A stretch of 64,000 nt of DNA, from assembly GCA_964655705.1 (NCBI GenBank), contig CAZZPP010000003.1, positions 37,427 to 101,426 of the forward strand, read 5' to 3'. The notes beneath the pieces were generated by a model. It did not search any database. It was not told where the DNA came from and saw nothing but the letters and a program-made list of their open reading frames with translations. Each line of letters begins with the position of its first letter. Positions within the stretch are counted from its first letter, which is position 1. The position numbers and the translations under genes are program-made. Positions 1 to 64,000 of the stretch are shown here, one piece after another. Origin of the DNA: an uncultured Candidatus Saccharibacteria bacterium (GTDB lineage: Bacteria > Patescibacteriota > Dojkabacteria > SC72).

Positions 1-479
1 TACCTGTCTCTAGTTACCTTTGCTAAAATAGAGGCTGCAGATATTGAATAGTGATATATATCTCCCCCTTTAATCTTTTCCATACTATATCCCTCAATAG
101 ACTCAATATTTGTTCCATCAATTATTAGATATTCTGCTCTCTTGCCTAACATACTCTCTACTTCAATGAGTGCACCCTTCATGGCCATTTTAACAGCCTG
201 TTGGATACCATACTCATCTATTTTCCTTGAATCTACCATACATACCCCAAAGGCTAGACTATTGGCTAGAATGAAGTTGTAGGACTCCTCCCTTTGCTTC
301 TCACTCATCTTCTTACTATCTCTAACCAGTGGAGAAAGAATACTACCCTCATTAATAGCTACAGCCCCAGCACATACAGGACCTGCTAGAGGACCTCTCC
401 CTGCTTCATCAATACCTACTACATACTTAAATCCCTTCCCCCAAAGTTTCTTTTCTAATTCAATATCAGGAAATATCAT
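1..479 (-). CDS. rnhB: Ribonuclease HII; the C-terminus runs off the window start, so the CDS is partial
   Basis: Reverse-strand translation gives MIFPDIELEKKLWGKGFKYVVGIDEAGRGPLAGPVCAGAV...DSKKMSEKQRE...IIDG...SISAASILAK. These are classic RNase HII motifs. The ATG lies at 479-477. The frame is open to position 1. Confidence 0.85.
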   Translation of the reverse strand, partial: MIFPDIELEKKLWGKGFKYVVGIDEAGRGPLAGPVCAGAVAINEGSILSPLVRDSKKMSEKQREESYNFILANSLAFGVCMVDSRKIDEYGIQQAVKMAMKGALIEVESMLGKRAEYLIIDGTNIESIEGYSMEKIKGGDIYHYSISAASILAKVTRDR

Positions 480-504
480 TAATATTGTAAATATTCATTT
501 AAAT

Positions 505-792
505 ATGTATCATACTACTATGAAATCCTTCATATTATCAATATATCTCGTTTTAACCCTTTCCTTTCTCTCTGTCCCTGTTGTACATGCACAAGAAGAG
601 ATTGAAAGTGAAAGTGGTACACCAATTATTCTTGAAGAGGTTGATACACTAGCTGATGATAATGAATTAACAGAGATTGAGAATGAGCAAATATATCCTT
701 CTTTATCTTTCTTTGAAGTAACTCTCTCCCTGCTTGCACCTCTCTCTTTCATACTTTTAGGCTATTTGTTAATCAAGAAGTTGAAATTGTAA
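505..792 (+). CDS. Small secreted or membrane-anchored hypothetical protein, with a signal peptide and a C-terminal hydrophobic helix
   Basis: The 95 aa ORF has a hydrophobic N-terminus, an acidic middle and a hydrophobic C-terminus. The start may be the internal Met at 520. Confidence 0.35.
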   Translation: MYHTTMKSFILSIYLVLTLSFLSVPVVHAQEEIESESGTPIILEEVDTLADDNELTEIENEQIYPSLSFFEVTLSLLAPLSFILLGYLLIKKLKL

Positions 793-848
793 TTTCCTCA
801 ATATTCCTGTATATTTTAAAAAATATATAAATTAAAATATTTTTAACC

Positions 849-1211
849 ATGAGTACCTCAGGAGATGATTTTTTCAAAGGCCTACTTTTCGGTGCCGTTA
901 TTGGTGCAACAGCAGGTATTCTCTTAGCTCCACAATCTGGTGCAAAAACAAGAGAGGATATTAAGAAGTTAACATTAGAAATGGGAGATAGGGCCAACGA
1001 CCTCTACCTTTCAGCTAGAAAGAAGGTTGAAAAGAAGATTAAGGAAGTTAAAATGGCAGGTAAGAAGATAGATTTTGATGCTTACAAGAAATTAGTTATG
1101 CAAGTAGTAGATGAGTTAAAAAATGATACTGATGTAACCTCAGATACTGCTAAAAAGATTGGTATGAGACTTAGTGATGATTGGAATGATATGAAGGAAG
1201 CATTGCTTTAA
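849..1211 (+). CDS. YtxH-like (DUF948) general stress protein
   Basis: The N-terminal motif LLFGAVIGATAGILLAPQSGAKTRED is followed by a lysine-rich coiled region. This is typical of the YtxH family. Confidence 0.55.
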   Translation: MSTSGDDFFKGLLFGAVIGATAGILLAPQSGAKTREDIKKLTLEMGDRANDLYLSARKKVEKKIKEVKMAGKKIDFDAYKKLVMQVVDELKNDTDVTSDTAKKIGMRLSDDWNDMKEALL

Positions 1212-1253
1212 GATATTGTTTTTAGGATGAATAAATAATACAATCACGCAATT

Positions 1254-1326
1254 GCGAGAGTAGTTCAATTGGTAGAATGTCTCCTTCCCAAGGAGAAGGT
1301 TGCGGGTTCGAGCCCCGTCTCTCGCT
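1254..1326 (+). tRNA. tRNA-Gly, anticodon CCC
   Basis: Cloverleaf: acceptor GCGAGAG/CTCTCGC, D-arm GTTC..GAAT, anticodon stem TCTCC/GGAGA with loop TTCCCAA, T-arm GCGGG TTCGAGC CCCGT. No encoded CCA. Confidence 0.9.
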
Positions 1327-1391
1327 TTTGAAAAAAATTATGAATTTCCTTGTGATATAAAATATCTGATGATATAATCAAAGCAATAAAC

Positions 1392-1432
1392 GCCTGCACC
1401 AGATTTATTCTGACAGTGCAGGCTCTTATTTT
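1392..1432 (+). terminator. Intrinsic terminator after tRNA-Gly
   Basis: Hairpin GCCTGCAC-(16 nt loop)-GTGCAGGC followed by TCTTATTTT. Confidence 0.5.
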
Positions 1433-1440
1433 CACTCAAA

Positions 1441-1983
1441 ATGCCTAAAACCCAAAGAATAAAACTTTTTATAGATGGGAGTAATTTCTTTTTTTACTGT
1501 AAAGAAATTGGTATACCTTCATATCCTAAATTTGATTTTGAAAAACTTGTTAAATATCTTCTAAAGAACAGAAAGTTAGTAGGAAAAACCTACTATATTG
1601 GTGCAATTCGAGCAAAACCAAATGATCCTAAAGCACTCAAAATGATGGCAAAACAAATGAGTTTTTTCTCATACCTTAAGAAAAATGGCTGGAAAATCAA
1701 TAAAGGTTATCTATTAAGATCAAAAGGTAAGCATCACGAGAAAGGAGTGGATGTTAAGTTAGCTCTTGATTTAGTATTAGGTGCTGTAGATGACGAATTT
1801 GATGTCGCAATACTTTTGTCTTCTGACACAGATATTCTCCCAGCTGTAGAACAGGTTCAACTGAGAAACAAATCTGTTGAATATGTAGGTTTTAATCATC
1901 GTCCAAGTTTTGCAATGAGTGCAAAAAGTAAGAAGAAAATATTACTTACTAAATCAGACCTTGAGACTTTTTATGTTGTATAA
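1441..1983 (+). CDS. NYN-domain (LabA-like/DUF88) protein, a putative PIN-like ribonuclease
   Basis: Motifs IKLFIDGSNFF, KGVDVKLALD and LLSSDTDILP match the NYN/LabA signature. Confidence 0.65.
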   Translation: MPKTQRIKLFIDGSNFFFYCKEIGIPSYPKFDFEKLVKYLLKNRKLVGKTYYIGAIRAKPNDPKALKMMAKQMSFFSYLKKNGWKINKGYLLRSKGKHHEKGVDVKLALDLVLGAVDDEFDVAILLSSDTDILPAVEQVQLRNKSVEYVGFNHRPSFAMSAKSKKKILLTKSDLETFYVV

Positions 1984-1989
1984 TGACTC

Positions 1990-2391
1990 ATGATTATCCA
2001 CGCATTTAGATTAAAACCAGGCGATGATATCAAAGTTAAACTTGATAACTATGTAAAAAGAAAGAAGATTAAAGCTGGAGTTATTCTTTCTGCCGTTGGC
2101 AATATTGGCACAGCAACTATCAGACTTGCAAATGAGAATATTATAAAAAGCTATAAGGATCAATGGGGGTTTGAAATTGTATCAATTACAGGAACAATCT
2201 CTACATCTAACAATCACTTACATATATCCTTTTCTGACAAAGATGGAGGAACATATGGAGGACATCTTAATAATGGATGCATTGTTAGAATTACAGCAGA
2301 AATAGTAATAGGAGAAATTCCTAACCTTGAGTTTAAGAGGGAGCATGATAGTGAAACTGGTTTTGATGAATTAGTAGTAAAGAAAATATAA
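1990..2391 (+). CDS. PPC/DUF296 domain protein
   Basis: KAGVILSAVGNIGTATIRL ... FEIVSITGTIS ... NHLHISFSD..GGTYGGHLNNGCIV matches the PPC (DUF296) fold signature. Confidence 0.6.
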   Translation: MIIHAFRLKPGDDIKVKLDNYVKRKKIKAGVILSAVGNIGTATIRLANENIIKSYKDQWGFEIVSITGTISTSNNHLHISFSDKDGGTYGGHLNNGCIVRITAEIVIGEIPNLEFKREHDSETGFDELVVKKI

Positions 2392-2438
2392 TAATTATTG
2401 ATTAAATCCCACCCCTCTGTTACAATCATGTTACGATT

Positions 2439-2511
2439 GCTGGTGTAGCTCAGTTGGTAGAGCATTCCCTTCGTAAGGGATAGGTCGACGGTTCGATCCC
2501 GCCCACCAGCT
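2439..2511 (+). tRNA. tRNA-Thr, anticodon CGT
   Basis: Acceptor GCTGGTG/CACCAGC, D-arm GCTC AGTTGGTA GAGC, anticodon loop TTCGTAA, T-loop TTCGATC. There is one mismatch in the anticodon stem and one in the T-stem. No encoded CCA. Confidence 0.8.
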
Positions 2512-2524
2512 TACTCATATACAC

Positions 2525-3616
2525 ATGGATACACACAAATATACAATTACAAATCTAATCCTTAACTATATTGTTAAGTATGAACTAGCTATTCAGACCA
2601 TTAATAATACCGTTATTCCTAGTCCCTTGCTTTTTGAAGTTACTGAGAAGTTAAGAACAGAGGAGATAGATAAGTTAGGTGAGTTAATTGCATATCCAAT
2701 TGGATACAACAAATCTTTAACTGTACAAAGAGGACAGGTTACTCCATCTTACAAAACTAAATTAAAGATATTTACAAATTTCAAAAATGTTCAAGACTTC
2801 ATTGACTCGTATACCATTAAAAGTAATCTTAAACCCTCAATTGAACTCTCTACACATCTAAACAAAATATTAATGAAGGATATTGTAGAACCATGGGATC
2901 AAGGAAGATTGAAAAACTTTTCAGAAAAACCCTTTGACCTTTTTGACTCATGGTATCCCCTTCGTGATTACTACCCCAATATTGATTCAAGATATCACTT
3001 TAACGATCTTTTTAATTGGATAACTAATTCCTCCACTGGAACACATAAGTTAATACAGTTGTGTATACTTCTTTACGAATATATTGATAAGGCGCCATTT
3101 TTTAGTGGTAACCAAATTACTGCAATAGCTACATTAAAAATACTAAGTAAAATATATGGCCTTAATCCCCATAATATCGTTCCTTTTTCAAAGGCTCTCT
3201 TTACAATTAGTGAAGATATACAATCGGCATTTAAAATATCCAAAGGTAAAAGAGATCTAACAATCTTCATTGAAGCAATACTGTATACCCTTTCTCTTAC
3301 TGTAATTGATACTTCTAAAAGAGTAACACAGGAGTATGATACTAAACTAAACATAAGGAAAGGCCTTAGTAAAGATTTAAATCAAAGACAGATTAAAATT
3401 ATTGAATACCTAAATAGTAATCCCAGTGTAACTAGAAACGCTTACTCCAAAATGATGGGGGTGTCATTCATGACTTCTTACAGAGACTTACAAGACCTAA
3501 TATCCAAGGAATATATCTCTCAGAAGGGACAAGGAAGAGGTACATACTACTTCATACCTGATCAAGATACCCAAGAACAAGAAAGAGTTGAAAGAGAAAT
3601 TAAACTTTTTACCTAA
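2525..3616 (+). CDS. Fic/DOC-family protein with a degenerate Fic motif and a C-terminal winged-helix domain
   Basis: The core at aa 189-201 reads APFFSGNQITAIA, against the consensus HPFx[DE]GNGRxxR. The C-terminal segment IEYLNSNPSVTRNAYSKMMGVSFMTSYRDLQDLISKEYISQKGQGRGTYY is a typical Fic C-terminal wHTH. Confidence 0.6.
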   Translation: MDTHKYTITNLILNYIVKYELAIQTINNTVIPSPLLFEVTEKLRTEEIDKLGELIAYPIGYNKSLTVQRGQVTPSYKTKLKIFTNFKNVQDFIDSYTIKSNLKPSIELSTHLNKILMKDIVEPWDQGRLKNFSEKPFDLFDSWYPLRDYYPNIDSRYHFNDLFNWITNSSTGTHKLIQLCILLYEYIDKAPFFSGNQITAIATLKILSKIYGLNPHNIVPFSKALFTISEDIQSAFKISKGKRDLTIFIEAILYTLSLTVIDTSKRVTQEYDTKLNIRKGLSKDLNQRQIKIIEYLNSNPSVTRNAYSKMMGVSFMTSYRDLQDLISKEYISQKGQGRGTYYFIPDQDTQEQERVEREIKLFT

Positions 3617-3653
3617 ATTGCGATTGTAATATATAACTGATATCATTTTTAAT

Positions 3654-5174
3654 ATGATTGATACATCTAAATATGACATAATTATTGGCTTAGAGATACA
3701 TATACAGAGTAAAACAGACTCTAAAATGTTTTGCTCATGTCCAACCCATTACTTTGAAAAAGAGCCAAATACACATGTATGCCCCGTATGCTTAGGATTA
3801 CCAGGGGCATTACCTGTCCCAAACAGAAGAGCTATTGAATTGTGCATACTTCTGGGTTTAGCTACTAATTGTGATATTGATTCAGAGATTCACTTTGACA
3901 GGAAACATTACTTCTATCCCGATTTACCTAAAGGATATCAGATTAGTCAATACAAAAGACCCATATGCTCTGATGGATATATTGATATTAAGGATGAAGA
4001 TGGCAAAAAGTATACCATTGGGATTGAAAGAATTCACCAAGAAGAAGATGTAGCGAAATCAACACACCACAAAGAATCCTCTACTGGATTAGAGTACTCA
4101 CTAATTGATTACAACAAATCAGGAGTTCCTCTAATTGAAATTGTAAGTAAGCCAAATATTAGAAGTGCATATCAAGCTAGGGAGTATGCAAATAAAGTAA
4201 GACAGATTGTAAGATATCTAAATATCTCGGATGCTGACATGGAGAAAGGTCAAATGAGATGCGAACCAAACATCTCCATCCAAGAAAAAAGAAAGTGGGA
4301 ATACAAGGATGGAAAAATTCTACCTGTTGACAATTACATACTAAATTTAAAGTCCGAAATAAAAAATATTGGTTCAATATCTGCTGTTGAAAAATCAATC
4401 GACTATGAAGTTCAAAGAATGATTAAAGAATTAGAGACAGGTAAAACTTTAATACAACAAACAAGAGGATGGAATGCTGATAAAGGTATAACAGAATTCC
4501 AAAGATCTAAAGAAACTGCAGATGATTACAGATATATGCCTGATCCTGATATCCCCCTAATTAATATATCTGTAGAGGATATTGAAAAAATTAGTAAAGA
4601 GTTAGTAGAACTACCAAGTGAGAAAATAGAGAGATATCATCAAGAGTACGACCTTTCAGATTACGATTGTAATGTACTTACAGCTGATAGAGATATATCA
4701 AAATACTTCGAGGATGTTCTTAATCTTCTCTCAGAGGGTAATGATATTAAAAAGGTTGCTAAATCTGCTTCTAATTGGATTACAGGTGCAATCTTCTCAA
4801 TAGCCAATGATAGAAAGATAGATATTAACGAAGAGAATATTCCGAAGGCTGATTTGGTACACTTAATTAGGGTATTCGAAGAGAACAGATTAACAAGAAG
4901 TAAAGCTGAAGAGTTACTGAGAGAGTCTCTAGGAAATGACAAGCACCTAAATGAACTAATAGAGAATGCCTTAACAGAAAGCATAAAGAGTTCAAGTAAC
5001 TTAGGTGATATTGTAGATACAGTTATTTCTAACAATCCTAAAGCAATACAAGATTACAAATCAGGAAAACAAACTACTATTGGTTTTCTAATAGGGCAAG
5101 TAATGAAACAGACAAAAGGTACAGCAGATCCTAATGAGGCTAAATCAGTTTTAATAGAAAAATTAAATGGATAG
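3654..5174 (+). CDS. gatB: Asp-tRNA(Asn)/Glu-tRNA(Gln) amidotransferase subunit B
   Basis: IIGLEIHIQSKTDSKMFCSC..., a HQEEDVAKS-type core and the C-terminal YqeY-like tail QDYKSGKQTTIGFLIGQVMK are all present. Confidence 0.9.
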   Translation: MIDTSKYDIIIGLEIHIQSKTDSKMFCSCPTHYFEKEPNTHVCPVCLGLPGALPVPNRRAIELCILLGLATNCDIDSEIHFDRKHYFYPDLPKGYQISQYKRPICSDGYIDIKDEDGKKYTIGIERIHQEEDVAKSTHHKESSTGLEYSLIDYNKSGVPLIEIVSKPNIRSAYQAREYANKVRQIVRYLNISDADMEKGQMRCEPNISIQEKRKWEYKDGKILPVDNYILNLKSEIKNIGSISAVEKSIDYEVQRMIKELETGKTLIQQTRGWNADKGITEFQRSKETADDYRYMPDPDIPLINISVEDIEKISKELVELPSEKIERYHQEYDLSDYDCNVLTADRDISKYFEDVLNLLSEGNDIKKVAKSASNWITGAIFSIANDRKIDINEENIPKADLVHLIRVFEENRLTRSKAEELLRESLGNDKHLNELIENALTESIKSSSNLGDIVDTVISNNPKAIQDYKSGKQTTIGFLIGQVMKQTKGTADPNEAKSVLIEKLNG

Positions 5175-5463
5175 TAAAACTCTTAAACATATCTCAGAGC
5201 TTTCTAGAATATCTCTTACAGATAGGGAGTTAGAAGAGTTTACTCCTCAAATGGAAACCATATTAGATAGTGCTAAAAAATTACAAGAAGTAGATACAAC
5301 AAATGTTTCCCCTATGAAAAGACATCTACCCTTTAATTCTCTTAGAGAAGATACCCCAGGGGATAGCCTCTCTCAAGAGGAAGTACTGCGTAATGCTAAT
5401 CACAAAGAGAATGGTTATGTAAAGGTATATGGAAAGATATTCGGGAGTATTGAAGAAAGCTAA
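5167..5463 (+). CDS. gatC: Amidotransferase subunit C
   Basis: 98 aa: ISELSRISLTDRELEEFTPQMETILDSAKKLQEVDTTNVSPM matches GatC. It overlaps the gatB stop by 8 nt. Confidence 0.8.
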   Translation: MDSKTLKHISELSRISLTDRELEEFTPQMETILDSAKKLQEVDTTNVSPMKRHLPFNSLREDTPGDSLSQEEVLRNANHKENGYVKVYGKIFGSIEES

Positions 5464-5511
5464 TCTCTTTGTATAATAACATCTTTTTTAGTAAAATATA
5501 ATGTATTCTTA

Positions 5512-5597
5512 GCCGAGATGGTGAAACTGGCAGACACGCTTGCCTTAGGAGCAAGTGGGAATAATATCCCTTGGAGGTTCGAGTCCTCTTCTCGGCA
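5512..5597 (+). tRNA. tRNA-Leu, anticodon TAG
   Basis: Acceptor GCCGAGA/TCTCGGC, anticodon stem CTTGC/GCAAG with loop CTTAGGA, long variable arm and T-loop TTCGAGT. Confidence 0.9.
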
Positions 5598-5620
5598 TAT
5601 ATATATTTAGTCAATTAAAC

Positions 5621-5863
5621 ATGGGAATAAAAATCATATCACCTTTTCAAAAAGTCTTACTTCAAAAAAGATTGTGCGTAGGATGTACTGCTTCATTGGA
5701 CAAAGCCAAAAAATTAGGCAAACTATCTGAAAGAAGAGAGTTAGTAGAGTGTAAATGTAAACGAAGATATGTATATAATAAGGAGTTTAATGAGTACCAA
5801 AGAGCAACTATTGCAGAAGAGCAACAGTTCTTAAGAGACCTTAACAAAAAACCTTTGTTGTAG
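5621..5863 (+). CDS. Small Cys-containing hypothetical protein, possibly a zinc ribbon
   Basis: The ORF-track start at 5555 overlaps tRNA-Leu. The internal ATG at 5621 (MGIKIISPFQK...) avoids that overlap. It contains CVGC ... CKC cysteine pairs. Confidence 0.3.
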   Translation: MGIKIISPFQKVLLQKRLCVGCTASLDKAKKLGKLSERRELVECKCKRRYVYNKEFNEYQRATIAEEQQFLRDLNKKPLL

Positions 5864-5881
5864 TAGAATCACTAGATGTAT

Positions 5882-5954
5882 GCCGCTATCGTCTAGTGGA
5901 CTAGGACGACAGGTTTTCATCCTGTAAACCGGGGTTCGATTCCCCGTAGCGGTA
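5882..5954 (+). tRNA. tRNA-Glu, anticodon TTC
   Basis: Acceptor GCCGCTA/TAGCGGT with a G1:U72 wobble. Anticodon stem ACAGG/CCTGT with loop TTTTCAT. T-arm CGGGG TTCGATT CCCCG. Confidence 0.85.
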
Positions 5955-5978
5955 AATATAATTTAATGCCCCAAATTA

Positions 5979-6578
5979 ATGTACGAAGTATCAACAAAAG
6001 AGCTAAGTAATCAAGCAAAAGCCACTCAGTTTCTAGGATCTATTGGTAAAGCCATATACTCCTTGATTGAGACAATACTCGTTGCATTAGTTTTAGCCAT
6101 TGTACTGTACCTTTTCATAATGACTCCCCATGAAGTTGTAGGAAACTCAATGTACCCTACTTACAAGAATGGAGAATTCCTAATGGCAAACAAAATCTCA
6201 TACAAGGTATCAGATCCTCAAAGAGGTGATGTAATAATCTTTAAGTTTTCAGAATCACAAGACTTCATAAAAAGAGTAATAGGTACTCCAGGTGACGAAG
6301 TTATGATTAAGGATGGGAAGATATATATTAATGGAGAACTACTTGATGAATCTGACTATCTTGACTCCTCAGTTATAACTAATGGAGGATCATATTTACA
6401 TGAGGGACAAACGATAACTATTGGTGATGGGCAATACTTTGTATCTGGAGATAACAGAACAAATAGTTCTGATTCTAGAGATTTTGGACCTATTCAGATG
6501 GATGCAATCAAGGGTAAGGCATGGATAGTATACTTCCCCTTTACAGAATTCAGAGTTGTTAAACATCAAACATACTAA
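5979..6578 (+). CDS. lepB: Signal peptidase I
   Basis: One N-terminal TM helix, then GNSMYPT (the Ser box), GDVIIFK, KRVIGTPGDEV and GDNRTNSSDSRDFGPI boxes. Confidence 0.85.
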   Translation: MYEVSTKELSNQAKATQFLGSIGKAIYSLIETILVALVLAIVLYLFIMTPHEVVGNSMYPTYKNGEFLMANKISYKVSDPQRGDVIIFKFSESQDFIKRVIGTPGDEVMIKDGKIYINGELLDESDYLDSSVITNGGSYLHEGQTITIGDGQYFVSGDNRTNSSDSRDFGPIQMDAIKGKAWIVYFPFTEFRVVKHQTY

Positions 6579-6616
6579 CATTGGACTATGTCTGTGAAAC
6601 ATGATAGATTATCAAT

Positions 6617-7408
6617 ATGGAAATTTTTGTAATTGCTAATCAAAAAGGTGGTGTAGGAAAAACTACTACTACACTTAATCTAGGTGCAGGAATTGCCAAA
6701 AGAGGAAAGAAAATATTGCTAATTGATTTAGATCCTCAGGCAAATCTCTCCTCTGGAATAGGATTTACTCAACAGTTTGACAAAGATAGTTGGGATACCA
6801 ATCAACAAGCACCATACAAAAATATATATGATGTACTAATTAACTCTGTACCAATACGCTCTGTTTTTGTATCTACATCTACACCTAATCTCTTTTTAAT
6901 TCCCTCCCACCTATCTCTTGCAGGTGCAGAGATAGAGATGGTAAGTATGATTTCTAGAGAAACTCTTTTAAAAAAGGCTATAGATGAAGTTAAAGGTGAT
7001 TTTGATGCAGTCATTATTGATTGTCCACCCTCTTTAGGCCTACTTACAATTAATGCACTAAGTGCTGCAGATAACCTCTTAATCCCAATACAGTGTGAAT
7101 ACTTTGCACTAGAAGGTCTAGGACAATTAATTAATACAATGAAATTAATTAAAGGTATTAACTCTTCACTTAAACTAGGTGGTGTTATTCTTACTATGTA
7201 TGATAGTAGAACAAAACTTTCTTCTAATGTTGTAAACGATGTTCAAGACTTCTTTAAAGAGTTAGCCTTTGAATCAATTGTACCAAGAAATGTAAGACTC
7301 TCTGAGGCTCCTTCATATGGTAAAACAATATTCCAATACGATTCTAAATCAACCGGGGCTATAGCATACAACAATTTAGCTAAAGAGTTTATTAAAAGAT
7401 TTCTTTAA
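6617..7408 (+). CDS. parA: Chromosome partitioning ATPase ParA/Soj
   Basis: A deviant Walker A NQKGGVGKTTTT plus typical ParA core motifs. Confidence 0.9.
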   Translation: MEIFVIANQKGGVGKTTTTLNLGAGIAKRGKKILLIDLDPQANLSSGIGFTQQFDKDSWDTNQQAPYKNIYDVLINSVPIRSVFVSTSTPNLFLIPSHLSLAGAEIEMVSMISRETLLKKAIDEVKGDFDAVIIDCPPSLGLLTINALSAADNLLIPIQCEYFALEGLGQLINTMKLIKGINSSLKLGGVILTMYDSRTKLSSNVVNDVQDFFKELAFESIVPRNVRLSEAPSYGKTIFQYDSKSTGAIAYNNLAKEFIKRFL

Positions 7409-7425
7409 TTTTTAAATATATTACT

Positions 7426-8298
7426 ATGGAAGAGAAAAGATTAGGTAAAGGTTTAGCAGCATTAATTGATTCAAAAGAAATAGACAATTCCTCAAGTTCA
7501 TACAGAGAAAAATTTGATATTACAAAAATATTGCCTAATCCCTTTCAACCAAGAATGCATATTGAACCAGACGAATTAATCGGATTAGCAGATTCAATTA
7601 GGGAAAGTGGCGTTATACAACCTCTCATTGTAACTAAGGACAAGAACTCAGACAAATACCTAATTATTGCTGGAGAAAGAAGATTTAGGGCAGCACAACT
7701 AGCTGGATTGAAGTATATACCCATAGTCATTAAGGAGTCTTCACCTCAACAAATGCTTGAGTTGGCACTCATTGAGAATATCCAAAGACAAGATCTTAAT
7801 CCAATTGAAGAGGCATATGCTTTTGTACAATTACAAGATGAGTTTGGACTACCACAGGATGAAATTGCTACTAAGGTTGGACTTAACAGAGTTACAATAT
7901 CAAACAAGATGAGACTTTTGAAATTACCCGATCCTGTTAAAGAGGTAGTTCTAAATGAAACAATATCTGAGGGTCACGCTAGAGCCTTACTAGGCATTAA
8001 AGAGGACGAGTCCCTAATAGCGGCAACTGATATTGTAATTAAGAGAGGCTTAAGTGTTAGACAAACAGAATCTCTTGTAAGAAAGATTAACTATGGTAAG
8101 AGTGCAAAATACAAAAGTATTCAAACTGAATATCCTGATTTACTTAGATATGGTGAAATGTTAACTAAAAAGATTGGATTCAGTACTAGCGTAAGAAGAC
8201 TTAGCAAAGGAGGAAGAGTAATTATTAGGTTTATGAGTAAGAGTGATTTAGAAGAGCTGTTAAAGAAACTAGGGTTAGACAACTTTGATGAAGTCTAG
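7426..8298 (+). CDS. parB: Chromosome partitioning protein ParB/Spo0J
   Basis: GKGLAALI at the N-terminus and a ParB box with GERRFRAA. It lies directly downstream of parA. Confidence 0.9.
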   Translation: MEEKRLGKGLAALIDSKEIDNSSSSYREKFDITKILPNPFQPRMHIEPDELIGLADSIRESGVIQPLIVTKDKNSDKYLIIAGERRFRAAQLAGLKYIPIVIKESSPQQMLELALIENIQRQDLNPIEEAYAFVQLQDEFGLPQDEIATKVGLNRVTISNKMRLLKLPDPVKEVVLNETISEGHARALLGIKEDESLIAATDIVIKRGLSVRQTESLVRKINYGKSAKYKSIQTEYPDLLRYGEMLTKKIGFSTSVRRLSKGGRVIIRFMSKSDLEELLKKLGLDNFDEV

Positions 8299-9038
8299 GA
8301 AACTTCCTGTCTAAGTTTCTCATACATTAATACACCAGCACTAACACTAACATTAAGAGATCCAATACCCTCTCTCATAGGGATAGATACCTTCTTATCT
8401 ACTCTTTCTAGCATACCCGTTGATATACCAGTATCTTCTGCTCCTAATACAAAGGCAACAGGACCCGTTAAATCTGTATCAAAGTAAGTATCCCCTTCCA
8501 TATGTACACCAAAAATTTTAATACCTTCCTTTGATAGTCTTTTAACAGCCGCAAACAGATTCATTTCTACTAAAGGAATTCTTTCAGCAGCACCCATTGA
8601 TATCCTAATAGTCTCATCAGTAATTAAATTTACATCACTAGGATGAGATATTATGCCATTAACACCAGTTGCAAATGCAGTTCTCATAATAGCTGCAATA
8701 TTTTGAGTATATTTAATATCATCCAATATTAAAAAGAAGGGTATTTTATTTTCCTTGTATATACTTTCTAGAAGTTCATCTAAGTCCCATTGATTTTGAG
8801 AAAACATCATACCAACAACACTCTCAGAAGTAGATGCCCTTAGTCTTCTCATTAAGGTTTTTTTAGGCACTCTAATTATGGGAATTTTATGATCCTCTGC
8901 CAATTGAACAATCTCTTTGGTCTTCTCATCTCTATATGCGCTACTTGCTAAATATATACGCTCAAAATCCCTACCCTCTCTTAGTAGTTCTAATAGTGCA
9001 TTCTTACTTTCAATTTGGATAAATCTTTCTTTACTCAT
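8295..9038 (-). CDS. SpoU/TrmH-family RNA 2'-O-methyltransferase (RlmB-like)
   Basis: The C-terminal SPOUT motifs FVLGAEDTGIS and IPMREGIGSLNVSVSAGV are present. Confidence 0.75.
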   Translation of the reverse strand: MSKERFIQIESKNALLELLREGRDFERIYLASSAYRDEKTKEIVQLAEDHKIPIIRVPKKTLMRRLRASTSESVVGMMFSQNQWDLDELLESIYKENKIPFFLILDDIKYTQNIAAIMRTAFATGVNGIISHPSDVNLITDETIRISMGAAERIPLVEMNLFAAVKRLSKEGIKIFGVHMEGDTYFDTDLTGPVAFVLGAEDTGISTGMLERVDKKVSIPMREGIGSLNVSVSAGVLMYEKLRQEVS

Positions 9039-9043
9039 CTCTA

Positions 9044-9310
9044 TTATAGAGATTCTACCACATCTATGTAGTATTGACCTCTTTTAAAGCCACTCATTCT
9101 CCTAAATTTAACAAAACCATCACTTTTAGCATGAATAGAGTAATCCTTAGAAGAGTATGTATTTTTACCAGGATGATATACAGAGCCTCTCTGCTTAACA
9201 ATGATATTACCAGATTGTACTCTCTCACCCTCAAACTTTTTTACACCTAGTCTCTTACCTGCAACATGGCCTCCCATTGTAACGCTACCTGCTCCTACAA
9301 CATGTGACAT
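9044..9310 (-). CDS. rpmA: 50S ribosomal protein L27
   Basis: The sequence MSHVVGAGSVTMGGHVAGKRLGVKKFEGERV...HPG... aligns with L27. There is no Prp-type N-terminal extension. Confidence 0.85.
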   Translation of the reverse strand: MSHVVGAGSVTMGGHVAGKRLGVKKFEGERVQSGNIIVKQRGSVYHPGKNTYSSKDYSIHAKSDGFVKFRRMSGFKRGQYYIDVVESL

Positions 9311-9332
9311 TGCTCTGTATATTTAAATTTAA

Positions 9333-10499
9333 CTATCTCTTTTCGAGTATGAAAATATTCCTTGCAATAATACTATTTATCCTCTTCCATTTCAAGTCCC
9401 CTTTTGAATATTTTCTATTTAAAACACTCCATCTTTTATCTATTAACTCAGATATATTAATAGTTACCCACCCCTTATTTGTTTTGTATGAAGGAAGTAT
9501 TAGTACTAATCTAAAACCTTTACTTGAAATCTGATTCACAATATTAAAAAAGGATATATACAACTTTCTAATATCATTAAGCAATTCCTGTGCCTTGTAC
9601 ATACTCACTACTCTTCTTTGTACTGGACCCATAAAGGGTTCACATACAATTGCATTGATATTCGTTTTCTTCAAATCCTTAATTACTCTCCTTTCGACAT
9701 TATGTATATCCAATTGAAAAATATTGTATTTAGTATTATGTATCAAACCCCTGTCAGAAAGCCACTTAATATTCTTGTTTGCAATCTCGAGTGCTCCTAA
9801 ATCAATATCAGAACCTAATATATCAAAACCCAAAACAGCAGCCTCCATAAGGATAGTACCACTACCACAAAATGGATCCCATATTACACCCTCACTAAGC
9901 CCTGTAAGATTACACATTATTCTAGCTAACTTTTGAGGTAATACTCCCATATCAAAATCAACCCCTGGCTTATCAATATCTCTACTAACAAATGCCTCAA
10001 TATCTTGAATGCCCATTGTAGATCCATATACTTTACCCATATTGCTTTCAAATATACATAACTCAAAGCCATCTTGTAGGATACCATTATTAATTACCTG
10101 TGCTGCGTTTAACTCTCGTTTTTTAGGAAGAATGAATCTAGTTGATACACTCTGAGATTTAAAGCCTCTCTTAATTTCATTAGCTAACCTTTGGATATCC
10201 TTAATTAATATATCACTCTCTCCTAATACCGATATACCATATACAACTTTTTTACTATTAAAAAAAGGAGTAAGAAATGAATCCAAATCCTCGATGACTT
10301 CACCATAACGGATAAAGCCTCCAAGTTTTTTGAATATGGTATTTAACTGCTCATGAGAAATAGTGTTACTCTCTACAAAAAGAATCGTATTACTAACATG
10401 CTTAATACAATCTTTTGATATACCAAAAGATTCAAAAACTAAACTAAGTTCTGCAAGGGAAATTTCAAAAAAATTACCACACTCAAAAAAATATCGCAT
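9333..10499 (-). CDS. THUMP-domain RNA methyltransferase (Trm11/RlmL-like m2G methyltransferase)
   Basis: The SAM-binding motif DPFCGSGTILMEAAVLG and the downstream VCEPFMG (an NPPY-like motif) are both present. The gene sits between rplU and rpmA. Confidence 0.6.
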   Translation of the reverse strand: MRYFFECGNFFEISLAELSLVFESFGISKDCIKHVSNTILFVESNTISHEQLNTIFKKLGGFIRYGEVIEDLDSFLTPFFNSKKVVYGISVLGESDILIKDIQRLANEIKRGFKSQSVSTRFILPKKRELNAAQVINNGILQDGFELCIFESNMGKVYGSTMGIQDIEAFVSRDIDKPGVDFDMGVLPQKLARIMCNLTGLSEGVIWDPFCGSGTILMEAAVLGFDILGSDIDLGALEIANKNIKWLSDRGLIHNTKYNIFQLDIHNVERRVIKDLKKTNINAIVCEPFMGPVQRRVVSMYKAQELLNDIRKLYISFFNIVNQISSKGFRLVLILPSYKTNKGWVTINISELIDKRWSVLNRKYSKGDLKWKRINSIIARNIFILEKR

Positions 10500-10831
10500 T
10501 AGACTATCTTCTTTACTAATACTCTACTAATTAATGCTCTATGACCCATACTCCTTGTATATCTTGACTTTGCTTTGTATTTAAAAACATCTACTTTCTT
10601 ATCCTTCTTCTGAGAAGTAATCTCTAATGTGACCTTACTACCCTCTACCAAAGGAGCACCCAGTTTAATATCTTTACCATCAAAAACAAGCAAGACATCT
10701 GTAATCTCAACCTTATCCCCCTTATTCCCTTCTATCTTGTTTACCTCATACTCTTTACCTTCATACACCTTTAATTGTGTACCAGATATTTTGATAACTG
10801 CAAATTTTTCAATATTTTCATTTTTACTCAT
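10499..10831 (-). CDS. rplU: 50S ribosomal protein L21
   Basis: FAVIKISGTQLKV ... RSMGHR matches L21. Confidence 0.85.
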   Translation of the reverse strand: MSKNENIEKFAVIKISGTQLKVYEGKEYEVNKIEGNKGDKVEITDVLLVFDGKDIKLGAPLVEGSKVTLEITSQKKDKKVDVFKYKAKSRYTRSMGHRALISRVLVKKIV

Positions 10832-10855
10832 GACCCAAGGATTTTAAGTTATTAT

Positions 10856-12178
10856 TCAATAATTGTCAATTATACTCTTACTACCCCTATGACTACTACT
10901 TCTATTCATTATACTTTGAACTACTCCTAATGAAAAGAGAGTAACAACAGTAATGGTCCCCCCTGCACTAACTAAAGGTAGGGGAATACCTGTAGCTGGT
11001 ACAACCCCCAGATTAGTACCTACATTAACAAAAACTTCTAGAAGTATTTTCATAGCAATACCAATAACGATAATTGAGGAGAATACATCATTAGATATAT
11101 CAATTGATCCAACAAAGATCTTAACAATGATAATTGCAAAAAGAGAGAGAAGTAACAAGGAACCAACTAAGCCATACTCTTCTGCAAAAGAAGCAAATAT
11201 GAAGTCTGTCTGGTGCTCAGGAAGAAAATCTCTTTTACTCTGAGTACCATTTCCAAACCCCTTACCAAATATCTGCCCTGAACCAATAGCAATTCTAGCT
11301 TGATTAACATTAAATCCGATATCTTGAGTACTTTGTGTAGGATTTAAAAATGCTTCAATTCTTTGCTTTTGATACTCCTTAAGTACATTCTTGTACATTA
11401 CCACAGAAGTTGCACCTAGAAATATACCTACAACAGCACTGACTACAATTAGTAATTTCCAACTATCTTTGTAGTAATATGCAAATATTGATAGAACAAT
11501 TGCTAAAACCGAAAGTAATATATATATCCAATTATCACTAAAACTAACTAGGAAGAAGGAAGAGGATATTAACCCTACAATTAAGAGAGATATACTATTT
11601 CTCAATTGATTACTTAATCCAGTAAATGCTACTAAAAACCATAGTATGAGTACTAGAAAAGACATACTCCCGGCAGGTTCAAAATAGATTAGCAAGAAAA
11701 TTGGTAATACTGCTAAGAAAGAAATTAGGAATAGTACCCACTGATTGTATCTTTCTTTGAATGAAAAGATTGCAGCTGTGGTAAGTATTACAGTAATTTT
11801 TGCAATCTCAGAAGGCTGTATCTGGATATTCCCAATAACTAACCATCTTTGAACATTGTTAATTACTGGTCCAAACAGATACACAGATATTAGAAGGAGT
11901 ATCGTAAAAATATATACAGGAATAATCAGTTGAAGGTATTTAAACAGAGATATATCTATAATGGTAGTAACAAAATATATTACAAATCCAAATACTAAAA
12001 ATAATATCTGCTTCCTAACAATATCAAAGTCCCCAAATTCTCCACTGCTTTCAATCGTAGTAGAGAGTAAGGTTATTACCCCAATTACAGATATTAAAAA
12101 TGTGGGGATAAATTGAAGAAAATCAATCTTCAATGTATTTAACTTCTTACTACCTATCTTCATCAACATTAATCTCAA
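10856..12178 (-). CDS. ftsW: SEDS-family peptidoglycan glycosyltransferase FtsW/RodA
   Basis: About 10 TM helices. The conserved C-terminal block is QTDFIFASFAEEYGLVGS ... PLPLVSAGGT. The gene lies in the division cluster. Confidence 0.85.
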   Translation of the reverse strand: MRLMLMKIGSKKLNTLKIDFLQFIPTFLISVIGVITLLSTTIESSGEFGDFDIVRKQILFLVFGFVIYFVTTIIDISLFKYLQLIIPVYIFTILLLISVYLFGPVINNVQRWLVIGNIQIQPSEIAKITVILTTAAIFSFKERYNQWVLFLISFLAVLPIFLLIYFEPAGSMSFLVLILWFLVAFTGLSNQLRNSISLLIVGLISSSFFLVSFSDNWIYILLSVLAIVLSIFAYYYKDSWKLLIVVSAVVGIFLGATSVVMYKNVLKEYQKQRIEAFLNPTQSTQDIGFNVNQARIAIGSGQIFGKGFGNGTQSKRDFLPEHQTDFIFASFAEEYGLVGSLLLLSLFAIIIVKIFVGSIDISNDVFSSIIVIGIAMKILLEVFVNVGTNLGVVPATGIPLPLVSAGGTITVVTLFSLGVVQSIMNRSSSHRGSKSIIDNY

Positions 12179-12380
12179 CTAATTTACTCTTACTCTTCAT
12201 ACCATGAATAATATTAACAGAGGATTTAGGAATATGGAAATAATTAGAAAGAGTATCAATCAATTCATTATTGGCTTTGTTTTTAATTGGCTTACTTTTT
12301 AGAGAAACTAAGTATATATTGTTTACTTTTACTACCGAGCTACTTTTAGAAAATGTTTTAACCTTAACTTTAATAATCAC
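12150..12380 (-). CDS. DUF167/YggU-family small protein
   Basis: The 76 aa sequence KANNELIDTLSNYFHIPKSSVNIIHGMKSKSKLVEI fits the YggU pattern. It sits between ftsZ and ftsW. Confidence 0.45.
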   Translation of the reverse strand: MIIKVKVKTFSKSSSVVKVNNIYLVSLKSKPIKNKANNELIDTLSNYFHIPKSSVNIIHGMKSKSKLVEINVDEDR

Positions 12381-12385
12381 AGTTA

Positions 12386-13633
12386 CTACTTTTTCTTGCC
12401 CGAAAACATTTTTCTCATAAAAGCGGGTTTGTCTAAGGGGTCTTCAAAATCATCAGAGATAGAAGATTCATCAATCTTTGGAGTGGCTCCTTTGTACACC
12501 TCCTCCTCATTAGTATCAGAGATATCTGTATCATCCTCCGTAGCATCAAACACCGTATTGTCATTAATCTCATCTTCGTCTTCTACTGCAAAGTTTTTAA
12601 TCTTTCCAGAAACATCTCCCAAACCAAATACATCTACATCATCTTCATCACCTTTTTGTTTCTTAGTAAATACCTGTTTGTTCTCATCAAAACCAGTAGC
12701 AACAATTGTAATAACTATCTCTTCTCCCAAGGAAGGATCAATTTGCGCTCCGAATTTAATATTTGCAGCAGGATCTACAGCCTCTTGTATTAATTCTGAT
12801 ACCATACTAATCTCAGGAAGTGTCAAATCCGCACCAACAATGTTGTAGAGAACACCTGTTGCTCCCTCAATAGACATATCCAGAAGAGGACTTGTAGTAG
12901 CTGCTCGTGCAGCTAATTCCGCTCTCTTTTCTCCACTTGCTCTACCAATGCCCATTAATGCAGTACCTGCATTTTGCATTACTGATTTAGCATCATTAAA
13001 GTCGGCATTAATATATCCTGTCTGACTAATTAAAGTAGATATACTATTTACACCCTCAGCCAAAACAGAATCAACCATCTTCATCGCTTCAATAAAGGAA
13101 ATGTTCGCATCTGCAATTTCTAAAAGTCTCTGATTAGGGACCACTATTAATGTGTCTACCTTGTCTCTTAAGGTACTAATACCCTCCTCTGCAATCTCTC
13201 TTCTTCTGTTACCTTCAAAATCAAAAGGTTTGGTTACAACAGCAACAGTTAATGCTCCCATGTTTTTAGCTACCCCTGCAATAATTGGAGCAGCACCTGT
13301 ACCAGTACCACCACCCATACCCGCAGTAATAAAGACCATATCTGCACCCTCTAAATGCTCCTGAATTTGATCTAAACTTTCCTCAGCAGATTGGGCACCT
13401 AACTCTTGATTCCCTCCAACCCCTAACCCCTTCGTTAAAGTTTCACCTAGTTGAAGTGTCACAGGTGCCTTAGAAAGCTTCAAGGTCTGAGCATCAGTAT
13501 TAAAGGCCATGAACTCTACACCAGGAATATCGTAATCAGTCATCATTGTATTAATTGCATTACATCCTCCACCACCAACTCCAATCACTTTTATTTTTGC
13601 TACTGGGTCTACATTTGTTGTAATTAATGGCAT
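12386..13633 (-). CDS. ftsZ: Cell division GTPase FtsZ
   Basis: IKVIGVGGGGCNAIN, the tubulin signature GGGTGTGAAP and a long acidic C-terminal linker are all present. Confidence 0.95.
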   Translation of the reverse strand: MPLITTNVDPVAKIKVIGVGGGGCNAINTMMTDYDIPGVEFMAFNTDAQTLKLSKAPVTLQLGETLTKGLGVGGNQELGAQSAEESLDQIQEHLEGADMVFITAGMGGGTGTGAAPIIAGVAKNMGALTVAVVTKPFDFEGNRRREIAEEGISTLRDKVDTLIVVPNQRLLEIADANISFIEAMKMVDSVLAEGVNSISTLISQTGYINADFNDAKSVMQNAGTALMGIGRASGEKRAELAARAATTSPLLDMSIEGATGVLYNIVGADLTLPEISMVSELIQEAVDPAANIKFGAQIDPSLGEEIVITIVATGFDENKQVFTKKQKGDEDDVDVFGLGDVSGKIKNFAVEDEDEINDNTVFDATEDDTDISDTNEEEVYKGATPKIDESSISDDFEDPLDKPAFMRKMFSGKKK

Positions 13634-13670
13634 AACTCTAAATTAACTTAAAATTAATATTCTGGGCAGT

Positions 13671-14978
13671 TTAAGGTATCAAAGATTTAAACCATTCTAC
13701 TACTCTCTTCTTAAAAGTTCCACTGTTTTTTACCTTAGCAGATTCAGCATCAACTTCATCATCAATAGCGTAATTAATCAAGCCCTGAGCACATGCAAAA
13801 GATGGATCTGAAATCTCCTCAATCATTCCTGTAAGACCAGAAGGATATCCTATTCTAGCAGCAACACCAAATACCCCCTGAGTAAACTTTGAGAGATCCT
13901 TAAGTAAAGCAGAACCACCAGAGAGTACTATACCAGCAGGCATATTAATCTTGAAACCTGCTTTTTCGACATTTTCTCTAGCCATTTCAAATATCTCCTC
14001 TAGTCTAGCCTCAATGATATTTTTAAGCATTTCTTTAGATACTTTTTTACCAGGAATATCCAAAACTGAAAGATCAATCTCATCTCCTCTCTTTAATTTT
14101 GGCTCTTCTTCCTCTAACTTTCTTAACAATGCAGGCGTAGAATCTGAAGACAGTTTTTTAGCCTTACTCTTGTTCTCTAACAAATCATTCATATGGACCT
14201 TAATCTTTTCAGCATCCTCAAGAGACACTTGCAATCCAATAGCGATATCACTAGTTATATTAATACCACCCAATGGAATTGTTCCACTATATATTACAGA
14301 ACCCTCTTCAAAAATGGATATACAGGTAGTACCAGCACCAATGTCTAGAAGAGTAACACCTAATTCTTTCTCTGTATCAGTAAGAACAGAAAGAGAGGAT
14401 GCCCAACCAGCAAAGACTACATCAAAAACATTTAATCCTAACTGCTCAACACATTTCTTTAAGTTTTGCCAGTATGAATTAGGAGTAGTAATGATGTGGG
14501 TCTCAACCTCTAACCTGTTTCCTGACATACCAATTGGATATCTAATACCCCCTTGATTATCTACAACAAACTCTCTAGGAATAATGTGGATTGGATTAAG
14601 ATTATCTGGTAAGGAAAGTGTACGTGCATTCTCAATAGCTCTGTATGTATCATCTACAGTAATCTCTGAACCAGCTACAGCAACAACCCCTTTGTTGTTC
14701 AAACTAGTAACCAATTCACCATTAATGGAAACATACACATCTGAAACTGTAACTCCTGCCATACGTTCTGCAGCTGTTACACTCTCAGATATTGCATTAG
14801 TTGCATCATCAATATTTACTACTACACCCTTTTTAATACCCTTACTAGGGTAGGAGCATACTCCAATTACTGATGGTGTCTCGTTATCCTCTGCTGAGGA
14901 TATTACTGTAGTAATCTTACAAGATCCTACATCTATTGCTGTTATTGTTTTACGTGCCATATGTTTAAGGGCAGTCAA
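13671..14978 (-). CDS. ftsA: Cell division protein FtsA
   Basis: Actin-like ATPase motifs ITAIDVGSCKI and DIGAGTT. It lies upstream of ftsZ. Confidence 0.9.
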   Translation of the reverse strand: MTALKHMARKTITAIDVGSCKITTVISSAEDNETPSVIGVCSYPSKGIKKGVVVNIDDATNAISESVTAAERMAGVTVSDVYVSINGELVTSLNNKGVVAVAGSEITVDDTYRAIENARTLSLPDNLNPIHIIPREFVVDNQGGIRYPIGMSGNRLEVETHIITTPNSYWQNLKKCVEQLGLNVFDVVFAGWASSLSVLTDTEKELGVTLLDIGAGTTCISIFEEGSVIYSGTIPLGGINITSDIAIGLQVSLEDAEKIKVHMNDLLENKSKAKKLSSDSTPALLRKLEEEEPKLKRGDEIDLSVLDIPGKKVSKEMLKNIIEARLEEIFEMARENVEKAGFKINMPAGIVLSGGSALLKDLSKFTQGVFGVAARIGYPSGLTGMIEEISDPSFACAQGLINYAIDDEVDAESAKVKNSGTFKKRVVEWFKSLIP

Positions 14979-15079
14979 ATATTACTTAAAATTAAAACTA
15001 CGTTGTATATAATATAGTCAAAAAAAACACACTTAGCAAGGAGCAATACAATTTTCACAAAGTATTCCAATATTGTCAA

Positions 15080-15859
15080 CTACAATTTCATTACTGGCCT
15101 CTCAAATCGTAAATCTAAACTAGTATATTTTATCATATCCCTATCTATCTTTTCACCAACTAAATACATTCTTGCAAGTTGTATATCTAAATCAGCAGAA
15201 AGATCAAATGTGAAGGTATGATTCTCAATATCCTTAAATGTTGCAACACCATTTGAAATATCTAAGGTAGTAATTTGATAGTTAAACTCAGATAGTACAA
15301 CCTCAACCATATATATCTCTTCAAAATATATTAACTTACGACCACTTTCTAACAGACTCGAAGATGATATAAATACTAAGGTGTTCTCATTAGTATAGTT
15401 AGTACACTCCTGTATGCACTCACTACAGACCTCTAATATCAACTCCCCTGTATCCGCAAAAAGTAAACATCTTTCTGAAGAATACCCTACATACATAGGA
15501 GGGAACTCTTCAATGGAAATCTCCAATGTATTTGGTAAAATCTTTTTAACAACAACATCCCTAATATATCCATCCTTCTCCATTAAAAGATTCTTTACAT
15601 CAAGAGGTTTAATACTGAAAATATTTTTCCCAATATATTGGCTAAGGTATGAATCTAATCCCTTAGGAGTTACATTTACTAATTCAGAATTAGTATATTC
15701 AAACCTTTTGATATCCCATACCCCAATTAAAAAGGATATCAATACAAAAAGAAGAAATAATATGAATGGAAGAATTTTTCTTAAAAAAACTACAACTGGA
15801 ACTCTCTTTACCCTGTTTAATACAATATTCTGTTTTTGTGCTACTCTTACCATATACAA
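15080..15859 (-). CDS. ftsQ: FtsQ/DivIB-like division protein
   Basis: One N-terminal TM, a POTRA-like segment and a beta-rich C-terminus. It is positioned upstream of ftsA. Confidence 0.55.
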   Translation of the reverse strand: MYMVRVAQKQNIVLNRVKRVPVVVFLRKILPFILFLLFVLISFLIGVWDIKRFEYTNSELVNVTPKGLDSYLSQYIGKNIFSIKPLDVKNLLMEKDGYIRDVVVKKILPNTLEISIEEFPPMYVGYSSERCLLFADTGELILEVCSECIQECTNYTNENTLVFISSSSLLESGRKLIYFEEIYMVEVVLSEFNYQITTLDISNGVATFKDIENHTFTFDLSADLDIQLARMYLVGEKIDRDMIKYTSLDLRFERPVMKL

Positions 15860-15935
15860 AGTGTAAACTATATATGATAAATTTGAAAGAGATTTTTAAC
15901 TTTTTCTTTTTTCTGCTAACATTTAGTTATTAAAA

Positions 15936-16568
15936 ATGATAAACCTTTTACTTACAAAACTCTTGGAAATACTAATTAGGATGGGTAATTGGGGAGTATT
16001 CCTCTCTGCTATAGGGATATTCCCAACTGAGATCATTATGGCAATACTAGGAGCAGAAAAGGAATCAAATATATGGATGATTGCACTTGCTTCAGGTTTA
16101 GGAGAAATGGTTGGTGGATACCCAGTATACTTAATTGGGAAGGTTCTTACTGGCGACAAAATATATGATTGGATAGATGGTAAGGGAAGATTCCTAAATA
16201 TTGATAGAAAGAAACTGGATAGGAACAAAAAAAGGGTTGTAAAAAGAAGTTACATATATATCTTCTTTACTCGCTTTGTACCATATCTAAGAGTTGTCTC
16301 GAGCTTGGCCTCTGGGGTATTGGAGTTAAATCTAATATTATTTTCCTTAACAGTATTTCTAGGATCATATATATACTCCTTGTTAATCGCATATATGGGA
16401 TACAGAGTCGGAGGAGATTTAGAAACTATTACCAAGTATATTAATCTCTTTGATAAATGGATCCTGTTCTTTACTCTCCTGTATATTGTTCTCTCTGTGG
16501 GGCTTAAGCATAGAAAAAGGATAGCAAAGTGGATAAACAAATTTAAACAGTATATTAGGAATAGGTAA
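15936..16568 (+). CDS. DedA/TVP38-family membrane protein
   Basis: VFLSAIGIFPTEIIM matches the DedA N-terminal signature. There are multiple TM helices. Confidence 0.55.
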   Translation: MINLLLTKLLEILIRMGNWGVFLSAIGIFPTEIIMAILGAEKESNIWMIALASGLGEMVGGYPVYLIGKVLTGDKIYDWIDGKGRFLNIDRKKLDRNKKRVVKRSYIYIFFTRFVPYLRVVSSLASGVLELNLILFSLTVFLGSYIYSLLIAYMGYRVGGDLETITKYINLFDKWILFFTLLYIVLSVGLKHRKRIAKWINKFKQYIRNR

Positions 16569-16588
16569 ATATCATTACATTGAAATAA

Positions 16589-16665
16589 TGGAGCGAGAGA
16601 CGGGGTTCGAACCCGCGACCTACACATTGGCAATGTGTCGTTCTAGCCAACTGAACTACTCTCGC
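16589..16665 (-). tRNA. tRNA-Gly, anticodon GCC, with encoded CCA
   Basis: The reverse complement gives GCGAGAG TA GTTC AGTTGGCTA GAAC G ACACA TTGCCAA TGTGT AGGTC GCGGG TTCGAAC CCCGT CTCTCGC T CCA. Confidence 0.9.
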
Positions 16666-16666
16666 A

Positions 16667-16742
16667 TGGTGCCGAGACCCAGATTTGAACTGGGGACCCT
16701 CTGTTCTTCAGACAGATGCTCTACCAACTGAGCTATCTCGGC
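16667..16742 (-). tRNA. tRNA-Phe, anticodon GAA, with encoded CCA
   Basis: The reverse complement gives GCCGAGA TA GCTC AGTTGGTA GAGC A TCTGT CTGAAGA ACAGA GGGTC CCCAG TTCAAAT CTGGG TCTCGGC A CCA. It lies 1 nt upstream of tRNA-Gly. Confidence 0.9.
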
Positions 16743-16789
16743 AATATATGGTAAAAAATGATATCAAATATCCAACTCCTAATCAATAT

Positions 16790-17491
16790 CTATTCGGATA
16801 GTACTACAGTACCACGTCTAGTTGGAAGTATCTCAACCCTACTACTTCTTACAAAAGCTCCCACAAGTATTAAAACTATCCCTACTATAATGCCTAAACT
16901 ATTCATATCTATACCTGTCTCAGGTATATCCTCAATATCTAAATAGAATGTTGCAGAGGAAGGCTTGGTAGTAAGGATATTTAATGAGGATGTCCCATCA
17001 ATAATTACGGACTTTAACTCCTCATCTAATCCTGAATGTTCAAATTCAAATACCACATCCTGTTTCTCTTGCGTAATTACATCAAACTCTAACCTAGCCA
17101 ATACCTCAGGTAAATCCTGTGTTACATAAAGGGGGGTACCCTCTGTTTGGATAACTCCTGTTAACATCACAATTCCCTCTGTATTATCCGTACTCTGTTG
17201 GTCATCTGGCCATAACTCAAATAGGGAGTTATCTCTAAGTGCTCTTCTAAGTTGTAAAACAGCTGGATCAAATTTAACCACAGCTCTGACCTTGTCTACC
17301 TCATATCCACCAGAGTCAATTAGGATATCAATAGTAAATCCCTCCTCAATATTTGATATCACTCCACTTGAAGGATAGAAAGAAAGGGATGGCTCTAAAG
17401 CATGTACTCCCATAAATGAGAGTAACAATATTAAAACAGAAAGAGATATAACCCCTAGTTTTTTTCTTCTCATATAAGTAGAATATACCAT
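16790..17491 (-). CDS. Secreted hypothetical protein with a C-terminal membrane anchor
   Basis: A signal peptide (LGVISLSVLILLLSFMGVHA), a beta-rich acidic body and a C-terminal TM (IIVGIVLILVGAFV) followed by a basic tail. Confidence 0.4.
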   Translation of the reverse strand: MVYSTYMRRKKLGVISLSVLILLLSFMGVHALEPSLSFYPSSGVISNIEEGFTIDILIDSGGYEVDKVRAVVKFDPAVLQLRRALRDNSLFELWPDDQQSTDNTEGIVMLTGVIQTEGTPLYVTQDLPEVLARLEFDVITQEKQDVVFEFEHSGLDEELKSVIIDGTSSLNILTTKPSSATFYLDIEDIPETGIDMNSLGIIVGIVLILVGAFVRSSRVEILPTRRGTVVLSE

Positions 17492-17518
17492 ATGTAATTA
17501 ATATAGCATATATGAAAC

Positions 17519-18283
17519 ATGGACATATTTAAAGTAGTAATATTAGGTATACAACAAGGTATTACAGAGTTACTCCCCATATCAAGTAGTGCACATCTTC
17601 TACTCACATCCCAGTTACTTGATATTGAGATGGACACATACCTACTTTCAATTCTTCATCTAGGTACAACATTGGCATTGATACTTTTCTACTTTCACTT
17701 CCTTTTTAAGGATATCTTTGGGAAGGAAAAAATATCCCTCTACCTTAAAATCTTTGCCTCCATACTACCTGTGGGAATAGTTGGATTACTTTTTGAGTCT
17801 ACAATTGAGTCCTCCCTTAGAGGAAACATAACAATCGCTATCTCCCTGATAGTATGGGGTATTGCTATGATATTAATTGAAAGAAGGAATGAGCCCAAGG
17901 AGATTGAATTTAAAGATATTACTTGGAAACAATCCCTTCTAATGGGTATTAGTCAGATATTTGCTCTCATCCCAGGAGGCTCTAGATCTGGAATCTCAAC
18001 ATTAATGGGTATGCTTACCGGGTTGAATAAATATACTGCCATCTCCTACTCTTTCTTAATGGGTATACCCATCCTTTTAGCAGTACCCATATTTGAAATA
18101 GTCAAAGAATATCCTCAGAGAGTATTAAATATGTATGATATTCTAGGAGTATTAGTTGCAGGGATATTCTCGTACTTAGGACTACTACTCTTAAAGAAAT
18201 TTAGTAAAAAGAATTGGCTAACTCTCTTTGGTATTTACAGAGTGGTATTAGGTATTGTAATTGTAGTAATTGAGATCTACTAA
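17519..18283 (+). CDS. uppP: Undecaprenyl-diphosphatase
   Basis: GIQQGITELLPISSSAHLLL is the BacA/UppP signature. There are 7-8 TM helices. Confidence 0.85.
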   Translation: MDIFKVVILGIQQGITELLPISSSAHLLLTSQLLDIEMDTYLLSILHLGTTLALILFYFHFLFKDIFGKEKISLYLKIFASILPVGIVGLLFESTIESSLRGNITIAISLIVWGIAMILIERRNEPKEIEFKDITWKQSLLMGISQIFALIPGGSRSGISTLMGMLTGLNKYTAISYSFLMGIPILLAVPIFEIVKEYPQRVLNMYDILGVLVAGIFSYLGLLLLKKFSKKNWLTLFGIYRVVLGIVIVVIEIY

Positions 18284-19932
18284 AATACATTCCTCAAATC
18301 AACCCCTGTCATACTATCTGGAATATCCATACCAACTAAACCTAAACATGTTGGAGATACATCAGCAAGCAAACCTGTGACCTGTGCATGTGCTCCAGTA
18401 CCTACCTTAACAAGATGAGTACCTGCCTTAGGGGTAATATCATTCATACTTGAAAGTATCATCAATGGTACAGGGTTATTAGTATGGGCAATATCTTTCT
18501 CTTTAGTCACCCTATTTATCATTGTCTCACAGTTACCATGGTCTGCAGTAATAATCATAGAACCTCCCATTGAAAGAGCAACTTTTGATATATCAGCAGT
18601 AAGAGAGTCCACTATCTCGTTTCCCCTAATAGTTGCTCCTAGATCGCCTGTATGACCCAACATATCAGGATTTGCAAAATTAATTACTACAAACTTGTAC
18701 TTGTATGTATCATATGCCTTAATTCTTTTTACAACCTCATCCCTAATAATTGATGAACTCATTTGAGGAATAGTAGCGTAATTTTCTACTCTAGGGGAAG
18801 GAATATTGAAAAAATCCTCACCCACATGGGGTTGTTCTACACCACCATTAAAGAAATATGTTACATGCATATTCTTTTCAGTCTCAGATATATGTAACTG
18901 ATTAAATCCTGAAGATGATATATACTCGGCCATTGGTTGCTTAATCTTTTTAGGAGGAAATATGACATGGGCATGAATACCCTCCTCGTAACCTGTCATT
19001 GTCACAAGATACAGGTTTTGAGGATAGTTTCTTCTAACAAAATGTTCAAACTCAGAAGATATGAAAGCCTTACTAATCTGTCTAGCACGATCCTCCCTAA
19101 AGTTCCAAAACAGTAATATGTCGTTGGGCTTAACAGGACCTATGGGGTTACCAGAACTATCTACCCTCATCATCGGTTTAACAAATTCATCAGTCTCGTT
19201 TTTCGCATATGCCTTTTGTAATGCTACAGTAGGATCTAGAAAACCCTCAGGAGCCAAACCAACCATTGCATCGTATGCAAGTTTAATTCTCTCCCACCTG
19301 TTATCCCTGTCCATACCAAAGAATCTTCCTTGCATTGAAGCTATGACTCCCACTCCACTCTCTCTAATCTTTTCGTTTAATTTGTTTAGATACAAAAAAC
19401 CGTCTTTAGCAGGAGTATCTCTACCATCAAACATAATATGAATATATGGGTTAACACCATTGGCCTTGCAGATATCCATTAATGAGAAAAGATGCTTAAT
19501 ATGTCCATGAACACCTGCAGCACTTAATACTCCAGCTAGATGGAAGTTAGAGCCCCTCTTTTTAACCTCAGCAAAAGCATCCCTCATAGTTAGGTTACTA
19601 TCTAACTCATGAGTAGATATTGCATCATTAATCATAGGTAAAGATTGGTATACAACCTGACCCGCGCCTAAATTTAAATGTCCTACTTCAGAGTTACCAG
19701 CCTCTTCTGATGGTAGGCCTACATACGTTCCAGAGGCATTAATTAAGGTTGATCTCCCATATGTCCAGGCAGTATCCAGAAATGGGGTCTTAGCTCCCAA
19801 TACTGCATTTCCTTCAGAATCGGGATGTATTCCAAATCCATCAAGTATTAAGAGTACTACAAACTTACTAGCTTGGACATTTTCTGTTGTAACAACCTCT
19901 TTTGGATTCTTCTTTTCAAATAGACCAAACAT
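18280..19932 (-). CDS. gpmI: 2,3-bisphosphoglycerate-independent phosphoglycerate mutase
   Basis: VVLLILDGFGI...GNAV...TP.LD at the N-terminus and metal-binding blocks DHGN and GHTGD are present. Length is 550 aa. Confidence 0.9.
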   Translation of the reverse strand: MFGLFEKKNPKEVVTTENVQASKFVVLLILDGFGIHPDSEGNAVLGAKTPFLDTAWTYGRSTLINASGTYVGLPSEEAGNSEVGHLNLGAGQVVYQSLPMINDAISTHELDSNLTMRDAFAEVKKRGSNFHLAGVLSAAGVHGHIKHLFSLMDICKANGVNPYIHIMFDGRDTPAKDGFLYLNKLNEKIRESGVGVIASMQGRFFGMDRDNRWERIKLAYDAMVGLAPEGFLDPTVALQKAYAKNETDEFVKPMMRVDSSGNPIGPVKPNDILLFWNFREDRARQISKAFISSEFEHFVRRNYPQNLYLVTMTGYEEGIHAHVIFPPKKIKQPMAEYISSSGFNQLHISETEKNMHVTYFFNGGVEQPHVGEDFFNIPSPRVENYATIPQMSSSIIRDEVVKRIKAYDTYKYKFVVINFANPDMLGHTGDLGATIRGNEIVDSLTADISKVALSMGGSMIITADHGNCETMINRVTKEKDIAHTNNPVPLMILSSMNDITPKAGTHLVKVGTGAHAQVTGLLADVSPTCLGLVGMDIPDSMTGVDLRNVF

Positions 19933-19973
19933 ATATCAGTGATTTTTAAATTGGAATAGTATAATATACAAGA

Positions 19974-21056
19974 ATGGAAGAGATTAGTAAAAAAGATATT
20001 CAAAAATTATATGAGAAAGTATTAGATATTGAGAAATCTCTAGGTATTGACTCTAAAAGAGAGGTACTTAAAATACTCGAGCAGGAAAGTTCAGGCAAAG
20101 AGTTTTGGAACAACCAGAAGCATGCCCAAGAGGTAATGATACAGATTTCAGATATTACCCAAGAAATACAAAAGATTGAAAAAATAAAGGAAGACATCCA
20201 TTCACTCCAATCGCTACTCGAAGGCAATCAACACAACAATGATGAATATCTCAAGGAGAATATGAATGAGATATTGAGGGAACTCTCTACATTTGAATCT
20301 CTAAAATTCCTCTCAGGAAAATATGACGGTTGCAATGCTCAACTGTCTATTCACGCTGGACAAGGAGGTACAGAGGCTCAAGACTGGGCAGAGATGTTAC
20401 TGAGAATGTATACCATGTATATCGAGAAGAAGGGTTGGAAATACAATATCACGAATATTTTACAAGGCTCAGAGGTAGGTATCTCAACTGTTACACTAGA
20501 TATTACTGGGAAATATGTATACGGATTGTTAAAAAGAGAACATGGTACTCATCGTCTAGTTAGGCTCTCTCCATTCAATTCTCAAAATCTTCGCCAAACA
20601 TCATTTGCTGGAGTAGAGGTAATACCCATATTGGAAGAGTTAGGAAATGAGATATCTGTTTCAGAGGAGGATATTGAATTCAAAGCAACTAAGTCTGGGG
20701 GCCCTGGGGGACAGAACGTAAACAAGACCTCAACTGCTGTACAAATTACTCATTTACCTACAGGGATCGTAGTAAATTGTTCTCAGGAAAGAAGTCAATT
20801 ACAAAACAGAGAGAAAGCCATGCAAATACTAAAAGCTAAACTATGGAGAATATTAGAAGAAAACCGATTAAAAGAAATATCCGAAATTAAAGGTGACTAC
20901 AAGGTGGCAGGATGGGGAAATCAAATTAGGAATTACATATTACACCCGTACAAACTTGTAAAAGACTTGAGAACTAATGTAGAAAGTAGTAACCCTGAAA
21001 GCATACTAGATGGTAATATTGATGAATTTCTTGAAGCCCAGTTAAGAATACAGTAA
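19974..21056 (+). CDS. prfB: Peptide chain release factor 2, with no programmed frameshift
   Basis: An SPF tripeptide (RLSPFNSQ) and GGQ (SGGPGGQNVNKTSTAV) are both present. The ORF is contiguous from the ATG. There is no in-frame UGA near codon 25. Confidence 0.85.
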   Translation: MEEISKKDIQKLYEKVLDIEKSLGIDSKREVLKILEQESSGKEFWNNQKHAQEVMIQISDITQEIQKIEKIKEDIHSLQSLLEGNQHNNDEYLKENMNEILRELSTFESLKFLSGKYDGCNAQLSIHAGQGGTEAQDWAEMLLRMYTMYIEKKGWKYNITNILQGSEVGISTVTLDITGKYVYGLLKREHGTHRLVRLSPFNSQNLRQTSFAGVEVIPILEELGNEISVSEEDIEFKATKSGGPGGQNVNKTSTAVQITHLPTGIVVNCSQERSQLQNREKAMQILKAKLWRILEENRLKEISEIKGDYKVAGWGNQIRNYILHPYKLVKDLRTNVESSNPESILDGNIDEFLEAQLRIQ

Positions 21057-21090
21057 TATATACAGTAACTTAAACTGCATAAATCTGCTC

Positions 21091-22020
21091 ATGATAATAT
21101 TTGATACAGTAACAAAGAAATACAAAGAGGATATTACTGCACTCCAAGATGTTTCTTTCAGGATAGATCCTGGAGAGTTCTGCTTTGTAATTGGACCCTC
21201 TGGTGCTGGTAAATCCACAATTATGAAATTACTCATTAGAGAGGAAGTACCTACTTCTGGTAGTATTTTCTTTAATGATATTGAGGTCCCTAAGTTAAAT
21301 AGAAGACTTCTTCCAGCATATAGGCAGAAATTAGGAGTTGTATTTCAAGATATTAAATTACTTACAGGTAAAACCTTAGAAGAAAATATTGCTTTTGCAT
21401 TAGAGATATTAGACAAAAGTAATAAAGAGATAAAGGATACCACTGACTATCTACTAGATTTAGTAGGATTAAGGGATAGAAGAACACTCTTTCCTGAGGA
21501 ACTATCAGGAGGAGAACAGCAAAGAGGTGCAATTGCTAGAGCACTTGCAAATAAACCAGATTTCTTCATAGCAGATGAACCCACAGGGAATCTTGATTCA
21601 GAGAATGCATTACAGATTTTGGAGATTCTTAAAACAATAAATAAGAGTGGTACTACCGTTATGGTCATATCACACGACTTAAATCTAATTAGTAAAACAA
21701 GTGACAGAACAATTAATCTTAAGGATGGAAAATTAAACTCTGATTCCAAACCGAAAGATATTCCTAAGCAGGATATTAAAGAAGAAGAGAAGAAGGTTGA
21801 AGTTAAAAAGGAGGATATTAAAGAGGTTAAATTGTCTTCTGATTTTGATTCCCTAACAAAATCGCTAAAAGAAAAATTAATACAATACGCTATTAAAACT
21901 CCTGATGTCTTACTCAATATTACTACCCAGGAGTTAAAAAATATGAAATTAAGTAAGAAAGAGAACAAGGAGTTAGCCACCTTTGTTAAAAAATATTTAA
22001 GTAAAAAGAACAATGAATAG
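21091..22020 (+). CDS. ftsE: Cell division ATP-binding protein FtsE with a roughly 85 aa Lys/Glu-rich C-terminal extension
   Basis: Walker A GPSGAGKST, the ABC signature LSGGEQQR and Walker B FFIADEPTGNLD are present. After about aa 225 a low-complexity tail follows. Confidence 0.85.
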   Translation: MIIFDTVTKKYKEDITALQDVSFRIDPGEFCFVIGPSGAGKSTIMKLLIREEVPTSGSIFFNDIEVPKLNRRLLPAYRQKLGVVFQDIKLLTGKTLEENIAFALEILDKSNKEIKDTTDYLLDLVGLRDRRTLFPEELSGGEQQRGAIARALANKPDFFIADEPTGNLDSENALQILEILKTINKSGTTVMVISHDLNLISKTSDRTINLKDGKLNSDSKPKDIPKQDIKEEEKKVEVKKEDIKEVKLSSDFDSLTKSLKEKLIQYAIKTPDVLLNITTQELKNMKLSKKENKELATFVKKYLSKKNNE

Positions 22021-22939
22021 TACAAGAGTATTTTCAGTAACAAGTAAAAATATTAAGAGGAATAAATGGTTAACAATATCCACAATATTAGTTTCAGCCA
22101 TTGTATTTACTCTTACATCAGTATTTGTATCAATATCAATATTGATATCCAAAACAGTTGATTACTATGAACAAAGAGCACAGGTAATTGTATTTTTTAA
22201 AAAAGGTACTTCCCAAGAGGAAATATTTAGATTTAAAGATATCATTAATGACCCTGAGGTAGTAGAAGAAATAATATATATATCCCAGGAACAAGCGTTA
22301 GAGGTTTACAAAGAGGATTTTGCAGATAATCCGGAATTAATATCTACCATTACTGCAGATTCCCTACCCCCTAGTTTAGAACTTAGAGCAAAGAGTATTG
22401 ATGGTCTTTTAGGTGTCATTGATAATATTAATAAGTTAAAAGAAACAAATCCTAATGTAGATGAGGTTATGTATTTTAAAGATGTTGTTAACAATATTAG
22501 AACACTCTCTAGAATCATTAATATTGGAGGTACAGCATTAATATCTGCAATGATTTTAGTTACAATTGCATTAATTCGAGTTACTATTGGGTTCAACATT
22601 AAACTCCATCAAGAAGAAATAGAGATTATGCATCTTGTTGGAAGTTCAGATAAGTTCATAAGAACCCCCTTCATATTAGAAGGTACATTCTACGGCTTAA
22701 CAGGTGGTTTTCTAGCAGCTCTAATTGTACTGCTACCTTGGTATTCAGCAAATATATACTCTACTGGTACAGAGTTTGCTACATGGATTACAGAGATGTT
22801 TAAAGATATTAATCTTTCCTTTGTCTTGAGACCAAACTTTACATTCATACTTGTATTTTTACTCATTCATATGATTGTTGGATCAGTAATTGGGTTCTTC
22901 AGTAGTTTAAGTTCAGTTAAAAAGTATTTAAGAGAGTAA
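22013..22939 (+). CDS. ftsX: Cell division permease FtsX
   Basis: Topology is an N-terminal TM, a large periplasmic loop and three C-terminal TMs. It overlaps the ftsE stop. The arrangement is the classic ftsEX pair. Confidence 0.75.
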   Translation: MNSTRVFSVTSKNIKRNKWLTISTILVSAIVFTLTSVFVSISILISKTVDYYEQRAQVIVFFKKGTSQEEIFRFKDIINDPEVVEEIIYISQEQALEVYKEDFADNPELISTITADSLPPSLELRAKSIDGLLGVIDNINKLKETNPNVDEVMYFKDVVNNIRTLSRIINIGGTALISAMILVTIALIRVTIGFNIKLHQEEIEIMHLVGSSDKFIRTPFILEGTFYGLTGGFLAALIVLLPWYSANIYSTGTEFATWITEMFKDINLSFVLRPNFTFILVFLLIHMIVGSVIGFFSSLSSVKKYLRE

Positions 22940-22941
22940 GC

Positions 22942-24267
22942 ATGAAAAGAGATATCAAGATACTATTTACAATATTATTTACTTTTATTTCACTCCTAAC
23001 ATTTTCTAGGGTAGTATCTTCTGCTGAAAAGTGTCCTGATACTATGCCCCCACAGGAGAGATATGTATGTTTACAAAGTGAATTGACCAAACTTGAGAGT
23101 ACTCAAGGCTCTTTACAAAAGAAACTTAAAAATGAAGATTACCAACAGCTATCACTAAATGAAAAATTACAATATATTACTACTCAAATTGAACAAACTG
23201 AAAAGGTCATCGAAGTCCTAGGATTTGAAATAACTGCTCAAGATATTGAAATATTACTACTTTCAGAAGAGATCTCTCTTAAGGAGGATGATATTAGCAT
23301 ATTAAACCAAGAGATAAAGGTTTTGGAAAGAACAGTAAATGAGAGAGTTACACAGTCTTACAAGTTCTCGTATGTTGGTCCTTTTGAGTTGTTTTTAGAT
23401 TTTAAGAATCTAGATAATGTAATTAGGAAGGTTAAATATCTTCTGGAGGCTAGAAATAATGATAAGGACTCATTAGCAAACTATTCAAACAAAAAGGATC
23501 TTCTTGTACAAGAAGAACAAATACTTGCTGTACAGAAAGCAGATCTACAAAAGAAAAGAAATGAGATTGAGTTAGAAAAAGATAGATTAGTGGAAGAGAG
23601 GATATATTTAGACCAACAGAAAGCAGAAAAGAATATTCTATTGGCTGAATCTAAAAGAAGAGAAGAGGAGTATAGGAGGGAATTAGCAGAAACTACTGCA
23701 ATGATTTCTGATATGGATGAGAAAATCTCTGACCTAGTTATTGCACTCTTTAATTCTGGAGGTCTTGGGAATGGAACTAAGGTTGCTGCTGGTATTCCCA
23801 TTGGATATCAGGGACATACTGGTTGTTCATTCGGTTCACACCTACATTTTGAGATTAGGGATAAAAACAATGTAAAACAAGATCCCTCAATATATTTAAA
23901 TGGAGGAACATACTGGTCATTAGTATCATCAAAGATATATCAAGCACCTCTTAGGGGAGCAAGAATAACCCAGGTATACAAGACATGGTCTCATAGGGCA
24001 TGGGATATGGTTAGTCTCTCTGAAGGTATCCAAAATGGTTCTACATACACAGTCCCTACTGGTATATGTACCAATGTAGACAACTATATTAAGAGTACAG
24101 GAAGAAACTGGGCATATCTAACCGGTGAGGGTGCAACTGTTAGGTCCATCACAAGTGGAACAATATATTATGGACTTTATTCTACTAACCTACCCCAATA
24201 TCCTTGTAAATACGCATTACTAGTCCATGATGATGGTAATAAATCCTTCTATTTACACCTTAAATAA
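22942..24267 (+). CDS. EnvC-like coiled-coil protein with an M23/LytM peptidase domain whose motifs appear in permuted order
   Basis: A signal peptide is followed by about 230 aa of coiled coil. GIPIGYQGHTGCSFGSHLHFEIRD (the HxH block) comes next, then SHRAWDMV (an HxxxD block), then GATVRSITSGTIYYGL...YALLVHDDGNKSFYLHL (the Y.HL block) at the extreme C-terminus. Confidence 0.6.
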   Translation: MKRDIKILFTILFTFISLLTFSRVVSSAEKCPDTMPPQERYVCLQSELTKLESTQGSLQKKLKNEDYQQLSLNEKLQYITTQIEQTEKVIEVLGFEITAQDIEILLLSEEISLKEDDISILNQEIKVLERTVNERVTQSYKFSYVGPFELFLDFKNLDNVIRKVKYLLEARNNDKDSLANYSNKKDLLVQEEQILAVQKADLQKKRNEIELEKDRLVEERIYLDQQKAEKNILLAESKRREEEYRRELAETTAMISDMDEKISDLVIALFNSGGLGNGTKVAAGIPIGYQGHTGCSFGSHLHFEIRDKNNVKQDPSIYLNGGTYWSLVSSKIYQAPLRGARITQVYKTWSHRAWDMVSLSEGIQNGSTYTVPTGICTNVDNYIKSTGRNWAYLTGEGATVRSITSGTIYYGLYSTNLPQYPCKYALLVHDDGNKSFYLHLK

Positions 24268-24349
24268 GCCCTTTGCTAAATGTAAATTTTTCTGATAAAC
24301 TCTTTAATGTTAACTATAAGTTTATTTTAATTTATTAATATATTGCTAG

Positions 24350-25177
24350 ATGGCAAAAGTAAAAGTTAAAAAGAAGAGTAAATCCTCTAAAGCCCCAAAG
24401 AAAACCATTACAATAAAAAAACCAAATATCAAACTTGGTAAGCCTAATTTTAAAAAGGTAATTTCCAGCGATGGCTTTAGAACCTTCTTAATAGTATTGG
24501 GTAGTATTGTAATATTCATCTTAATAGATCTTCTTGTTCAGTATTTAAATAATGGATACAGCATTGCTGTAGTAGATGGTAAAAGGATATCTAAAACAGA
24601 GTATCACAAAAGATTGGAAGCATCGTACGGCTCTACTATTGCTCAACAGTTAATTGATGAGCAATTAATTAAAATTGAAGCTCAGAAGGCTGATGTTGAT
24701 GTCACTAAGGAAGAGATAGATGAGCAACTAAATGAAATTATTGAGAGTGTGGGAGGACAGGAATCATATCTTCAGGCCTTGGAGCAGAATAATATTACTG
24801 AGGAAGATTTAAAATCTCAGATTGAGTTAGATATTCTTTCCAGAAAGATTCTAACCCCTACCTTGGAATATACTGAGGATGATGTAAAAGCATTCTTTGA
24901 ACAGTATAGCGCTGTACTATTCCCAACAGAAACAGCAGAGTTAGAAGAGGGTGAAAAATTAGACTATGAACTATTTAAGGAAGAGTCTGAGAAGAGATAT
25001 GTTGAGCAAGAGGTTTACAATAGTGAGGCTACATGGTTAGAAGGACTAAAGACAGAGTACAAGATTCAGGATAACTCATCTATTAAACCTACATATGGTG
25101 TATTAAAAGCAACAATAAATATCTTTAAAAACTATTTTGATAATGCAAATAGTAATGAGATAGAGGTAGAAGAGTAA
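24350..25177 (+). CDS. Membrane-anchored SurA-N/PrsA-like chaperone-domain protein with no obvious PPIase domain
   Basis: A lysine-rich N-terminus, one TM helix, then a helical region (ISKTEYHKRLEASYGSTIAQQLIDEQLIKIEAQK) resembling the SurA N-terminal or trigger-factor-like chaperone domain. Confidence 0.35.
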   Translation: MAKVKVKKKSKSSKAPKKTITIKKPNIKLGKPNFKKVISSDGFRTFLIVLGSIVIFILIDLLVQYLNNGYSIAVVDGKRISKTEYHKRLEASYGSTIAQQLIDEQLIKIEAQKADVDVTKEEIDEQLNEIIESVGGQESYLQALEQNNITEEDLKSQIELDILSRKILTPTLEYTEDDVKAFFEQYSAVLFPTETAELEEGEKLDYELFKEESEKRYVEQEVYNSEATWLEGLKTEYKIQDNSSIKPTYGVLKATINIFKNYFDNANSNEIEVEE

Positions 25178-25195
25178 TCATATATCTACGATTAT

Positions 25196-25228
25196 TAAAA
25201 AGGGGGAGAATCAATTCCCCCTTTTTTC
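25196..25228. terminator. Bidirectional intrinsic terminator between convergent genes
   Basis: TAAAAA GGGGGAG AATCAAT TCCCCC TTTTTTC: a GC stem flanked by an A-run and a T-run. Confidence 0.55.
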
Positions 25229-25230
25229 TT

Positions 25231-25827
25231 CTATACCCCAGAGTCAGAGGGCTCTACCAAACCGTAACCTCCTTTAAATCTTCTGTAAAGCATTGATATC
25301 TTACCAGTACTTTTGTTCCGAAAAAGGAATTGGTCATATCCCAGCAGTTCCATTTTCTCAATAGCCTCCCCTTCTTCTAGGGGAGTCATATCATCAATTC
25401 TTTTTCTAGTCGCAATAGTCGGGGTATAGTCAGAATACTGATCATTGGGCGATTGATTCTCAACACTCTCTAAATGGGCATCCGCTTCAAGGACCTTCCA
25501 TGGAGTAACTCCTTCCCAATACTCCTTCCTTCCTTGATATCTTTTTAATCTCCTAGCTAGGGTATCTGTTGCAGTATCAATAATAGCATACATATTCTCT
25601 CCATTTTCCTCTACTCTAACAATACTTCTAGGTAATTTAACATTAATATCTACTCTAAAATCATCTTTTACCCCCCTACGAGTAACATACTCCTTTAAAA
25701 CAACCTCTATACCTGTAGCCTCACTCCATAGATGTTCATACTTATCTACCTTCTCTACAATGTAATTCTTTAAAGCCTGTGTAGGCTTCATACCTACAAA
25801 AGTAATCTGTATATCTTCTATGGTCAT
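25231..25827 (-). CDS. hpf: Ribosome hibernation promoting factor, long form
   Basis: MTIEDIQITFVGMKPTQALKNYIVEKV... is the RaiA/HPF N-domain. The C-terminal dimerisation domain reads GYDQFLFRNKSTGKISMLYRRFKGGYGLVEP. The ORF track begins 30 nt upstream at 25857. The Met at 25827 matches the family start. Confidence 0.75.
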   Translation of the reverse strand: MTIEDIQITFVGMKPTQALKNYIVEKVDKYEHLWSEATGIEVVLKEYVTRRGVKDDFRVDINVKLPRSIVRVEENGENMYAIIDTATDTLARRLKRYQGRKEYWEGVTPWKVLEADAHLESVENQSPNDQYSDYTPTIATRKRIDDMTPLEEGEAIEKMELLGYDQFLFRNKSTGKISMLYRRFKGGYGLVEPSDSGV

Positions 25828-25939
25828 CTTAAAGATATATAAATTTATATATACCAATATTCTACATTAAAAACATACAAATCTAAATCTTTACATTTAA
25901 AACCATTAAGTATACAATAGCCCCATAACATTATCTATT

Positions 25940-26392
25940 ATGACTATGATAGAAAAAGAAGAACAAGGAGCACTACTTAATAGGGAAGCAGTAATAGTTA
26001 ACTATGGAGAACTTTTCATCAATCCTTTCTTAGATGATGATACTAATGTAGGAATATGTTTTGAAAAACAGATTGAGGATACTAAATATCAAGATCCTAG
26101 ATTTTTTTTAACAGAGTATGGTGCTGTATCAGTAATATCATATAAAGGTGATTCCATCTGGGATGTTCAACTTAATCCTCTTAGTATTGATAAATACCAA
26201 GAATTAATTACAGAGATTGAGTGTGCTTCATTTGAAAATAAAGACCATCCTATGGCATATGCTACTAAAAGTGCTCTCTTTGATTTTGGACAGTATTTTC
26301 TTGAAATACTTCCATACAAAAACGAAAAAGCATACAAATTACTTAGGTTTCATCTTAACGAGAAATTGAAGGGTCACCATTCTTTACAATAG
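25940..26392 (+). CDS. Hypothetical protein
   Basis: 150 aa ORF with no recognisable motifs. Confidence 0.3.
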   Translation: MTMIEKEEQGALLNREAVIVNYGELFINPFLDDDTNVGICFEKQIEDTKYQDPRFFLTEYGAVSVISYKGDSIWDVQLNPLSIDKYQELITEIECASFENKDHPMAYATKSALFDFGQYFLEILPYKNEKAYKLLRFHLNEKLKGHHSLQ

Positions 26393-26438
26393 GCATTCAT
26401 TTTGAAATAATAAAGGAATAACTTCTAACATTAGAAAT

Positions 26439-26903
26439 ATGGAACCATCTTCTAAAACTGACTGGTTAATAAATCCAGAGCAATATGAAACAGTAACTAC
26501 ACCACAATAGATAATTGATAAATACGGAAAGCAGTTTGAAGTTCAACATATCGATAATGATAATCCTAACAAACCACCAATAGCATATGAATCATCCCCT
26601 ATAGGAATAGATCCAGAGAAAGAGAAAGAACGATTTGTACTTACCACTGAAAGAGTATATACATTAACAAGTGACTCTTCTAATGTATGGAGATTAGCTT
26701 TCTCAGACCCTAAAGTAATTGATGTTGTACATAGAGCAATTATTGTTTCAAAGGTTAGATATACAATGTTGGACAAACCGATTACTTCTCCCGTTGAAAT
26801 ACCAGAGTATGGATTAAAACTTAATCTTAACTATATGCCCCCTCCTGTAGAAAATTCTAGATATATAATGGAGACGTTAGATAGAAGGAAAGCATATTAT
26901 TAG
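26439..26903 (+). pseudogene. ORF of about 154 codons interrupted by a single in-frame TAG, a putative pseudogene
   Basis: The ATG at 26439 gives MEPSSKTDWLINPEQYETVTTPQ. A TAG follows at 26508-26510. The same frame then continues open for 131 codons (IIDKYGKQFEVQHIDNDNPNKPPIAYESSPIGIDPEKEKERFVLTTERVYTLTSDSS...) to a TAG at 26901. There is no ATG/GTG/TTG start downstream of the internal stop until very late. Confidence 0.4.
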
Positions 26904-26940
26904 TTGCAAGAACAAGAGTTAGGGATATATAATATCTTAT

Positions 26941-27015
26941 TCCGCGATAGCTCAATGGTAGAGCGAACGGCTGTTAACCGTTTGGTTCCAGGTTCGAGTC
27001 CTGGTCGCGGAGCCA
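26941..27015 (+). tRNA. tRNA-Asn, anticodon GTT, with encoded CCA
   Basis: TCCGCGA TA GCTC AATGGTA GAGC G AACGG CTGTTAA CCGTT TGGTT CCAGG TTCGAGT CCTGG TCGCGGA G CCA. Confidence 0.9.
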
Positions 27016-27336
27016 ATCATGACTATCCTGTGATTTAAGTATTACATCAAAGGGCTTTATCAAGTCATAGCTTAGCTTTTTCTCATCTAGTGTAAGGTTC
27101 TGAAGTGTAAGATTGATAATTTGTCTCTTTTGTTCCATTTCAGAACTTTCAAACAACTCCCCTGCTCTTTGGGCTAAAGATAGTATTGATTCTGCAAGGA
27201 TATAATACTCTTCATCTGCTTTGCTAAGTTGCTCAATCTTTCTTTGGATTTTCTTTACCTCTCCTTGGTAGCTGTTCTTCCTTTCTGTATATTCACTATC
27301 AGTAATACTCCACTCCCCTTTTTCATATACTACCCC
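27016..27336 (-). pseudogene. C-terminal remnant of a large serine recombinase, with no N-terminus or start codon
   Basis: The minus-strand frame is open from 27336. It translates to ...EWSITDSEYTERKNSYQGEVKKIQRKIEQLSKADEEYYILAESILSLAQRAGELFESSEMEQKRQIINLTLQNLTLDEKKLSYDLIKPFDVILK. This resembles the coiled-coil tail of large serine recombinases. It is bounded upstream by a TAG. It abuts the 3' end of tRNA-Asn. Confidence 0.45.
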
Positions 27337-27910
27337 CTATATCCAATATATTAAATAAACAAATATACTATTTAATATAAATAACAATATTAAAATATAT
27401 ACCCTCTTCATAATTAAATCATACCTCTCTCTCTTCTTTTTAATATATAAATACAGTAATAAAGGAGTATGTAAAACCATATACATACCCAATCCATAAA
27501 GAGAATAACCAAAAAATGAAGGAGAATACTCAATAAAATCATAAAACCCCTCTAAAAAAGAAGAAGAAACACCAACCCCATACCCTAATTTAATAGAAAC
27601 ATACCCAAAAAAAGATATAACTAACAACTTCAAGGAACTCTCTAACTTACTAAAATCCTTTTTAAAAAGATAATACATAACATAACAAAAAGACTCTAAA
27701 CAAACTCCAGCCAATAACGGGATTATATATCGCTCTAACAAAGTAATTAGTAATATCATATTTACATCAACATAAATTTACAAACCCACATATTACTCAT
27801 TTAACTATTTAGATAGTACAATATATTTCATAATAATAATATCCTGTTCAAACATATTTAATACCATATTACTAAAATATATACATATATAATTTTTTAA
27901 ATATGTATAT
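27337..27910. other. Very AT-rich tract, a likely remnant of foreign DNA
   Basis: The tract is composition-skewed and low-complexity. It holds only a hydrophobic 140 aa ORF (27337-27759, minus strand) of doubtful reality. It lies between the recombinase remnant and the next gene. Confidence 0.4.
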
Positions 27911-28435
27911 ATGAAAAATATACTCATTGGGATATTAGTAGGAGTAATACTCCTAACCCTTTCCCCTGTATTTAAAAGTAGTGCAGAGGGATTAAGTAAA
28001 CCCTCAGGAACATCACTTAAAGCAACCCTGTACCTGTATGGGCAAAACAATGAATTTGGGAAAATGATATACAACAGAGCAGGTCAGTACTTTGAATATG
28101 TCCTCAATGCTCACAACCTCTTACCAAATACAAAATACAACCTCATATACTACCCTGAAAAACCCATAGGATTAATATGTATTGGAGAAGGAGTAAGTAA
28201 TGATGGAGGACAATTAAACATTAAAGAAGATCAAATACATATTACCTCCATACCCTTCAATTCAGACATTAATGCCCACACTCAAACTACTACATATGAA
28301 GATGGCACCACAGGTGGAAAGATATGGTTACTACCATCTAATCAAGTAAATTGTAATCAGATGATATTCACTACCCAAAATCTTACAAACACTCTGTATG
28401 AAGACACTCTCATATTCTTTTGGAAATGGTACTAA
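27911..28435 (+). CDS. Secreted hypothetical protein
   Basis: 174 aa with a signal peptide (ILIGILVGVILLTLSPVFKSSA) and a beta-rich body. Confidence 0.4.
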   Translation: MKNILIGILVGVILLTLSPVFKSSAEGLSKPSGTSLKATLYLYGQNNEFGKMIYNRAGQYFEYVLNAHNLLPNTKYNLIYYPEKPIGLICIGEGVSNDGGQLNIKEDQIHITSIPFNSDINAHTQTTTYEDGTTGGKIWLLPSNQVNCNQMIFTTQNLTNTLYEDTLIFFWKWY

Positions 28436-28483
28436 ACAATATGAATGTATTTACATCTCTAAATATATCTACTAATATCTACT

Positions 28484-28759
28484 ATGCAAGTAACATACTA
28501 TACAGGAGCAATAATACAATTAGTTCTAGATCTCCTCTTAATACTAGCAATACTAGTAACCCTCTATCTTGTAATATCTTTAATACTTAAGGTAAGGAAG
28601 GGTAAGAAGGTAGACAAGATGAAAAGTATTAAGAGAATAATAATGTATACATTGATAATTGAGGTATTACTACTCTCTGTGAATCTCTTCTTTAAATATG
28701 ACCCCTTTGATATAGTACAGGAAAGTCCTGGAAGAACCTACATATTTGAAAATGAATAA
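28484..28759 (+). CDS. Small membrane hypothetical protein
   Basis: 91 aa with two predicted TM helices. Confidence 0.3.
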   Translation: MQVTYYTGAIIQLVLDLLLILAILVTLYLVISLILKVRKGKKVDKMKSIKRIIMYTLIIEVLLLSVNLFFKYDPFDIVQESPGRTYIFENE

Positions 28760-28777
28760 CTATCTTAAAACTACCCC

Positions 28778-29653
28778 CTATTTCCCTACTAACCCTAAAA
28801 TATATTTGTATGCAGCAGAAATCTCACTAGATTTACCAGTTAAACCAGGCCTTCTGTTAACCTCCAGCACATAGTTTAACCCTGTATCCTTGTCTGTAAC
28901 AATATCTACACCCGCCCAATTTAATTTTAGAGCCTTAGCTGCTCTAATAGCTAAATCTAAAATATCATTTGAAACATCCTTTACCTTAATAAATTCCTCC
29001 TTTGCACCCAATGACACATTATTTCTAAATCTGTCCTCTACTCTAGTTCTCTTACATACAGAGGATGATTTACCATTAGCTATTACTACTCTAAAATCAA
29101 AATCATTAGGAATATACTCCTGAAAAAGATACCTATTGTACTTCTTGTTCTCTCTAATAGTCTGTTTAATATCCTCTTCTCTATCTATTAAAAAAACATT
29201 TGAACCTAGGGAACCAAACAATGTTTTGTATATACAAGGTAATTTACAAATCTTTTCAATATCTAAGACATTCCCACTATCAATCTTTAACCCATTATGA
29301 AAAAAAGTGTTTGGAACAGGAATACCCTTAGAAGCTAGTGAAAACATATCTGATAGTTTAGTACTCTGTTTAGAAGTCCTGTTATGTGGGATATTTTGAG
29401 ATTTAAGATACAGATGTAAAAGATATGCTAACTGTGTTGTCTTCCATCCAGACTGTATCCATACATGATCATACCTTTTTAAATCCTTTCCTTTAATCTC
29501 AACTTCAATTACTCCATCAATTATGGTAAAGATAATATCTTTGATAGATGCAAAATCTAGTGTGATATTCTTCAATCCTAACTTCTTTTGTATTAAACCC
29601 CTATCTTCAACAGAGATATTTATACCTACTGCCAAAACAGAACTCTTACTCAT
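28778..29653 (-). CDS. ATP-grasp ligase, RimK / alpha-L-glutamate ligase-like
   Basis: YLFQEYIP...DFRVVIANGK ... ALKLNWAGVDIV.DKDTGLNYVLEVNRRPGL is the ATP-grasp C-terminal signature. Confidence 0.6.
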   Translation of the reverse strand: MSKSSVLAVGINISVEDRGLIQKKLGLKNITLDFASIKDIIFTIIDGVIEVEIKGKDLKRYDHVWIQSGWKTTQLAYLLHLYLKSQNIPHNRTSKQSTKLSDMFSLASKGIPVPNTFFHNGLKIDSGNVLDIEKICKLPCIYKTLFGSLGSNVFLIDREEDIKQTIRENKKYNRYLFQEYIPNDFDFRVVIANGKSSSVCKRTRVEDRFRNNVSLGAKEEFIKVKDVSNDILDLAIRAAKALKLNWAGVDIVTDKDTGLNYVLEVNRRPGLTGKSSEISAAYKYILGLVGK

Positions 29654-30090
29654 TGTATTTCCTTAATATGCAAATATATTGTCATTATACCATTTCCTTC
29701 GAATTAAACACACAGAGGAGTCTCTCAGTTGCATTCTCTACCCATTTTAATCTACAATATGATATGTTTAATACCATACATACATTTGTATTAGGAAATA
29801 CCTTTTTAAACAGTATCTTTGGTATCTTTTTCTCCCCTGTTGAGAAACAGTTAGACAAATTAAAAGAGACTCTTTCAGAAAGTTCTTACCTAAATATTGA
29901 AGGAATGTTAGACAAAATTGCGGGAATATCTCTAATACTCCTCTCCATATATATTGTTTACTCTCTACTTACATTCCTCTCTTCATTCATCTTTAGAAAA
30001 AGACTTAGAGTAAAGATATTGATATCTACAGTTCTTGCAATACCTTTCCTTCTATTAGCATACGCCATATTTGCATATTTACATACTTAG
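29653..30090 (+). CDS. Hypothetical membrane protein
   Basis: 145 aa with a hydrophobic C-terminal half. Confidence 0.3.
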   Translation: MYFLNMQIYCHYTISFELNTQRSLSVAFSTHFNLQYDMFNTIHTFVLGNTFLNSIFGIFFSPVEKQLDKLKETLSESSYLNIEGMLDKIAGISLILLSIYIVYSLLTFLSSFIFRKRLRVKILISTVLAIPFLLLAYAIFAYLHT

Positions 30091-30245
30091 AAATATATAT
30101 GCCAGAAAGATCAAGAGTATACGAAGAGAAGAAAGAATTAAACTCCTTAATACTAGTAGTCGTAATAATGTGTGCAGCCCTACTCTTCTTTTACTTCCTT
30201 TTAAGTTTGTATTAATACATATTGAATAGGTAAAACTTCCCTTTT

Positions 30246-32150
30246 GTGATAGAATATCCACTTGTTATGGAATATATCCCCATTAAAAAGGAAAATATTA
30301 GGAATATCGCTATCATAGCCCATGTAGACCATGGGAAAACAACCCTAGTTGATGCTTTCATGAAACAAACCCATCTCTTTAGAGACAATCAGGAAGAGAT
30401 GACTCAAACAAGAATACTAGATAGTGGAGATTTAGAAAAAGAGAAAGGTATTACCATTAAAGCTAAGAATATATCTGTAAGATACAAAGGATACAAAATA
30501 AATATCATAGATACACCAGGACACTCTGATTTTGGAGGAGAGGTAGAAAGAACCCTTAATATGGCAGACTCTTGCTTACTTTTGGTAGACGCTCAAGAAG
30601 GAGTAATGCCACAAACAAAGTTTGTACTTAAAAAAGCCTTAGAGATGAATCTTAAGGCTCTAGTCTTAGTAAACAAAATAGACAAGAAATTAGCTAATGT
30701 AAAAAAGACAGTAGAGAAAGTACAAGACCTTTTCTTGACATTAGCAACCAATACTGACCAATTAGATTTCCCCATATACTATGCAATTGCAAGAGAAGGG
30801 AAAACATGGAAGGAATTACCCACTGGTAATCTAGACAACGCCCAAGGAGATCTCTCTGCACTACTTGATGAAATTATTGAATATAGTCCACCACCTAAAG
30901 GAGATGAGAATGAGCCATTCCAAATGCAGATTACCACATTAGAGTATGATGCCCATTTAGGTAGGTACTTAGTAGGAAAGATTAATAGAGGAAGTATTAA
31001 AAAGAATAACCCTGTAATACTTCTTGAAAAAGAAAAGAAAGTCCAAGGAAGAGTAAGGGAGGTATTTGTTAAGGAAGGATTAGAATGGGTCTCTGTAGAC
31101 AGTGCTAATGCTGGAGAGATAGTAGCAATAGCTGGGATAGAGTCAACAGCCATAGGGGCAACACTATGCGCTCTAGATAGCCCACAGGCTTTGGAGGATA
31201 TACATATTACTCCCCCAGCAGTACAGGTAAAGTTTGAAGCAAATACTTCACCCTTAGCAGGAAAAGAAGGTAAGTATGTTACTGCTAAACAACTAGAACA
31301 AAGATTAGAACAGGAAAAAGATTTAAATATTAGTTTAAAAATATCTAAAATATCTGGTTCCTCATACTCTGTTGCTGGAAGAGGAGAGTTACAATTAGCA
31401 ATACTAGTAGAACAGTTACGAAGAGAAGGATATGAATTCCAACTAGGTAAACCCGAGGTTGTATTAATTGAAAGAGAGGGTAAACCATTTGAGCCAGTTG
31501 AAGAATTAATTATTGATTGCCCTACACAATACCTTAGTACCATTACTGAAGAGGTTAGTAACAGAAAAGGAGAGATGATCAATATTGAATCAGAAGATCT
31601 ACAAACAAGATTTACATACAGAATACTTACTAGGAATTTAATCGGATTACATAGAGTATTGATGAATGCTACTAAGGGTACTGCCATTGTAAATAACTTT
31701 GTCTCAGATTACATCGAATATATACCTCAGGAACCACTCTTTAGAAAGGGTGTAATAATTTCTCAAGATAGTGGTACTACCTTAGGATTTTCTTTAACTA
31801 CAATACAAGACAGAGGCTCTCTCTTTGTAGGACCATCTGAAACAGTATATGAGGGTATGATTATTGGTATAAATAACCATGAACAGGATTTAGTAGTTAA
31901 TCCTTGTAAAGCTAGACACAAGACCAATGTAAGAATGCTTAGAAGTGAACTTACCTTAGTTAATCTAAAACCTACAATACCACTTACCATTGAGTATGCT
32001 CTCTCCTTCATAAATGATGATGAGTTAATTGAGATTACTCCTAAAAATATTAGACTTAGAAAAAAGTTACTTACTGAAACAGAAAGAACTTGGTCAAAAA
32101 GAAAGAACCTTACTGCATTTGCAAAACAACAATTAGGGATAGAGAATTAA
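30246..32150 (+). CDS. typA: Translational GTPase TypA/BipA
   Basis: IRNIAIIAHVDHGKTTLVD, NIIDTPGHSDFGGEVER and LVNKIDK are present. Length (634 aa) and domain order match BipA rather than LepA. Confidence 0.9.
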   Translation: MIEYPLVMEYIPIKKENIRNIAIIAHVDHGKTTLVDAFMKQTHLFRDNQEEMTQTRILDSGDLEKEKGITIKAKNISVRYKGYKINIIDTPGHSDFGGEVERTLNMADSCLLLVDAQEGVMPQTKFVLKKALEMNLKALVLVNKIDKKLANVKKTVEKVQDLFLTLATNTDQLDFPIYYAIAREGKTWKELPTGNLDNAQGDLSALLDEIIEYSPPPKGDENEPFQMQITTLEYDAHLGRYLVGKINRGSIKKNNPVILLEKEKKVQGRVREVFVKEGLEWVSVDSANAGEIVAIAGIESTAIGATLCALDSPQALEDIHITPPAVQVKFEANTSPLAGKEGKYVTAKQLEQRLEQEKDLNISLKISKISGSSYSVAGRGELQLAILVEQLRREGYEFQLGKPEVVLIEREGKPFEPVEELIIDCPTQYLSTITEEVSNRKGEMINIESEDLQTRFTYRILTRNLIGLHRVLMNATKGTAIVNNFVSDYIEYIPQEPLFRKGVIISQDSGTTLGFSLTTIQDRGSLFVGPSETVYEGMIIGINNHEQDLVVNPCKARHKTNVRMLRSELTLVNLKPTIPLTIEYALSFINDDELIEITPKNIRLRKKLLTETERTWSKRKNLTAFAKQQLGIEN

Positions 32151-32866
32151 CACAAACTATTTCTAATTAGATCTAGAACACCCTCTAAGTCCTTTATATA
32201 CAATATCCCCGCACCACTTAAATCAAGATTCTCACACCCAAATATCTCAATTCTTTGTTTTTTTTGGTACACCCTCTTTAATTTCTCTAGTATAGAGTAG
32301 TTTGATGTAAAAATATTTTTAAAATACTCATTACAATTGTAAGTCCCCTTTCTTAATAATGATTCTGCGTAACTCCTTCTAAACCCCTTACCAGGCTCAT
32401 TCCAAGGAAGAAAAATTGTAGGAAATGTCCCACCTCTAATCTTTCCTGTAATACCCTCTATGGATGTATTAACAGAAACATCAAAGAATCTAGTCTCACG
32501 TCCCTTAGAGACTTTGAAGTCAGCACCAAGGACATCCTCTTGCCCTAAAGTTGGGCAACAATTAACCTCACGTCTCCTACATGCATCTAGAAAGAGTACC
32601 TCAGCAAGAATACCCCTTGGTAAAAGATTAATATCAAAAGGATATTTGGGAACAAAACTTTCAATCTCACATCTGAGTGATTTGTATTCGTTGTAATACC
32701 ACATATCCTTTGTGGTTTCCATTCTAAAGTCTGTTAAAGCAAGAATCTCGCTTTTTAACTCTCTCCAATTCTCTTGCAAAGGACTCTGTTGAGGATTCTC
32801 ATACACATATTTTAATTCTGTACTACTTTCAATCAAGACTTTGTTTTTTTCAAAGTTATTTAACAT
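32147..32866 (-). CDS. Hypothetical protein
   Basis: 239 aa, cytoplasmic, with no confident motif. A weak D..(D/E)xK-like pattern (FDVSVN...E.K) is present. Confidence 0.35.
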   Translation of the reverse strand: MLNNFEKNKVLIESSTELKYVYENPQQSPLQENWRELKSEILALTDFRMETTKDMWYYNEYKSLRCEIESFVPKYPFDINLLPRGILAEVLFLDACRRREVNCCPTLGQEDVLGADFKVSKGRETRFFDVSVNTSIEGITGKIRGGTFPTIFLPWNEPGKGFRRSYAESLLRKGTYNCNEYFKNIFTSNYSILEKLKRVYQKKQRIEIFGCENLDLSGAGILYIKDLEGVLDLIRNSLC

Positions 32867-32933
32867 CCTATTAAATTATTTGAGATATATCAACTAAGAT
32901 GGGTATAATTAATATAATTTTTTAAACAAAAAT

Positions 32934-33317
32934 ATGGCTAAGATTAGAAAAATATACAGGTGTGAAATCTGTGGGAATATTGTAGAGGTACTCCATCAGG
33001 GAGCAGGCTCACTAGTATGCTGTGGCAAAGAGATGGTAGAAATGGAAGAGAAATCTAAAGACCAGGGCTTGGAAAAACATGTACCCCTAATTGAGATTAC
33101 TGATGATATTGCGAAGGTTAAGGTAGGGGATATACCTCACCCAATGGAAGATACTCATTACATTGAATTTGTTCAACTGATTGTAGATGACCTAATATAT
33201 ACAAAATACCTTAAGCCCGGAGATATAACTGTAGTAGAATTTAAATTACCAAAGGAGTATACAAATATATCAGCACTTGAGTACTGTAATATCCATGGAC
33301 TATGGAAGTCAAATTAA
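32934..33317 (+). CDS. dfx: Desulfoferrodoxin / superoxide reductase (2Fe-SOR)
   Basis: The N-terminal desulforedoxin site reads CEICGNIVEV...CCG. The C-terminal centre II has EKHVPLIE, two His, and CNIHGLW. Confidence 0.8.
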   Translation: MAKIRKIYRCEICGNIVEVLHQGAGSLVCCGKEMVEMEEKSKDQGLEKHVPLIEITDDIAKVKVGDIPHPMEDTHYIEFVQLIVDDLIYTKYLKPGDITVVEFKLPKEYTNISALEYCNIHGLWKSN

Positions 33318-34298
33318 CTAGGTTACAAATATCTTGAAAAAGAAATACCCAATTGCAGCAAGTAGTGCAACTATTACAACTATCAATACAATTACGACTA
33401 CTGTACCACCTTTTCCATCTTTCTTTTCATCCCCTAATGTATTTACAATCTCAGACTCATTAAATGCTGGCATAGCGGTTTGTTGATCAGGAGCAAACTC
33501 TGGCATAGGCTGAGATAGGTCTACAGGAGAAGATTCAGGTTGAGCAACTGGAGTACTCTCCAAAGGGATATCTACAGGTGTAGTCTCAACAGTAGGTAAT
33601 GGAGCAGGTATAACGGCTTCAGGCTCTGCAACTGATACCTCAGGGGCAGTAGGAACTTCAGACAAGGGTTGTGGCTGAGAGATATCAGATATCTGCTCCC
33701 CTTGTGGCATTAAGGATTCTAGATTAGACGAAGTATCCATTGTAGGTTGAACTGGAGAGGAAGATGTCTCAACGGTAGGAATCGCAGTATCAGTCGGTAA
33801 ACCTTCTGGTAGTGTAGACTCAGTCATTACGGGCGTACCTCCAAATGAAGGCGCCTGAGAATCAACCCCTTCCATAGGGACTGAAGGTGTTTGGACAACA
33901 GGTTGTGCAGAATCAACATTAGCAACATCAATCTGAGACATAGGTGAAGGGGTAAAACCTCCCTGTACAGGAGTACTCTCCATTACTGAAGGTGTATTAG
34001 GTACCTGTTCCATCATATCCGGAACAGACTGGAAGGAGTTATCCCCCTGTGGAGTTTGCACTGTATCAAAATTGGATTGAGTATTATCAATAACTGGAAT
34101 ATCCATAGAAGATGCTTGCTGTTGAGGAAACTCCTCTACCGGAGCATTACTCTGTCTAACTGCGGGCATACCCGACAGATCTTCAACTAAGTTTGGCGTA
34201 TCAGCCACTGGAGTTTGAGAAACAGAATTAAAATCATTAGGTATTGTATTAGTAATAGTATTTGCATTATCTCCAATTGTATTATTCATATTGTCCAC
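33318..34298 (-). CDS. Tail-anchored protein with a long Pro/Thr/Ser/Gln/Val-rich disordered region
   Basis: 326 aa of low complexity (repeated TPV/PVxT/SQP elements) ending in a single C-terminal TM (TVVVIVLIVVIVALLAAIGYFFFKIFVT). GC content here is visibly higher than in the flanking DNA. Confidence 0.5.
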   Translation of the reverse strand: MDNMNNTIGDNANTITNTIPNDFNSVSQTPVADTPNLVEDLSGMPAVRQSNAPVEEFPQQQASSMDIPVIDNTQSNFDTVQTPQGDNSFQSVPDMMEQVPNTPSVMESTPVQGGFTPSPMSQIDVANVDSAQPVVQTPSVPMEGVDSQAPSFGGTPVMTESTLPEGLPTDTAIPTVETSSSPVQPTMDTSSNLESLMPQGEQISDISQPQPLSEVPTAPEVSVAEPEAVIPAPLPTVETTPVDIPLESTPVAQPESSPVDLSQPMPEFAPDQQTAMPAFNESEIVNTLGDEKKDGKGGTVVVIVLIVVIVALLAAIGYFFFKIFVT

Positions 34299-34336
34299 AA
34301 TAAAAAAGAAATCAATTTATTTCCTTCTCTAATATA

Positions 34337-36034
34337 TCAGAAATTTCTAGCACTCTTCAACAAATTTAAAAGTAAATTACTATCAGCCTCTGGAGCAACT
34401 TTAGGAATTAACTTAGAGTCCATAATTGTAGGTGTAATCTTTACCTGTAGTAGTTTACTCTCTTTAACAAAAAGTGAAAGAATTAAACCCTGTCTTGTAC
34501 CTATCCATTCATCTTGATCAAAATACAAATTACCCAAACCGTAGAAAATGATACCCCCGTTATACACCTCATACGTCTGAGGCTGATGAGCCTGAGTACC
34601 AATTACAATATCTGCACCTAAATCAATAGCCTGTCTAAATACTTTCTTTTGGTCTGGAGATGAAAGTGGTTTGTAACAGATTGGATAGATGACATCTGAT
34701 GAAGGATATGAGTAACACTCCTGGAATTGGAATGTAACGATTGTTAATGCACCATTCTCTTTAGCCTCCTTAATATCACTAGCAAGTTTCTCAACAGAGT
34801 AAGAATTAGCTCCAGCAGTACTCTCACCAGCCAATGCACTAGGACCATACATAGTGTTGTACCAGTTGTAACCTACAAATGCTAATTTACTCCCCTTTAC
34901 TTCCTTGTACAGTATCTTACTAGCATCCTGCCTATTTAGTCCTCCTCCAAAGTAATCCCATCCCAATTCAATATATTTCTCAATCGTACTTTTGTTATTC
35001 TTTGAACCATAATCATTATTATGATTACCTGTTAACTCAACAATATCTACCCCACTTGCCTGCAGAGTTTCTACATATTGAGGTTTAGAACAAAAAACCA
35101 TACCAGTATATCCAGTACAACCATTTACAAAAGAAACCTCATTTGAAATATGGGTAAGATCTGCATCAGCAAGAAAATCCCCAATATCACGTGCAGGATA
35201 TGCATAATCCTTTACAGAATCAATCTTACTAGCTAAGCCTCTAGATATTGCAACAACACCACTCATATTAATCTTTGTAAGGGTATCTGTATCAATACTC
35301 TGGCTAACTCCATACTTAAAGCCCATATTATTACTAATAACGTGGGAAACAAACTCGCTATTCTTCTCTTCCTCCAAACCATACCCAATACTAATACAAC
35401 CCAATGAATCTGTTAAACAGTACTTACCATCTAAAGTTAAAACTTTAAAAGCACTATTTAGATCCTCAATTGGAACAAACCCAACATACTTCTCTTCCTC
35501 CTTTAATGTAGAAAGTAAATCCTCTGACTTAACTATTTCTACCCCCTGCCCTAGTACATCCTTAAGAAATATCTTTGCTAAATCATACTCATCAGAAGAG
35601 ACATATATCTTTTTGCTCTCATTAATCTCCTCTAAGGTAATATCCTCATTAATCCAGTATACATGTCCTACAGGTACATACTGTTTAAAATATATTAAAC
35701 TACTACTTTCACTACTACTTACCACCTTGTAACCACCCCTTTTAACAAATTCAAACCTCTTAATACCCTCTAACTCAATACCCTCGAGTGCAGAGATAAT
35801 GGCACTTTGAACATCTTGACCGATCTCTGAATCAAAAGATATTTTGAATGTGTCATATTTTACAGGTGGAGGTGTATAGAAAAAGAAGTCTGGGATATTT
35901 CTAAGAGGTAGTTTAGTTGATATGGGGATATAGATAAAAAAGGCTAAAAATGGTATAATAATGTATAGAAATAGAGGATGTTTTTTCCTATTTCTCCTTT
36001 GTCTTTTCCCTTGTTTAACTGTCATATTTAACAT
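34337..36034 (-). CDS. CapA/PGA_cap-family (metallophosphatase-like) protein
   Basis: An N-terminal basic segment and TM are followed by CapA signature blocks ...DIVELTGNHNNDYG... and IVIGTQAHQPQTYEVYNGGIIFYGLGNLYFDQ. Confidence 0.6.
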   Translation of the reverse strand: MLNMTVKQGKRQRRNRKKHPLFLYIIIPFLAFFIYIPISTKLPLRNIPDFFFYTPPPVKYDTFKISFDSEIGQDVQSAIISALEGIELEGIKRFEFVKRGGYKVVSSSESSSLIYFKQYVPVGHVYWINEDITLEEINESKKIYVSSDEYDLAKIFLKDVLGQGVEIVKSEDLLSTLKEEEKYVGFVPIEDLNSAFKVLTLDGKYCLTDSLGCISIGYGLEEEKNSEFVSHVISNNMGFKYGVSQSIDTDTLTKINMSGVVAISRGLASKIDSVKDYAYPARDIGDFLADADLTHISNEVSFVNGCTGYTGMVFCSKPQYVETLQASGVDIVELTGNHNNDYGSKNNKSTIEKYIELGWDYFGGGLNRQDASKILYKEVKGSKLAFVGYNWYNTMYGPSALAGESTAGANSYSVEKLASDIKEAKENGALTIVTFQFQECYSYPSSDVIYPICYKPLSSPDQKKVFRQAIDLGADIVIGTQAHQPQTYEVYNGGIIFYGLGNLYFDQDEWIGTRQGLILSLFVKESKLLQVKITPTIMDSKLIPKVAPEADSNLLLNLLKSARNF

Positions 36035-36107
36035 ATTTAAGAATATATCGTATTAAAAGAAATATTTCATTATTTTAAACTATAGGGCAGACAAGAAAGA
36101 TATAACT

Positions 36108-36701
36108 ATGAAAACATATAACAGAAAAAATGTATTTCTCGTAATGGTAGGAGTCCTTACCATAGGGGTAATACTAAACATCTTTAACAAGGTATCTACT
36201 CATACAGTTGTAGGTATTGATCAAGAAACTTTCCAGAAAGAATATTCTAAGGATTTAGAATATATGGAGTCAACACCTACTCAGCAAACTATTCTAGATA
36301 CAGGTGCATCAATATCACCAGAGAGTATTAAAAACTCTCAAAGGGTAGAGAATATTAGGAAGTTCTTTGAAAAAAGAAACTCACCTTTAGCACAATATGC
36401 TCAGGAGTTTGTACTTGCTGCAGACTACTACAATATTGACTATAGATTAGTTGCTGCTATCTCAGTAGTAGAATCGAGTGGTGGATTAATAAACTTTAGA
36501 CCTTACAATGCATGGGGTTGGGGTAGTTACGGATTTGATAACTGGAAGGATGGTATTTGGAGTGTTACAAAGGGTTTAGCTCAAGGATATATTGCTAAGG
36601 GTTTAGATACCCCATATGAGATTGGTCGAATATACTGTCCTCCATCATCTTCAAGTTGGGCTAACAAGGTGTCATACCTAATGAAACAGATTGAACAGTA
36701 A
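36108..36701 (+). CDS. Secreted glucosaminidase-domain (FlgJ/LytD-like) peptidoglycan hydrolase
   Basis: A signal/TM is followed by LVAAISVVESSGGLINFRPYNAWGW, resembling the mannosyl-glycoprotein endo-beta-N-acetylglucosaminidase motif. Confidence 0.4.
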   Translation: MKTYNRKNVFLVMVGVLTIGVILNIFNKVSTHTVVGIDQETFQKEYSKDLEYMESTPTQQTILDTGASISPESIKNSQRVENIRKFFEKRNSPLAQYAQEFVLAADYYNIDYRLVAAISVVESSGGLINFRPYNAWGWGSYGFDNWKDGIWSVTKGLAQGYIAKGLDTPYEIGRIYCPPSSSSWANKVSYLMKQIEQ

Positions 36702-37416
36702 GGTATACTTAATACCGATGGAATCAACAAAGCTAGGTAAATACAAAATACTGTATACCAATAGAAGAGAGTATCATACTTTGAAGAAAGAAATCTGGGG
36801 AGAGAATATCTACTCATTTAAAAGTGAGAAAGACTCTCCCCTTGTTATTGATATTGGTGGACATATTGGGACTTCTGTATTGTATTTTAAATCTCTCTAC
36901 CCTAACTGTAAGATAGTCGTCTTTGAACCTAATCCCCTGTCTTTTGAAGTATTAATTGAGAATATCCAGATTAATGGTTTAAAGGGCGTTAAACCAATTA
37001 ATATGGCAATATCCTCACAAAATGGTATTTCCAATTTCTACATTGAAAAGACCAATCAGGGATGGTACTCTAACTCTAGTTTTCTGGGAAATAGTTGGGA
37101 TGGAAAACAAAGAACAGAATTAATAGAGGTGGAGTGTACTAGATTGGATAACTACATTGATGAATCTGATACGATTGATATGTTAAAGATTGATACAGAG
37201 GGAAGTGAATTCAAAATTTTGAATTCACATATTGATATACTTAAAAAGGTAGAGAATATCTCAGTTGAATATCATCCCATTAAAGGTAGTAAGATAGAGA
37301 AACTCCTCTCAATACTACAACCATATTTCATACTTGAAATATATCATGAAGGGAAATTACTCAAAAAACCTTTAATTGGGAAACTCTTAACGATAAAGGG
37401 AAAGAAAAGAGAATAG
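36691..37416 (+). CDS. FkbM-family methyltransferase
   Basis: IDIGGHIGTSVLYF...VVFEPNP...MLKIDTEGSEFKIL matches the FkbM domain. Confidence 0.65.
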   Translation: MNSKVYLIPMESTKLGKYKILYTNRREYHTLKKEIWGENIYSFKSEKDSPLVIDIGGHIGTSVLYFKSLYPNCKIVVFEPNPLSFEVLIENIQINGLKGVKPINMAISSQNGISNFYIEKTNQGWYSNSSFLGNSWDGKQRTELIEVECTRLDNYIDESDTIDMLKIDTEGSEFKILNSHIDILKKVENISVEYHPIKGSKIEKLLSILQPYFILEIYHEGKLLKKPLIGKLLTIKGKKRE

Positions 37417-38403
37417 CTTCGATCTCCACCCCTTTCTAAAAATCTTGTATAACTCATTGGCTACTTTCTCTGGATCATGTCTAACAAAACTCCTGTCTAG
37501 AGTATCACCTTTAGCTTTTTTAATAAGGGAATTAGCCACTAAATCAGCCTTAATAATCTCTCTTGCTTCCCCCTTTACATCATCCTCAAACAGATGCTCT
37601 CCGTAATCAATATATCTTTGATATGCTTTTTGGGGTATCCTCCCATTATTTACTAAAACATAATCAAATTTCCTACCAATATATCCCTCTACAATTGATA
37701 GCATACTTTCCAATGTAAGGCCTCTTGTCTGACCAATCCTAGACATTAGGTTAGATATGAAAATGAGTTTAGCTTTACTTTTCTGTAAGGCTTGTGGAAT
37801 ACCATCTACAATAATATTGGCTAAGGTAGTAGTATACAAATCACCAGGACCCATAACTATGTAATCTGAAGACAAAATGGCATCAACAGCACCTTGATAT
37901 GCAAGCGCCTTTTTGTCAAAGTAAAATTTCTTAATCTTCCTGTCCTCTTTCGGCTCATCTATTAGGTGTTCCCCTACAATCTTTTTACCATTGGTATACT
38001 CTGCTACTAACCTCACCTTGTCCAAGGTAACAGGTAGGATATTTCCCGATACAGAAAAGAGGTATTTAAATAGCTCAATGGCTTCTACCTCAGAGCCTGC
38101 TATTTCAGTCATTGCAATCATTAGAAGGTTCCCAAGTGTATGTCCCTTAAGTCCATCTCCTTGAGAGAATCTGTATGTAAAAAGGTCTCTTAAAACATTC
38201 TGATCGTTTTCATTAGACAGTGCAATAATTGATTTTCTAAGGTCACTAAGAGGTAATAGTCCAAATTCATCCCTAACAATGGCATTACTTCCTCCATCAT
38301 CCATCATTGCTACAATTACATTTAGATTTAAGTCCCTTTTCTTTTTTAATCCCTCTAGTACAGAACTAGAACCAGTACCTCCTCCAATTACCGTAATTTT
38401 CAT
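37387..38403 (-). CDS. YvcK/CofD-like (UPF0052) gluconeogenesis-factor family protein
   Basis: The N-terminal motif MKITVIGGGTGSSSVLEGLK...VIVAMMDDGGS is typical of this family. Confidence 0.75.
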   Translation of the reverse strand: MKITVIGGGTGSSSVLEGLKKKRDLNLNVIVAMMDDGGSNAIVRDEFGLLPLSDLRKSIIALSNENDQNVLRDLFTYRFSQGDGLKGHTLGNLLMIAMTEIAGSEVEAIELFKYLFSVSGNILPVTLDKVRLVAEYTNGKKIVGEHLIDEPKEDRKIKKFYFDKKALAYQGAVDAILSSDYIVMGPGDLYTTTLANIIVDGIPQALQKSKAKLIFISNLMSRIGQTRGLTLESMLSIVEGYIGRKFDYVLVNNGRIPQKAYQRYIDYGEHLFEDDVKGEAREIIKADLVANSLIKKAKGDTLDRSFVRHDPEKVANELYKIFRKGWRSKLFSFLSLYR

Positions 38404-38465
38404 AATTTCAATTGTATACTAAAAAATGATATAATGAAACGTTTAATTCTCATATACAAACATCT

Positions 38466-39005
38466 ATGAATTTCAAAGTCGGCTCAAAAGTATTCTATCC
38501 ATCTCACGGTGCAGGTTGGATTAAAGATCAGAAAGAAATCGAATTTAATGGTAACAAAAAAATGTACTTTGAATTCCAGTTTGTGAACTCATCAATTACA
38601 ATATCTACTCCTTTAGATAATGTAAATAATTTAAATATTAGGAATGTATTCAGTGCAAAAGAGATTAAGGACAAGATAGCGGTATTAAAAAAGACACCAT
38701 ACAAAGATCCAAAGACTAAAGATTTTAACAGATTAATGGAGATATTCAAGAAACTGGAAAATGAAGCAACTATTGAATCTGCAATAGAAACAATACAACA
38801 CTGTAATCACGTTAAAAGAGAAAGAGAGAAAGATGGGAGATTAATCCCTGTATCAATTGAGAATGAACTAGCTAGAGCAATGGGGGACATTGTAGGTGAA
38901 ATAGCGGTAACTTCTAATACCAAATTAGAAACAGCTGGTAAAACTTTCGAAAAGATTACTGGTTTAGAGGCAAAGATGTTAGAGTCTAAGTATTTTGGTA
39001 ATTAG
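38466..39005 (+). CDS. CarD/CdnL-family RNA polymerase-binding regulator
   Basis: FKVGSKVFYPSHGAGWIKD is the RNAP-interacting Tudor-like N-domain. Confidence 0.7.
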   Translation: MNFKVGSKVFYPSHGAGWIKDQKEIEFNGNKKMYFEFQFVNSSITISTPLDNVNNLNIRNVFSAKEIKDKIAVLKKTPYKDPKTKDFNRLMEIFKKLENEATIESAIETIQHCNHVKREREKDGRLIPVSIENELARAMGDIVGEIAVTSNTKLETAGKTFEKITGLEAKMLESKYFGN

Positions 39006-41876
39006 TACATCATCCTGGACTTTTAAGGATATACCATTCTCAATCTGTTCTACTTTCTTCAAATCTTGAATATATATATTCTTTTTAATAATCTCTTTCC
39101 TTTGCTCAATTAGTCCAGATATCTGCTCACTGCTAGTTGCATACTCCAAAGAGATTGGCTCCCCTACTTCACAGCCACTCTCTTTTCTTGCTACTTGTAA
39201 TCCTCTAAGTATCTCATTTAATATCCCCTCCTCTTTGAGTAAATCAGAAACATTGATATCAATACTTACAAAAATATCTCCTGTAGACAAACTCTTTATG
39301 GTTTCTCCTTCTTTAACCTCCTTACTAAATACTACCTCCTTAACATTCAATTCTCCTTTAATAATTTCTAACATAGACTCATCAGAGATTGGAACATATG
39401 CTCTTAGCAATGGTTGTCTTACCTTCAATCTATACTCATCCCTGATATTTAATCCTAGGGAACATATACTTCTTACTTTCTCCATATCCGTTAGTAGTAC
39501 TTCATCAAGGTACTCAACATCCACCCTTGGGTACTCCTCTAAATGAACTGATTCTTTGCCCTCTGGTTGTAATGTAAGATATGCCGACTCAGATATGAAG
39601 GGAGCAAATGGTGCAAGTAGTTTAGATATCTCTACTAACACAAAGTGTAGAGTAGTAAGAGCTTGGATATCTCCATTTACAAATCTCTCCCTTGATCTAC
39701 GTATATACCACTTAGAGAGCACATCAATTAATTCAAAGATATATTTAACACCATTTTGAAGTTTGTATTCATCAATATTTGTTGTAACATCCCTAGTTGT
39801 TTGATTTAGTTTAGAGAGTATCCACCTGTCCATAATATGCTGTGGACGGTAATCCTTAGAATATTCCCACTTAAATTGCTCTTTGTAATTAAGAAAATAC
39901 TTAATACAGTTGTAGTATGGAAGGAGTACAGTAGAGGTAATCTCTTTAACAAATTTCTCACTGAATATGACCTCCTCACCATGAACAATTGGTGAACTTA
40001 AAAAGTAAAGCCTCAATGCATCAGCACCCATGGAATCAATTACTGTATTTACCTCTGGATAGTTACGCTTACTCTTGGACATCTTACTACCATCCGGAGC
40101 CAATGCCATACCATTTACAATTACACTTCTAAAAGATTTTTGATCAAACAGTGCAACACCAAGTACATGAAGCGTGTAAAACCAACCCCTTGTTTGATCA
40201 ATTCCCTCTGCTATGAATTCTGCAGGGTATGTCTTTTCAAATAGTAGACTGTTTTCAAAAGGGTAATGAAATCTAGCAAAAGGCATAGAACCAGAGTCAT
40301 ACCAAACATCAATAACATCATTTACTCTCTTCATATCCCCACCACATTCGCATTTGTAAACAATTTCATCTACAAAGGGCTTGTGAGGATCTTTTAACTC
40401 GATACCACTCTTTTCTTTTACCTCCTCAAAAGAACCAAGTACATCCTTCTTACCACATTTCTCACAAATCCATACAGGTAAAGGAGTTCCCCAATATCTG
40501 TTTCTACTTAACGCCCAATCCCTAGCATCGCCTAACCAGTTACCAAATCTTCCCTCCTTAACATGTCTAGGTATCCACCTAATCTCATCGTTTTCTTTAA
40601 CTAGTAATTCTTTAATCTTACTTACTCTTACATACCAGCTCTTTATGGGCTTGTATATTAGAGGTGTTGCTGTTCTCCAACACATTGGCATTTGATGTTC
40701 ATAATCGTAATGATTGAAAAGAAGATTTCTCTTTTCCAAATCCTCCATTATGTATCTATTTGCCTTTTTGTAAAACATACCTTTAAACTCCGAAATCTCC
40801 TCTTTGAAATTGCCCGCATCATCTAAATAGTCAAACATCTCAATCCCCAGATCAGTCATCAGGAAAAAATCCTCTTCTCCATATGGTGCCTGATGAACTA
40901 GCCCAGTTCCTTCCTCTAAGGTTACATGATTAGCATGTACTACTCTAAATGCACCTTCTTTTCTTTTTTGAGCATAGTATGGGTACAATGGCTCATACTC
41001 CTTACCAACTAAATCACTTCCCTTAATCTCTTTGACTACCTTAAAATCATCATTGAAAATATTCTCCACTAAATCCCTCCCAACAATATATCTCTCTCCC
41101 TTACTCTCAACTTCTACATAGGTAAAATCTTTTCCTACTGCAACCAACAAATTCCCTGGTAATGTCCAAGGAGTAGTAGTCCAGATTAACAAGGATGTAT
41201 CACTCTCCTTAAGTTTTAATTTAACAACAACAGCAGGATCAATAATGGTTTGGTAACCACCCAATGCCACCTCTGAATTTGAAAGAGTAGTACCTGCTCT
41301 AGTAGAGTAAGGAACTACCTTGTATCCCTCATAGAGTAAATCTTTGTTGTAAAGTTCCTTTAAAGACCACCAGACACTCTCAATATATTTAGGGTCCATA
41401 GTGGCATACTCCTGCTCACTGTTAACCCATCTACCCATTCTCTCAGTTAAATTCTCAATCTCACTCTGATATTTCTTTACTGATTCTCTACACAAGCTAT
41501 TGAACTTCTCTACCCCATATCTCTCGATATCTTCCTTCTGTTGGAAACCTAACTCTTTCTCTACCTCATACTCAACAGGTATGCCCTGACAATCCCATCC
41601 TAAACTCCTCTCTACTCTAAATCCTTTCATTGTTTTGTATCTAGGGATGCTGTCCTTAATAACCATGGTAAGTACATGTCCGTAATGGGGTTTGTTGTTT
41701 GCAGTAATTGGACCATCATAGAAGGTAAATTGGTTTTCCTTAGATCTCTGTTCAATACTCTTTTCCAATATCCCTTTCTCTTTCCAGTATTTTAGTATCT
41801 CTTCTTCAACTTTTGGGAAGTTAGGCATACCCTGATCTTTAGATATTTTCAAATCATACATATATTTAAATTTCAA
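38979..41876 (-). CDS. ileS: Isoleucyl-tRNA synthetase
   Basis: The HIGH motif reads PHYGHVLT. GWDCQGIPVEYEVEK, KMSKSKRN and a CxxC...CxxC zinc knuckle are present. Length is 965 aa. Confidence 0.9.
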   Translation of the reverse strand: MKFKYMYDLKISKDQGMPNFPKVEEEILKYWKEKGILEKSIEQRSKENQFTFYDGPITANNKPHYGHVLTMVIKDSIPRYKTMKGFRVERSLGWDCQGIPVEYEVEKELGFQQKEDIERYGVEKFNSLCRESVKKYQSEIENLTERMGRWVNSEQEYATMDPKYIESVWWSLKELYNKDLLYEGYKVVPYSTRAGTTLSNSEVALGGYQTIIDPAVVVKLKLKESDTSLLIWTTTPWTLPGNLLVAVGKDFTYVEVESKGERYIVGRDLVENIFNDDFKVVKEIKGSDLVGKEYEPLYPYYAQKRKEGAFRVVHANHVTLEEGTGLVHQAPYGEEDFFLMTDLGIEMFDYLDDAGNFKEEISEFKGMFYKKANRYIMEDLEKRNLLFNHYDYEHQMPMCWRTATPLIYKPIKSWYVRVSKIKELLVKENDEIRWIPRHVKEGRFGNWLGDARDWALSRNRYWGTPLPVWICEKCGKKDVLGSFEEVKEKSGIELKDPHKPFVDEIVYKCECGGDMKRVNDVIDVWYDSGSMPFARFHYPFENSLLFEKTYPAEFIAEGIDQTRGWFYTLHVLGVALFDQKSFRSVIVNGMALAPDGSKMSKSKRNYPEVNTVIDSMGADALRLYFLSSPIVHGEEVIFSEKFVKEITSTVLLPYYNCIKYFLNYKEQFKWEYSKDYRPQHIMDRWILSKLNQTTRDVTTNIDEYKLQNGVKYIFELIDVLSKWYIRRSRERFVNGDIQALTTLHFVLVEISKLLAPFAPFISESAYLTLQPEGKESVHLEEYPRVDVEYLDEVLLTDMEKVRSICSLGLNIRDEYRLKVRQPLLRAYVPISDESMLEIIKGELNVKEVVFSKEVKEGETIKSLSTGDIFVSIDINVSDLLKEEGILNEILRGLQVARKESGCEVGEPISLEYATSSEQISGLIEQRKEIIKKNIYIQDLKKVEQIENGISLKVQDDVLITKILRL

Positions 41877-42097
41877 ATATTAAACAAAAATCCCCTTGTA
41901 AGAACCAATACATTGTACCAGTTCTTACAAAGGGACGTATATACGTGTTACCACCCTTTTTCATAGTTACATTACTGTAACTATCTTGTGAACCACTAAT
42001 ATGGTTCCTACTCTTTTTCGGGAGTAATCCGTTGGATTCTACTAGTCTTTCTGACTTTCTTTCCACCACTTACCAGTGATATCTGGGTCATTGTGTT
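41877..42097 (-). promoter_or_regulatory. T-box riboswitch leader of ileS
   Basis: On the minus strand the leader has an extended -10 TGGTATAAT (plus-strand 42105-42113) and a T-box core AAAAAGGGUGGUAACACGU. GGG / UGGUAAC bulge / ACGU-AUAU-ACGU / CCC is a candidate antiterminator. A mutually exclusive terminator follows: CCCUUUGUAAGAAC...GUUCUUACAAGGGG then AUUUUUGUUU. It lies immediately 5' of the ileS ATG. Confidence 0.55.
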
Positions 42098-42134
42098 AAA
42101 ATTCATTATACCATATATGTAGTATAATGGGAGG

Positions 42135-43904
42135 ATGAAAAAGAACTGGAATTTAAAACTTCTTTACAAAGATATTACAGATTCTCAGATAGATATTGAT
42201 ATTGAAAAAAGTAAAAAAGAAGTTAAAAGCTTTGTTAAGAAATGGGAACAAAACAAACAGTATCTCAAAGATCCAAAAACTCTGTCTATCGCTTTAAAAG
42301 AGTATGAGGATTTAATGGAAGAGTATGGTATATGTACAAAACCCTCATACTACATCTTTCTTTCTAGAGCAATTGATCAAGAGAATCCCCTATTAAAGGC
42401 TAAAGAGAATCTTTTACATACTACTTGTTTAGAATTAGAAAATAGTATCCAATTTTTCTTACTAAATATCTCTAAAATACCTAAAGAGAAACAGAAAATA
42501 TTTTTAGATTCACCATATTTAAAAATATACAGACACTTTCTTCAAAGTAGTTTCAATGAGGCTAAGTATATTCTTACAAACAAAGAAGAAAAGATTTTTA
42601 ATTTAAAATCTAAAACCTCATACGGCAACTGGGTTAATATGCTCTCAGAGCTCCTTCAGAAACAAAGCATAGGAGTAATTGATGAGGATGGGATAAAGAA
42701 AGAAGTACCGTATAGCGAGATTAGTAAATATCTAGACAGTAGCAAGAAGAGTCTAAGAGATTTTGCAGGAGAGAATTTTTACAAAGTAAACAATCAGTAT
42801 CTTGAAATAGCAGAATATGAGATGAACTCGATACTTGAGAATAAAAAAATCTCTGATGATTACAGAAAAATACCTAGAGTTGATCTACCAAGACTTTTCT
42901 CAGATGATATGGATTTGGATACTGTTGATACACTAAGAAATACAGTAACAAACTCCTTTGATATTTCCCAACGATTCTACAAATTAAAAGCAAAACTTTT
43001 ACAACAAGATGCCCTTGCTTACTATGAAAGGAATGTAAAGATTGGAGATATTAAAGAGGAGTACACTTTTGAAAACTCCTTAGACATTGTTAAGAAAGTA
43101 TTTAGAAACTTAGATAAAGAGTTCTTAGATATTTTAGAAATATATGAATCTCAAGGACGATATGATGTATATCCTAAGAAAGGGAAAGAGGGAGGAGCAT
43201 TTTGTGTAGGAGTGGGAAGTAAATATCCAACATACATCCTTTTAAATCACAACAACAGATTACATGATATATTGACCATAGCGCACGAGAGTGGACATGG
43301 TATTCATACAGAGTATTCCAACAAGCAAAATCCTTTAAATCAGGGCTACTCAACTGCATGTGCAGAAGTTGCTTCTACTTTCTTTGAAGAGTTTGTACTT
43401 GAAAATATTTCAAAAGATTTAAATAGTAAGGAGAAAGATATACTACTTTTTAAATCTCTTGAAGAGGATATCTCTACAAAATTTAGACAGATTGCTTGCT
43501 ACAATTTTGAATTAAGATTACATAATGAGTTTAGAGAGAAAGGTTTTCTTCCTAAAGAACATGTATCCCGAATATTTACAGAGGAGATGTCTAAATACTT
43601 AGGAGATAGCGTATTAAAGGATAAGCATATGGAGTTAGGTTGGATATATTGGAGTCATATCCGCTCTTTCTTCTATACATATACATATGCTAGTGGACTA
43701 TTAATCTCTAAATATTTGCAGAATTTAGTGAAAGAAGATAGAAAAAATATTGAATATGTAAAGAACTTCTTCAAAGCTGGTGATAGTAAATCTCCTAAAG
43801 AGATATTTTTAGATATGGGTATAGATATTTCTAAAAAGGAGTTCTGGGAGAAAGGCTTAAAGAGTATAGAAGAGAAACTCTCATATCTAGAAAAAGAACT
43901 CTAG
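42135..43904 (+). CDS. pepF: Oligoendopeptidase F (M3B)
   Basis: The zinc motif HESGHGIH is present. Length and the helical architecture match PepF. Confidence 0.8.
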   Translation: MKKNWNLKLLYKDITDSQIDIDIEKSKKEVKSFVKKWEQNKQYLKDPKTLSIALKEYEDLMEEYGICTKPSYYIFLSRAIDQENPLLKAKENLLHTTCLELENSIQFFLLNISKIPKEKQKIFLDSPYLKIYRHFLQSSFNEAKYILTNKEEKIFNLKSKTSYGNWVNMLSELLQKQSIGVIDEDGIKKEVPYSEISKYLDSSKKSLRDFAGENFYKVNNQYLEIAEYEMNSILENKKISDDYRKIPRVDLPRLFSDDMDLDTVDTLRNTVTNSFDISQRFYKLKAKLLQQDALAYYERNVKIGDIKEEYTFENSLDIVKKVFRNLDKEFLDILEIYESQGRYDVYPKKGKEGGAFCVGVGSKYPTYILLNHNNRLHDILTIAHESGHGIHTEYSNKQNPLNQGYSTACAEVASTFFEEFVLENISKDLNSKEKDILLFKSLEEDISTKFRQIACYNFELRLHNEFREKGFLPKEHVSRIFTEEMSKYLGDSVLKDKHMELGWIYWSHIRSFFYTYTYASGLLISKYLQNLVKEDRKNIEYVKNFFKAGDSKSPKEIFLDMGIDISKKEFWEKGLKSIEEKLSYLEKEL

Positions 43905-43965
43905 GATATACTTAGAAAAGATATTTTGGTATTATTGGATATCTAAATTAATATATTTTCAATAT

Positions 43966-44217
43966 ATGGAAAGCAATGAATTCAAACCAAATGATCCAGA
44001 AAGTACTTCTAAACCTGATTTAAGAACTTCTGCTATTAATGACTTCACAAAAGATGGTGCTGTTGTTACTACAAACCAACAAGGAGAAAAGCAACTCTTT
44101 GAAAGAGATTTTGGAGGGCCAGTAGAAATTGATGACAAAGGAAACAGATATAGGATAGACCCAATAACAGGAGAGAGAATTGGAGTTATTGAATATGGTG
44201 ACCTCAGCCAAGATTAA
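43966..44217 (+). CDS. Small hypothetical protein
   Basis: 83 aa, acidic, no motifs. Confidence 0.3.
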   Translation: MESNEFKPNDPESTSKPDLRTSAINDFTKDGAVVTTNQQGEKQLFERDFGGPVEIDDKGNRYRIDPITGERIGVIEYGDLSQD

Positions 44218-44833
44218 TACTTCTAAGGCTTGGTACAATGAATATATCCCTTCAGGGATTAATTCCTTTGAGAATATCTTTCCTCCTAAGAAAGATATGT
44301 TTAAAGCATTAGAACTAACCCCCTTAGAAAATATTAAGGCTGTAATACTTGGACAAGACCCCTACCATGGAAAAGGGCAAGCAAATGGTCTAGCTTTTTC
44401 TGTAAACCAAGGGATTATAATACCACCATCATTAAGAAATATCTTTAAAGAATTAAATAGTGATATGGGGATAGAAATACCTCCACATGGTGATTTAACA
44501 AATTGGGCAAAACAGGGGGTATTACTCTTAAATAGTGTACTTACAGTAGAGAAAGACAAACCTGCTTCTCACAAAAATATTGGCTGGGAAAAATATACCG
44601 ATGGTTTAATTTCTGAAATATCTAACAAAAAAAATCACGTTGTATTCATACTCTGGGGAAAGTATGCAGAAAGTAAAATTCCACTAATTAATACCGACAA
44701 GCACCTAATCATATCTTCTTCCCACCCATCGCCTTTTTCAGCAAGACATGGGTTTTTTGGAAGTAAACCCTTTAGTAGATGTAATATCTGGTTAAAAAGT
44801 AAAAACTTAAGCCCAATAGATTGGAGTATTTAG
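44180..44833 (+). CDS. ung: Uracil-DNA glycosylase, family 1
   Basis: The water-activating loop AVILGQDPYHGKGQANGLAFSV and the C-terminal HPSP...S motif are present. The true start may be the Met at 44195. Confidence 0.85.
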   Translation: MELLNMVTSAKINTSKAWYNEYIPSGINSFENIFPPKKDMFKALELTPLENIKAVILGQDPYHGKGQANGLAFSVNQGIIIPPSLRNIFKELNSDMGIEIPPHGDLTNWAKQGVLLLNSVLTVEKDKPASHKNIGWEKYTDGLISEISNKKNHVVFILWGKYAESKIPLINTDKHLIISSSHPSPFSARHGFFGSKPFSRCNIWLKSKNLSPIDWSI

Positions 44834-44874
44834 ATTACTAGTATTTCTTCTCTGTTAATGTATAATCACTGGTT

Positions 44875-45246
44875 ATGGAAAAAGAATTAGATTCAATTGT
44901 TACAAATACTCCTTTTTTTACAATGGATTTTAAAAATATTAAATACGAGATATTTACACCACTAAATGGTAAAGGAAATATATATCCCTATGGAGTTGTA
45001 CATGTAACTAACCAAAAGAAAGAAGTCTTAAGAGCAAGGCTAGCTATAGAGGAAGTAGCCATTAATCTAGTTAAGTCATTTGGATATAATGAGGAACTAG
45101 AAAAAAAGGATATTAGCTATATATCAGGAACTCAAATAGTTAATGGTAAAGAAACATTGGTGATGGACTTCTTTGGACCCTTTGGATCACTTAAGATTGA
45201 TGAAATAGGGAATCTGGTGTATGACAAGAATGATCTTAATCCTTAA
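44875..45246 (+). CDS. Hypothetical protein
   Basis: 123 aa ORF. Confidence 0.3.
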   Translation: MEKELDSIVTNTPFFTMDFKNIKYEIFTPLNGKGNIYPYGVVHVTNQKKEVLRARLAIEEVAINLVKSFGYNEELEKKDISYISGTQIVNGKETLVMDFFGPFGSLKIDEIGNLVYDKNDLNP

Positions 45247-45925
45247 TCCCTACTCCACCAAAAAGTACTCCCCCATTTATCTCTAATATCGGTCCTGAGA
45301 TATCTCGATCTCTTAATCTACTCTCCCAATCACCCAGTACAGCGTTTCCATTCGTCTTTACTCTACAATCTTTAGGAACATAGATTTCAACTCCACCAAA
45401 AGCACAGTTAATATGTATAATTGCTCCACTCTTTTGTATTTTTGCTTCTCTTAAATCTAATTCTAAGCCTCCAAAGGCAACATTAATATCTCCACCTTTA
45501 AATTCTTTTGAGGTTATCTTTTTATCTACTCCCCAAAATATTACTGTTTCAGATACCCTATCATTACTTGAGAATTTTTTACTCTTCTCTTCTGTTTTCC
45601 CTTTTCCTTCCTCAAAAAGAATAGATATCCCAATTCCAATTATTATTACTGGCCAGAATACTGCAAAGAAATTCCATTCAAAAAGAGTATTTGAGAGAAA
45701 AGCAACACCTAAAAGAAGGAATATTATCCCAGGTATATTATTCTTACTAAGTAACATCTTAGCCCCTAAGAAGACGAGAATGAGTGGCCATAGTTTTGCA
45801 ATGACCATCCACATATACTTACTAAACATAGGGAGTATACCTGCCTGTTCAAAAAGGAGAATCATTCCGACCATTACAATTAATACTCCAAAAAGGAATT
45901 TTGGCTCTATTTTTATATCTTTCAT
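45236..45925 (-). CDS. Membrane protein with a C-terminal toast-rack (DUF4097/LiaF-like) beta domain
   Basis: Four N-terminal TM helices, then repeated beta strands with G-rich turns (FGGVEIYVPKD...). It is a paralog of the adjacent gene. Confidence 0.5.
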   Translation of the reverse strand: MKDIKIEPKFLFGVLIVMVGMILLFEQAGILPMFSKYMWMVIAKLWPLILVFLGAKMLLSKNNIPGIIFLLLGVAFLSNTLFEWNFFAVFWPVIIIGIGISILFEEGKGKTEEKSKKFSSNDRVSETVIFWGVDKKITSKEFKGGDINVAFGGLELDLREAKIQKSGAIIHINCAFGGVEIYVPKDCRVKTNGNAVLGDWESRLRDRDISGPILEINGGVLFGGVGIKD

Positions 45926-45945
45926 ATATTTTAGGAATTAACAAA

Positions 45946-46959
45946 TTAAAAATCGTCTATATTAAAAGAACCTACTCCAACATTAACATACATATTTAAC
46001 TTTATATCTGTAGAACTATAATTTGGAGAGGTATATTTTCCTCTTCCCGCAGACATCCCTGAAACAGAAGACCCACCTATTGTTATCTCCCCTACTCCTA
46101 AATCATATTCTAGGATATATCCAACTCTGTTGGGGATTTTTAGATTCATTTTTCCTGCTCCAACAACCAAACGGATTTCGCCAGAAGGAATAGAATCTGT
46201 ACCCATCTCAACATCTAATTTACCTGCACCAACTTCAGCCCAGAAATCTTTGACTGGAGTCTCCTCAAGAATGATAACTCCATTTCCTGCTCCAAGCTTT
46301 ATATCAAAACTCGAGGGAATACTTAACTGTCCTAATACAATGTCATACTCAGATTCATCATAGAAAAGAAGGAAGGTATCAGATGATGCTCCATTAAAAT
46401 TAATATTTAAGACACCTGATTCAAGAGAGTCAATTAATTCTGGCTCTTTGTTACTTTTTGGATATTTTGAGTCTATGGTAATATACTCCGTAATACTCTC
46501 TTCCTCAGCTATATTAAACTTACATGCACCTACATCCATTACAATACTTCTCTCTGATACAACGGCATACTCCGTTGGAGATAGAGAAAGAGTACTTTCA
46601 ACAATCTCTTGTCCAAGATTAAACATACCCCCTCCACCCTGTAATACCCAGTTATTTACCTTAGAAGGTAAGAAATTAAAGCTCTTTGATGTAAGTTGCA
46701 TATATGCGATACCAAATGCTGCAGTTGTTAGTAGGATTGTAAGAATAACACCAATAATTCTTGCAAAAACAGAATTACCCAATATTATCCTTATACCTAT
46801 TAAAACTATCAATATTGGCCAGAATCTAACAACATATGTCCATATTGCCCACCCTACAACACCTGTTGTATTCAAAAGAAAAACAATACCTACAATAACT
46901 AGAAAAATAGCCCAAGAATAATTTCTTTTGTTTGAATAATTTATAGAATCTCCCTCCAT
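45946..46959 (-). CDS. Membrane protein with a toast-rack (DUF4097/LiaF-like) domain
   Basis: N-terminal TM helices and a long repetitive beta region (LGAGNGVIILE...VGAGKLDVEM...VVGAGKMNLKI). Confidence 0.5.
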   Translation of the reverse strand: MEGDSINYSNKRNYSWAIFLVIVGIVFLLNTTGVVGWAIWTYVVRFWPILIVLIGIRIILGNSVFARIIGVILTILLTTAAFGIAYMQLTSKSFNFLPSKVNNWVLQGGGGMFNLGQEIVESTLSLSPTEYAVVSERSIVMDVGACKFNIAEEESITEYITIDSKYPKSNKEPELIDSLESGVLNINFNGASSDTFLLFYDESEYDIVLGQLSIPSSFDIKLGAGNGVIILEETPVKDFWAEVGAGKLDVEMGTDSIPSGEIRLVVGAGKMNLKIPNRVGYILEYDLGVGEITIGGSSVSGMSAGRGKYTSPNYSSTDIKLNMYVNVGVGSFNIDDF

Positions 46960-46989
46960 TAGAAAAAGAAGATAAATTTAAATATTTCT

Positions 46990-47256
46990 CTACTTCTTTT
47001 TAGTATCAGTCCGAGTAGCATAGAAGACCCCCTGTTTAGGTTCTCTGGAAGAAGAGCTGTCATTAACATTACTTTGAGAACGAGTTGGAATAACTATCCA
47101 AAGAATAATGTAGAGTAAAAGACCACTACCCGATAGAAGGATTAGAACAAATGCTATCCTTATAAGCGTAGAATCTATATTGAAGTACTCACCTAATCCA
47201 CCACAAACACCTGCTATCATTTTATCTGTTTCTGATCTGTATAGTTTTTTCGCCAT
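46990..47256 (-). CDS. PspC-domain protein
   Basis: DKMIAGVCGGLGEYFNIDSTLIRIAFVLILL is the PspC signature. One TM helix. Confidence 0.7.
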   Translation of the reverse strand: MAKKLYRSETDKMIAGVCGGLGEYFNIDSTLIRIAFVLILLSGSGLLLYIILWIVIPTRSQSNVNDSSSSREPKQGVFYATRTDTKKK

Positions 47257-47344
47257 AATTATTTACTCAAATTTTATTTATCCGTTATATATTGTAAGAT
47301 AAAATGAAGAAATATTAAATAGTTAAATTAAAAATTACTAAATA

Positions 47345-47608
47345 ATGCAAAGAGGAGTCTTGAAACTAAATAGTGATGAGTATATACAACTACTTAATAT
47401 CTTAGATATAGAGATTTTCACAGGAACACCTCTTTATGAGAAATTTAAAAGTGCTTTAGAAAATAGAAATACTGAAATTGAGATATTTCTCTCTGAAGAT
47501 GAAATAGAAAGGATACTTGATGAGGTAGGCCCCCCTATTACTGAAAATCAGGTACTAAATAGCGCTCTAAAAAAGATTTCCGATTTGTTAATATCTTTTA
47601 GATCTTAA
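47345..47608 (+). CDS. Small hypothetical protein
   Basis: 87 aa ORF. Confidence 0.3.
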   Translation: MQRGVLKLNSDEYIQLLNILDIEIFTGTPLYEKFKSALENRNTEIEIFLSEDEIERILDEVGPPITENQVLNSALKKISDLLISFRS

Positions 47609-48134
47609 CCTTTTTACCCATCTTCTCAATATAATCCTGGATATGTTCACTTATCATTGTAGTTGTATCCTGCCAATCAAGATATTTTGGAATATCTTTA
47701 ACAGTAATCCACTCTGCTTTGAGAGTATCTCCATTGTCTGGATCAGACTCAAATTCATTATCTTTATCTACAAAGACCAATAGTCTAACTTGATATCCGT
47801 TACTATTCCACTGTCCGTCTTCTCCTTTCTCAAATGCCTCTTGATAGAAAAAAGGTTGAATACTATCCACTTGAACATCTCTATTAGTCTCTTCCTTAAC
47901 TTCTCTTACTAATGTATTTTCTACATTTTCATCTTTCTCAACGGTACCTCCAGGCAGTAACCACAGTCCCTCCCTGTTGTAGACTAATAAAACATTCTGC
48001 TTATCTTTACTAATTACCAAGGCATATACCTGCCTAATTTTATCCATTTCAGGGAATTCCTCAGAAAGATATACGTCAAATCTATACTCTTTATCTTTCC
48101 AATTCCAGAGATTTGTATGATGAAGTTGGGCCAT
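47598..48134 (-). CDS. NUDIX hydrolase
   Basis: The Nudix box reads GGTVEKDENVENTLVREVKEETN. Confidence 0.8.
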   Translation of the reverse strand: MAQLHHTNLWNWKDKEYRFDVYLSEEFPEMDKIRQVYALVISKDKQNVLLVYNREGLWLLPGGTVEKDENVENTLVREVKEETNRDVQVDSIQPFFYQEAFEKGEDGQWNSNGYQVRLLVFVDKDNEFESDPDNGDTLKAEWITVKDIPKYLDWQDTTTMISEHIQDYIEKMGKKVKI

Positions 48135-48160
48135 TTTGTATGAAAATGATTATGTTATTT

Positions 48161-48230
48161 TGCCGGACCTAGATTCGAACTAGGATTAACGGTTCCAGAG
48201 ACCGCCGTCCTACCATTAGACGATCCGGCA
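48161..48230 (-). tRNA. tRNA-Gln, anticodon CTG
   Basis: The reverse complement gives TGCCGGA TC GTCT AATGGTA GGAC G GCGGT CTCTGGA ACCGT TAAT CCTAG TTCGAAT CTAGG TCCGGCA A. The U1:A72 pair is typical of bacterial tRNA-Gln. Confidence 0.8.
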
Positions 48231-48253
48231 ATGCCTAAGATTATACTACATCT

Positions 48254-49900
48254 CTATATATTATTAACATATTCCTTAACTCTACTTCTTACCCTAGCTT
48301 CTCCCATTACCTGCATAACTTGATAGAGATCTGGGGTTTGTTTTCTACCTGTTACAGCAACTCTAAGTATCATAGCAACATCTCCTACTTTCCCTTTGTA
48401 TTTTTTAGGGTTGCTTTCATACTCTTTATAATCAATGCAAAATCCATTTTTATCAGCAATTCTTTTTATCTTGTTAAACCACTCATACTGGTCATCACCA
48501 AAGTAGTATGTATCCAAAAAATCAGAAAGCACCTTTTTCTGGATACTGTTATCAATATCCAAAGATTCTTTTTCTAAACCTTTGAACATATCATCGAAAA
48601 ATATCTCGAATTGATGAGTTACATCACTCCATTTCTCAATATCCTTCCTAATCTTTTCTCCTTCCCTTTCAATATTAAAAATGTTTAGACAATATTCTTT
48701 CTGATTAAGTAGTTTCGTATGTATTTCTGGATTGAAAGTTTCTGCCCATTCCAAGGTATTCTCATACACCTCCTGTGCACTTAATCTTGAGATATACTCC
48801 TTACAAACATCCTTTAGCTTAACCATATCAAAGAGAGCTCCAGCCTTGTTAAATTTCTCCAACTTTAGAGTAAATTCTGAAAACGGAAGATTAGGATTTT
48901 GGATTCTCCAATCTGCAAAATTAGAGTTCATAATATTTAAGAAATACTCTAATATCGCTGTATCTGGATATCCATTATTTATAAAGAAAGAAGCATCTGC
49001 TTCTGGATCTTTCCTCTTACTAAGCTTTCTCTTGTTCCCATTATCCATCTTCATTAAAGGAGATGGATGTGCGTAAGGTATTTCTTTAAAACCTAACTTT
49101 TTAAATATCTCTAAATGTAAAGGTATTGAAGGAAACCACTCATATGTCCTTATAACCAAATTAATACCCATTAAAGTATCATCTATTGGGTGAGCAAAAT
49201 GATATGTTGGGTATCCATCAGATTTAAGCAAAACAGCATCCATATCATTTTCAGAAAAGGTGCAGTTAGCTTTAATTAAATCGTTAAATGTAAATTTTTC
49301 TTTAAAATCCCCTGTAGAGTGAAGTCTAATTACAAACTTCTTACCCTCCTGCAGAGCATTTCTTATCAAATCCATATCTGCATCTCTCCATTTAGCCCAC
49401 TGTCCGTAGTATCCAGTTCTTGAGTTACTCTCATTTTGTTTTTCCCTTATTTCTTCTAACTCCTGTGCAGAAGCAAAGCAGGGATATGCTCCCCCTGTAC
49501 TAACAAGATACTTAGCAAAAGCCTTGTATATATCCAATCTTTCACTTTGAATATACGGCCCATATTTACCACCTCTAACACTTTCATCAAAATTGATTCC
49601 GAAGCCTTCTAAACCATCAATTATCAAATCAATACCTCCCTCTATCTCTCTCTTTTTATCTGTATCCTCTATCCTTAAAATATATATACCTTTAGTTTGG
49701 TTAACCAATTTCCTCCCAATTAAAGATGTAAATACTGAACCTAAGTGTAAAAAGCCTGTAGGACTAGGTGCAAATCTTAAAACTAACTGTGATGGTTCGA
49801 GGTTTCTGTTTGGGTATCTATTAAATATATCATCAACACTCTCTTTAACATCTGGAAACAACAATTCTGCTAATTCAATATTTTCCTTCTCTGTTCTCAT
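48254..49900 (-). CDS. gltX: Glutamyl-tRNA synthetase, probably non-discriminating
   Basis: LRFAPSPTGFLHLGSVFTSL (the HIGH region), RIEDTDKKRE and KLSKRK (KMSKS-like) are present. tRNA-Gln sits directly downstream on the same strand. Confidence 0.85.
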   Translation of the reverse strand: MRTEKENIELAELLFPDVKESVDDIFNRYPNRNLEPSQLVLRFAPSPTGFLHLGSVFTSLIGRKLVNQTKGIYILRIEDTDKKREIEGGIDLIIDGLEGFGINFDESVRGGKYGPYIQSERLDIYKAFAKYLVSTGGAYPCFASAQELEEIREKQNESNSRTGYYGQWAKWRDADMDLIRNALQEGKKFVIRLHSTGDFKEKFTFNDLIKANCTFSENDMDAVLLKSDGYPTYHFAHPIDDTLMGINLVIRTYEWFPSIPLHLEIFKKLGFKEIPYAHPSPLMKMDNGNKRKLSKRKDPEADASFFINNGYPDTAILEYFLNIMNSNFADWRIQNPNLPFSEFTLKLEKFNKAGALFDMVKLKDVCKEYISRLSAQEVYENTLEWAETFNPEIHTKLLNQKEYCLNIFNIEREGEKIRKDIEKWSDVTHQFEIFFDDMFKGLEKESLDIDNSIQKKVLSDFLDTYYFGDDQYEWFNKIKRIADKNGFCIDYKEYESNPKKYKGKVGDVAMILRVAVTGRKQTPDLYQVMQVMGEARVRSRVKEYVNNI

Positions 49901-49961
49901 AATAAAAAAAGTTGTATAAAGTTATGTTGATATATGTAATATACACTGTTATCATTATACC

Positions 49962-51275
49962 ATGACATTAACAGAAGCAGCATTCTGGACTAAAAGATTA
50001 GGAGTAGTAGCAATTGGGATTGTTTTTCTACTCATAATTGTAGTCTTGATTGCGTTTAATCCTGGAAACACCCCCTTACCTCCTGAGTACCAAACTGCAA
50101 GTTGTGCATGTACAGATAAGGCAGAAGAATTTTTGGAAAATGTACTAACTATTCCCTCCTATGAACTAAAATCTGAATCAACTCCCACCTATGTAGTTCA
50201 AACAGATACAGGTAAATTGGATGACAACCTCCCAGATATTGTCAACGTATATAGGTATGAGAACTTAGGAGAACAGATTAATGCTCAAGCGAAATCAAAG
50301 ATATTGGCTAAAGCAATGGGTTTTAATCAAGACTCAATAATTAGGCAACTAACTTCAGAATATATATGGCAAGATGCACCTTCTCAAAGAGGTCTTAGAG
50401 TAAATGTTAGAGACTTGAATTTCACTTTTAGTACTAATGTAAACAAGATTAAGAGTATTCGATCTCAAGCAGATTTACCTAGTGAGAAGGAGGCCATAGA
50501 TGAGGCAAAAAGAGCTTTAAATACTCTTGGGTTGTATCTCTCTGGATTTGATGAGGTTACTCCTCTAACATTTCTAATTGATATTAATCCTGATGGTACA
50601 TATTCCCAAGCAGACTCTCTGCTTTCTGCAGAATTAATTAGGGTAGACTTTTTGAGGAAATTCCCCTTGATTACAATACCTAGCAATATCCAGGGTGCAG
50701 AAAGGATGGTGTCTTCTCTTGAGAGAAGAAATATGGAGGCTGTAGTAGAGGAAGATACATACAATGAGGAAAGAATAGATGTATATAATTTTAAGACATA
50801 TATGACTCATCAGATTTCTAGTAAATCTAATGTCTCCGTCTATGTTGGTCCAGAGAATGAAGAGGTTGATGCACTAAAAAGTATCTATCAAATTGATTAC
50901 AAGGTATGGGATATTGGGGTAGAGAGTTGTGGAACATATCCTTTGATTAGTGCCGCTGTAGCTGAAGAGAAGATTAAGAATGGACAGGGTAGTATAGTAT
51001 TTCTTAATTACAATAATGATGAAGTAGCTCCTTACTCTCCACAAGAGGTAAAGAAATTTTTAATTACTAGTGTAACTCTTACCTACTATGAAGGACTACT
51101 TGAGCAGAAATTCTTACAACCTGTTTACTATTTTTCAGGAGAAGCAGATTTAGCAGATGGAACAAGAGCTGATTTTGATATCTATTACCCTGCAATTAAT
51201 TATGCAATTGTTACTGACAAGATCGAAATAGAGGCTGCCCCTGTTGATAGTGGTGGAGGTGTCTTTTCACTTTAA
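49962..51275 (+). CDS. Membrane-anchored extracytoplasmic hypothetical protein
   Basis: 437 aa with an N-terminal TM and a large mixed alpha/beta body. No assignable motif. Confidence 0.4.
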   Translation: MTLTEAAFWTKRLGVVAIGIVFLLIIVVLIAFNPGNTPLPPEYQTASCACTDKAEEFLENVLTIPSYELKSESTPTYVVQTDTGKLDDNLPDIVNVYRYENLGEQINAQAKSKILAKAMGFNQDSIIRQLTSEYIWQDAPSQRGLRVNVRDLNFTFSTNVNKIKSIRSQADLPSEKEAIDEAKRALNTLGLYLSGFDEVTPLTFLIDINPDGTYSQADSLLSAELIRVDFLRKFPLITIPSNIQGAERMVSSLERRNMEAVVEEDTYNEERIDVYNFKTYMTHQISSKSNVSVYVGPENEEVDALKSIYQIDYKVWDIGVESCGTYPLISAAVAEEKIKNGQGSIVFLNYNNDEVAPYSPQEVKKFLITSVTLTYYEGLLEQKFLQPVYYFSGEADLADGTRADFDIYYPAINYAIVTDKIEIEAAPVDSGGGVFSL

Positions 51276-52358
51276 TATCTCTCTCGCATATTTCTCTAAG
51301 AGTGCAGTTTCTTCGAACCTTTTCTGCGAGTCAATTACTACAATAATCAGTTCATTACCATTGGGATATACATAATAACCTGCAAAACACTGTCCTGCTA
51401 GGTCAGTAATGCCTGTTTTTAACCCCTTAATATATCTGTTTGTACCATATAGCTGGTTAGTAGTTAGAATCTCTTTACTGACCAATCCTTCCTGTGTACT
51501 CCAATTAATTACTTCTTTAGAGGTATTTACTGTCTCCAATATCAATGGATATTTTCTAGAAACAGCTGTCAATATCGCAATATCTTTTGTCGTAGAATAG
51601 TTATCAACTTCATCTATACCCGCTGGATTACTAAAACTAGATGATTCCATTCTTAATGTTTTAGCCTTCCTGTTCATTGCCTTTACAAATGCATCATAGC
51701 CACCATATGGGTATGCATTTGCGATTATGTATGCAGAATCGTTGTAGGAACTAATCAACATTGCCTTAAGGATGTTCTCAACAGATATCTTGTCACCATC
51801 CTTAAGACCTAATTGCCAATCTAAATCTTCAGGGATATTTTCTGTAGATACATTAATTGTTTCATCTAGTTGAAATGTCTCTAATACAACTATTGCAGAG
51901 AGTAGTTTAGTTAAACTTGCAACACTCTTTTTGTCATCAATATTTTTCTCATACAATACATCTCCATTAGATGGATTAAAAACTATTGCACCTTGAGAGG
52001 TAATGTCAGTAGGAGATATTACTTTTTTTGAAGAAGAAGAAAGGCTCTCACCATCAATACCCTCATACTGTAAGTATGTTGGAATTTCATTTACAGTTAA
52101 ATACTGGGGCTTAGGTTTGAGAAATGGAAGAGAAATATATATACCGAGACCTAGCAAAACGGATATTAGAATATACAGAGATATTCTCTTAAATTTCTTC
52201 CTCCTTTTACTTCTTTTCTCAACCTCTTTTGCTTGTTTAGCAGCTCTTACAGCTTGTTTGTATAGCTCCCTGTCATATCTTTCATCTGGGAGAGAGTTCC
52301 CTAGATTTTTCTTTTCTTTTAAATCTCCTTTTGTCATTAATAGTATTGATATTACCAA
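51267..52358 (-). CDS. dacA: D-alanyl-D-alanine carboxypeptidase (S11, PBP5/6-like)
   Basis: An N-terminal Lys-rich segment and TM are followed by SxxK (SVASLTKLL), SxN (SSYNDSA) and KTG (LKTGITD). Confidence 0.75.
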   Translation of the reverse strand: MVISILLMTKGDLKEKKNLGNSLPDERYDRELYKQAVRAAKQAKEVEKRSKRRKKFKRISLYILISVLLGLGIYISLPFLKPKPQYLTVNEIPTYLQYEGIDGESLSSSSKKVISPTDITSQGAIVFNPSNGDVLYEKNIDDKKSVASLTKLLSAIVVLETFQLDETINVSTENIPEDLDWQLGLKDGDKISVENILKAMLISSYNDSAYIIANAYPYGGYDAFVKAMNRKAKTLRMESSSFSNPAGIDEVDNYSTTKDIAILTAVSRKYPLILETVNTSKEVINWSTQEGLVSKEILTTNQLYGTNRYIKGLKTGITDLAGQCFAGYYVYPNGNELIIVVIDSQKRFEETALLEKYAREILK

Positions 52359-52440
52359 CTACATAGATAATGAGCAAATACTTTGTTGTTCTTTTTAAAG
52401 GATGTAATATATAATAGGGGATAAAATATGTAAAAAGAAT

Positions 52441-53775
52441 ATGCAAAGAACATACATTTCTAAACTAGGAGATTTAATTGGTCAACAAGTAAGAATCAGA
52501 GGTAGGGTTGATACCATAAGAGATCAAGGAAAGATTGTATTTATGGTGTTAAGGGATATTACAGGTAAAGTACAGACTGTATCTTGGTCAGGGGGGGATG
52601 TTAATGTTTTCAATACTGTAAAAAGTTTAACTGCAGAATCTGTTGTAGATGTTTCTGGACTTGTTAAAGATGCAAAACAGGTGGCAGCAGGATATGAGAT
52701 AGAGATACATGAGATAACGGTAGACTCAGTATCTAAGACACCTCTTCCAATTGTAATAGAGCAACCATATTCTAAAAATATTTCTAACTTAGATAAAAGA
52801 CTAGACTACAGATGGTTAGATCTTAGATCTGAGAGAAACAACCTCATGATGAAAGTAGCTACTGTAATGGGTAATAGATTTAGAGAGTATTGTATTCAGA
52901 ATAATTTTGTAGAGATTCAGGGACCTAGAATAATTAGTGCAGCTAGTGAGGGTGGAGCAAATGTGTTTGAGGTTAAATATTTTGATAGGAAAGCATATCT
53001 TGCACAATCTCCACAATTCCATAAGCAGATGGGTATAGCAGCAGACCTAGATAGAGTCTTTAATATGGGACCAGTATTTAGAGCAGAGAAATCTTTTACA
53101 ACAAGACACTTAACAGAGTATACAAGTTTTGATGTAGAGATTGGATATATAGATTCATTTAAGGATGTGTGTAAATTCGAACAAGAGATGATTAAGTATG
53201 TATTAAGTGGAATAAAGAAAGTATATGGTGAGGATATTAAGAGAGTATTCGGAATTGAAATTAATATTCCTAATGGAGATTTCCCATATATCAGCGTAAA
53301 AGAAATAAAAGAGAAACTTGCTAAAGAGAATATCCCAAGTAAGGATGACGGAGACTTCTCACCAGAGGAGGAGAGAGCAATATCAGAGATAATGGAGAAA
53401 GAAACAGGTTGTGAGTTCGTATTTGTATATGACTACCCTCATAACAGAAGGGCTTTCTACCATATGAAAGATGAAAAGAATCCACAAACTGCTTTAGGTT
53501 TTGATCTTTTCTGGAAGGGTATTGAGATTACAACAGGTGCACAAAGAGAGCATAGGGTTGAGAGACTAAAAGAGAGTGCAAAAGAAAGGGGTGTTGAGTT
53601 AACAACTCTGTCTGAATATTTCGAATATTTTGAATATGGATGTCCCCCTCATGGTGGATTTGCATTGGGTACAGAAAGATTCCTAATGAAGCTTTTAGAC
53701 TATGGGAGTATCTTAGAAACAACATATCTTCCTAATACTCCAAATAGGTTAGGGAAATTAATAAATGTTAAATAG
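52441..53775 (+). CDS. aspS: Aspartyl-tRNA synthetase, archaeal/eukaryal short type, possibly non-discriminating
   Basis: An N-terminal OB fold is followed by class II motifs. LAQSPQFHKQ is the AspRS-type QSPQ flipping loop. FRAEKSFTTRHLTEY and GGANVFEV are also present. Length is 444 aa. Confidence 0.8.
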   Translation: MQRTYISKLGDLIGQQVRIRGRVDTIRDQGKIVFMVLRDITGKVQTVSWSGGDVNVFNTVKSLTAESVVDVSGLVKDAKQVAAGYEIEIHEITVDSVSKTPLPIVIEQPYSKNISNLDKRLDYRWLDLRSERNNLMMKVATVMGNRFREYCIQNNFVEIQGPRIISAASEGGANVFEVKYFDRKAYLAQSPQFHKQMGIAADLDRVFNMGPVFRAEKSFTTRHLTEYTSFDVEIGYIDSFKDVCKFEQEMIKYVLSGIKKVYGEDIKRVFGIEINIPNGDFPYISVKEIKEKLAKENIPSKDDGDFSPEEERAISEIMEKETGCEFVFVYDYPHNRRAFYHMKDEKNPQTALGFDLFWKGIEITTGAQREHRVERLKESAKERGVELTTLSEYFEYFEYGCPPHGGFALGTERFLMKLLDYGSILETTYLPNTPNRLGKLINVK

Positions 53776-53776
53776 A

Positions 53777-55492
53777 TTAAGTAGAAAATCTCCACTCTTT
53801 GACTAGAAACTGAATCTCTTCATTCCCATTCCAAGAATTAATACCTACTCCACCTACAACATCTATCTTGTCATCAATATTTATTTCTTGAGAATCTGAA
53901 TTACAGTTAAACAGTACTAAGGTAATTAAATCTATACCATCTCCTTTACAAATTAATTTCATATGATTACCTAGTTTTCCCATTATCTGTTTTTTTAGAA
54001 CTACCAATCCTGTTACTCCTATTAATGGTTTACTATTACCATATCCAAATGGTTTTAATAGATCTAATTGCTCTACAAGCGTTGTAGAGATACTCTCACT
54101 ACTTAGTAGTAAATCAATATTTAGATTTTTAATTAACATATCCTCAGTAATCTCTTTGTCAGCTATCTCATGTATACATTTACTAAACTCCTTTTGTTTG
54201 TCCTTTTTAATGGTAAAACCCGCAGCTAATTCATGACCTCCATATCTTTCTAAATACTTCTCACATTTAGAAAGTGCATTAGTTATATTAAAGCCAGCTA
54301 TACTTCTAGCAGAGCCCTTAATACCATCAGCACTCTTGCTTCCAACAAGAACAGGTCTATGATATCTCTCATTTAGTTTTCCTGCAATTAACCCTACTAT
54401 ACCCTCATGCCAATCATCTCCTACTACAAAGAGAATTTTCTCTTTACTGTCTTTAATAATTTCCAAAGCCTGGTCTAAGCCATTTTGGGTCATTTGTTGT
54501 CTCTGGAAATTAGTTTCATTAAGAATTTCAGAAATACTTCTACAAACCTCCTCCTTTTCACTAACTAAAAGTTTAACAGCATCTAGTGGTGACCCTATTC
54601 TTCCTACAGCATTAATTCTAGGACCAAGTATATATCCTAGATGGTAACTATCAATTTCCCCTATCTCCAAACCTGATACTTTAATTAACTCCCTTAAGCC
54701 TGTTCTTGTTCCTTTCCTCATTTGTTGAATACCATATTTAACTACAACTCGATTAACATCCAAAAGAGGCATTAAATCGGTAACTGTAGCCATAGCTACA
54801 AGATCTAAACCCTTTGTATCACCATCTATCTCATACTCCATCCCTAACTCTTTTCTAATTGCTTGAATTAGTAAAAATACTACATATGTACCACAAACAT
54901 TAACATTGGGATACTCATGATTAGGGTACATCGGATGAACCAGAGGATACTCAAGAGTATCATCCAAACCCTTCGGAGGTTGATGATGATCAGTAATTAC
55001 AAACTCCAATCCGCTCTCCTTCATGTATGCATTGATTAACTCCCTATCTCTTACTCCACAATCTACAGAAATTAGTAAATCACCCCCCAAATCAATTACA
55101 TCTTTAATGGAGGACTCTGTTAATCCATATCCCTGATTAACTCTACTAGGAATGTATGGAACAGCATTTACTTTCTTACCAAGTTTTTCAGACACCTCTT
55201 TAAAGAGGAATTCCCAAAGTAAACTCACACTACATATACCATCACAATCATAGTCCCCATGTATAACAATATGTTTGTCATCCTTTAGAGCTTTAATTAT
55301 TTTCTTTGCTGCTGACTTAGAATCAAACAGTAAGTTAAAAGGGGGAATATCTTTTAAACTGGAATTGAGAAACACCTCTTTCTCTATTCCTCTACTATCT
55401 AAAATATATCCAACGATATCTTCTGAAACTTTTTTTCTGGGTAATACCCATTTGCTCTTACTCTTAAGACTCATCTTTACTATACTGCTCAA
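53777..55492 (-). CDS. recJ: Single-stranded-DNA-specific exonuclease RecJ
   Basis: DHH motifs VIHGDYDCDGICS, DHH and a DHHA1 domain with GGH are present. Confidence 0.85.
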   Translation of the reverse strand: MSSIVKMSLKSKSKWVLPRKKVSEDIVGYILDSRGIEKEVFLNSSLKDIPPFNLLFDSKSAAKKIIKALKDDKHIVIHGDYDCDGICSVSLLWEFLFKEVSEKLGKKVNAVPYIPSRVNQGYGLTESSIKDVIDLGGDLLISVDCGVRDRELINAYMKESGLEFVITDHHQPPKGLDDTLEYPLVHPMYPNHEYPNVNVCGTYVVFLLIQAIRKELGMEYEIDGDTKGLDLVAMATVTDLMPLLDVNRVVVKYGIQQMRKGTRTGLRELIKVSGLEIGEIDSYHLGYILGPRINAVGRIGSPLDAVKLLVSEKEEVCRSISEILNETNFQRQQMTQNGLDQALEIIKDSKEKILFVVGDDWHEGIVGLIAGKLNERYHRPVLVGSKSADGIKGSARSIAGFNITNALSKCEKYLERYGGHELAAGFTIKKDKQKEFSKCIHEIADKEITEDMLIKNLNIDLLLSSESISTTLVEQLDLLKPFGYGNSKPLIGVTGLVVLKKQIMGKLGNHMKLICKGDGIDLITLVLFNCNSDSQEINIDDKIDVVGGVGINSWNGNEEIQFLVKEWRFST

Positions 55493-56111
55493 TTAAATCC
55501 CAACTAAAACCCTTTCTAAGTAAAAAGTTAACCATCTTCTGATCTTTAATATCAAATACCCTACCCCTATATCTTTTCTCAAAACTATTCCTTAAAATAT
55601 CAAGTTCATCTACAACCTCTTGCTCACAAACTGTATCTGCAATCTCTCTACTTACTCCCTTTGAGAGTAACTCTCCAATTAAAACACTCTTACCTCTAGG
55701 TTTACTCCTTAATCTTGATTGAACAAACATACGTGCAAAGTTCTCATCATCAATATATTTGTACTTCTTTAATTTAGAAACAATCTCCTCAAAAAAGATA
55801 TCCCACTCAAGATTAATATCCTGCTTAAACCAGATATCCTTTTTCTTAAATTTCAAATTCCTTAAATATCTTAATACCTGGAACTCTGTTTTGGGAGAAT
55901 GGGAAAGATACTCTGTTACTCTAGTTAGAAATCTACTCATTAAATCAGTTTGAACAATCCTCTCCAAAGTATGCTCATCTACATTCAAACCCTCATAGAG
56001 GTTCTCTTTGGCAAGCGTATCTAAGGATATACCACAGAAGAACTGCTCATCAATATATATATTCACCCTGTTAGGGTCTCTCTTTTGATACTCTATTTTT
56101 GTTACTCTCAT
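55464..56111 (-). CDS. recX: Regulatory protein RecX
   Basis: Three-repeat helical architecture. It lies immediately downstream of recA. Confidence 0.65.
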   Translation of the reverse strand: MRVTKIEYQKRDPNRVNIYIDEQFFCGISLDTLAKENLYEGLNVDEHTLERIVQTDLMSRFLTRVTEYLSHSPKTEFQVLRYLRNLKFKKKDIWFKQDINLEWDIFFEEIVSKLKKYKYIDDENFARMFVQSRLRSKPRGKSVLIGELLSKGVSREIADTVCEQEVVDELDILRNSFEKRYRGRVFDIKDQKMVNFLLRKGFSWDLIEQYSKDES

Positions 56112-57128
56112 CTACTTCATTTTAACACGAACAGCTTTCTCAATCTCATCTCTTAATTTCTTGTCTTCCTTAAGAAGTGTAACTGTAGAATCTCTACCCT
56201 GTGCTAACTGTTTCTCTCCATACTTAAACCAAGCACCTGATTTCTCTACAATATTTAAGGTAACAGCAGCATCCAGTATACTACTCTCTTTGTCAATACC
56301 ATATGGATATATCATATCGAAAGTAGCCTCTTTAAATGGTGGAGCCATTTTGTTTTTAACAACCTTAACTACTCTAGTATGACCAACTAAATTACCTTCT
56401 CTCATAATCTTGTCTCTTTGTCTAATATCCATTCTAATGGATGCATAGAATTTCAATGCATTCCCCCCTGTAGTTGTCTCTGGATTACCAAACATAATCC
56501 CTATCTTCATCCTTAACTGGTTTAGAAATATTATGGTTGTACCTGCTTTACCTGCAATAGCTGTAATTTTTCGAAGTGCCTGAGACATTAATCTAGCCTG
56601 TAGACCCATATGACTATCACCCATCTCCCCCTCTATCTCTGCACGAGGTGTTAGTGCTGCTACAGAATCAACAACAATAACTCCAAATGCAGCAGACCGT
56701 ACCAATGTCTCAAGAATCTCTAAAGCCTGTTCTCCAAAATCAGGCTGAGATATATACAATTCATCAATATTTAGGCCGATATTTTTAGCATATGTAGGAT
56801 CAAAAGCATGTTCTGCATCTATGAATGCAACAGAGTCCCCCTTCTTTTGAGCCTCTGCAAGTATATGTATAGCTAAAGTAGTTTTTCCTGAAGACTCAGG
56901 ACCATATATCTCAATTATCCTCCCCTTAGGAACACCCCCTATACCCAATGCCATATCTAAAGAAAGTGCTCCAGTAGGTATGACCTCAGTCTCAATTCTT
57001 TCCTTACTCCCTAATTTCATAATTGAACCCTTACCAAACTGCTTCTCTATTTGAGCTACTGCTACATCAATAGCTTTACTTTTTCCAGAAGAAGCACTTA
57101 CTTTTACCTCTTTAGTCGTAGATACCAT
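56112..57128 (-). CDS. recA: Recombinase RecA
   Basis: Walker [10 protein letters not shown], the L1/L2 loops and ALKFYASIR are present. Confidence 0.95.
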
Positions 57129-57217
57129 AGTAAATTACTATATTAACTTAAATACATATCCTAAGCATATCAAAGGGATACTTCTTAGTCAAAAAATACA
57201 GTATATATTAATGAAAA

Positions 57218-57835
57218 CTAAACAATTAGAAATGAGGATATATTCCTTACAAGCTCACCCCTTAGTTTATCATCCTCCCTAATATATCTTGCTATCTCTA
57301 GTTGAACAGATGGGACCCTTAACTTATCAGCAACATACTCTCCAAGTGTCTCCTGCAAATCATCAGGACATCTAAATATACAAATATTAATACCCCTAAG
57401 TTTACCCATATCTATTGCTTTCGAGATATCATTAGCTAAAAGAATTGAATTGAAAAATTTTGTAGGATAGTAGATACCAATATCATACTTATATTCATCC
57501 CGAAGACCGTGAATATCTATGAATTTCTTAATCTTTTCTTTCTGTATAATATCAGCTACCTTAGATTTATATGGATTATCTTTTAATTTATGCCAATTAG
57601 GATCATATGCTGTCTCCTGATTTTGAATCACGCCCCATGCAGCTGTTCGAACTGTTACATCCTCTACAATCCTATCTGTAAATTGCTCTCCCCACTTGTA
57701 TGACATTGTTAAAGAAGGTCTCCTGTGAGGATATACATGTGGTGCAGATATACATACTGGAATACTGCCTTGTATGACTTTAATCTCTGATTCTTCTGGC
57801 ATATTTAAGGGTATCATATTCTTACCAATTTTCAT
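57218..57835 (-). CDS. Hypothetical protein, possibly N-formylglutamate amidohydrolase-like
   Basis: CISAPHV...PH and IDIHG blocks resemble FGase-family zinc hydrolases. The match is weak. Confidence 0.3.
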   Translation of the reverse strand: MKIGKNMIPLNMPEESEIKVIQGSIPVCISAPHVYPHRRPSLTMSYKWGEQFTDRIVEDVTVRTAAWGVIQNQETAYDPNWHKLKDNPYKSKVADIIQKEKIKKFIDIHGLRDEYKYDIGIYYPTKFFNSILLANDISKAIDMGKLRGINICIFRCPDDLQETLGEYVADKLRVPSVQLEIARYIREDDKLRGELVRNISSFLIV

Positions 57836-57921
57836 ATATCCGTATTATACAAGCCCATACCCCTATTGATGTAACTAATATGATGTGGTAGATTAAAATA
57901 ATAAATTATATTTTTCTAAAA

Positions 57922-58572
57922 ATGGTAAAAAGAAAACCATTGCTATTCTCCCTTGTAATTATGTTATTTCTGTTGCCAATATCTTTTGCTTTCGCGCAAG
58001 AAGATTCTACAATGGATTATGAGGTAACAACATATGAGGATGATATCGATTACGAATTGTTTGACGAGGAGTTCGCAGATACTATTGAAGATATGTATGA
58101 GAACGCTCCAGACGATATGTTAGTATCACCAACACCAGAGGAGATATCAAAAGAAGGAGTATTTGCAATTTTAGCAGGTATGGGAATACTAATGATTTTC
58201 CCACTTCTCATCTCCCTTGCTACTTACATATTTTCATCCTTAGCACTAGCTAAGATTGGAAATGATTTAGGATACAAAAACTCTTGGTTTGCATGGATAC
58301 CTTTACTAAGTACCATTATGCTAATGCAACTGGGAGAGAAGAGTGCTTGGTGGATATTAGTACCATTTGTAGGACAGATAATGATGATAATTGCAATTAT
58401 GAGAATTACTGAGCGAAGAGGATATGACAAACTATTAGGTCTAATAGTATTAACTGGTATAGGTGCATATGTATTACTCTATCTTTTAGCATGGAGTCCA
58501 AAAAATGCTACAACCCCAATACAAGCAAATACAACGACACCTGTGCAACCGACTACACCAACACAGATGTAA
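57922..58572 (+). CDS. Hypothetical membrane protein
   Basis: A signal sequence, an acidic segment, then about four TM helices and a Thr/Pro-rich tail. Confidence 0.35.
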   Translation: MVKRKPLLFSLVIMLFLLPISFAFAQEDSTMDYEVTTYEDDIDYELFDEEFADTIEDMYENAPDDMLVSPTPEEISKEGVFAILAGMGILMIFPLLISLATYIFSSLALAKIGNDLGYKNSWFAWIPLLSTIMLMQLGEKSAWWILVPFVGQIMMIIAIMRITERRGYDKLLGLIVLTGIGAYVLLYLLAWSPKNATTPIQANTTTPVQPTTPTQM

Positions 58573-58607
58573 TACATTGAAACAAGGTAGGGGATTAAGA
58601 GGGCTTT

Positions 58608-59744
58608 TTAGCCCTCTTTGCCTTCATCTATTAAAGGTATCTGAGTACTTAAATTAGTACCACCCTCTAACTTAACTAAATCCATCTTTCTTCTCATCTG
58701 ATTTACTCTAGTAGTAGTAACATCTGAATACTGTTTTTGAAGTTGATCAATCTTAACCCCTACTTTGTCAAACTCATCACTAAACTTGTCAAATTCCTTC
58801 TCTACTGCTTGGACATGTCCTACAATTTTAAAAATATTTTCCTGTACTCTAAAATTCTCGTAAGCCTGTTTAACCATACGAAGAATAGCAGTGAAACTAA
58901 AAGGACCAGCAAGAACAACCTTCTTACTCATAGCGTCCTCCCATATACTTGGCATCTTGTCATATATGAAGGAGAAAATCATTTCATTAGGAATAAAGAG
59001 AATTACAAAATCAACAGTCCTGTCTTCTGGACTAATATACTCCCTAGTAGTAACCTGTTTAATCTTGTCCTTAATATCCGCCTCAAACTCCTTCATATAT
59101 CTCTTTTTAGCATCACTATCATCTGTTTCAGTCATTCTTTGAAGTGCAGAGTAAGGGAATTTTGCATCAATATTAATCTTAGTCCTATCTGGTAAATATA
59201 CAGTAAAGTCAGGCCTTGCCCCATTGTCACTTTCTTGTCTAGTATAGTTTTCTCCTACTACAAAACCAGCCATTTTAAGTAAATCATCAGCAACTTGCTC
59301 TCCAAATTGACCCCTAAGCTGATTGTTAGAAAGAACCTTCTTTAAATTCTCAGTACTAACAGATAACTGTTCAGTAATCTTTTTGTATTCATCTAGTGAA
59401 TTCTTTAATGCAGAGAAAGAGTTAATCCTTTCTTTGTCTGAAACCTCTAACTCCTTTTTACTCTCTTTCAAATCTTCCTGAATTACCTTTACCAACCTCT
59501 CAATCTCCTCTCTTTTGTTCTCTAAATCTATCCTACTCTTATCTGACTGTGCTCCAAGTTTTTGATCAGCCATTCTAACCAAGCTCTCATTAGCTTGATC
59601 TAGAATATTTGGCATAATCTCATTTAGTTTAGCAGAGATAGTTTCAGTAATATCCTCACTCTGTTTACGATTACCCTTAAAGAAGAAGTAAAAGATACCT
59701 ACTCCTAACAGTAATCCTCCAATTAATCCTATTGCTAACTCCAT
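58608..59744 (-). CDS. rmuC: DNA recombination protein RmuC
   Basis: An N-terminal TM, a long coiled coil and the RmuC nuclease-like C-domain (DFVILFIPNE...). Confidence 0.75.
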   Translation of the reverse strand: MELAIGLIGGLLLGVGIFYFFFKGNRKQSEDITETISAKLNEIMPNILDQANESLVRMADQKLGAQSDKSRIDLENKREEIERLVKVIQEDLKESKKELEVSDKERINSFSALKNSLDEYKKITEQLSVSTENLKKVLSNNQLRGQFGEQVADDLLKMAGFVVGENYTRQESDNGARPDFTVYLPDRTKINIDAKFPYSALQRMTETDDSDAKKRYMKEFEADIKDKIKQVTTREYISPEDRTVDFVILFIPNEMIFSFIYDKMPSIWEDAMSKKVVLAGPFSFTAILRMVKQAYENFRVQENIFKIVGHVQAVEKEFDKFSDEFDKVGVKIDQLQKQYSDVTTTRVNQMRRKMDLVKLEGGTNLSTQIPLIDEGKEG

Positions 59745-59745
59745 A

Positions 59746-61026
59746 ATGGTAAAATGTTTAAAATTATTGTATTCTCATTTATTATACATTATGAACCTTA
59801 GTAAACATATTACTCAAAACAAAACCTTTCTTAATCATATATTGATAACGCTAGTTATTGGAGGAGTTATTCATTTCCTTAACTACCTCTTTAATATATA
59901 TTTAGCTAGAAATCTAGATACAACTAATTTCGGTTTCTACAATGCTGTAATTGGAATAGTTACATTAATACAGATACCAACAGTCGCAATTCAAACTGCA
60001 GTAACTAAGAAAGTAGCAAGTAAGAAAAATTTTGATCTAAGTACCTTTAAAAGAAAGTCTACTTTACAGCTTGTATTGATTGGGGGAGTAATCTCAGTAA
60101 TATTTCTACTCTTTGGTAATCAAATTGCAGATATTGCCAATATCCCACAAGGTCATATCTTACCTCTCTCCTTAATCGTGTTCGTATCAATAGTAAGTCC
60201 AGTAGCAAAAGGATTCTTACTAGGATTAGAGGAGATACTCTCTTTCAATATGGTCTTGTTAGCTGAAACACTCCTGAAGTTCGTAATTGGATATATTGCA
60301 CTACAGTCAGGCTCTGACCTTACCCTCATCATACTCTCATTCTCATTACCTGTACTCTTGACTACAGCTATTGTACTTCCCCTTACCAAAACAAAAAGTA
60401 AAATTCAAATTAAAAAGAGTCTTAAACTAGATTACAAACAAATCTCCTTAATATTTTTAACCTTCTTTCTACTTAATGTACCCTTTACAATGGATCTAAT
60501 ACTTGTAAACCCTGAAATTAGGGCATCATATGGAGCTCTTTCATTGATTGGAAAGATTGTTTACTTTGCTTCTGTCACCATTGCTACTGTAATGATTTCA
60601 AAACTATCAAACAGTGAAGAGAAATCTAGAAGAAAAAACCTCTTAATATCACTTTTCTTCTCTACTGGAATTGGAGGAGGTATAACTTTGATGTATTTCT
60701 TTTTTTCCAATGAGATTGTAAATCTTGTATTCTCTGGAATGTATCTTGATATTGTTAAATATGTAGTTCCCTATTCAATAGCTATGATTGTATACGCAAT
60801 ATCATACATGGTCATAACCTCTGAATTAGTAAATGACTCATATATCCATATACTTTTCTTAATATCCATTTCCATACTACAGGTTGTATTGTATAATGTG
60901 AATAATACAACTCTAGACGATGCTTTCATCAATCAGGTTGGAGTTTTTGGAGTACTCTTTCTTTTTGTACTCACTATTTTAATTTTCAAATCATTTAAAA
61001 AACATGGCCGCAAAAAAGACATGTAG
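59746..61026 (+). CDS. MOP-superfamily polysaccharide flippase (Wzx/MurJ-like)
   Basis: 426 aa with about 12 TM helices. The N-terminal pattern is typical of oligosaccharide flippases. Confidence 0.55.
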   Translation: MVKCLKLLYSHLLYIMNLSKHITQNKTFLNHILITLVIGGVIHFLNYLFNIYLARNLDTTNFGFYNAVIGIVTLIQIPTVAIQTAVTKKVASKKNFDLSTFKRKSTLQLVLIGGVISVIFLLFGNQIADIANIPQGHILPLSLIVFVSIVSPVAKGFLLGLEEILSFNMVLLAETLLKFVIGYIALQSGSDLTLIILSFSLPVLLTTAIVLPLTKTKSKIQIKKSLKLDYKQISLIFLTFFLLNVPFTMDLILVNPEIRASYGALSLIGKIVYFASVTIATVMISKLSNSEEKSRRKNLLISLFFSTGIGGGITLMYFFFSNEIVNLVFSGMYLDIVKYVVPYSIAMIVYAISYMVITSELVNDSYIHILFLISISILQVVLYNVNNTTLDDAFINQVGVFGVLFLFVLTILIFKSFKKHGRKKDM

Positions 61027-61471
61027 ATTAAAAAAGGGATGGGAAGATTTCAAATCTTTTGCACTTAAAGACAGTGTAATATCTCTTGCAATTGGTGTAA
61101 TCATTGGTGGTGCACTTAAGGGATTAATTGACTCCTTAGTAAATAATGTATTTACTCCTCCAATTGGTTTCCTAACTGCGAAATTAGATTTTGAGCAACT
61201 TTTCTTTACATTAGGAAAAACTCAGTACGAGACATTAGCCCAAGCTCAAGCTGAAAATGCAGTTGTAATTCAGTATGGTTTAGTACTCAACGCAATTTTC
61301 TCCTTCTTCATAACTGCTCTGGTACTCTTTTTTGTGAGCAAGACTGCTGCGAAGGCATCAGAGAAAAAGAAGAAAGAGGTAAAGAAAACTACTAAACAGT
61401 GTCCCTACTGCATGTCAGAGATTGATCTTAAGGCAAAAAAATGCCCTTTCTGTACAAGTAGTATTAAATAG
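61004..61471 (+). CDS. mscL: Large-conductance mechanosensitive channel with a C-terminal zinc-ribbon extension
   Basis: FKSFALKDSVISLAIGVIIGGALKGLIDSLVNNVFTPPIGF is the MscL TM1/periplasmic-loop signature. The C-terminus carries CPYC-x10-CPFC. Confidence 0.8.
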   Translation: MAAKKTCRLKKGWEDFKSFALKDSVISLAIGVIIGGALKGLIDSLVNNVFTPPIGFLTAKLDFEQLFFTLGKTQYETLAQAQAENAVVIQYGLVLNAIFSFFITALVLFFVSKTAAKASEKKKKEVKKTTKQCPYCMSEIDLKAKKCPFCTSSIK

Positions 61472-61483
61472 TTGGGTACTGAT

Positions 61484-61557
61484 TGGACAATAGTAGACTC
61501 GAACTACTGACCCCTACAATGTGAATGTAGTGCTCTAACCAACTGAGCTAATTGTCC
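61484..61557 (-). tRNA. tRNA-Val, anticodon CAC
   Basis: The reverse complement gives GGACAAT TA GCTC AGTTGGTTA GAGC A CTACA TTCACAT TGTAG GGGTC AGTAG TTCGAGT CTACT ATTGTCC A. Confidence 0.85.
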
Positions 61558-61766
61558 TGAGAAGGGGTAGGAGGAGTTCTATTAGGATCTCCCTGTGTAA
61601 CCTCTTTAGATGGGCTTTTAATACCATTAAGAACATTCCACATAATATATCCACCTAAAAGAAGAATGAATATTAACAAACCTGAAGTAAAATCCCCTAG
61701 AAACATTGCAACAATGCTAATAACTAGAGCAACTCCTGCAGCTATTACATATTTCATAAGGTTCAT
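61548..61766 (-). CDS. Small membrane hypothetical protein
   Basis: 72 aa with two TM helices and a Pro/Thr-rich tail. Its 3' end overlaps the tRNA-Val 5' end by about 10 nt. Confidence 0.3.
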   Translation of the reverse strand: MNLMKYVIAAGVALVISIVAMFLGDFTSGLLIFILLLGGYIMWNVLNGIKSPSKEVTQGDPNRTPPTPSQDN

Positions 61767-61874
61767 ATCTAATATACTTTCAACTTATTTATTCAGTATA
61801 TTACAATTAATCAATTTAGACAATTTTCTTAAATTGATATACCATCTACATACATAATATGACTTTTAAAGAAT

Positions 61875-62621
61875 ATGGAACCTATAGGCCCAATCGAAGA
61901 AGAAGAAGAAGAAAATGACGAAGTACTAACCACTTCTGAGGTTAAACAAGAAAAAAAGAAGGACCCAAGAAGATATGAAGAGATCTTTGTTGGCAGTTTT
62001 ACACAAGCAGTAGAGAAAATTGAAAAAGATACTGTATTTAATGACAATGAGTTTAATTTCTGTTTACTAGATATCGATGGAGTGTTGTTTGAAGATAATA
62101 GGGTTAAATTACCAATTCTAAGTCATAAAGTAGAACCTGAAATTACACAGGAAAACAGAGATTCATTTAATAGACTACTATCCATTACAGGAGATAGGTT
62201 AGCAATATCAACAAACAGAAGTGAGAATGAAACACATATATTTAATAGTAAAAGGGTTTTAGAAGAGGTTGAGGATATGGTTAAATCATCTTCACATAAA
62301 GCACTTCTCTTTACTGGGCTCTTTAAACAGATTCCGGGTCTTACAGTAGAAAATATATCAGATATACATAGGGATAACGATTTAGAATTAGAGAATTGGT
62401 CTGATTTTAAAGTAATGAAACCAAGAATAGATGCCCTAGTACAATATATTGGGAAATTAGCCACAGAGAAAGAATACCCTAAATACAACCTTACATCCAT
62501 AGAGGATTGGAGTGTTGCATCCCTCAATAGGAGAACCTTTTTAAGGTATGTAACTAGAAGATTAAGAAAAGAGTATGCAATTGATATCCGAAATATACAA
62601 AATTTTGTTATACAAAGGTAA
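61875..62621 (+). CDS. Hypothetical protein, possibly a HAD-like hydrolase
   Basis: An acidic N-terminus encoded by a (GAA)6 run. FCLLDIDGVLFED resembles HAD motif I (DxDG). Confidence 0.3.
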   Translation: MEPIGPIEEEEEENDEVLTTSEVKQEKKKDPRRYEEIFVGSFTQAVEKIEKDTVFNDNEFNFCLLDIDGVLFEDNRVKLPILSHKVEPEITQENRDSFNRLLSITGDRLAISTNRSENETHIFNSKRVLEEVEDMVKSSSHKALLFTGLFKQIPGLTVENISDIHRDNDLELENWSDFKVMKPRIDALVQYIGKLATEKEYPKYNLTSIEDWSVASLNRRTFLRYVTRRLRKEYAIDIRNIQNFVIQR

Positions 62622-62627
62622 GAGAAT

Positions 62628-63089
62628 TTACTCCTTATACTCCTTTAATATTGTATTCCCTAATTCAATCAGGAAATCTTTCTTAACATTCTTTTCTTTA
62701 AATCGATCGTAGTGATGTCCGAATGTCTCATCCTTAAATAACTCATTTCTAAATACAACCTCCTTACTATACCTAGGCCATACATGAAAGTGTAAGGCCT
62801 CAGGATTATTCTTGTTCTTTTCCTTGTACTGATTATTCATCAGACATGCCCAATTAAAATTGGTAGTACCAAATACTTTCCTCAAAGCTCTTTCATAACT
62901 ACTAATTAATGAAAATAGTTCTAGAATCTCTTCTTCACTTAATTCAGATATATGTTTTTTAGAAATTTCTCTTAATTCAATACTTGCTCTACCAAGATAG
63001 TATTGATTCTCCCAAAGAGTTATTAACCAGTATTTTCTCTGTGTAAGAATAATTTGGTTAGGATACAGGGGGTGAGATTTAAAAGACAT
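62628..63089 (-). CDS. HIT-family protein
   Basis: The histidine triad reads ALHFHVWPRY. Confidence 0.55.
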   Translation of the reverse strand: MSFKSHPLYPNQIILTQRKYWLITLWENQYYLGRASIELREISKKHISELSEEEILELFSLISSYERALRKVFGTTNFNWACLMNNQYKEKNKNNPEALHFHVWPRYSKEVVFRNELFKDETFGHHYDRFKEKNVKKDFLIELGNTILKEYKE

Positions 63090-63113
63090 ATTCTAATATT
63101 TATTCAAAAAAAA

Positions 63114-63187
63114 TGGGCGATATAGGATTCGAACCTATGACCCCTTCGGTGTAAACGAAGTGCTCTAGCCAGCTGAGCTAATCGCCC
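63114..63187 (-). tRNA. tRNA-Val, anticodon TAC
   Basis: The reverse complement gives GGGCGAT TA GCTC AGCTGGCTA GAGC A CTTCG TTTACAC CGAAG GGGTC ATAGG TTCGAAT CCTAT ATCGCCC A. Confidence 0.85.
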
Positions 63188-63220
63188 TAAACAGTGTGTA
63201 TTTTAGCAGAAAAACCCCAT

Positions 63221-63586
63221 TTATTCCAACTCTTCGTCATATACCAACTGTAAATGAGTATTGTTAGAATCTGTAAATACATGGCATTTGGCTCCTAAAA
63301 CACCCTCCTCTTCCTTCTCCATTTCTATTGGAAATGTTACTCTCCTAATATCTTCATTACACTCATATTCATATACATCTAATGTCCCTACACTCATACA
63401 GTTACTGTTTTGTGCAAGTAGTATTGCTTCAGATATAAACATATCACCACACATTGCATCTCTGTAAGAAAGTACCCTAGCAGTAGGTTTGAACCCATTT
63501 AAAATTTTTACAAAACCAAATATAAACATAGCAAGGAAAACAAATATCAAAATAGGCATAAACTTTCTTTCTCTACCCATAGCCAT
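63221..63586 (-). CDS. Membrane-anchored hypothetical protein
   Basis: 121 aa with an N-terminal TM and a Cys-containing acidic body. Confidence 0.3.
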   Translation of the reverse strand: MAMGRERKFMPILIFVFLAMFIFGFVKILNGFKPTARVLSYRDAMCGDMFISEAILLAQNSNCMSVGTLDVYEYECNEDIRRVTFPIEMEKEEEGVLGAKCHVFTDSNNTHLQLVYDEELE

Positions 63587-63613
63587 GGCAGTAATTACTC
63601 AAGTAAAAAAGAA

Positions 63614-64000
<387 letters not shown>

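Follow-up and report, generated by a model that had tools for sequence, protein, structure and literature searches.

The Fic-like gene and its neighbours

The window, the 64-kb stretch of DNA analysed here, carries the Fic-like open reading frame at 2525..3616 (+), as the preliminary description had it; the gene encodes 363 aa comprising N-terminal helices, a degenerate Fic core and a DeoR-type winged helix. A tRNA-Thr gene with anticodon CGU (2439-2511, +; found by ARAGORN and Rfam) ends 13 nt before the start codon. Downstream, gatB (3654..5174, +; Pfam GatB_N and GatB_Yqey) follows after 37 nt and overlaps gatC (5167..5463, +) by 8 nt. A NYN gene (1441-1983) and a PCC gene (1990-2391), both recognized by Pfam, lie upstream of the tRNA. 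These assignments confirm that the tRNA-Thr and the NYN/PCC pair directly precede the gene. The description of the site as accessory-looking does not hold, since the order tRNA-Thr, Fic-like gene, gatB, gatC is fixed in virtually all Dojkabacteria genomes examined: the tRNA-Thr(CGU) lies upstream at the matching position and on the same strand in all 79 testable type-1 loci, with gaps of 8-21 nt (maximum 66), and gatB is directly downstream in 82 of 83 loci (median gap from the stop codon 28 nt). The variable element is the NYN/PCC pair, which is inserted here between tRNA-Gly(CCC) and tRNA-Thr(CGU), two genes that are adjacent in ~30 other genomes. A genomic island at the tRNA can thus be ruled out, and the locus is a caution for annotation that 'next to a tRNA' does not mean 'island'.

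The conserved neighbourhood extends through lepB-parA-parB, in a block of tRNA-Gly/tRNA-Thr/fic-like/gat/tRNA-Leu/tRNA-Glu/lepB/parAB. Within it the tRNA-Thr/fic-like pair persists while the flanks rearrange, with NYN/PCC and other variable genes upstream and gatB, gatC, uvrC or parB downstream. At one locus (L087) the Fic-like gene is followed by gatC-gatA-gatB, so that the gat order has changed with the adjacency kept, and at another (L088) the gat operon is convergent. In the divergent subfamilies the gat linkage is lost and the tRNA-Thr is mostly kept: a universal link to gatB is unsupported, being absent from type 2 and part of type 3, and the tRNA-Thr adjoins the Fic-like gene in type-3 loci and in 35 of the 46 type-2 loci. 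Six type-2 loci have the tRNA-Thr and the Fic-like gene in divergent orientation, 45-193 nt apart, an arrangement like that of a regulator and its target, which co-transcription cannot explain.

At the window locus, the Fic-like gene is probably co-transcribed with tRNA-Thr and gatBC. The gap of 8-21 nt between the tRNA and the ATG leaves no space for a separate promoter, and a terminator scan between the Fic-like gene and gatB returned no terminator-like site. Between the tRNA and gatB no T-box, riboswitch or leader turned up in an Rfam scan at E<=0.1, which yielded only the four tRNAs. We also considered a codon link to the tRNA-Thr(CGU), but ACG is rare generally (18 of 436 Thr codons), so that its absence from the 30 Thr codons of the Fic-like gene is uninformative.

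The locus does not have the features of a toxin-antitoxin or mobile accessory Fic gene. It is one fixed locus with housekeeping neighbours in ~100 species representatives, no small partner ORF of the toxin-antitoxin kind was found at it, and the window holds a single Fic copy, with no second, catalytically intact paralog. The Fic-like gene is a vertically inherited, conserved core gene of the candidate phylum Dojkabacteria.

Fold and domain architecture

The preliminary description assigned the protein a Fic/Doc fold with a C-terminal winged helix, and profile, structure and model comparisons bear this out. Against the Pfam Fic profile (PF02661) the window protein alone scores 16.5 bits (E 0.016), missing the gathering cutoff of 24, whereas 27 of 33 family members match (best E 1.3e-6). 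Comparison with canonical-motif relatives by hhalign gave 99.95% probability (E 1.7e-38) over 347 collinear columns, that is, the full length. The AF2 model of the window protein (pLDDT 85.2) retrieved with Foldseek, as its top matches, exclusively Fic+wHTH proteins in alignments of 350-375 columns (4rgl, E 9.5e-11; SoFic, 1e-8; CbFic2, PDB 8cil, 2e-8); the matches, which include 4rgl, 3eqx, 8cil, 7cb8 and FICD, range from E 1e-10 to 1e-4. The window protein is therefore a member of the Fido superfamily with a Fic fold, an assignment that is weak for the single sequence and solid at the family level. By hhalign, Foldseek and the model alike, its layout is collinear with that of SoFic, CccR and CbFic2: N-terminal helices, Fic core, long connecting helix and, at the C terminus, a winged helix-turn-helix (wHTH). 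The N-terminal helix is conserved as K-Y-T-I-T-N-L-I-L-N-Y-I-V-K-Y-E-L.

The DeoR-type wHTH (about aa 283-345; 3371..3559, +) has the order helix-helix-helix-strand-strand in the AF2 model, with the recognition helix VSFMTSYRDL and the wing GQGRGTYY. Here too the single sequence is sub-threshold (HTH_DeoR, PF08220, 16.5 bits against a cutoff of 21; HTH_24 likewise), and 23 of 33 family members match HTH_DeoR at E<=0.01 (best 9e-7). The domain also resembles the AspA and MarR wHTH structures, and the ScpB profile matches 11 of the 33 members. The protein is basic, with a pI of 9.0 overall and 9.6 for the wHTH. The recognition-helix residues (S..T..RDL) are common to canonical Fic-wHTH and DeoR proteins and are thus uninformative on a specific operator. 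Present annotations of the family vary between 'hypothetical', 'Fic family', 'DeoR family regulator' and 'membrane protein'.

Degeneration of the active-site and inhibitory motifs

Catalytically competent Fic enzymes carry the signature HPFx[DE]GN[GK]RxxR. In the window protein the corresponding loop (canonical xHPFx[DE]GNGRxxR) reads K189-A-P-F-F-S-G-N-Q-I-T-A-I201 (3089..3127, +), and three independent alignments give the identical placement of H-P-F-x-D-G-N-G-R-x-x-R on A190-P-F-F-S-G-N-Q-I-T-A-I201. The catalytic His (here Ala), the metal-binding acidic residue, the second Gly and both phosphate-binding Arg are all replaced. The substitutions listed in the preliminary description and the position of the motif are thus upheld by alignment, and its numbering (aa 189-201) is off by one residue. 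A genuine Fic motif elsewhere in the protein is ruled out, as the three alignments agree and the protein is without any HPF. The class II inhibitory motif, [ST]xxxE[GN]N, is also degenerate: in hmmalign and in hhalign against canonical relatives, S-T-S-I-E-G-N corresponds to L51-G-E-L-I55-A-Y57 (2675..2695, +), which places I55 at the inhibitory Glu.

The scaffold around these positions is retained. In the AF2 model the signature still runs from a loop into a helix (helix 175-189, loop 190-195, helix 196-210). The flap-equivalent region (aa 124-151; 2894..2977, +), which aligns to the canonical Fic G.yR flap segment, is remodelled and highly conserved, with eight invariant residues (S133, K135, P136, D141, W143, R147, D148 and P151) and a mean pairwise identity of 0.64, as high as that of the wHTH.

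As the catalytic and phosphate-binding side chains are all replaced and the replacement is conserved in orthologs, canonical AMPylation or phosphocholination by the window protein is very unlikely. This agrees with the earlier claim that both activities are lost, and makes the suggestion of a binding or regulatory module a sensible reading.

Conservation of the degenerate family

The motif K-A-P-F-x-x-G-N-Q-x-T is invariant or nearly so across ~100 species of Dojkabacteria (WS6, CPR), down to ~50% identity. In the 81 loci with a readable motif region the loop consensus is [DE]-K-A-P-[FY]-x-x-G-N-Q-x-[TS], Ala occupies the His position in all type-1 orthologs examined, and all family members examined have an intact ORF. 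The degenerate motif is accordingly a conserved feature, far beyond what chance or recent decay would leave, and recent pseudogenization is ruled out. Judged from these alignments, the loss of catalysis is ancient and selected.

In type 1 the Fic core (identity 0.63-0.64) and the wHTH (0.63) are equally conserved. Across subfamilies the wHTH is the most conserved module, with 48% identity against 15-26% for the Fic part, and it is what all the degenerate subfamilies have in common. The sister subfamilies show drift in the Fic part, and their His position is free to vary (A, Y, M, I, C, Q, S). That the dead Fic core and flap are very highly conserved in type 1 suggests that they do more than act as a passive dimerization scaffold. 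The exhaustive search also turned up other degenerate Fic-wHTH lineages. Among the matches listed, types 1 and 2 shared no long contigs, which is a weak negative for their presence in one genome.

A direct repeat at the tRNA-Thr promoter

A consensus scan placed a promoter-like site of the tRNA-Thr/Fic-like/gatBC unit at 2398..2426 (+), with a -35-like TTGATT, a 17-nt spacer and the extended -10 element TGTTACAAT. This element occurs once in the window, ends 11-13 nt upstream of the tRNA 5' end and is exact in 71 of 78 unique orthologous loci. The direct repeat GTTACAATCATGTTAC (2419..2434, +), a candidate operator with two GTTAC copies about one helical turn apart, overlaps both the -10 box and the point where transcription is expected to begin, and it too is unique in the window. 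At the tRNA-Thr promoter the repeat takes the form TGTTACAAT-N2-4-GTTAC, and the copies are spaced 9-12 nt start to start in 70 of 77 loci.

The repeat is specific to this site. It lies directly upstream of tRNA-Thr in 68 of 79 type-1 loci, and both strands of 782 kb contain only 6 further matches, so that 68 of the 74 matches to GTTAC-N4-9-GTTAC fall at the tRNA-Thr promoter. None of the other tRNA promoters at these loci carries it; together with its uniqueness in the window, this rules out a generic promoter of the organism. The repeat also remains conserved at a level of divergence that saturates neutral intergenic sequence. In the type-2 subfamily it precedes the tRNA-Thr in only 1 of 37 loci, though the type-2 wHTH is very similar. 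Element and protein thus do not strictly co-vary, and the idea that the repeat accompanies the whole protein superfamily is unsupported. The repeat may instead be a promoter or leader element specific to tRNA-Thr and recognized by RNA polymerase or by some other factor.

A probable regulatory role

The Fic-like protein is most likely a regulator rather than an enzyme. The more specific reading that we favour, in which a pseudoenzyme of Fic descent binds DNA and (auto)regulates the tRNA-Thr/gatBC transcript with the dead Fic domain as a dimerization or sensor module, is put forward tentatively, by analogy with studied homologs, as a possibility somewhat short of even. The ancestor would have been a class II Fic AMP-transferase of the SoFic/CccR/CbFic2 type with N-terminal dimerization helices, whose catalytic and inhibitory residues were lost and replaced by a remodelled flap and a new loop, K-A-P-F-x-x-G-N-Q-x-T, that is strictly conserved. 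What was kept would be the catalysis-independent half of an ancestral dual function, dimeric DNA binding through the wHTH. A transcript running from the tRNA-Thr(CGU) promoter through the tRNA, the Fic-like ORF, gatB and gatC would yield the protein, and the dimer may then bind the GTTAC direct repeat overlapping this promoter's -10 box and start site, so that the unit would be (auto)regulated. The dead, highly constrained Fic domain would serve as the dimerization scaffold and probably as a sensor of a ligand or protein. Since the gat linkage is lost in several lineages, gatBC cannot be the sole raison d'être of the protein. In a further variant, which we regard as decidedly unlikely, the dead Fic domain would still dock a target of the ancestral kind, namely a translation component (EF-Tu, as in SoFic, GatCAB or charged tRNA), as its sensor input, and the protein would be a transcription factor that couples the state of translation or tRNA amidation to the tRNA-Thr(CGU)-gatBC operon.

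An alternative is a role in translation and not in transcription. The dead Fic domain would then be a protein- or RNA-binding adaptor (a GatCAB/transamidosome subunit or chaperone, an EF-Tu-binding factor or a handler of the tRNA-Thr/mRNA co-transcript), and the wHTH would bind RNA or only dimerize. The strict adjacency to gatB in the type-1 loci, which survives the changed gat order at L087, and the universal adjacency to a tRNA gene are in keeping with such a role, as is the flap-equivalent, target-docking region, remodelled yet with eight invariant residues at aa 133-151. SoFic, the closest characterized structural relative, targets EF-Tu (bioRxiv 10.64898/2026.07.09.737422), and BepC provides a non-catalytic FIC domain that acts purely via target binding (PMC8401265). 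We nevertheless consider an adaptor unlikely: type 2 and some type-3 lineages keep the protein without the gat linkage, the gat operon at L088 is convergent, and the wHTH, the best-conserved module, is of the DNA-binding DeoR type and has DNA-binding counterparts in all three studied homologs. It is likewise improbable, in our estimate, that the gene order means nothing beyond expression; in that case the synteny would be frozen from an ancestor, the ORF would simply rely on the strong tRNA-Thr promoter, and the protein would be a wHTH protein that binds DNA generally or associates with the nucleoid and has its targets elsewhere. The conservation of the entire neighbourhood through lepB-parA-parB would fit that explanation, and the 8-21 nt gap ties the ORF to the tRNA promoter. 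The resemblance of the wHTH to ScpB and AspA, with the ScpB matches noted above, points the same way, and CbFic2 binds DNA without sequence specificity (PMC10628234). Against it, both flanks rearrange repeatedly around a tRNA-Thr/fic-like pair that persists even in divergent orientation, and the locus-specific GTTAC repeat has outlasted neutral intergenic sequence.

A protein that is still an enzyme would also account for a type-1 Fic core and loop as conserved as the wHTH. The invariant polar residues H111, N113, S133, K135, D141, R147, D148, E185, K189, N196, Q197 and T199 would then form a new catalytic or small-molecule site for chemistry other than AMPylation, on a loop-then-helix topology that the AF2 model preserves. 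Fic relatives with non-canonical motifs do catalyse other reactions, such as phosphorylation by Doc and phosphocholination by AnkX (PMC8401265), and Campylobacter fetus Fic2 is toxic with a degenerate motif (PMC5651007). All known active Fido enzymes, these three included, keep the catalytic His (PMC5651007, PMC8401265), however, which is Ala here. The freedom of the His position and the drift of the Fic part in the sister subfamilies are unlike a conserved active site, and Gln occupies the position of the second Gly, where a side chain blocks triphosphate binding in Bep8 (PMC8401265). A new enzymatic activity is thus highly improbable.

Research on Fic proteins has dealt almost wholly with enzymes, and DNA-binding autoregulation by the wHTH subgroup is a recent finding (CccR in 2022, CbFic2 in 2023 and SoFic in 2026). 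The Dojkabacteria family resembles a natural separation-of-function experiment, in which catalysis and auto-inhibition have long been erased and strong purifying selection continues to act on the protein, including the former active-site region, in reduced CPR genomes with little that is dispensable. If confirmed, regulation by the window protein would mean that the non-catalytic role of Fic+wHTH proteins is able to stand alone. It would also assign a function to a conserved Dojkabacteria gene, one of many without annotation, and add a rare dedicated regulator within a tRNA-mRNA co-transcript that also carries gatBC. Were the EF-Tu/GatCAB/tRNA-sensing variant true, it would be an undescribed kind of regulation, conserved across a candidate phylum of ultra-small bacteria.

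Comparison with known systems

The layout of the locus recalls the E. coli thrU-tyrU-glyT-thrT-tufB operon, where genes for tRNA-Gly and tRNA-Thr sit immediately upstream of a translation-factor mRNA and share a transcript with it. Its cargo is EF-Tu, as against Fic-like/GatB/GatC at the window locus, and to our knowledge it encodes no regulator. The DeoR-type HTH is C-terminal in the window protein and N-terminal in DeoR repressors.

The loss of the active site has a counterpart in Bep8 ('PFxxGNE') and BepC of Bartonella, which like the window protein keep only the structural PFxxGN, with drifting catalytic positions and a canonical loop fold. In Bep8 the side chain at the second Gly prevents triphosphate from binding, and BepC works by target binding, not catalysis (PMC8401265); the Bhe_BepC numbering, H146, suggests that BepC keeps the catalytic His (PMC8401265). 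The Beps differ in being host-targeted T4SS effectors that descend from class I FicTA modules and carry OB and BID domains but no wHTH.

The closest parallels in architecture are CbFic2, SoFic and CccR. CbFic2 of Coxiella burnetii (PDB 8cil), with a DUF4172/Fic_N + Fic + DeoR-type wHTH architecture, is the best PDB sequence-profile match (E 1.2e-6, over the post-motif helix and wHTH). Its wHTH binds dsDNA, not sequence-specifically, and drives dimerization (PMC10628234); unlike the window protein, it is a pathogen effector that is catalytically active on histone H3. SoFic (SO_4266; PDB 3eqx/3zcn/3zec) ranks with the best structural matches over the full length (Foldseek E 1e-8, TM 0.60-0.64) at a sequence identity of ~13%, has an N-terminal helix dimer and carries the InterPro 'SoFic-like C-terminal wHTH' architecture. 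It is an active EF-Tu AMPylase/deAMPylase with the inhibitory E73, whereas the window protein has A190 for the His and I55 for the inhibitory Glu. The SoFic dimer binds the 100-bp stretch upstream of the start codon of its own gene (bioRxiv 10.64898/2026.07.09.737422). Yersinia pseudotuberculosis CccR (YPK_0951) has the three-part architecture in common with the window protein, namely an N-terminal dimerization helix, a Fic core and a C-terminal HTH. It is a secreted T6SS toxin that AMPylates FtsZ through an intact HPFxxGNGR, whereas the window protein is a chromosomal CPR core gene product without any of the catalytic residues. The CccR operator is a widely spaced palindrome, as against the direct repeat at a tRNA promoter that is the candidate operator here. 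As an N-terminal-helix dimer and independently of catalysis, CccR binds repeats at its own -35/-10 via the C-terminal HTH and represses its own promoter (PMC9755527), and it is this activity that we propose may survive in the window protein.

Family membership and fold of the Fic-like protein

The Fic-like ORF (2525–3616, + strand, 363 aa) was confirmed. As a single sequence, its product scores below threshold against both Pfam Fic (16.5 bits, cutoff 24) and HTH_DeoR (16.5 bits, cutoff 21) and has only marginal PDB sequence matches, so family-level evidence is required for the Fic claim. A protein search gave 169 relatives (identity 99% down to ~49%), and all named ones are Candidatus Dojkabacteria (candidate division WS6, CPR/Patescibacteria); database names of family members are inconsistent, i.e. 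hypothetical, Fic family, DeoR regulator, or ‘membrane protein’. Pfam Fic is matched by 27 of 33 diverse members (best E 1.3e-6), and HTH_DeoR by 23 of the 33. The AF2 model from the family alignment is confident (pLDDT 85.2, pTM 0.75), and its top solved-structure matches are full-length Fic proteins ending in a winged helix, namely Dde_2494 (4rgl, E 9.5e-11), SoFic (3eqx/3zcn/3zec, E about 1e-8), Coxiella CbFic2 (8cil, E 2e-8), and M. marinum Fic (7cb8), with FICD next. Profile–profile alignment of the family with its nearest canonical-motif relatives, drawn from the exhaustive HMM search, was collinear over 347 columns (probability 99.95%, E 1.7e-38). These three lines of evidence bear out the Fic fold and winged helix (wHTH) proposed in the preliminary description, and make the protein a bona fide homologue of SoFic, CccR, and CbFic2, with their architecture of N-terminal helices followed by the Fic core, a long connecting helix, and the wHTH.

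A conserved replacement of the catalytic motif

In three independent alignments, the canonical H-P-F-x-D-G-N-G-R-x-x-R corresponds to A190-P-F-F-S-G-N-Q-I-T-A-I201, confirming the substitutions listed in the preliminary description, whose residue numbers (aa 189–201) were off by one. The protein also lacks the inhibitory Glu: L51-G-E-L-I55-A56 stands at the position of the class II motif [ST]xxxE[GN]. The signature residues retained, P, F, G, and N, are the invariant structural core of the signature loop in Bartonella Bep structures (PMC8401265). At the second Gly position, where a side chain blocks triphosphate binding in Bep8 (PMC8401265), the family has an invariant Gln.

In the family alignment, K189, A190, P191, N196, and Q197 are invariant and F192, G195, and T199 nearly so, and [DE]-K-A-P-[FY]-x-x-G-N-Q-x-[TS] was found in the 81 loci with a readable motif region. 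The replaced motif is so uniform that drift is rejected, and the choice previously left between a conserved motif and recent decay falls to conservation. The flap-equivalent segment (aa 124–151) is remodelled, with eight invariant residues, and within type 1, the Dojkabacteria subfamily of the window protein, the dead Fic core and the wHTH are equally constrained (mean pairwise identity 0.63–0.64 versus 0.63).

Gene order and promoter in type-1 loci

Scanning GTDB species representatives gave about 100 genomes with the Fic-like gene, and 80 loci were retrieved. The tRNA-Thr(CGU) gene lies upstream on the same strand in 79/79 loci that extend 300 bp or more upstream, its 3′ end 8–21 nt (maximum 66) from the Fic-like start codon; in the window it occupies 2439–2511, 13 nt ahead of the start. 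This gap leaves no room for a separate promoter, and co-transcription from the tRNA-Thr promoter is thus a straightforward inference. Downstream, gatB follows directly on the same strand in 82/83 loci (median gap from the Fic-like stop codon 28 nt); in the remaining locus the contig stops at the Fic-like gene. In the window, gatB (3654–5174) is followed by gatC (5167–5463), and a terminator scan saw no terminator-like site from tRNA-Thr(CGU) to gatC. The ‘accessory-looking spot’ of the preliminary description is refuted by these counts, the variable part being the NYN/PCC insert. In ~30 loci tRNA-Gly(CCC) is immediately 5′ of tRNA-Thr, about 50 nt apart; in the window the NYN-domain (1441–1983) and PCC-domain (1990–2391) genes separate tRNA-Gly(CCC) (1254–1326) from tRNA-Thr(CGU), and the pair thus resembles a lineage-specific insert between neighbouring tRNA genes. 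Parts of it were seen elsewhere only in L006 (PCC) and L013 (NYN).

Type-1 loci share TGTTACAAT-N2-4-(T)GTTACRAT immediately 5′ of tRNA-Thr; the window copy, GTTACAATCATGTTAC, is at 2419–2434, with a −35-like TTGATT (2398–2403) upstream. TGTTACAAT, which resembles an extended −10 box, is found unchanged in 71/78 unique loci and stops 11–13 nt short of the tRNA 5′ end, and a second GTTAC lies 9–12 nt downstream (mode 11, measured between starts), where transcription is expected to begin, giving a conserved direct repeat of one helical turn over the −10 box and start site. TGTTACAAT and GTTAC-N4-9-GTTAC each occur once in the 64-kb window, and 68 of the 74 matches to the latter in 782 kb of type-1 loci are at the tRNA-Thr promoter. 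The −10 boxes of tRNA-Gly(CCC), tRNA-Leu(UAG), and tRNA-Glu(UUC) in these loci are TAGTAAAAT- or TAGTAGAAT-type, and the GTTAC repeat is absent from all three promoters. Conserved and nearly restricted to the tRNA-Thr promoter, the element is real, locus-specific, and under selection.

The A/T-rich leaders of the Fic-like gene (2512–2524, 13 nt after the tRNA) and gatB (3617–3653, 37 nt) contain no Shine–Dalgarno-like purine run in the window or the orthologous loci displayed (L001–L083), which suggests that translation starts independently of a Shine–Dalgarno site, on an mRNA left nearly leaderless by tRNA processing. The window lineage has split gat genes: gatB-gatC is present, gatA is absent from the entire 64-kb window, and in some relatives gatA is 3–5 kb upstream. 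Comparison of window 3654–5463 with L001, L061, L066–L068, L076, L080, L087, and L088 gave the order gatB-gatC-gatA in deep type-1 loci and the classical gatC-gatA-gatB in type-3 loci. Between tRNA-Leu(UAG) and tRNA-Glu(UUC) (window 5512–5955), the ORF listed at 5555–5863 encodes a small Cys-rich product (CVGC...C.C); because the listed start overlaps the tRNA, translation probably begins at a later ATG. In L001 and L087, an unannotated gene of similar size (97–99 aa) separates lepB from the gat genes, and the 3′ coding sequence of the Cys-rich ORF (…EEQQFLRDLNKKP) is kept just 5′ of tRNA-Glu in many loci.

Divergent and canonical relatives

The exhaustive profile search gave 2365 matches at E ≤ 1e-3, forming a gradient from type 1 (KAPFxxGNQ, about 345–377 aa, highest scores) through the intermediate type 3 (GNQ/GNT/GNF variants, about 360–420 aa, intermediate scores) and type 2 (x-P-F-x-x-x-N-[KQ]-x-T, about 347 aa, lower scores) to canonical relatives (HPFxDGNGR, varied size, below about 95 bits). 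The Dojkabacteria/WS6 label applies to types 2 and 3 as well. Across subfamilies it is the wHTH that is conserved, at 48% identity versus 15–26% for the Fic part.

Among type-3 loci, L087 reads tRNA-Thr, Fic-like gene, gatC-gatA-gatB, a linkage kept despite the changed order of the gat genes; in L088 the Fic-like gene is convergent with gatCAB, L090 and L130 have no gat genes and keep lepB-parA(-parB), and L089, also without gat genes, keeps tRNA-Leu(UAG) and tRNA-Glu(UUC). Variants of the promoter repeat, e.g. GTTAC-N6-7-G[ATG]TACGAT, occur in L087, L090, and L130, and the element is missing from most type-2 loci. Type 2 has no gat linkage and is often convergent with uvrC (2/3 loci examined in detail, L084 and L085). 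Linkage to gat thus belongs to type 1 and to some of type 3. A metagenome scan found tRNA-Thr(CGU) ≤500 nt upstream in 35/46 testable type-2 loci (29 co-directional, 6 divergent), and this gene is thus the family's oldest and most persistent partner. The search listings held no long contig common to type-1 and type-2 genes, which weakly suggests that the two types occupy different Dojkabacteria lineages and are not co-resident.

Further His-less Fic+wHTH lineages lie beyond the three subfamilies, e.g. the proteins P0157/P0171 (‘SYPF..FNLQT’), P0156/P0166 (‘SPF.GLNF’), and P0207/P0212 (‘PF..GNL’, with a VSDDTILRDL wHTH), so loss of catalysis with the wHTH retained seems to be either repeated or old and widespread. 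Two other proteins, P0158 (2918 aa) and P0242 (1019 aa), carry 4–6 tandem wHTH copies closely related to the family C-terminal domain.

Possible function and comparison with known Fic regulators

Claims about the function of the Fic-like protein are inferential. The earlier view that it cannot AMPylate and is probably regulatory is a reasonable reading. The most economical explanation would be that a bifunctional ancestor was reduced in this lineage to its regulator half, the enzyme half being lost, that the protein (auto)regulates the tRNA-Thr/Fic-like/gatBC transcript, and that the constrained Fic domain serves as a dimerization and sensing module; we favour this tentatively, at somewhat under an even chance. 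An adaptor role without catalysis, on GatCAB, EF-Tu, or tRNA, is unlikely; in its favour, the target of SoFic is EF-Tu. We give the same low weight to frozen synteny or promoter dependence, with the targets of the protein elsewhere. A neo-enzyme with the remodelled pocket is more improbable still, as all known active Fido enzymes keep the catalytic His.

Both degenerate FIC domains and Fic+wHTH autoregulators have separate precedents, and our literature search found no paper mentioning Fic together with Dojkabacteria. What is new is the combination: a Fic+wHTH core gene that occurs phylum-wide, lacks both the His and the Glu, is hard-wired to a tRNA gene and gatBC, and has its own conserved promoter repeat. 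The three characterized Fic+wHTH members, CccR, SoFic, and CbFic2, all bind DNA through the wHTH. CccR, dimeric through its N-terminal helix, represses its own promoter at repeats near −35/−10 independently of catalysis (PMC9755527), the SoFic dimer binds the 100-bp stretch preceding its start codon (bioRxiv 10.64898/2026.07.09.737422), and the CbFic2 wHTH binds dsDNA and drives dimerization (PMC10628234). For the Fic-like gene of the window, its own promoter would be that of tRNA-Thr, with the conserved direct repeat over the −10 box and start site.

Follow-up and report, generated by a model that had tools for sequence, protein, structure and literature searches.

A large serine recombinase stump at a tRNA-Asn gene of an uncultured Saccharibacteria bacterium and the recurrent breakpoint of its relatives

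In a 64,000-nucleotide stretch of DNA from an uncultured Candidatus Saccharibacteria bacterium, hereafter the window, an intact tRNA-Asn gene is abutted by a start-less open frame on the opposite strand. The original prediction interpreted this arrangement as the scar of a decayed integrative element, with an AT-rich tract and possibly surviving cargo beyond it. The locus raises the questions of what the fragment is, how it came to be cut where it is, and to whom the neighbouring genes belong. The scar itself is supported, and there is good reason to believe that a large serine recombinase (LSR) gene survives in the window as an inert stump, joined to the intact tRNA-Asn at its 3' end and left by integration and then by a single deletion at a position designated here as site A. 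Such a stump is ordinary in itself; the unexpected result is the truncation of related genes at the identical base.

The recombinase stump and its attachment site

The features at the tRNA end of the locus are the following:
26904..26933, plus strand: promoter-like site TTGCAA-18-TATAAT just 5' of tRNA-Asn (consensus match only)
26941..27015, plus strand: intact tRNA-Asn(GTT), integration target and attB side of attL (ARAGORN; Rfam RF00005, 72.3 bits)
26974..27336, minus strand: whole start-less open frame, composed of host spacer, recombinase tail and 14 tRNA-antisense codons (translation, ORF list)
27009..27015, no strand: attachment-site overlap at the tRNA-Asn 3' end (attP/attB/attL comparison)
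27013..27306, minus strand: recombinase-derived DNA, codons I387-W484 of a 496/521-aa LSR (identity to the L005 and L006 tails)
27096..27147, no strand: "site B", an inverted repeat within the stump with perfect 9-bp arms, AGTTCTGAA-N33-TTCAGAACC (sequence read)

The frame next to the tRNA, predicted at 27016-27336, is indeed open and start-less and translates exactly as quoted in the original prediction, but it runs over 26974-27336, and its recombinase DNA begins at 27306, with the ATT of I387, and not at 27336. Nucleotides 27307-27336 are host DNA, as judged from L166, a contig of an independent assembly that ends after 3 kb. The frame ends in ...SHDWLRDQDSNLEPNG*, with 42 nt of the tRNA read antisense; of these 14 codons, the first two (W484-L485) stem from the attachment site and the others read RDQDSNLEPNG plus the stop. 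The in-frame TAG expected upstream of the remnant is present at 27337-27339, bordering the frame. Within 26000-30500, the tRNA is the sole Rfam match.

The proposed LSR C-terminal identity was borne out. The tail is 98-99% identical over 100 amino acids to the tails (residues 386-485) of the intact 496-aa ORFs of L005 and L006, and its DNA is 95-99% identical to the intact-gene tails in L005, L006, L087, and L089, so that the term "decayed" no longer fits: one clean deletion, rather than slow erosion, accounts for a stump that corresponds to the last ~100 residues, or about one fifth, of the gene. In L006, a Dojkabacteria MAG, the intact 496-aa LSR lies in the same position, adjoining tRNA-Asn. 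While the block formed by stump and tRNA is 92-98.6% identical at the nucleotide level to L005-L008, the flanking host genes reach 65-73%, and this difference (98% for the stump in the case of L006) argues for a recent horizontal arrival of the stump.

The ORFs of L005 and L006 contain the Resolvase, Recombinase, and Zn_ribbon_recom domains, the L006 protein (P0175) scoring 51.3 bits for PF00239 (cutoff 23.3), 36.4 for PF07508 (21.1), and 31.7 for PF13408 (25.3). Its AF2 model (pLDDT 81.9) has the fold of the SPbeta, Bxb1, PhiC31, and LI integrases (Foldseek: 9dxd SPbeta integrase, E 9e-18; Bxb1, 1.5e-14; PhiC31, 1.4e-13; 4kis, 1.8e-12), and TP901-1 matches this parent by sequence as well. In the model, the fragment corresponds to the second helix of the coiled coil (389-414), helices 418-453, and a beta hairpin (454-468). 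Both a start codon and the catalytic, recombinase, and zinc-ribbon domains are missing from the recombinase-derived segment, the lack of the catalytic part being in line with the original prediction. More precisely, Pfam detects in the fragment neither the Resolvase PF00239 catalytic domain with its nucleophilic serine nor Recombinase PF07508 and the zinc beta-ribbon PF13408, whose counterparts in L006 (residues 183-327) are encoded upstream of the breakpoint, and tblastn with eight full-length relatives as queries finds no catalytic domain across the whole 64-kb window. The Pfam search suggested there, extended to NCBIfam, gave no recombinase match on the fragment because the modelled domains lie upstream of the break; the homology is shown via the full-length relatives. 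The window fragment is an LSR remnant, not a member enzyme. Inside it, site B is preserved by synonymous constraint in this integrase family and may be a recombinase-binding site.

The attachment site was delimited by comparing attP (L015, L086), naive CCA-less attB (L015, L040), and attL (window, L006, L007). The overlap of attP, naive attB, and the attL of the window is confined to CTCC, a 4-nt block common to attP and attB that reads GGAG at 27009-27012, whereas the element contributes the adjacent CCA (27013-27015), which is the TGG codon for W484 of the recombinase. The attP sits within the 3' end of the integrase gene itself, and the integrase measures 521 aa in the free form (L086) versus 496 aa once integrated. 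In attP, a GAAC motif lies ~6 bp more distally than it does in attB, an offset that fits the different spacing of the LSR zinc domain on the two sites. The parent LSR is accordingly predicted, from these alignments, to recombine attP with attB through a 2-bp staggered cut. No intact attR was recovered for the window clade. In the window, a search for GCGGAGCCA with at most one mismatch gave four matches versus 1.4 expected, the natural overlap of 4 nt leaving such a search little power; the matches other than the tRNA itself all carry a mismatch and all lie at 39 kb or beyond. The direct repeat of the tRNA 3' end that an element would have left is therefore not seen above chance.

This integrase family targets the 3' ends of tRNA genes (Asn at 49 loci, Gln at 6, His at 2, and Arg at 1), and its intact genes occur in the integrated state beside tRNAs. 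The related elements measure 3-8 kb and carry restriction-modification systems and ImmR/ImmA, a type III restriction-modification system lying beside the integrase in L006 and L086. Among 2.9 million viral contigs, a single decent match to the family was found, and hence essentially no relatives. On the model of the intact relatives, a small circular element would first have integrated into the 3' end of tRNA-Asn through a crossover in CTCC. The tRNA would thereby have been kept intact and have gained an encoded CCA, and the last 36 residues of the integrase would have been exchanged for 11 read from the tRNA antisense.

The deletion junction and its recurrence

Two further features define the other end of the stump:
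27301..27311, minus strand: deletion junction ("site A"), host GGAGT (27311-27307) joined to recombinase ATTACT (27306-27301) (L166; 56 family flanks)
27307..27336, minus strand: host spacer in which the intrinsic terminator of the 140-aa gene survives as its left half only, GGGGAG stem and TGGAGT loop (L166)

The contig L166 is colinear with window positions 29644-27307 at 97% and, past the junction, reads ...GGAGT|CTCCCCTTTT. At 2357-2372 it possesses the full terminator hairpin, GGGGAGTGGAGTCTCC(CC)TTTT, followed by unrelated genes with no recombinase and no tRNA. In the window, the right half of this terminator is gone, removed by the deletion, and terminator detection at 27307-27336 found none. 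Read against L166, the window breakpoint falls inside the terminator hairpin of the 140-aa gene. One deletion, both endpoints of which are shown, would have run from this hairpin to site A and removed attR and all cargo as well as the catalytic, recombinase, and zinc-ribbon domains; some host DNA was probably lost with them. The stump would since have persisted as an attL-like flank of the tRNA, with no role as a protein.

The same endpoint is found throughout the family. The 56 truncated copies with distinct flanks, which come from several phyla, all begin at the same nucleotide, GGTAGT|ATTACT, between codons S386 and I387. Since at least 56 independent truncations share it, in a sample selected through the C-terminal tail, the right-hand endpoint is not random. 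While ATTACT is invariant at these junctions, the left flanks are unrelated except for a shared GG-N-G-N, with G at position -2 in 56/56 (background G 0.19), at -5 in 45/56, and at -4 in 44/56, and with nothing conserved beyond -5. This motif does not differ between Patescibacteria, Dehalococcoidia, Aminicenantes, and Chlamydiae, and the clades targeting tRNA-Gln and tRNA-His show it as well. Three different left ends follow the same ImmR/ImmA pair in L007, L008, and L015. The retention is polar, the C-terminal side alone being ever kept: almost all of the 1419 matches to the N-terminal part are full length, and they include no class of proteins reduced to the N-terminal part and ending at S386. 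Two copies keep N-terminal codons, L003 being the L006 element without codons 16-385 and L033 retaining 57 of them; both are simple internal deletions. In the intact protein, site A is the tip of the coiled-coil hairpin, and it is the strongest window of synonymous constraint in 18 intact genes. No literature report on this integrase family or on the site-A breakpoint was found.

Several simple origins of the junction were considered and rejected. Replication slippage at microhomologies fails because position -1 is partner-derived, in 7/7 cases with a known unbroken partner, and usually mismatches the native T. The left-flank GGAG is not an inverted tRNA 3' end or a remnant of the CTCC core, as there is no conservation past -5 and the Gln and His clades look alike, nor is it a Shine-Dalgarno sequence, its spacing to any start codon being unworkable. 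Finally, the right arm of site A, in which GAGAG and AAAAAGC looked promising by eye, does not mimic the natural attP arm: alignment and a permutation test were negative, with no resemblance and no co-variation (2.67 within loci versus 2.56 across loci, p = 0.26).

Taken together, these features suggest a deletion by polar, site-specific cleavage and joining at site A, with GG-N-G-N at the end of the partner DNA. As to the enzyme, the best guess is the integrase itself, working off-pathway with a G-N overlap; on their right-hand sides, however, the partner sites have nothing in common, which is not what a canonical reaction of a serine recombinase on two sites with matching central dinucleotides would predict. 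As a tentative generalization, which we consider possible rather than probable, this family of tRNA-targeting serine integrases would carry a conserved cis-acting site within the integrase ORF, where the coiled-coil tip is encoded, and there the gene would time and again be cut precisely and rejoined to an upstream GG-N-G-N, in a polar and probably integrase-catalysed manner. This event would destroy the integrase, freeze the restriction-modification or ImmR/ImmA cargo, and turn the tRNA attB into a permanent attL-type site resisting re-integration, the window being one fossil of an undescribed route of island immobilisation or target immunisation. If the integrase does cleave its own gene, this would represent a simple and general way of fixing small defence-gene carriers in streamlined genomes such as those of Patescibacteria, a new off-pathway chemistry for enzymes widely used in genome engineering, and an explanation for many orphan "hypothetical" proteins of 100-150 aa in metagenome catalogues.

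A fixed endpoint could also have a cause other than the integrase, namely a nick at site A by a helper HUH relaxase or Rep protein with premature termination at GGNGN look-alikes, or a double-strand break at site A with one-sided resection halted at a G-rich Chi-like motif. The strict polarity, the restriction of the partner consensus to the 5' side of the break, and the presence of TAGTATTAC within the native site would all be in line with it. Michel and Ehrlich reportedly described in 1986 deletions of M13 and pC194 with one end at the nick site used in rolling-circle replication and the second end where the sequence resembles the stretch 5' of that nick. Nevertheless, Rep or relaxase genes were not found on the 3-8 kb elements examined, no hairpin was seen (by eye only) around site A, and the break is observed at TAGT|ATTAC and not at TAGTATT|AC; as for Chi sites, they vary between taxa, whereas the flank motif is constant across phyla. 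A CRESS-like origin, suggested by TAGTATTAC, was discarded on the same grounds of a break at the wrong bond and no visible stem. A non-integrase cause is on balance unlikely, though a serious candidate.

Host neighbours and the nature of the tail

Beyond the junction, the following features were delimited:
27337..27759, minus strand: 140-aa hydrophobic membrane-protein gene (hyd140), host and not element (ORF list; L008 synteny; L166)
27760..27910, no strand: AT-rich divergent intergenic DNA between the 140-aa and 174-aa genes (sequence)
27911-28435, plus strand: 174-aa secreted protein (sec174), host gene (L166 colinearity)
28484-28759, plus strand: 91-aa membrane protein (mem91), host gene (L166 colinearity; 66% identical in L008)
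28778-29653, minus strand: RimK-type ATP-grasp ligase, host gene (Pfam PF08443, E 1e-24, 87.7 bits, cutoff 21)
29653-30090, plus strand: 145-aa membrane protein, host gene (L166 colinearity reaches 29644)

The original prediction implied a slowly decaying integrative element over 27016-30245, in which the AT-rich tract would be eroded element DNA and the neighbouring genes surviving cargo. It is true that the region between tRNA-Asn and typA is variable among relatives, that the stump lies at its border, and that RimK and the 145-aa and 174-aa ORFs have no homologue in L006-L008. However, the supposed low-complexity tract at 27337-27910 is mostly hyd140, only 27760-27910 being AT-rich and intergenic, and no tandem repeats or low complexity were found in it. 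The hyd140 protein (GC 0.25) is identical on L166 and has a syntenic homologue at L008:6423-6848 (32% identity, E 1e-15); together with mem91 and typA, hyd140 is syntenic in L008 and L090, at host-level divergence. On L166, RimK, mem91, sec174, and hyd140 are colinear at 97% and are followed by the complete terminator and then by unrelated genes. GC and GC3 resemble the rest of the window (GC3 0.25-0.31 in candidate and reference genes alike), composition giving no signal of foreign origin; the attR repeat does not exceed chance, and the cargo of related elements is of another kind. A decaying element is very improbable, and the genes at 27911..30090 are best read as host genes, not shown to be cargo, located past a host gene and its terminator. 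The ligase, scoring 109 bits for NCBIfam TIGR00768 (cutoff 143), is a superfamily member and not an equivalog. For the window, the analysis accounts for one pseudogene stump, sets its edges to the base, and returns five neighbouring genes to the host.

Equally improbable is a selected function of the ~100-residue tail as a free-standing small protein, for example a coiled-coil poison of incoming integrases. Homologues with 40-50% identity do stay open and keep ADEEYY, LFESSE, LTLQNL, and KPFD invariant, most best matches among 1.84 billion representative proteins are short, and a few copies, such as the L015 type (MNRRRITDSEY...), have an in-frame ATG just upstream. Yet the window stump has no in-frame ATG, GTG, or TTG upstream of residue ~437, many copies meet a stop 0-5 codons upstream, and the left flanks are unrelated DNA with no common translation signal at a workable distance. 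The truncated copies are nearest to the intact genes of their own clades, and the conservation of the tail is thereby explained by recent derivation from functional genes. The idea of a free-standing family, which came from word-indexed protein matches returning short proteins only, was abandoned once a genome scan and an N-terminal search gave abundant intact genes. The stump is regarded as inactive as a protein because it has neither a start codon nor a catalytic domain.

The least likely reading, with hardly any chance of being correct, is an SSV1-like split integrase, in which attP would be at site A and the stump would be the Int(C) half resident at a site that is either empty or occupied. 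The junction is indeed sharp and recurs, and L045 does combine a truncated tail copy, 3.1 kb of cargo, and an intact integrase beside tRNA-Asn, as this model predicts, but a tandem dimer that then underwent the usual deletion would account for L045 just as well, the reciprocal N-terminal class is missing among the 1419 relatives, native-tail truncated copies usually lack an N-terminal part within 5-10 kb downstream (L027, L040, L055, L063, L065), L003 and L033 are internal deletions, and attP and attB actually cross over in CTCC, at the end of the tRNA.

Relation to known systems

The parent gene shares its domains and the long coiled-coil hairpin with the large serine integrases of phages and ICEs (SPbeta, Bxb1, PhiC31, LI/A118, TP901-1), which are its best fold matches and likewise use short att sites with a small identity block. 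It differs from them in that it is directed to tRNA gene 3' ends and that its elements are tiny carriers of restriction-modification or ImmR/ImmA genes rather than phages; as for the window copy, it lacks any catalytic or DNA-binding domain. In addition, attP lies here inside the integrase ORF, and integration therefore swaps the C-terminus.

The remnants of tRNA-linked islands with a classical P4-type tyrosine integrase are comparable in that an integrase pseudogene lies at a tRNA 3' end beside a variable region. In the present case, however, the enzyme is a serine recombinase, the cut is clean, recent, and at a nucleotide fixed across the family instead of being eroded, and neither cargo nor attR is left in the window. 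Integrase remnants beside tRNAs are usually read as random decay, whereas here the same-nucleotide break recurs in at least 56 independent cases across phyla.

In the nick-anchored illegitimate deletions mentioned above for M13 and pC194, one endpoint is likewise said to be fixed to the nucleotide with strict polarity, the others being scattered and having in common only a short resemblance to the sequence found 5' of the break; here, by contrast, no HUH enzyme is encoded on the elements and the fixed site is inside a recombinase ORF. The SSV1-type archaeal viruses also have their att site within the integrase ORF and leave integrase fragments beside tRNA genes, but the true crossover here trims the last 36 codons only, the truncation at site A has no reciprocal N-terminal product, and the enzyme class is another one. 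Finally, in the mycobacteriophages reportedly described by Broussard et al. in 2013, attP lies inside the repressor gene and integration switches its C-terminus. Both systems have attP in a coding region and C-termini that differ between the free and integrated forms, the altered protein here being the integrase itself.

The recombinase stump and related elements

Beside the tRNA-Asn gene of the window lies an open frame without a start codon, hereafter the stump, in the following setting.

Features around tRNA-Asn and the stump (window coordinates)
Just upstream of tRNA-Asn: promoter-like TTGCAA-18-TATAAT
26941-27015, plus strand: tRNA-Asn(GTT), intact (ARAGORN, Rfam)
27336 down to 26974, minus strand: start-less open frame (the stump)
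27337-27339: TAG, in frame with the stump
27337-27759, minus strand: 140-aa ORF above the TAG, in the same frame as the stump

The computed translation of the frame is the same as that quoted in the original prediction. Its final 14 codons, which read ...WLRDQDSNLEPNG up to the stop, are antisense of the 3' part of the tRNA, and no ATG, GTG or TTG occurs in it before residue ~437. Recombinase domain searches on the stump with Pfam and NCBIfam both gave no match. When the aligned fragment and homologues were scanned as a profile against one genome per GTDB species, 70 loci were retrieved, and in two of them (L005 and the Dojkabacteria genome L006) an intact ORF of 496 aa ends in the 100 residues of the stump, at 98-99% identity. 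This ORF likewise runs antisense into tRNA-Asn, begins with MKAVILARVSTIRQEKEG and exceeds the Pfam thresholds of Resolvase, Recombinase and Zn_ribbon_recom. Besides, its AlphaFold model, built from 40 relatives (pLDDT 81.9), matches the structures of the SPbeta, Bxb1, PhiC31 and LI integrases; in this model, the stump is predicted to comprise helix 389-414, the second one of the coiled-coil hairpin, followed by three short helices and, at the end, a beta hairpin. Because of the tail identity, the domains of the parent protein and the structural matches, the assignment of the stump to the recombinase family holds, and the original prediction was right in calling it the C-terminal remnant of a large serine recombinase.

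DNA identity to L006, L007 and L008 is only 65-73% for the surrounding host genes, whereas the stump and tRNA block reaches 92-98.6%; judged by this difference in identity, the stump is a recent horizontal arrival and not an old vertical scar. The related elements are islands of 3-8 kb, not phages, and among 2.9 million viral contigs scanned for relatives there was one moderate match. In L006 and in the free-form contig L086, the genes directly upstream of the integrase encode a type III restriction-modification system, with a DNA methylase and a ResIII helicase. L045 carries a Fis-type HTH protein and a BglII-like type II system, whereas L007, L008 and L015 encode an HTH_3 repressor together with an M78 peptidase (ImmA/IrrE).

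The left edge of the stump and its host neighbours

By lookup of the encoding contigs, the sole database match to the 140-aa protein led to L166 (Logan SRR8925769), an independent contig that is 97% identical to window 29644-27307. The match ends exactly at 27307, where the window reads ...AAAAAGGGGAGTGGAGT/ATTACTGATAG and L166 reads ...AAAAAGGGGAGTGGAGT/CTCCCCTTTTATC, thereby completing a terminator-like hairpin (GGGGAG-TGGAGT-CTCCCC-TTTT). Since the match stops within this hairpin, the junction in the window is placed at 27307/27306, inside a host terminator, and the AGT that resembles codon S386 of the intact recombinase is host DNA. Beyond the terminator of the 140-aa gene, L166 (2407-5291) encodes a secreted protein of 528 aa and a signal-peptidase-like protein of 389 aa, neither of which occurs anywhere in the 64-kb window, so that a strain-level difference exists at this locus.

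In addition, gene order is conserved in L008 and L090, where typA and the 91-aa gene occur together with a 140-aa gene homologue, and the divergence is that of host genes. This synteny, together with the L166 match, resolves what had been described as an AT-rich, low-complexity tract into a host membrane-protein gene (GC 0.25, no tandem repeats detected) and 151 bp of intergenic DNA. In the same line, the genes proposed as surviving cargo turn out to be host DNA beyond a deletion, as the stretch 29644-27307 is colinear with L166 at 97% identity and the 91-aa gene is syntenic in L008 and L090; GC3 gives no sign of foreign origin, and nothing stands out in a search of the window for an attR repeat.

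Among these genes, a RimK-family ATP-grasp ligase (28778-29653, minus strand) lies between small membrane-protein genes (28484-28759 and 29653-30090); it is over the Pfam threshold and under the NCBIfam RimK cutoff, and no homologue was found in the closest relatives examined. A 13-nt palindrome, GGAGTAATACTCC, at 27941-27953, in the part of the 174-aa ORF that encodes the signal peptide, shares an 11-mer (GGAGTATTACT, minus strand) with the deletion junction, probably by chance.

The stump is real, recent and inert, its family was correctly named, and as a feature of the window it is ordinary. Its value is that of one well-resolved case, in which the sequence on either side of the deletion is known, of a precise truncation that recurs among related serine integrases targeting tRNA genes.

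A fixed breakpoint in the integrase family

The genome loci and 80 further metagenome loci were divided according to whether the upstream sequence continues the recombinase (...MYEDKLDGS/IT...). Besides ~73 native copies, 56 distinct and unrelated left flanks were found, all joined to the A of ATTACT (I387-T388), which defines a recurrent breakpoint, GGTAGT/ATTACT (S386/I387), referred to as site A. Information in the flanks is confined to positions -5 to -2, with G at -5 in 45 of 56 and at -4 in 44 of 56, a mixed -3 (A 30, C 12, T 12, G 2) and G at -2 in all 56, for a background G frequency of 0.19. Position -1 is A in 23, G in 21, T in 9 and C in 3, native genes reading GG-T-A-G-T with T at -1 in 61 of 66. 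The unbroken partner is known through a relative in seven cases, namely the window (L166), L008, L015, L003, L033, L045 (a spoVG-like gene, intact in L031) and L072; position -1 derives from the partner in all seven, and the right sides of the partners (CTCCCC, CTGTTG, ACAATA, AGGAAG, TTGT, TTACCGG, GTTAAAG) have nothing in common.

The left ends fall within the first 60 codons of the integrase (L003 equals L006 minus codons 16-385, and L033 keeps 57 codons), at three different points between ImmA and the integrase (L007, L008, L015), at five separate positions in or beside a conserved 161-aa cargo gene, and also in host DNA. At least five independent events occurred in the clade of the window (at least 86% identity). 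The retained side is always C-terminal: when residues 1-386 were searched, the 1419 relatives recovered were nearly all of 485-520 aa and none ended at S386, and no inverted copies were seen among the loci.

Site A also stands out in intact genes. Across 18 full-length genes (mean 57% amino acid identity, four-codon windows), the strongest synonymous constraint covers G385-S386-I387-T388, where the S codon is AGT in 15/15, the I codon ATT in 18/18 (47% gene-wide) and the T codon ACT in 17/18 (26% gene-wide); site A is predicted to encode the turn that joins the pair of coiled-coil helices. The next peaks, ESSE (439-442) and LQN (454-456), together form a perfect 9-bp inverted repeat inside the stump (window 27096-27147), AGTTCTGAA-N33-TTCAGAACT. 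This repeat, referred to as site B, occupies an equivalent position throughout the family and is conserved in at least 90% of a set of 50 non-redundant copies; the last peak lies at the att core. Site B could serve as an operator or as a binding site for the integrase within its own gene.

Taken together, the truncations display a nucleotide-exact single endpoint, a short consensus in the partner that is confined to the 5' side, a strict polarity and a cis site under nucleotide-level selection, and the same pattern is found in Patescibacteria, Dehalococcoidia, Aminicenantes, Chlamydiae and others. Random decay and selection on endpoints are both excluded by the fixed endpoint, partner consensus, polarity, cis site and spread, slippage by the mismatches at position -1, and host-specific Chi sites by the recurrence across phyla. 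With these alternatives excluded, the sequence patterns point to an element-linked, site-specific cleavage-and-joining reaction.

As regards the enzyme, the best guess is an off-pathway reaction by the integrase itself, in which a 2-nt overlap, G-T in the native gene against G-N in the partner, would account both for the G at -2 in every flank and for the freedom of position -1. However, site A neither resembles nor co-varies with the natural attP arm, and the partner sites have no right half-site. This asymmetry would be better accommodated by a rolling-circle or relaxase-type nick followed by premature termination, but no such gene was found on the elements examined, and literature searches on the breakpoint mechanism found nothing.

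Attachment sites and the integrase C-terminus

The attP of L015 and L086 reads ...GATTGGCTCC/CCGTATATGACATATTCCTGAAC, the naive attB of L015 reads ...GGTAAAA/CTCCGCGAG..., that of L040 being similar, and the attL of the window reads ...GATTGGCTCC/GCGACCAGGACTCGAACC. The three share the identity block CTCC, corresponding to GGAG of the acceptor stem. While the naive attB tRNAs of L015 and L040 have no encoded CCA, this is supplied by the element as its TGG (W484) codon. As attP lies inside the integrase ORF (L086:4846-6411 versus L006:3289-4779), the free-form integrase has 521 aa, ending ...WLPVYDIFLNLRIRVEDNIEKLRLLYNIFDVDRGLYIE, and the integrated form 496 aa; integration thereby swaps the last 36 residues for 11 read from the tRNA antisense, and this could represent an integration-dependent switch of integrase properties. 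A GAACC motif that occurs both in the T-arm of the tRNA and in the right arm of attP is similar to the arms of site B.

The tRNA adjoining the loci is Asn in 49, Gln in 6, His in 2 and Arg in 1, and several seemingly tRNA-less cases are tRNA-Asn genes split by a group I intron, as in the anticodon loop at L009:10337-10541 (minus strand; RF00028, 65.9 bits). The tRNA is broken likewise at ...TTAC/ in L016, L024, L030, L036, L044, L051, L052, L057 and L063, just after the recombinase tail; ARAGORN misses such genes.

Finally, L015 (10001-11083) and L040 (9917-11764) contain a truncated recombinase tail with intact attP, located 0.7-1.4 kb from the naive tRNA-Asn attB (without encoded CCA) and oriented the same way. 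In L045 (10001-15011), a truncated tail with intact attP has its junction inside the spoVG-like gene. After it come 3.1 kb of cargo encoding a Fis HTH protein, a methylase and a BglII-like endonuclease, and then an intact integrase beside tRNA-Asn. The tail is present twice, as direct repeats of ~300 bp; the order of these parts fits a tandem dimer that would then have undergone the usual deletion.

Follow-up and report, generated by a model that had tools for sequence, protein, structure and literature searches.

The ileS gene lies on the minus strand (38979-41861) of the window, i.e. the whole stretch of 64,000 nucleotides that was analysed, and a gap of 258 bp separates it from an M3 oligoendopeptidase gene on the plus strand (42135-43904). 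The product is an isoleucyl-tRNA synthetase (IleRS) of type 2 (archaeal/eukaryote-like), as the best PDB matches were 1ILE, 8WND and 7D5C with 740-770 bits, while the type-1 enzymes 1FFY and 8C9E scored lower, at 305-317 bits. A CarD-like gene is convergent at the 3′ end of ileS. The original prediction had described the neighbour on the other side as convergent as well, and had considered that the hairpin in the gap might be an ordinary terminator of that gene. This orientation was incorrect: the M3 oligoendopeptidase gene runs away from ileS, starting at 42135 on the plus strand, and no upstream gene on the minus strand needs a terminator. Since the neighbour is divergent, the hairpin cannot terminate its transcription and the gap constitutes a 5′ leader region.

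The extended -10, T-box core, antiterminator and terminator of this leader span 41882-42113 on the minus strand. Leader positions are counted from window position 42104, taken as position 1, and the features are the following:

42113-42105, minus strand: extended -10 element TGGTATAAT, read from the sequence
42067-42095, minus strand: ultrashort Stem I, 29 nt in total, defined by the Rfam alignment and covariation
42077-42080, minus strand: specifier AUC (Ile codon, 42080-42078) and the purine A (42077), within the apical loop AUAUCA (42082-42077)
42033-42065, minus strand: Stem II, with an S-turn and a variable apical hairpin (helices 40-43/69-72 and 50-52/58-60)
42009-42031, minus strand: Stem IIA/B pseudoknot, with IIA CGG...CCG (74-76/84-86) and the loop UACUC (79-83) pairing with GAGUA (92-96)
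41990-42007, minus strand: extra hairpin GAACCA-UAUUAG-UGGUUC (leader 98-115), between the pseudoknot and Stem III
41963-41984, minus strand: Stem III, 8 bp, with the conserved loop AGUAAU (leader 121-142), aligning to the Rfam Stem III
41957-41944, minus strand: T-box core AGGGUGGUAACACG, 12/14 identical to the consensus AGGGUGGNACCGCG
41931-41957, minus strand: antiterminator GGG[UGGUAAC]ACGU-AUAU-ACGU-CCC (helix A1 148-151/171-174, bulge 152-158, helix A2 159-162/167-170)
41882-41934, minus strand: intrinsic terminator from the terminator scan, a hairpin of 20-22 bp (41934-41892; leader 171-213) followed by the U-tract AUUUUUGUUU
38979-41861, minus strand: ileS, monocistronic, encoding an IleRS of 960 aa with the domains tRNA-synt_1 and Anticodon_1

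The extended -10 element was found where it had been predicted. Its TGnTAnAAT motif keeps a fixed spacing of 7-9 nt upstream of the AACAC that starts Stem I in the related leaders, and no -35 element was found upstream of the ileS leader. From the sequence, transcription would be expected to start at about 42097, a few bases ahead of Stem I. The two divergent promoters are arranged back to back within 42105-42140, an arrangement kept in the relatives. On the plus strand, the M3 peptidase start codon (ATG, 42135) follows the -10-like sequence AGTATAAT (42121-42128) after only 6 nt, and a GGGAGG directly abuts this ATG with zero spacer; this suggests that the M3 peptidase mRNA might be leaderless or near-leaderless, or that its start is mis-set.

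The T-box core had been claimed to be close to consensus, and 12 of its 14 positions are indeed identical to the sequence quoted in PMC11297988. The core AAAAAGGGUGGUAACACGU contains the 13-mer GGGTGGTAACACG (41944-41956), which has no other zero-mismatch copy in the window, and the exact core form UGGUACCGCG occurs in 10 of 28 relatives. The antiterminator proposed on this basis was also recovered, its bulge of seven nucleotides (UGGUAAC, 41953-41947) being flanked by helix A1 (AGGG/CCCU) and helix A2 (ACGU/ACGU). Helix A1 and the UGGU are invariant among the leaders and helix A2 covaries, with AU to GC exchanges in 9-10 of them. By analogy with T-boxes, the UGGU appears positioned to pair with the ACCA end of an uncharged tRNA. 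The usual discriminator base of bacterial tRNA-Ile is A73, with which the invariant UGGU would fit.

The strong competing hairpin was identified by the terminator scan as one of 4 sites in the region, against 0.4 expected, and both its covariation and the U-tract that follows it in the aligned leaders agree with the proposed terminator. The 5′ arm of this hairpin opens with CCCU, which is the 3′ strand of the antiterminator helix A1, thus bearing out the shared CCC and making the two structures mutually exclusive. The antiterminator alone was calculated at -5.3 kcal/mol and the terminator at -27.6 kcal/mol (20 pairs) or -33.1 kcal/mol (local minimum free energy fold). As the terminator is far more stable than the antiterminator, termination would be the default state. 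The fold of the whole leader had a z of -6.1 in comparison with shuffled sequences.

Stem I, which had been expected to fold with an Ile specifier, could be folded, albeit in a much reduced form that the original prediction did not contain: an ultrashort stem without the distal platform for the tRNA elbow. It consists of a 3-bp basal helix CAC/GUG (10-12/36-38), a K-turn, a 4-bp helix CCAG/CUGG (19-22/29-32) and an apical loop of 6 nt. The helices are 98-100% paired across the leaders and showed compensatory changes of CG to UA, AU to GC and GC to AU. The K-turn, which was called on the sequence pattern alone, comprises a 3-nt bulge AAU (13-15) followed in the window by G16.A35 and A17.A34. 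A17 and A35 are invariant across the leaders, whereas position 34 is mostly G but A in the window, so that the second sheared pair is A.A instead of A.G, a point against the T-box reading. The apical loop presents the expected AUC with the following A at 42080-42077. Positions A25, U26 and C27 are invariant both in an alignment of 28 leaders and in a second one of 33, with A or G as the following base, while the two loop bases ahead of AUC vary (AU, AC, UA, CA, AA, UU and CU) and the loop in relatives ranges from 5 nt (CAUCA, UAUCG) to 7 nt. An AUC that recognises the tRNA-Ile anticodon and a UGGU that recognises ACCA would be expected to be invariant in this way, amid variable loop bases.

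Downstream of Stem I, the S-turn of Stem II is formed by the GAA of GGAAAGAAAG opposite AGUA, both invariant in the leaders and matching the Rfam Stem II motif. The Stem II helices are 100% paired, with compensatory changes of UA to CG, GC to AU and UA to CG. In the Stem IIA/B pseudoknot all 5 pairs changed on both sides (84-86% of cells paired), the pairing being represented by variants such as UACUC/GAGUA, UAGCU/AGCUA and GGUCU/AGACC. Stem III showed changes on both sides in 8/8 pairs, with 98.5% of cells paired in the 33-leader alignment. The extra hairpin located between these two elements is outside the Rfam consensus, where it aligns as an insertion, and is missing from six relatives; 94% of its cells are paired and 3-4 of its 6 pairs changed in a compensatory manner. 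The idea that the ACCA in this hairpin might imitate a tRNA 3′ end and pair with the UGGU bulge was discarded, since the position covaries from A-U to G-C as an ordinary helix pair.

A search with the Rfam T-box model RF00230, proposed as a check of the original prediction, gave a mixed outcome. The model matched 41928-42100 over its full length with a significant E-value (2.4e-9 locally, 3.8e-7 over the 64 kb of the window), but the score of 46.8 bits is about half of the gathering score of 93 and therefore below threshold. The low score is explained by the replacement of 74 distal Stem I consensus positions by 4 nt. Eight relatives compared with the same model scored 37.9-57.3 bits (E 7e-10 to 7e-5), so that all nine members tested, with the window leader, are sub-threshold. 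At the gathering threshold, Rfam returned 11 tRNAs only and no T-box in the whole window. No second T-box was detected in the 64-kb window by the Rfam E-value scan, and a core-motif search returned 2-mismatch matches at chance level; across about 625 kb of DNA from other loci, T-box cores within Dojkabacteria-type loci occurred only at ileS leaders.

Other Rfam candidates in the leader were rejected. A match to the DUF805b RNA (RF02914; 42005-42032, minus strand, 28 nt) scored 20.8 bits (E 0.0015), below the gathering value of 35.6, and covers the IIA/B pseudoknot only; the likeness consists of a short hairpin with the AAAAGAGUAGG tail and is without independent support. Matches to SpF19 and to miRNA families were sub-threshold and fall on parts of the T-box or of the terminator. 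The eleven tRNA genes are distributed singly or in pairs across 1254-63700 (Gly x2, Thr, Leu x2, Glu, Phe, Asn, Gln and Val x2). No tRNA-Ile gene was found in the window or in 33 related loci, and no rRNA gene was found in the window.

The relatives of the window IleRS, with 65-86% identity, belong to Candidatus Dojkabacteria (WS6) bins of the CPR/Patescibacteria, several of them labelled Saccharibacteria; a CPR host is a further aspect that the original prediction had not covered. The same leader was present in 28 of the 32 close-relative loci that include the ileS start (27 distinct sequences) and absent in 4. A pattern scan of metagenome contigs added 23 leaders, all upstream of IleRS, and look-ups of IleRS homologues a further 3 leader sequences, one of them from the complete Dojkabacteria genome CP129478.1. 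Altogether, about 45 related leaders were found in Dojkabacteria-like contigs, each before ileS and with the AUC and purine kept.

Covariation was evaluated on a MAFFT alignment of 28 distinct leaders and on the 33-leader alignment, from which six leaders of a short subtype were dropped and to which more divergent ones were added; this second alignment includes three IleRS lineages. In the former, the antiterminator-state fold with the pseudoknot had 94.3% of cells paired and 29 of 44 pairs compensatory; none of 500 shuffles reached the observed pairing and controls with slid partners gave 35-45%. The latter returned 96.2% of cells paired versus 32-44% in the slid controls. For the terminator, 95.3% of cells were paired and 11 of 20 pairs compensatory, with slid controls at 40-54%. 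These compensatory base changes support the antiterminator fold, the pseudoknot and the terminator.

The leader is not uniform within the group. The short subtype consists of six leaders (L011 2770-2982, L013 2234-2447, L017 2788-2982, L018 2087-2281, L022 2712-2922 and L028 2769-2982), in which both the extra hairpin and Stem III, an element commonly assigned to the T-box discriminator domain, are missing; a stretch of about 17 unpaired nucleotides (CAAAUGAGAAAUAAAUA) links the pseudoknot region to the core, and Stem II and helix A2 of the antiterminator are extended. Some ileS genes carry no T-box leader at all, as observed in L004, L005, L012 and L023 (IleRS 73-78% identical) and in L080 (1120-1500; complete genome AP026679.1). 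The presence of leaderless ileS genes in several relatives implies that, in this group, the riboswitch has disappeared or been replaced more than once.

The metagenome pattern scan also returned T-box-like leaders from unrelated organisms of higher GC content (L054, L060, L063, L074, L075 and L046), which share the Stem II sequence GAAAGAA...AGUAGA and are without the ultrashort Stem I sequence of the Dojkabacteria leaders; L063 contains two T-box cores about 320 nt apart. Four further hits (L051, L067, L069 and L073) appear to match coding DNA by chance. The taxonomy of the source bins appears unreliable: L019 (JAVEUZ010000081.1) is filed under Flavobacteriaceae although it has exactly the same leader as the Dojkabacteria bin L015, L032 (JAGVZH010000002.1) is filed as a Woesearchaeota archaeon, and many bins named 'uncultured Candidatus Saccharibacteria' (L001, L002 and others) group with Dojkabacteria by both IleRS and leader.

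A comparison of the window with the loci L076 (1501-4461), L077 (1501-4470), L071, L062 and L055 (1159-4092) showed that one syntenic slot, pepF/UDG - leader - ileS - CarD - CofD, holds three IleRS lineages in different Dojkabacteria-like genomes. The three lineages share 33-39% mutual identity and are all of type 2 by PDB comparison, while the flanking proteins are 53-76% identical to those of the window. In L076, CarD, CofD and UDG are 68-76% identical to the window proteins and IleRS only 38%, compared with 72-73% for the flanks and 70% for IleRS in L010. The leaders themselves are up to 87% identical across IleRS lineages (L055 versus L010). The same slot with similar flanks and leaders, despite the diverged IleRS, indicates that the riboswitch was retained while the ileS coding sequence downstream of it was exchanged in place. 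That near-identical leaders precede proteins of 37% identity could also have been explained by each genome having two ileS paralogs whose leaders were homogenised; this was rejected on the basis of synteny, as the lineages occupy the same slot.

Taken together, we propose that the ileS leader is a tRNA-Ile-responsive T-box acting by transcription attenuation, a reading to which we assign a probability of about 85%. The analysis established the motifs, a fold backed by covariation, a terminator that excludes the antiterminator, a specifier codon that fits the regulated gene, and the missing elbow platform. The identity of the leader as a T-box, as originally predicted for ileS, is supported by the Rfam E-value, the Ile specifier and the compensatory changes, and we regard it as nearly certain. 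By analogy with known T-boxes, the leader is presumed to bind tRNA, to sense whether it is charged and to terminate transcription.

According to this proposal, transcription would start just downstream of the extended -10 element and the nascent RNA would fold the short Stem I, whose apical loop would offer AUC to the GAU anticodon of tRNA-Ile. The K-turn would set Stem II alongside, so that its S-turn could clamp the codon-anticodon helix in the manner of the Nocardia and Mycobacterium ileS leaders of Class III; Stem I, having no distal platform, would not stack on the tRNA elbow. With an uncharged tRNA, ACCA would pair with UGGU and stabilise the weak antiterminator (about -5 kcal/mol), allowing RNA polymerase to read into ileS. 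With charged or absent tRNA, the stronger terminator (about -28 to -33 kcal/mol) would take the CCCU and transcription would stop at the U-tract, releasing a leader RNA of about 215 nt.

The combination of a short Stem I with a terminator is mechanistically unproven, because the literature ties transcriptional T-boxes to a long Stem I, and the main alternative arises from this point. The short Stem I, apical specifier loop, Stem II and pseudoknot form a module linked mostly to translational control (PMC10482949, PMC7583486), and the leader might be a translational T-box like those of the actinobacterial Class III ileS genes, in which the hairpin would sequester the ribosome-binding region instead of, or besides, terminating. 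However, the hairpin has the shape of a canonical intrinsic terminator, and a U-tract comes after it in the aligned leaders. Moreover, no Shine-Dalgarno-like sequence was found in its 3′ arm or between the U-tract and the ileS ATG (41861), which lies 21 nt past the U-tract in an AU-rich, unpaired spacer with no GGAGG. The U-tract, the missing Shine-Dalgarno sequence and the 21-nt spacer favour transcription control, and we thus consider transcriptional rather than translational action likely and the translational alternative improbable.

The leader might also be an ordinary terminator or a structured 5′ UTR without tRNA sensing, its T-box motifs being due to chance or to a decayed relic. The Rfam score under the gathering threshold would agree with this explanation, as would the close relatives that have ileS without such a leader (L004, L005, L012, L023 and L080), but, apart from the lack of a minus-strand gene that would need a terminator, the 14-nt core, UGGU and AUC are invariant and five further helices plus the pseudoknot are kept by compensatory changes. 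As this conservation extends across leaders whose proteins have diverged to 36-39% identity, it points to purifying selection on the whole aptamer, and a leader without tRNA sensing appears very improbable. Finally, a 67-aa ORF with a GTG start (41866-42069, minus strand) appears in the mechanical ORF list and could be taken as, for example, a leader peptide. Relatives differ there by indels of 1-2 nt and by large loop insertions and deletions, the substitutions are paired and compensatory rather than codon-periodic, and the frame would cross the terminator, leaving this coding explanation with a negligible probability.

A search of a limited collection of papers returned none linking T-boxes with CPR, Patescibacteria or Saccharibacteria, although terminator-coupled ultrashort leaders may have been mentioned earlier, for instance by Sherwood et al. 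in 2015. The short-Stem-I leaders of TBDB were sought only in Actinobacteria and among Rfam-detected sequences (PMC7778990). Given this search scope and the sub-threshold scores of all nine members, the Dojkabacteria leaders are probably absent from current T-box catalogues. The tRNA-Ile T-box proposed here is notable for an uncommon pairing of modules, an undocumented phylum and its invisibility to threshold-based annotation. Threshold-based annotation of RNAs misses a whole T-box lineage, and riboswitch censuses of the CPR/Patescibacteria may understate RNA-based regulation in reduced genomes.

A more far-reaching claim would be that these leaders represent a natural terminating T-box without contact to the tRNA elbow (in the sister subtype also without Stem III), conserved across Dojkabacteria and outlasting at least two in-place replacements of ileS; we advance it tentatively and consider it, in this complete form, rather doubtful. 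If true, the elbow platform would not be a kinetic requirement for co-transcriptional tRNA sensing, and the anticodon clamp of Stem I and Stem II would be fast enough. A short decoding module coupled to a strong covarying terminator provides a natural test case for the kinetic argument, and the aptamer of about 165 nt is compact enough to be of use for engineering. Since short T-boxes dedicated to ileS occur both in Actinobacteria and in CPR bacteria, one may ask whether this form is of ancient origin or has spread by transfer.

Among known systems, Class III ileS T-boxes are represented by the structures PDB 6UFM and 6UFG. Class III ileS leaders of Nocardia farcinica, Mycobacterium tuberculosis and M. 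smegmatis were reportedly treated by Sherwood et al. in 2015. Class III, whose representative is the Nocardia farcinica ileS leader, is defined by a Stem I that is short and has no elbow platform of the double T-loop type (IDTM), by an apical loop of five or six nucleotides that holds the specifier, and by the need for Stem II; together with Class IV it "mostly" regulates translation initiation, which is typical and not obligatory (PMC10482949). As judged from the published description, the Dojkabacteria leaders resemble Class III in the short Stem I without elbow platform, the basal K-turn, the regulated gene ileS, the AUC with purine in an apical loop of 5-6 nt that lies within a few bases of the 5′ end, the Stem II S-turn purine string, the IIA/B pseudoknot, Stem III and the UGGN bulge. 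They differ in their expression platform, which is a long intrinsic terminator with a U-tract instead of a Shine-Dalgarno sequestrator/anti-sequestrator, in the conserved hairpin added between the pseudoknot and Stem III, and in the host, a CPR Dojkabacteria organism with 34% G+C instead of an actinobacterium.

The expression platform is shared with Class I (Bacillus subtilis tyrS, ileS of Firmicutes), which the leaders resemble in the terminator/antiterminator switch on transcription, the core and the 7-nt bulge, as well as in the Stem II S-turn, IIA/B pseudoknot, Stem III and K-turn. Published work states that T-boxes acting on transcription generally depend on a long Stem I, whose elbow platform lets them catch the tRNA fast during transcription, and that a short Stem I accompanies translational control (PMC7583486, a 2020 review; PMC11297988, 2024). 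The window leader lacks the long Stem I of Class I/II T-boxes: about 74 Stem I consensus positions are gone, including the specifier internal loop with its S-turn, the AG bulge and the elbow-docking distal loop, the specifier is in a terminal loop, and the score is half of the RF00230 gathering value. By sequence, the Dojkabacteria leaders combine a Class III-like decoding module with a predicted terminator of the Class I style.
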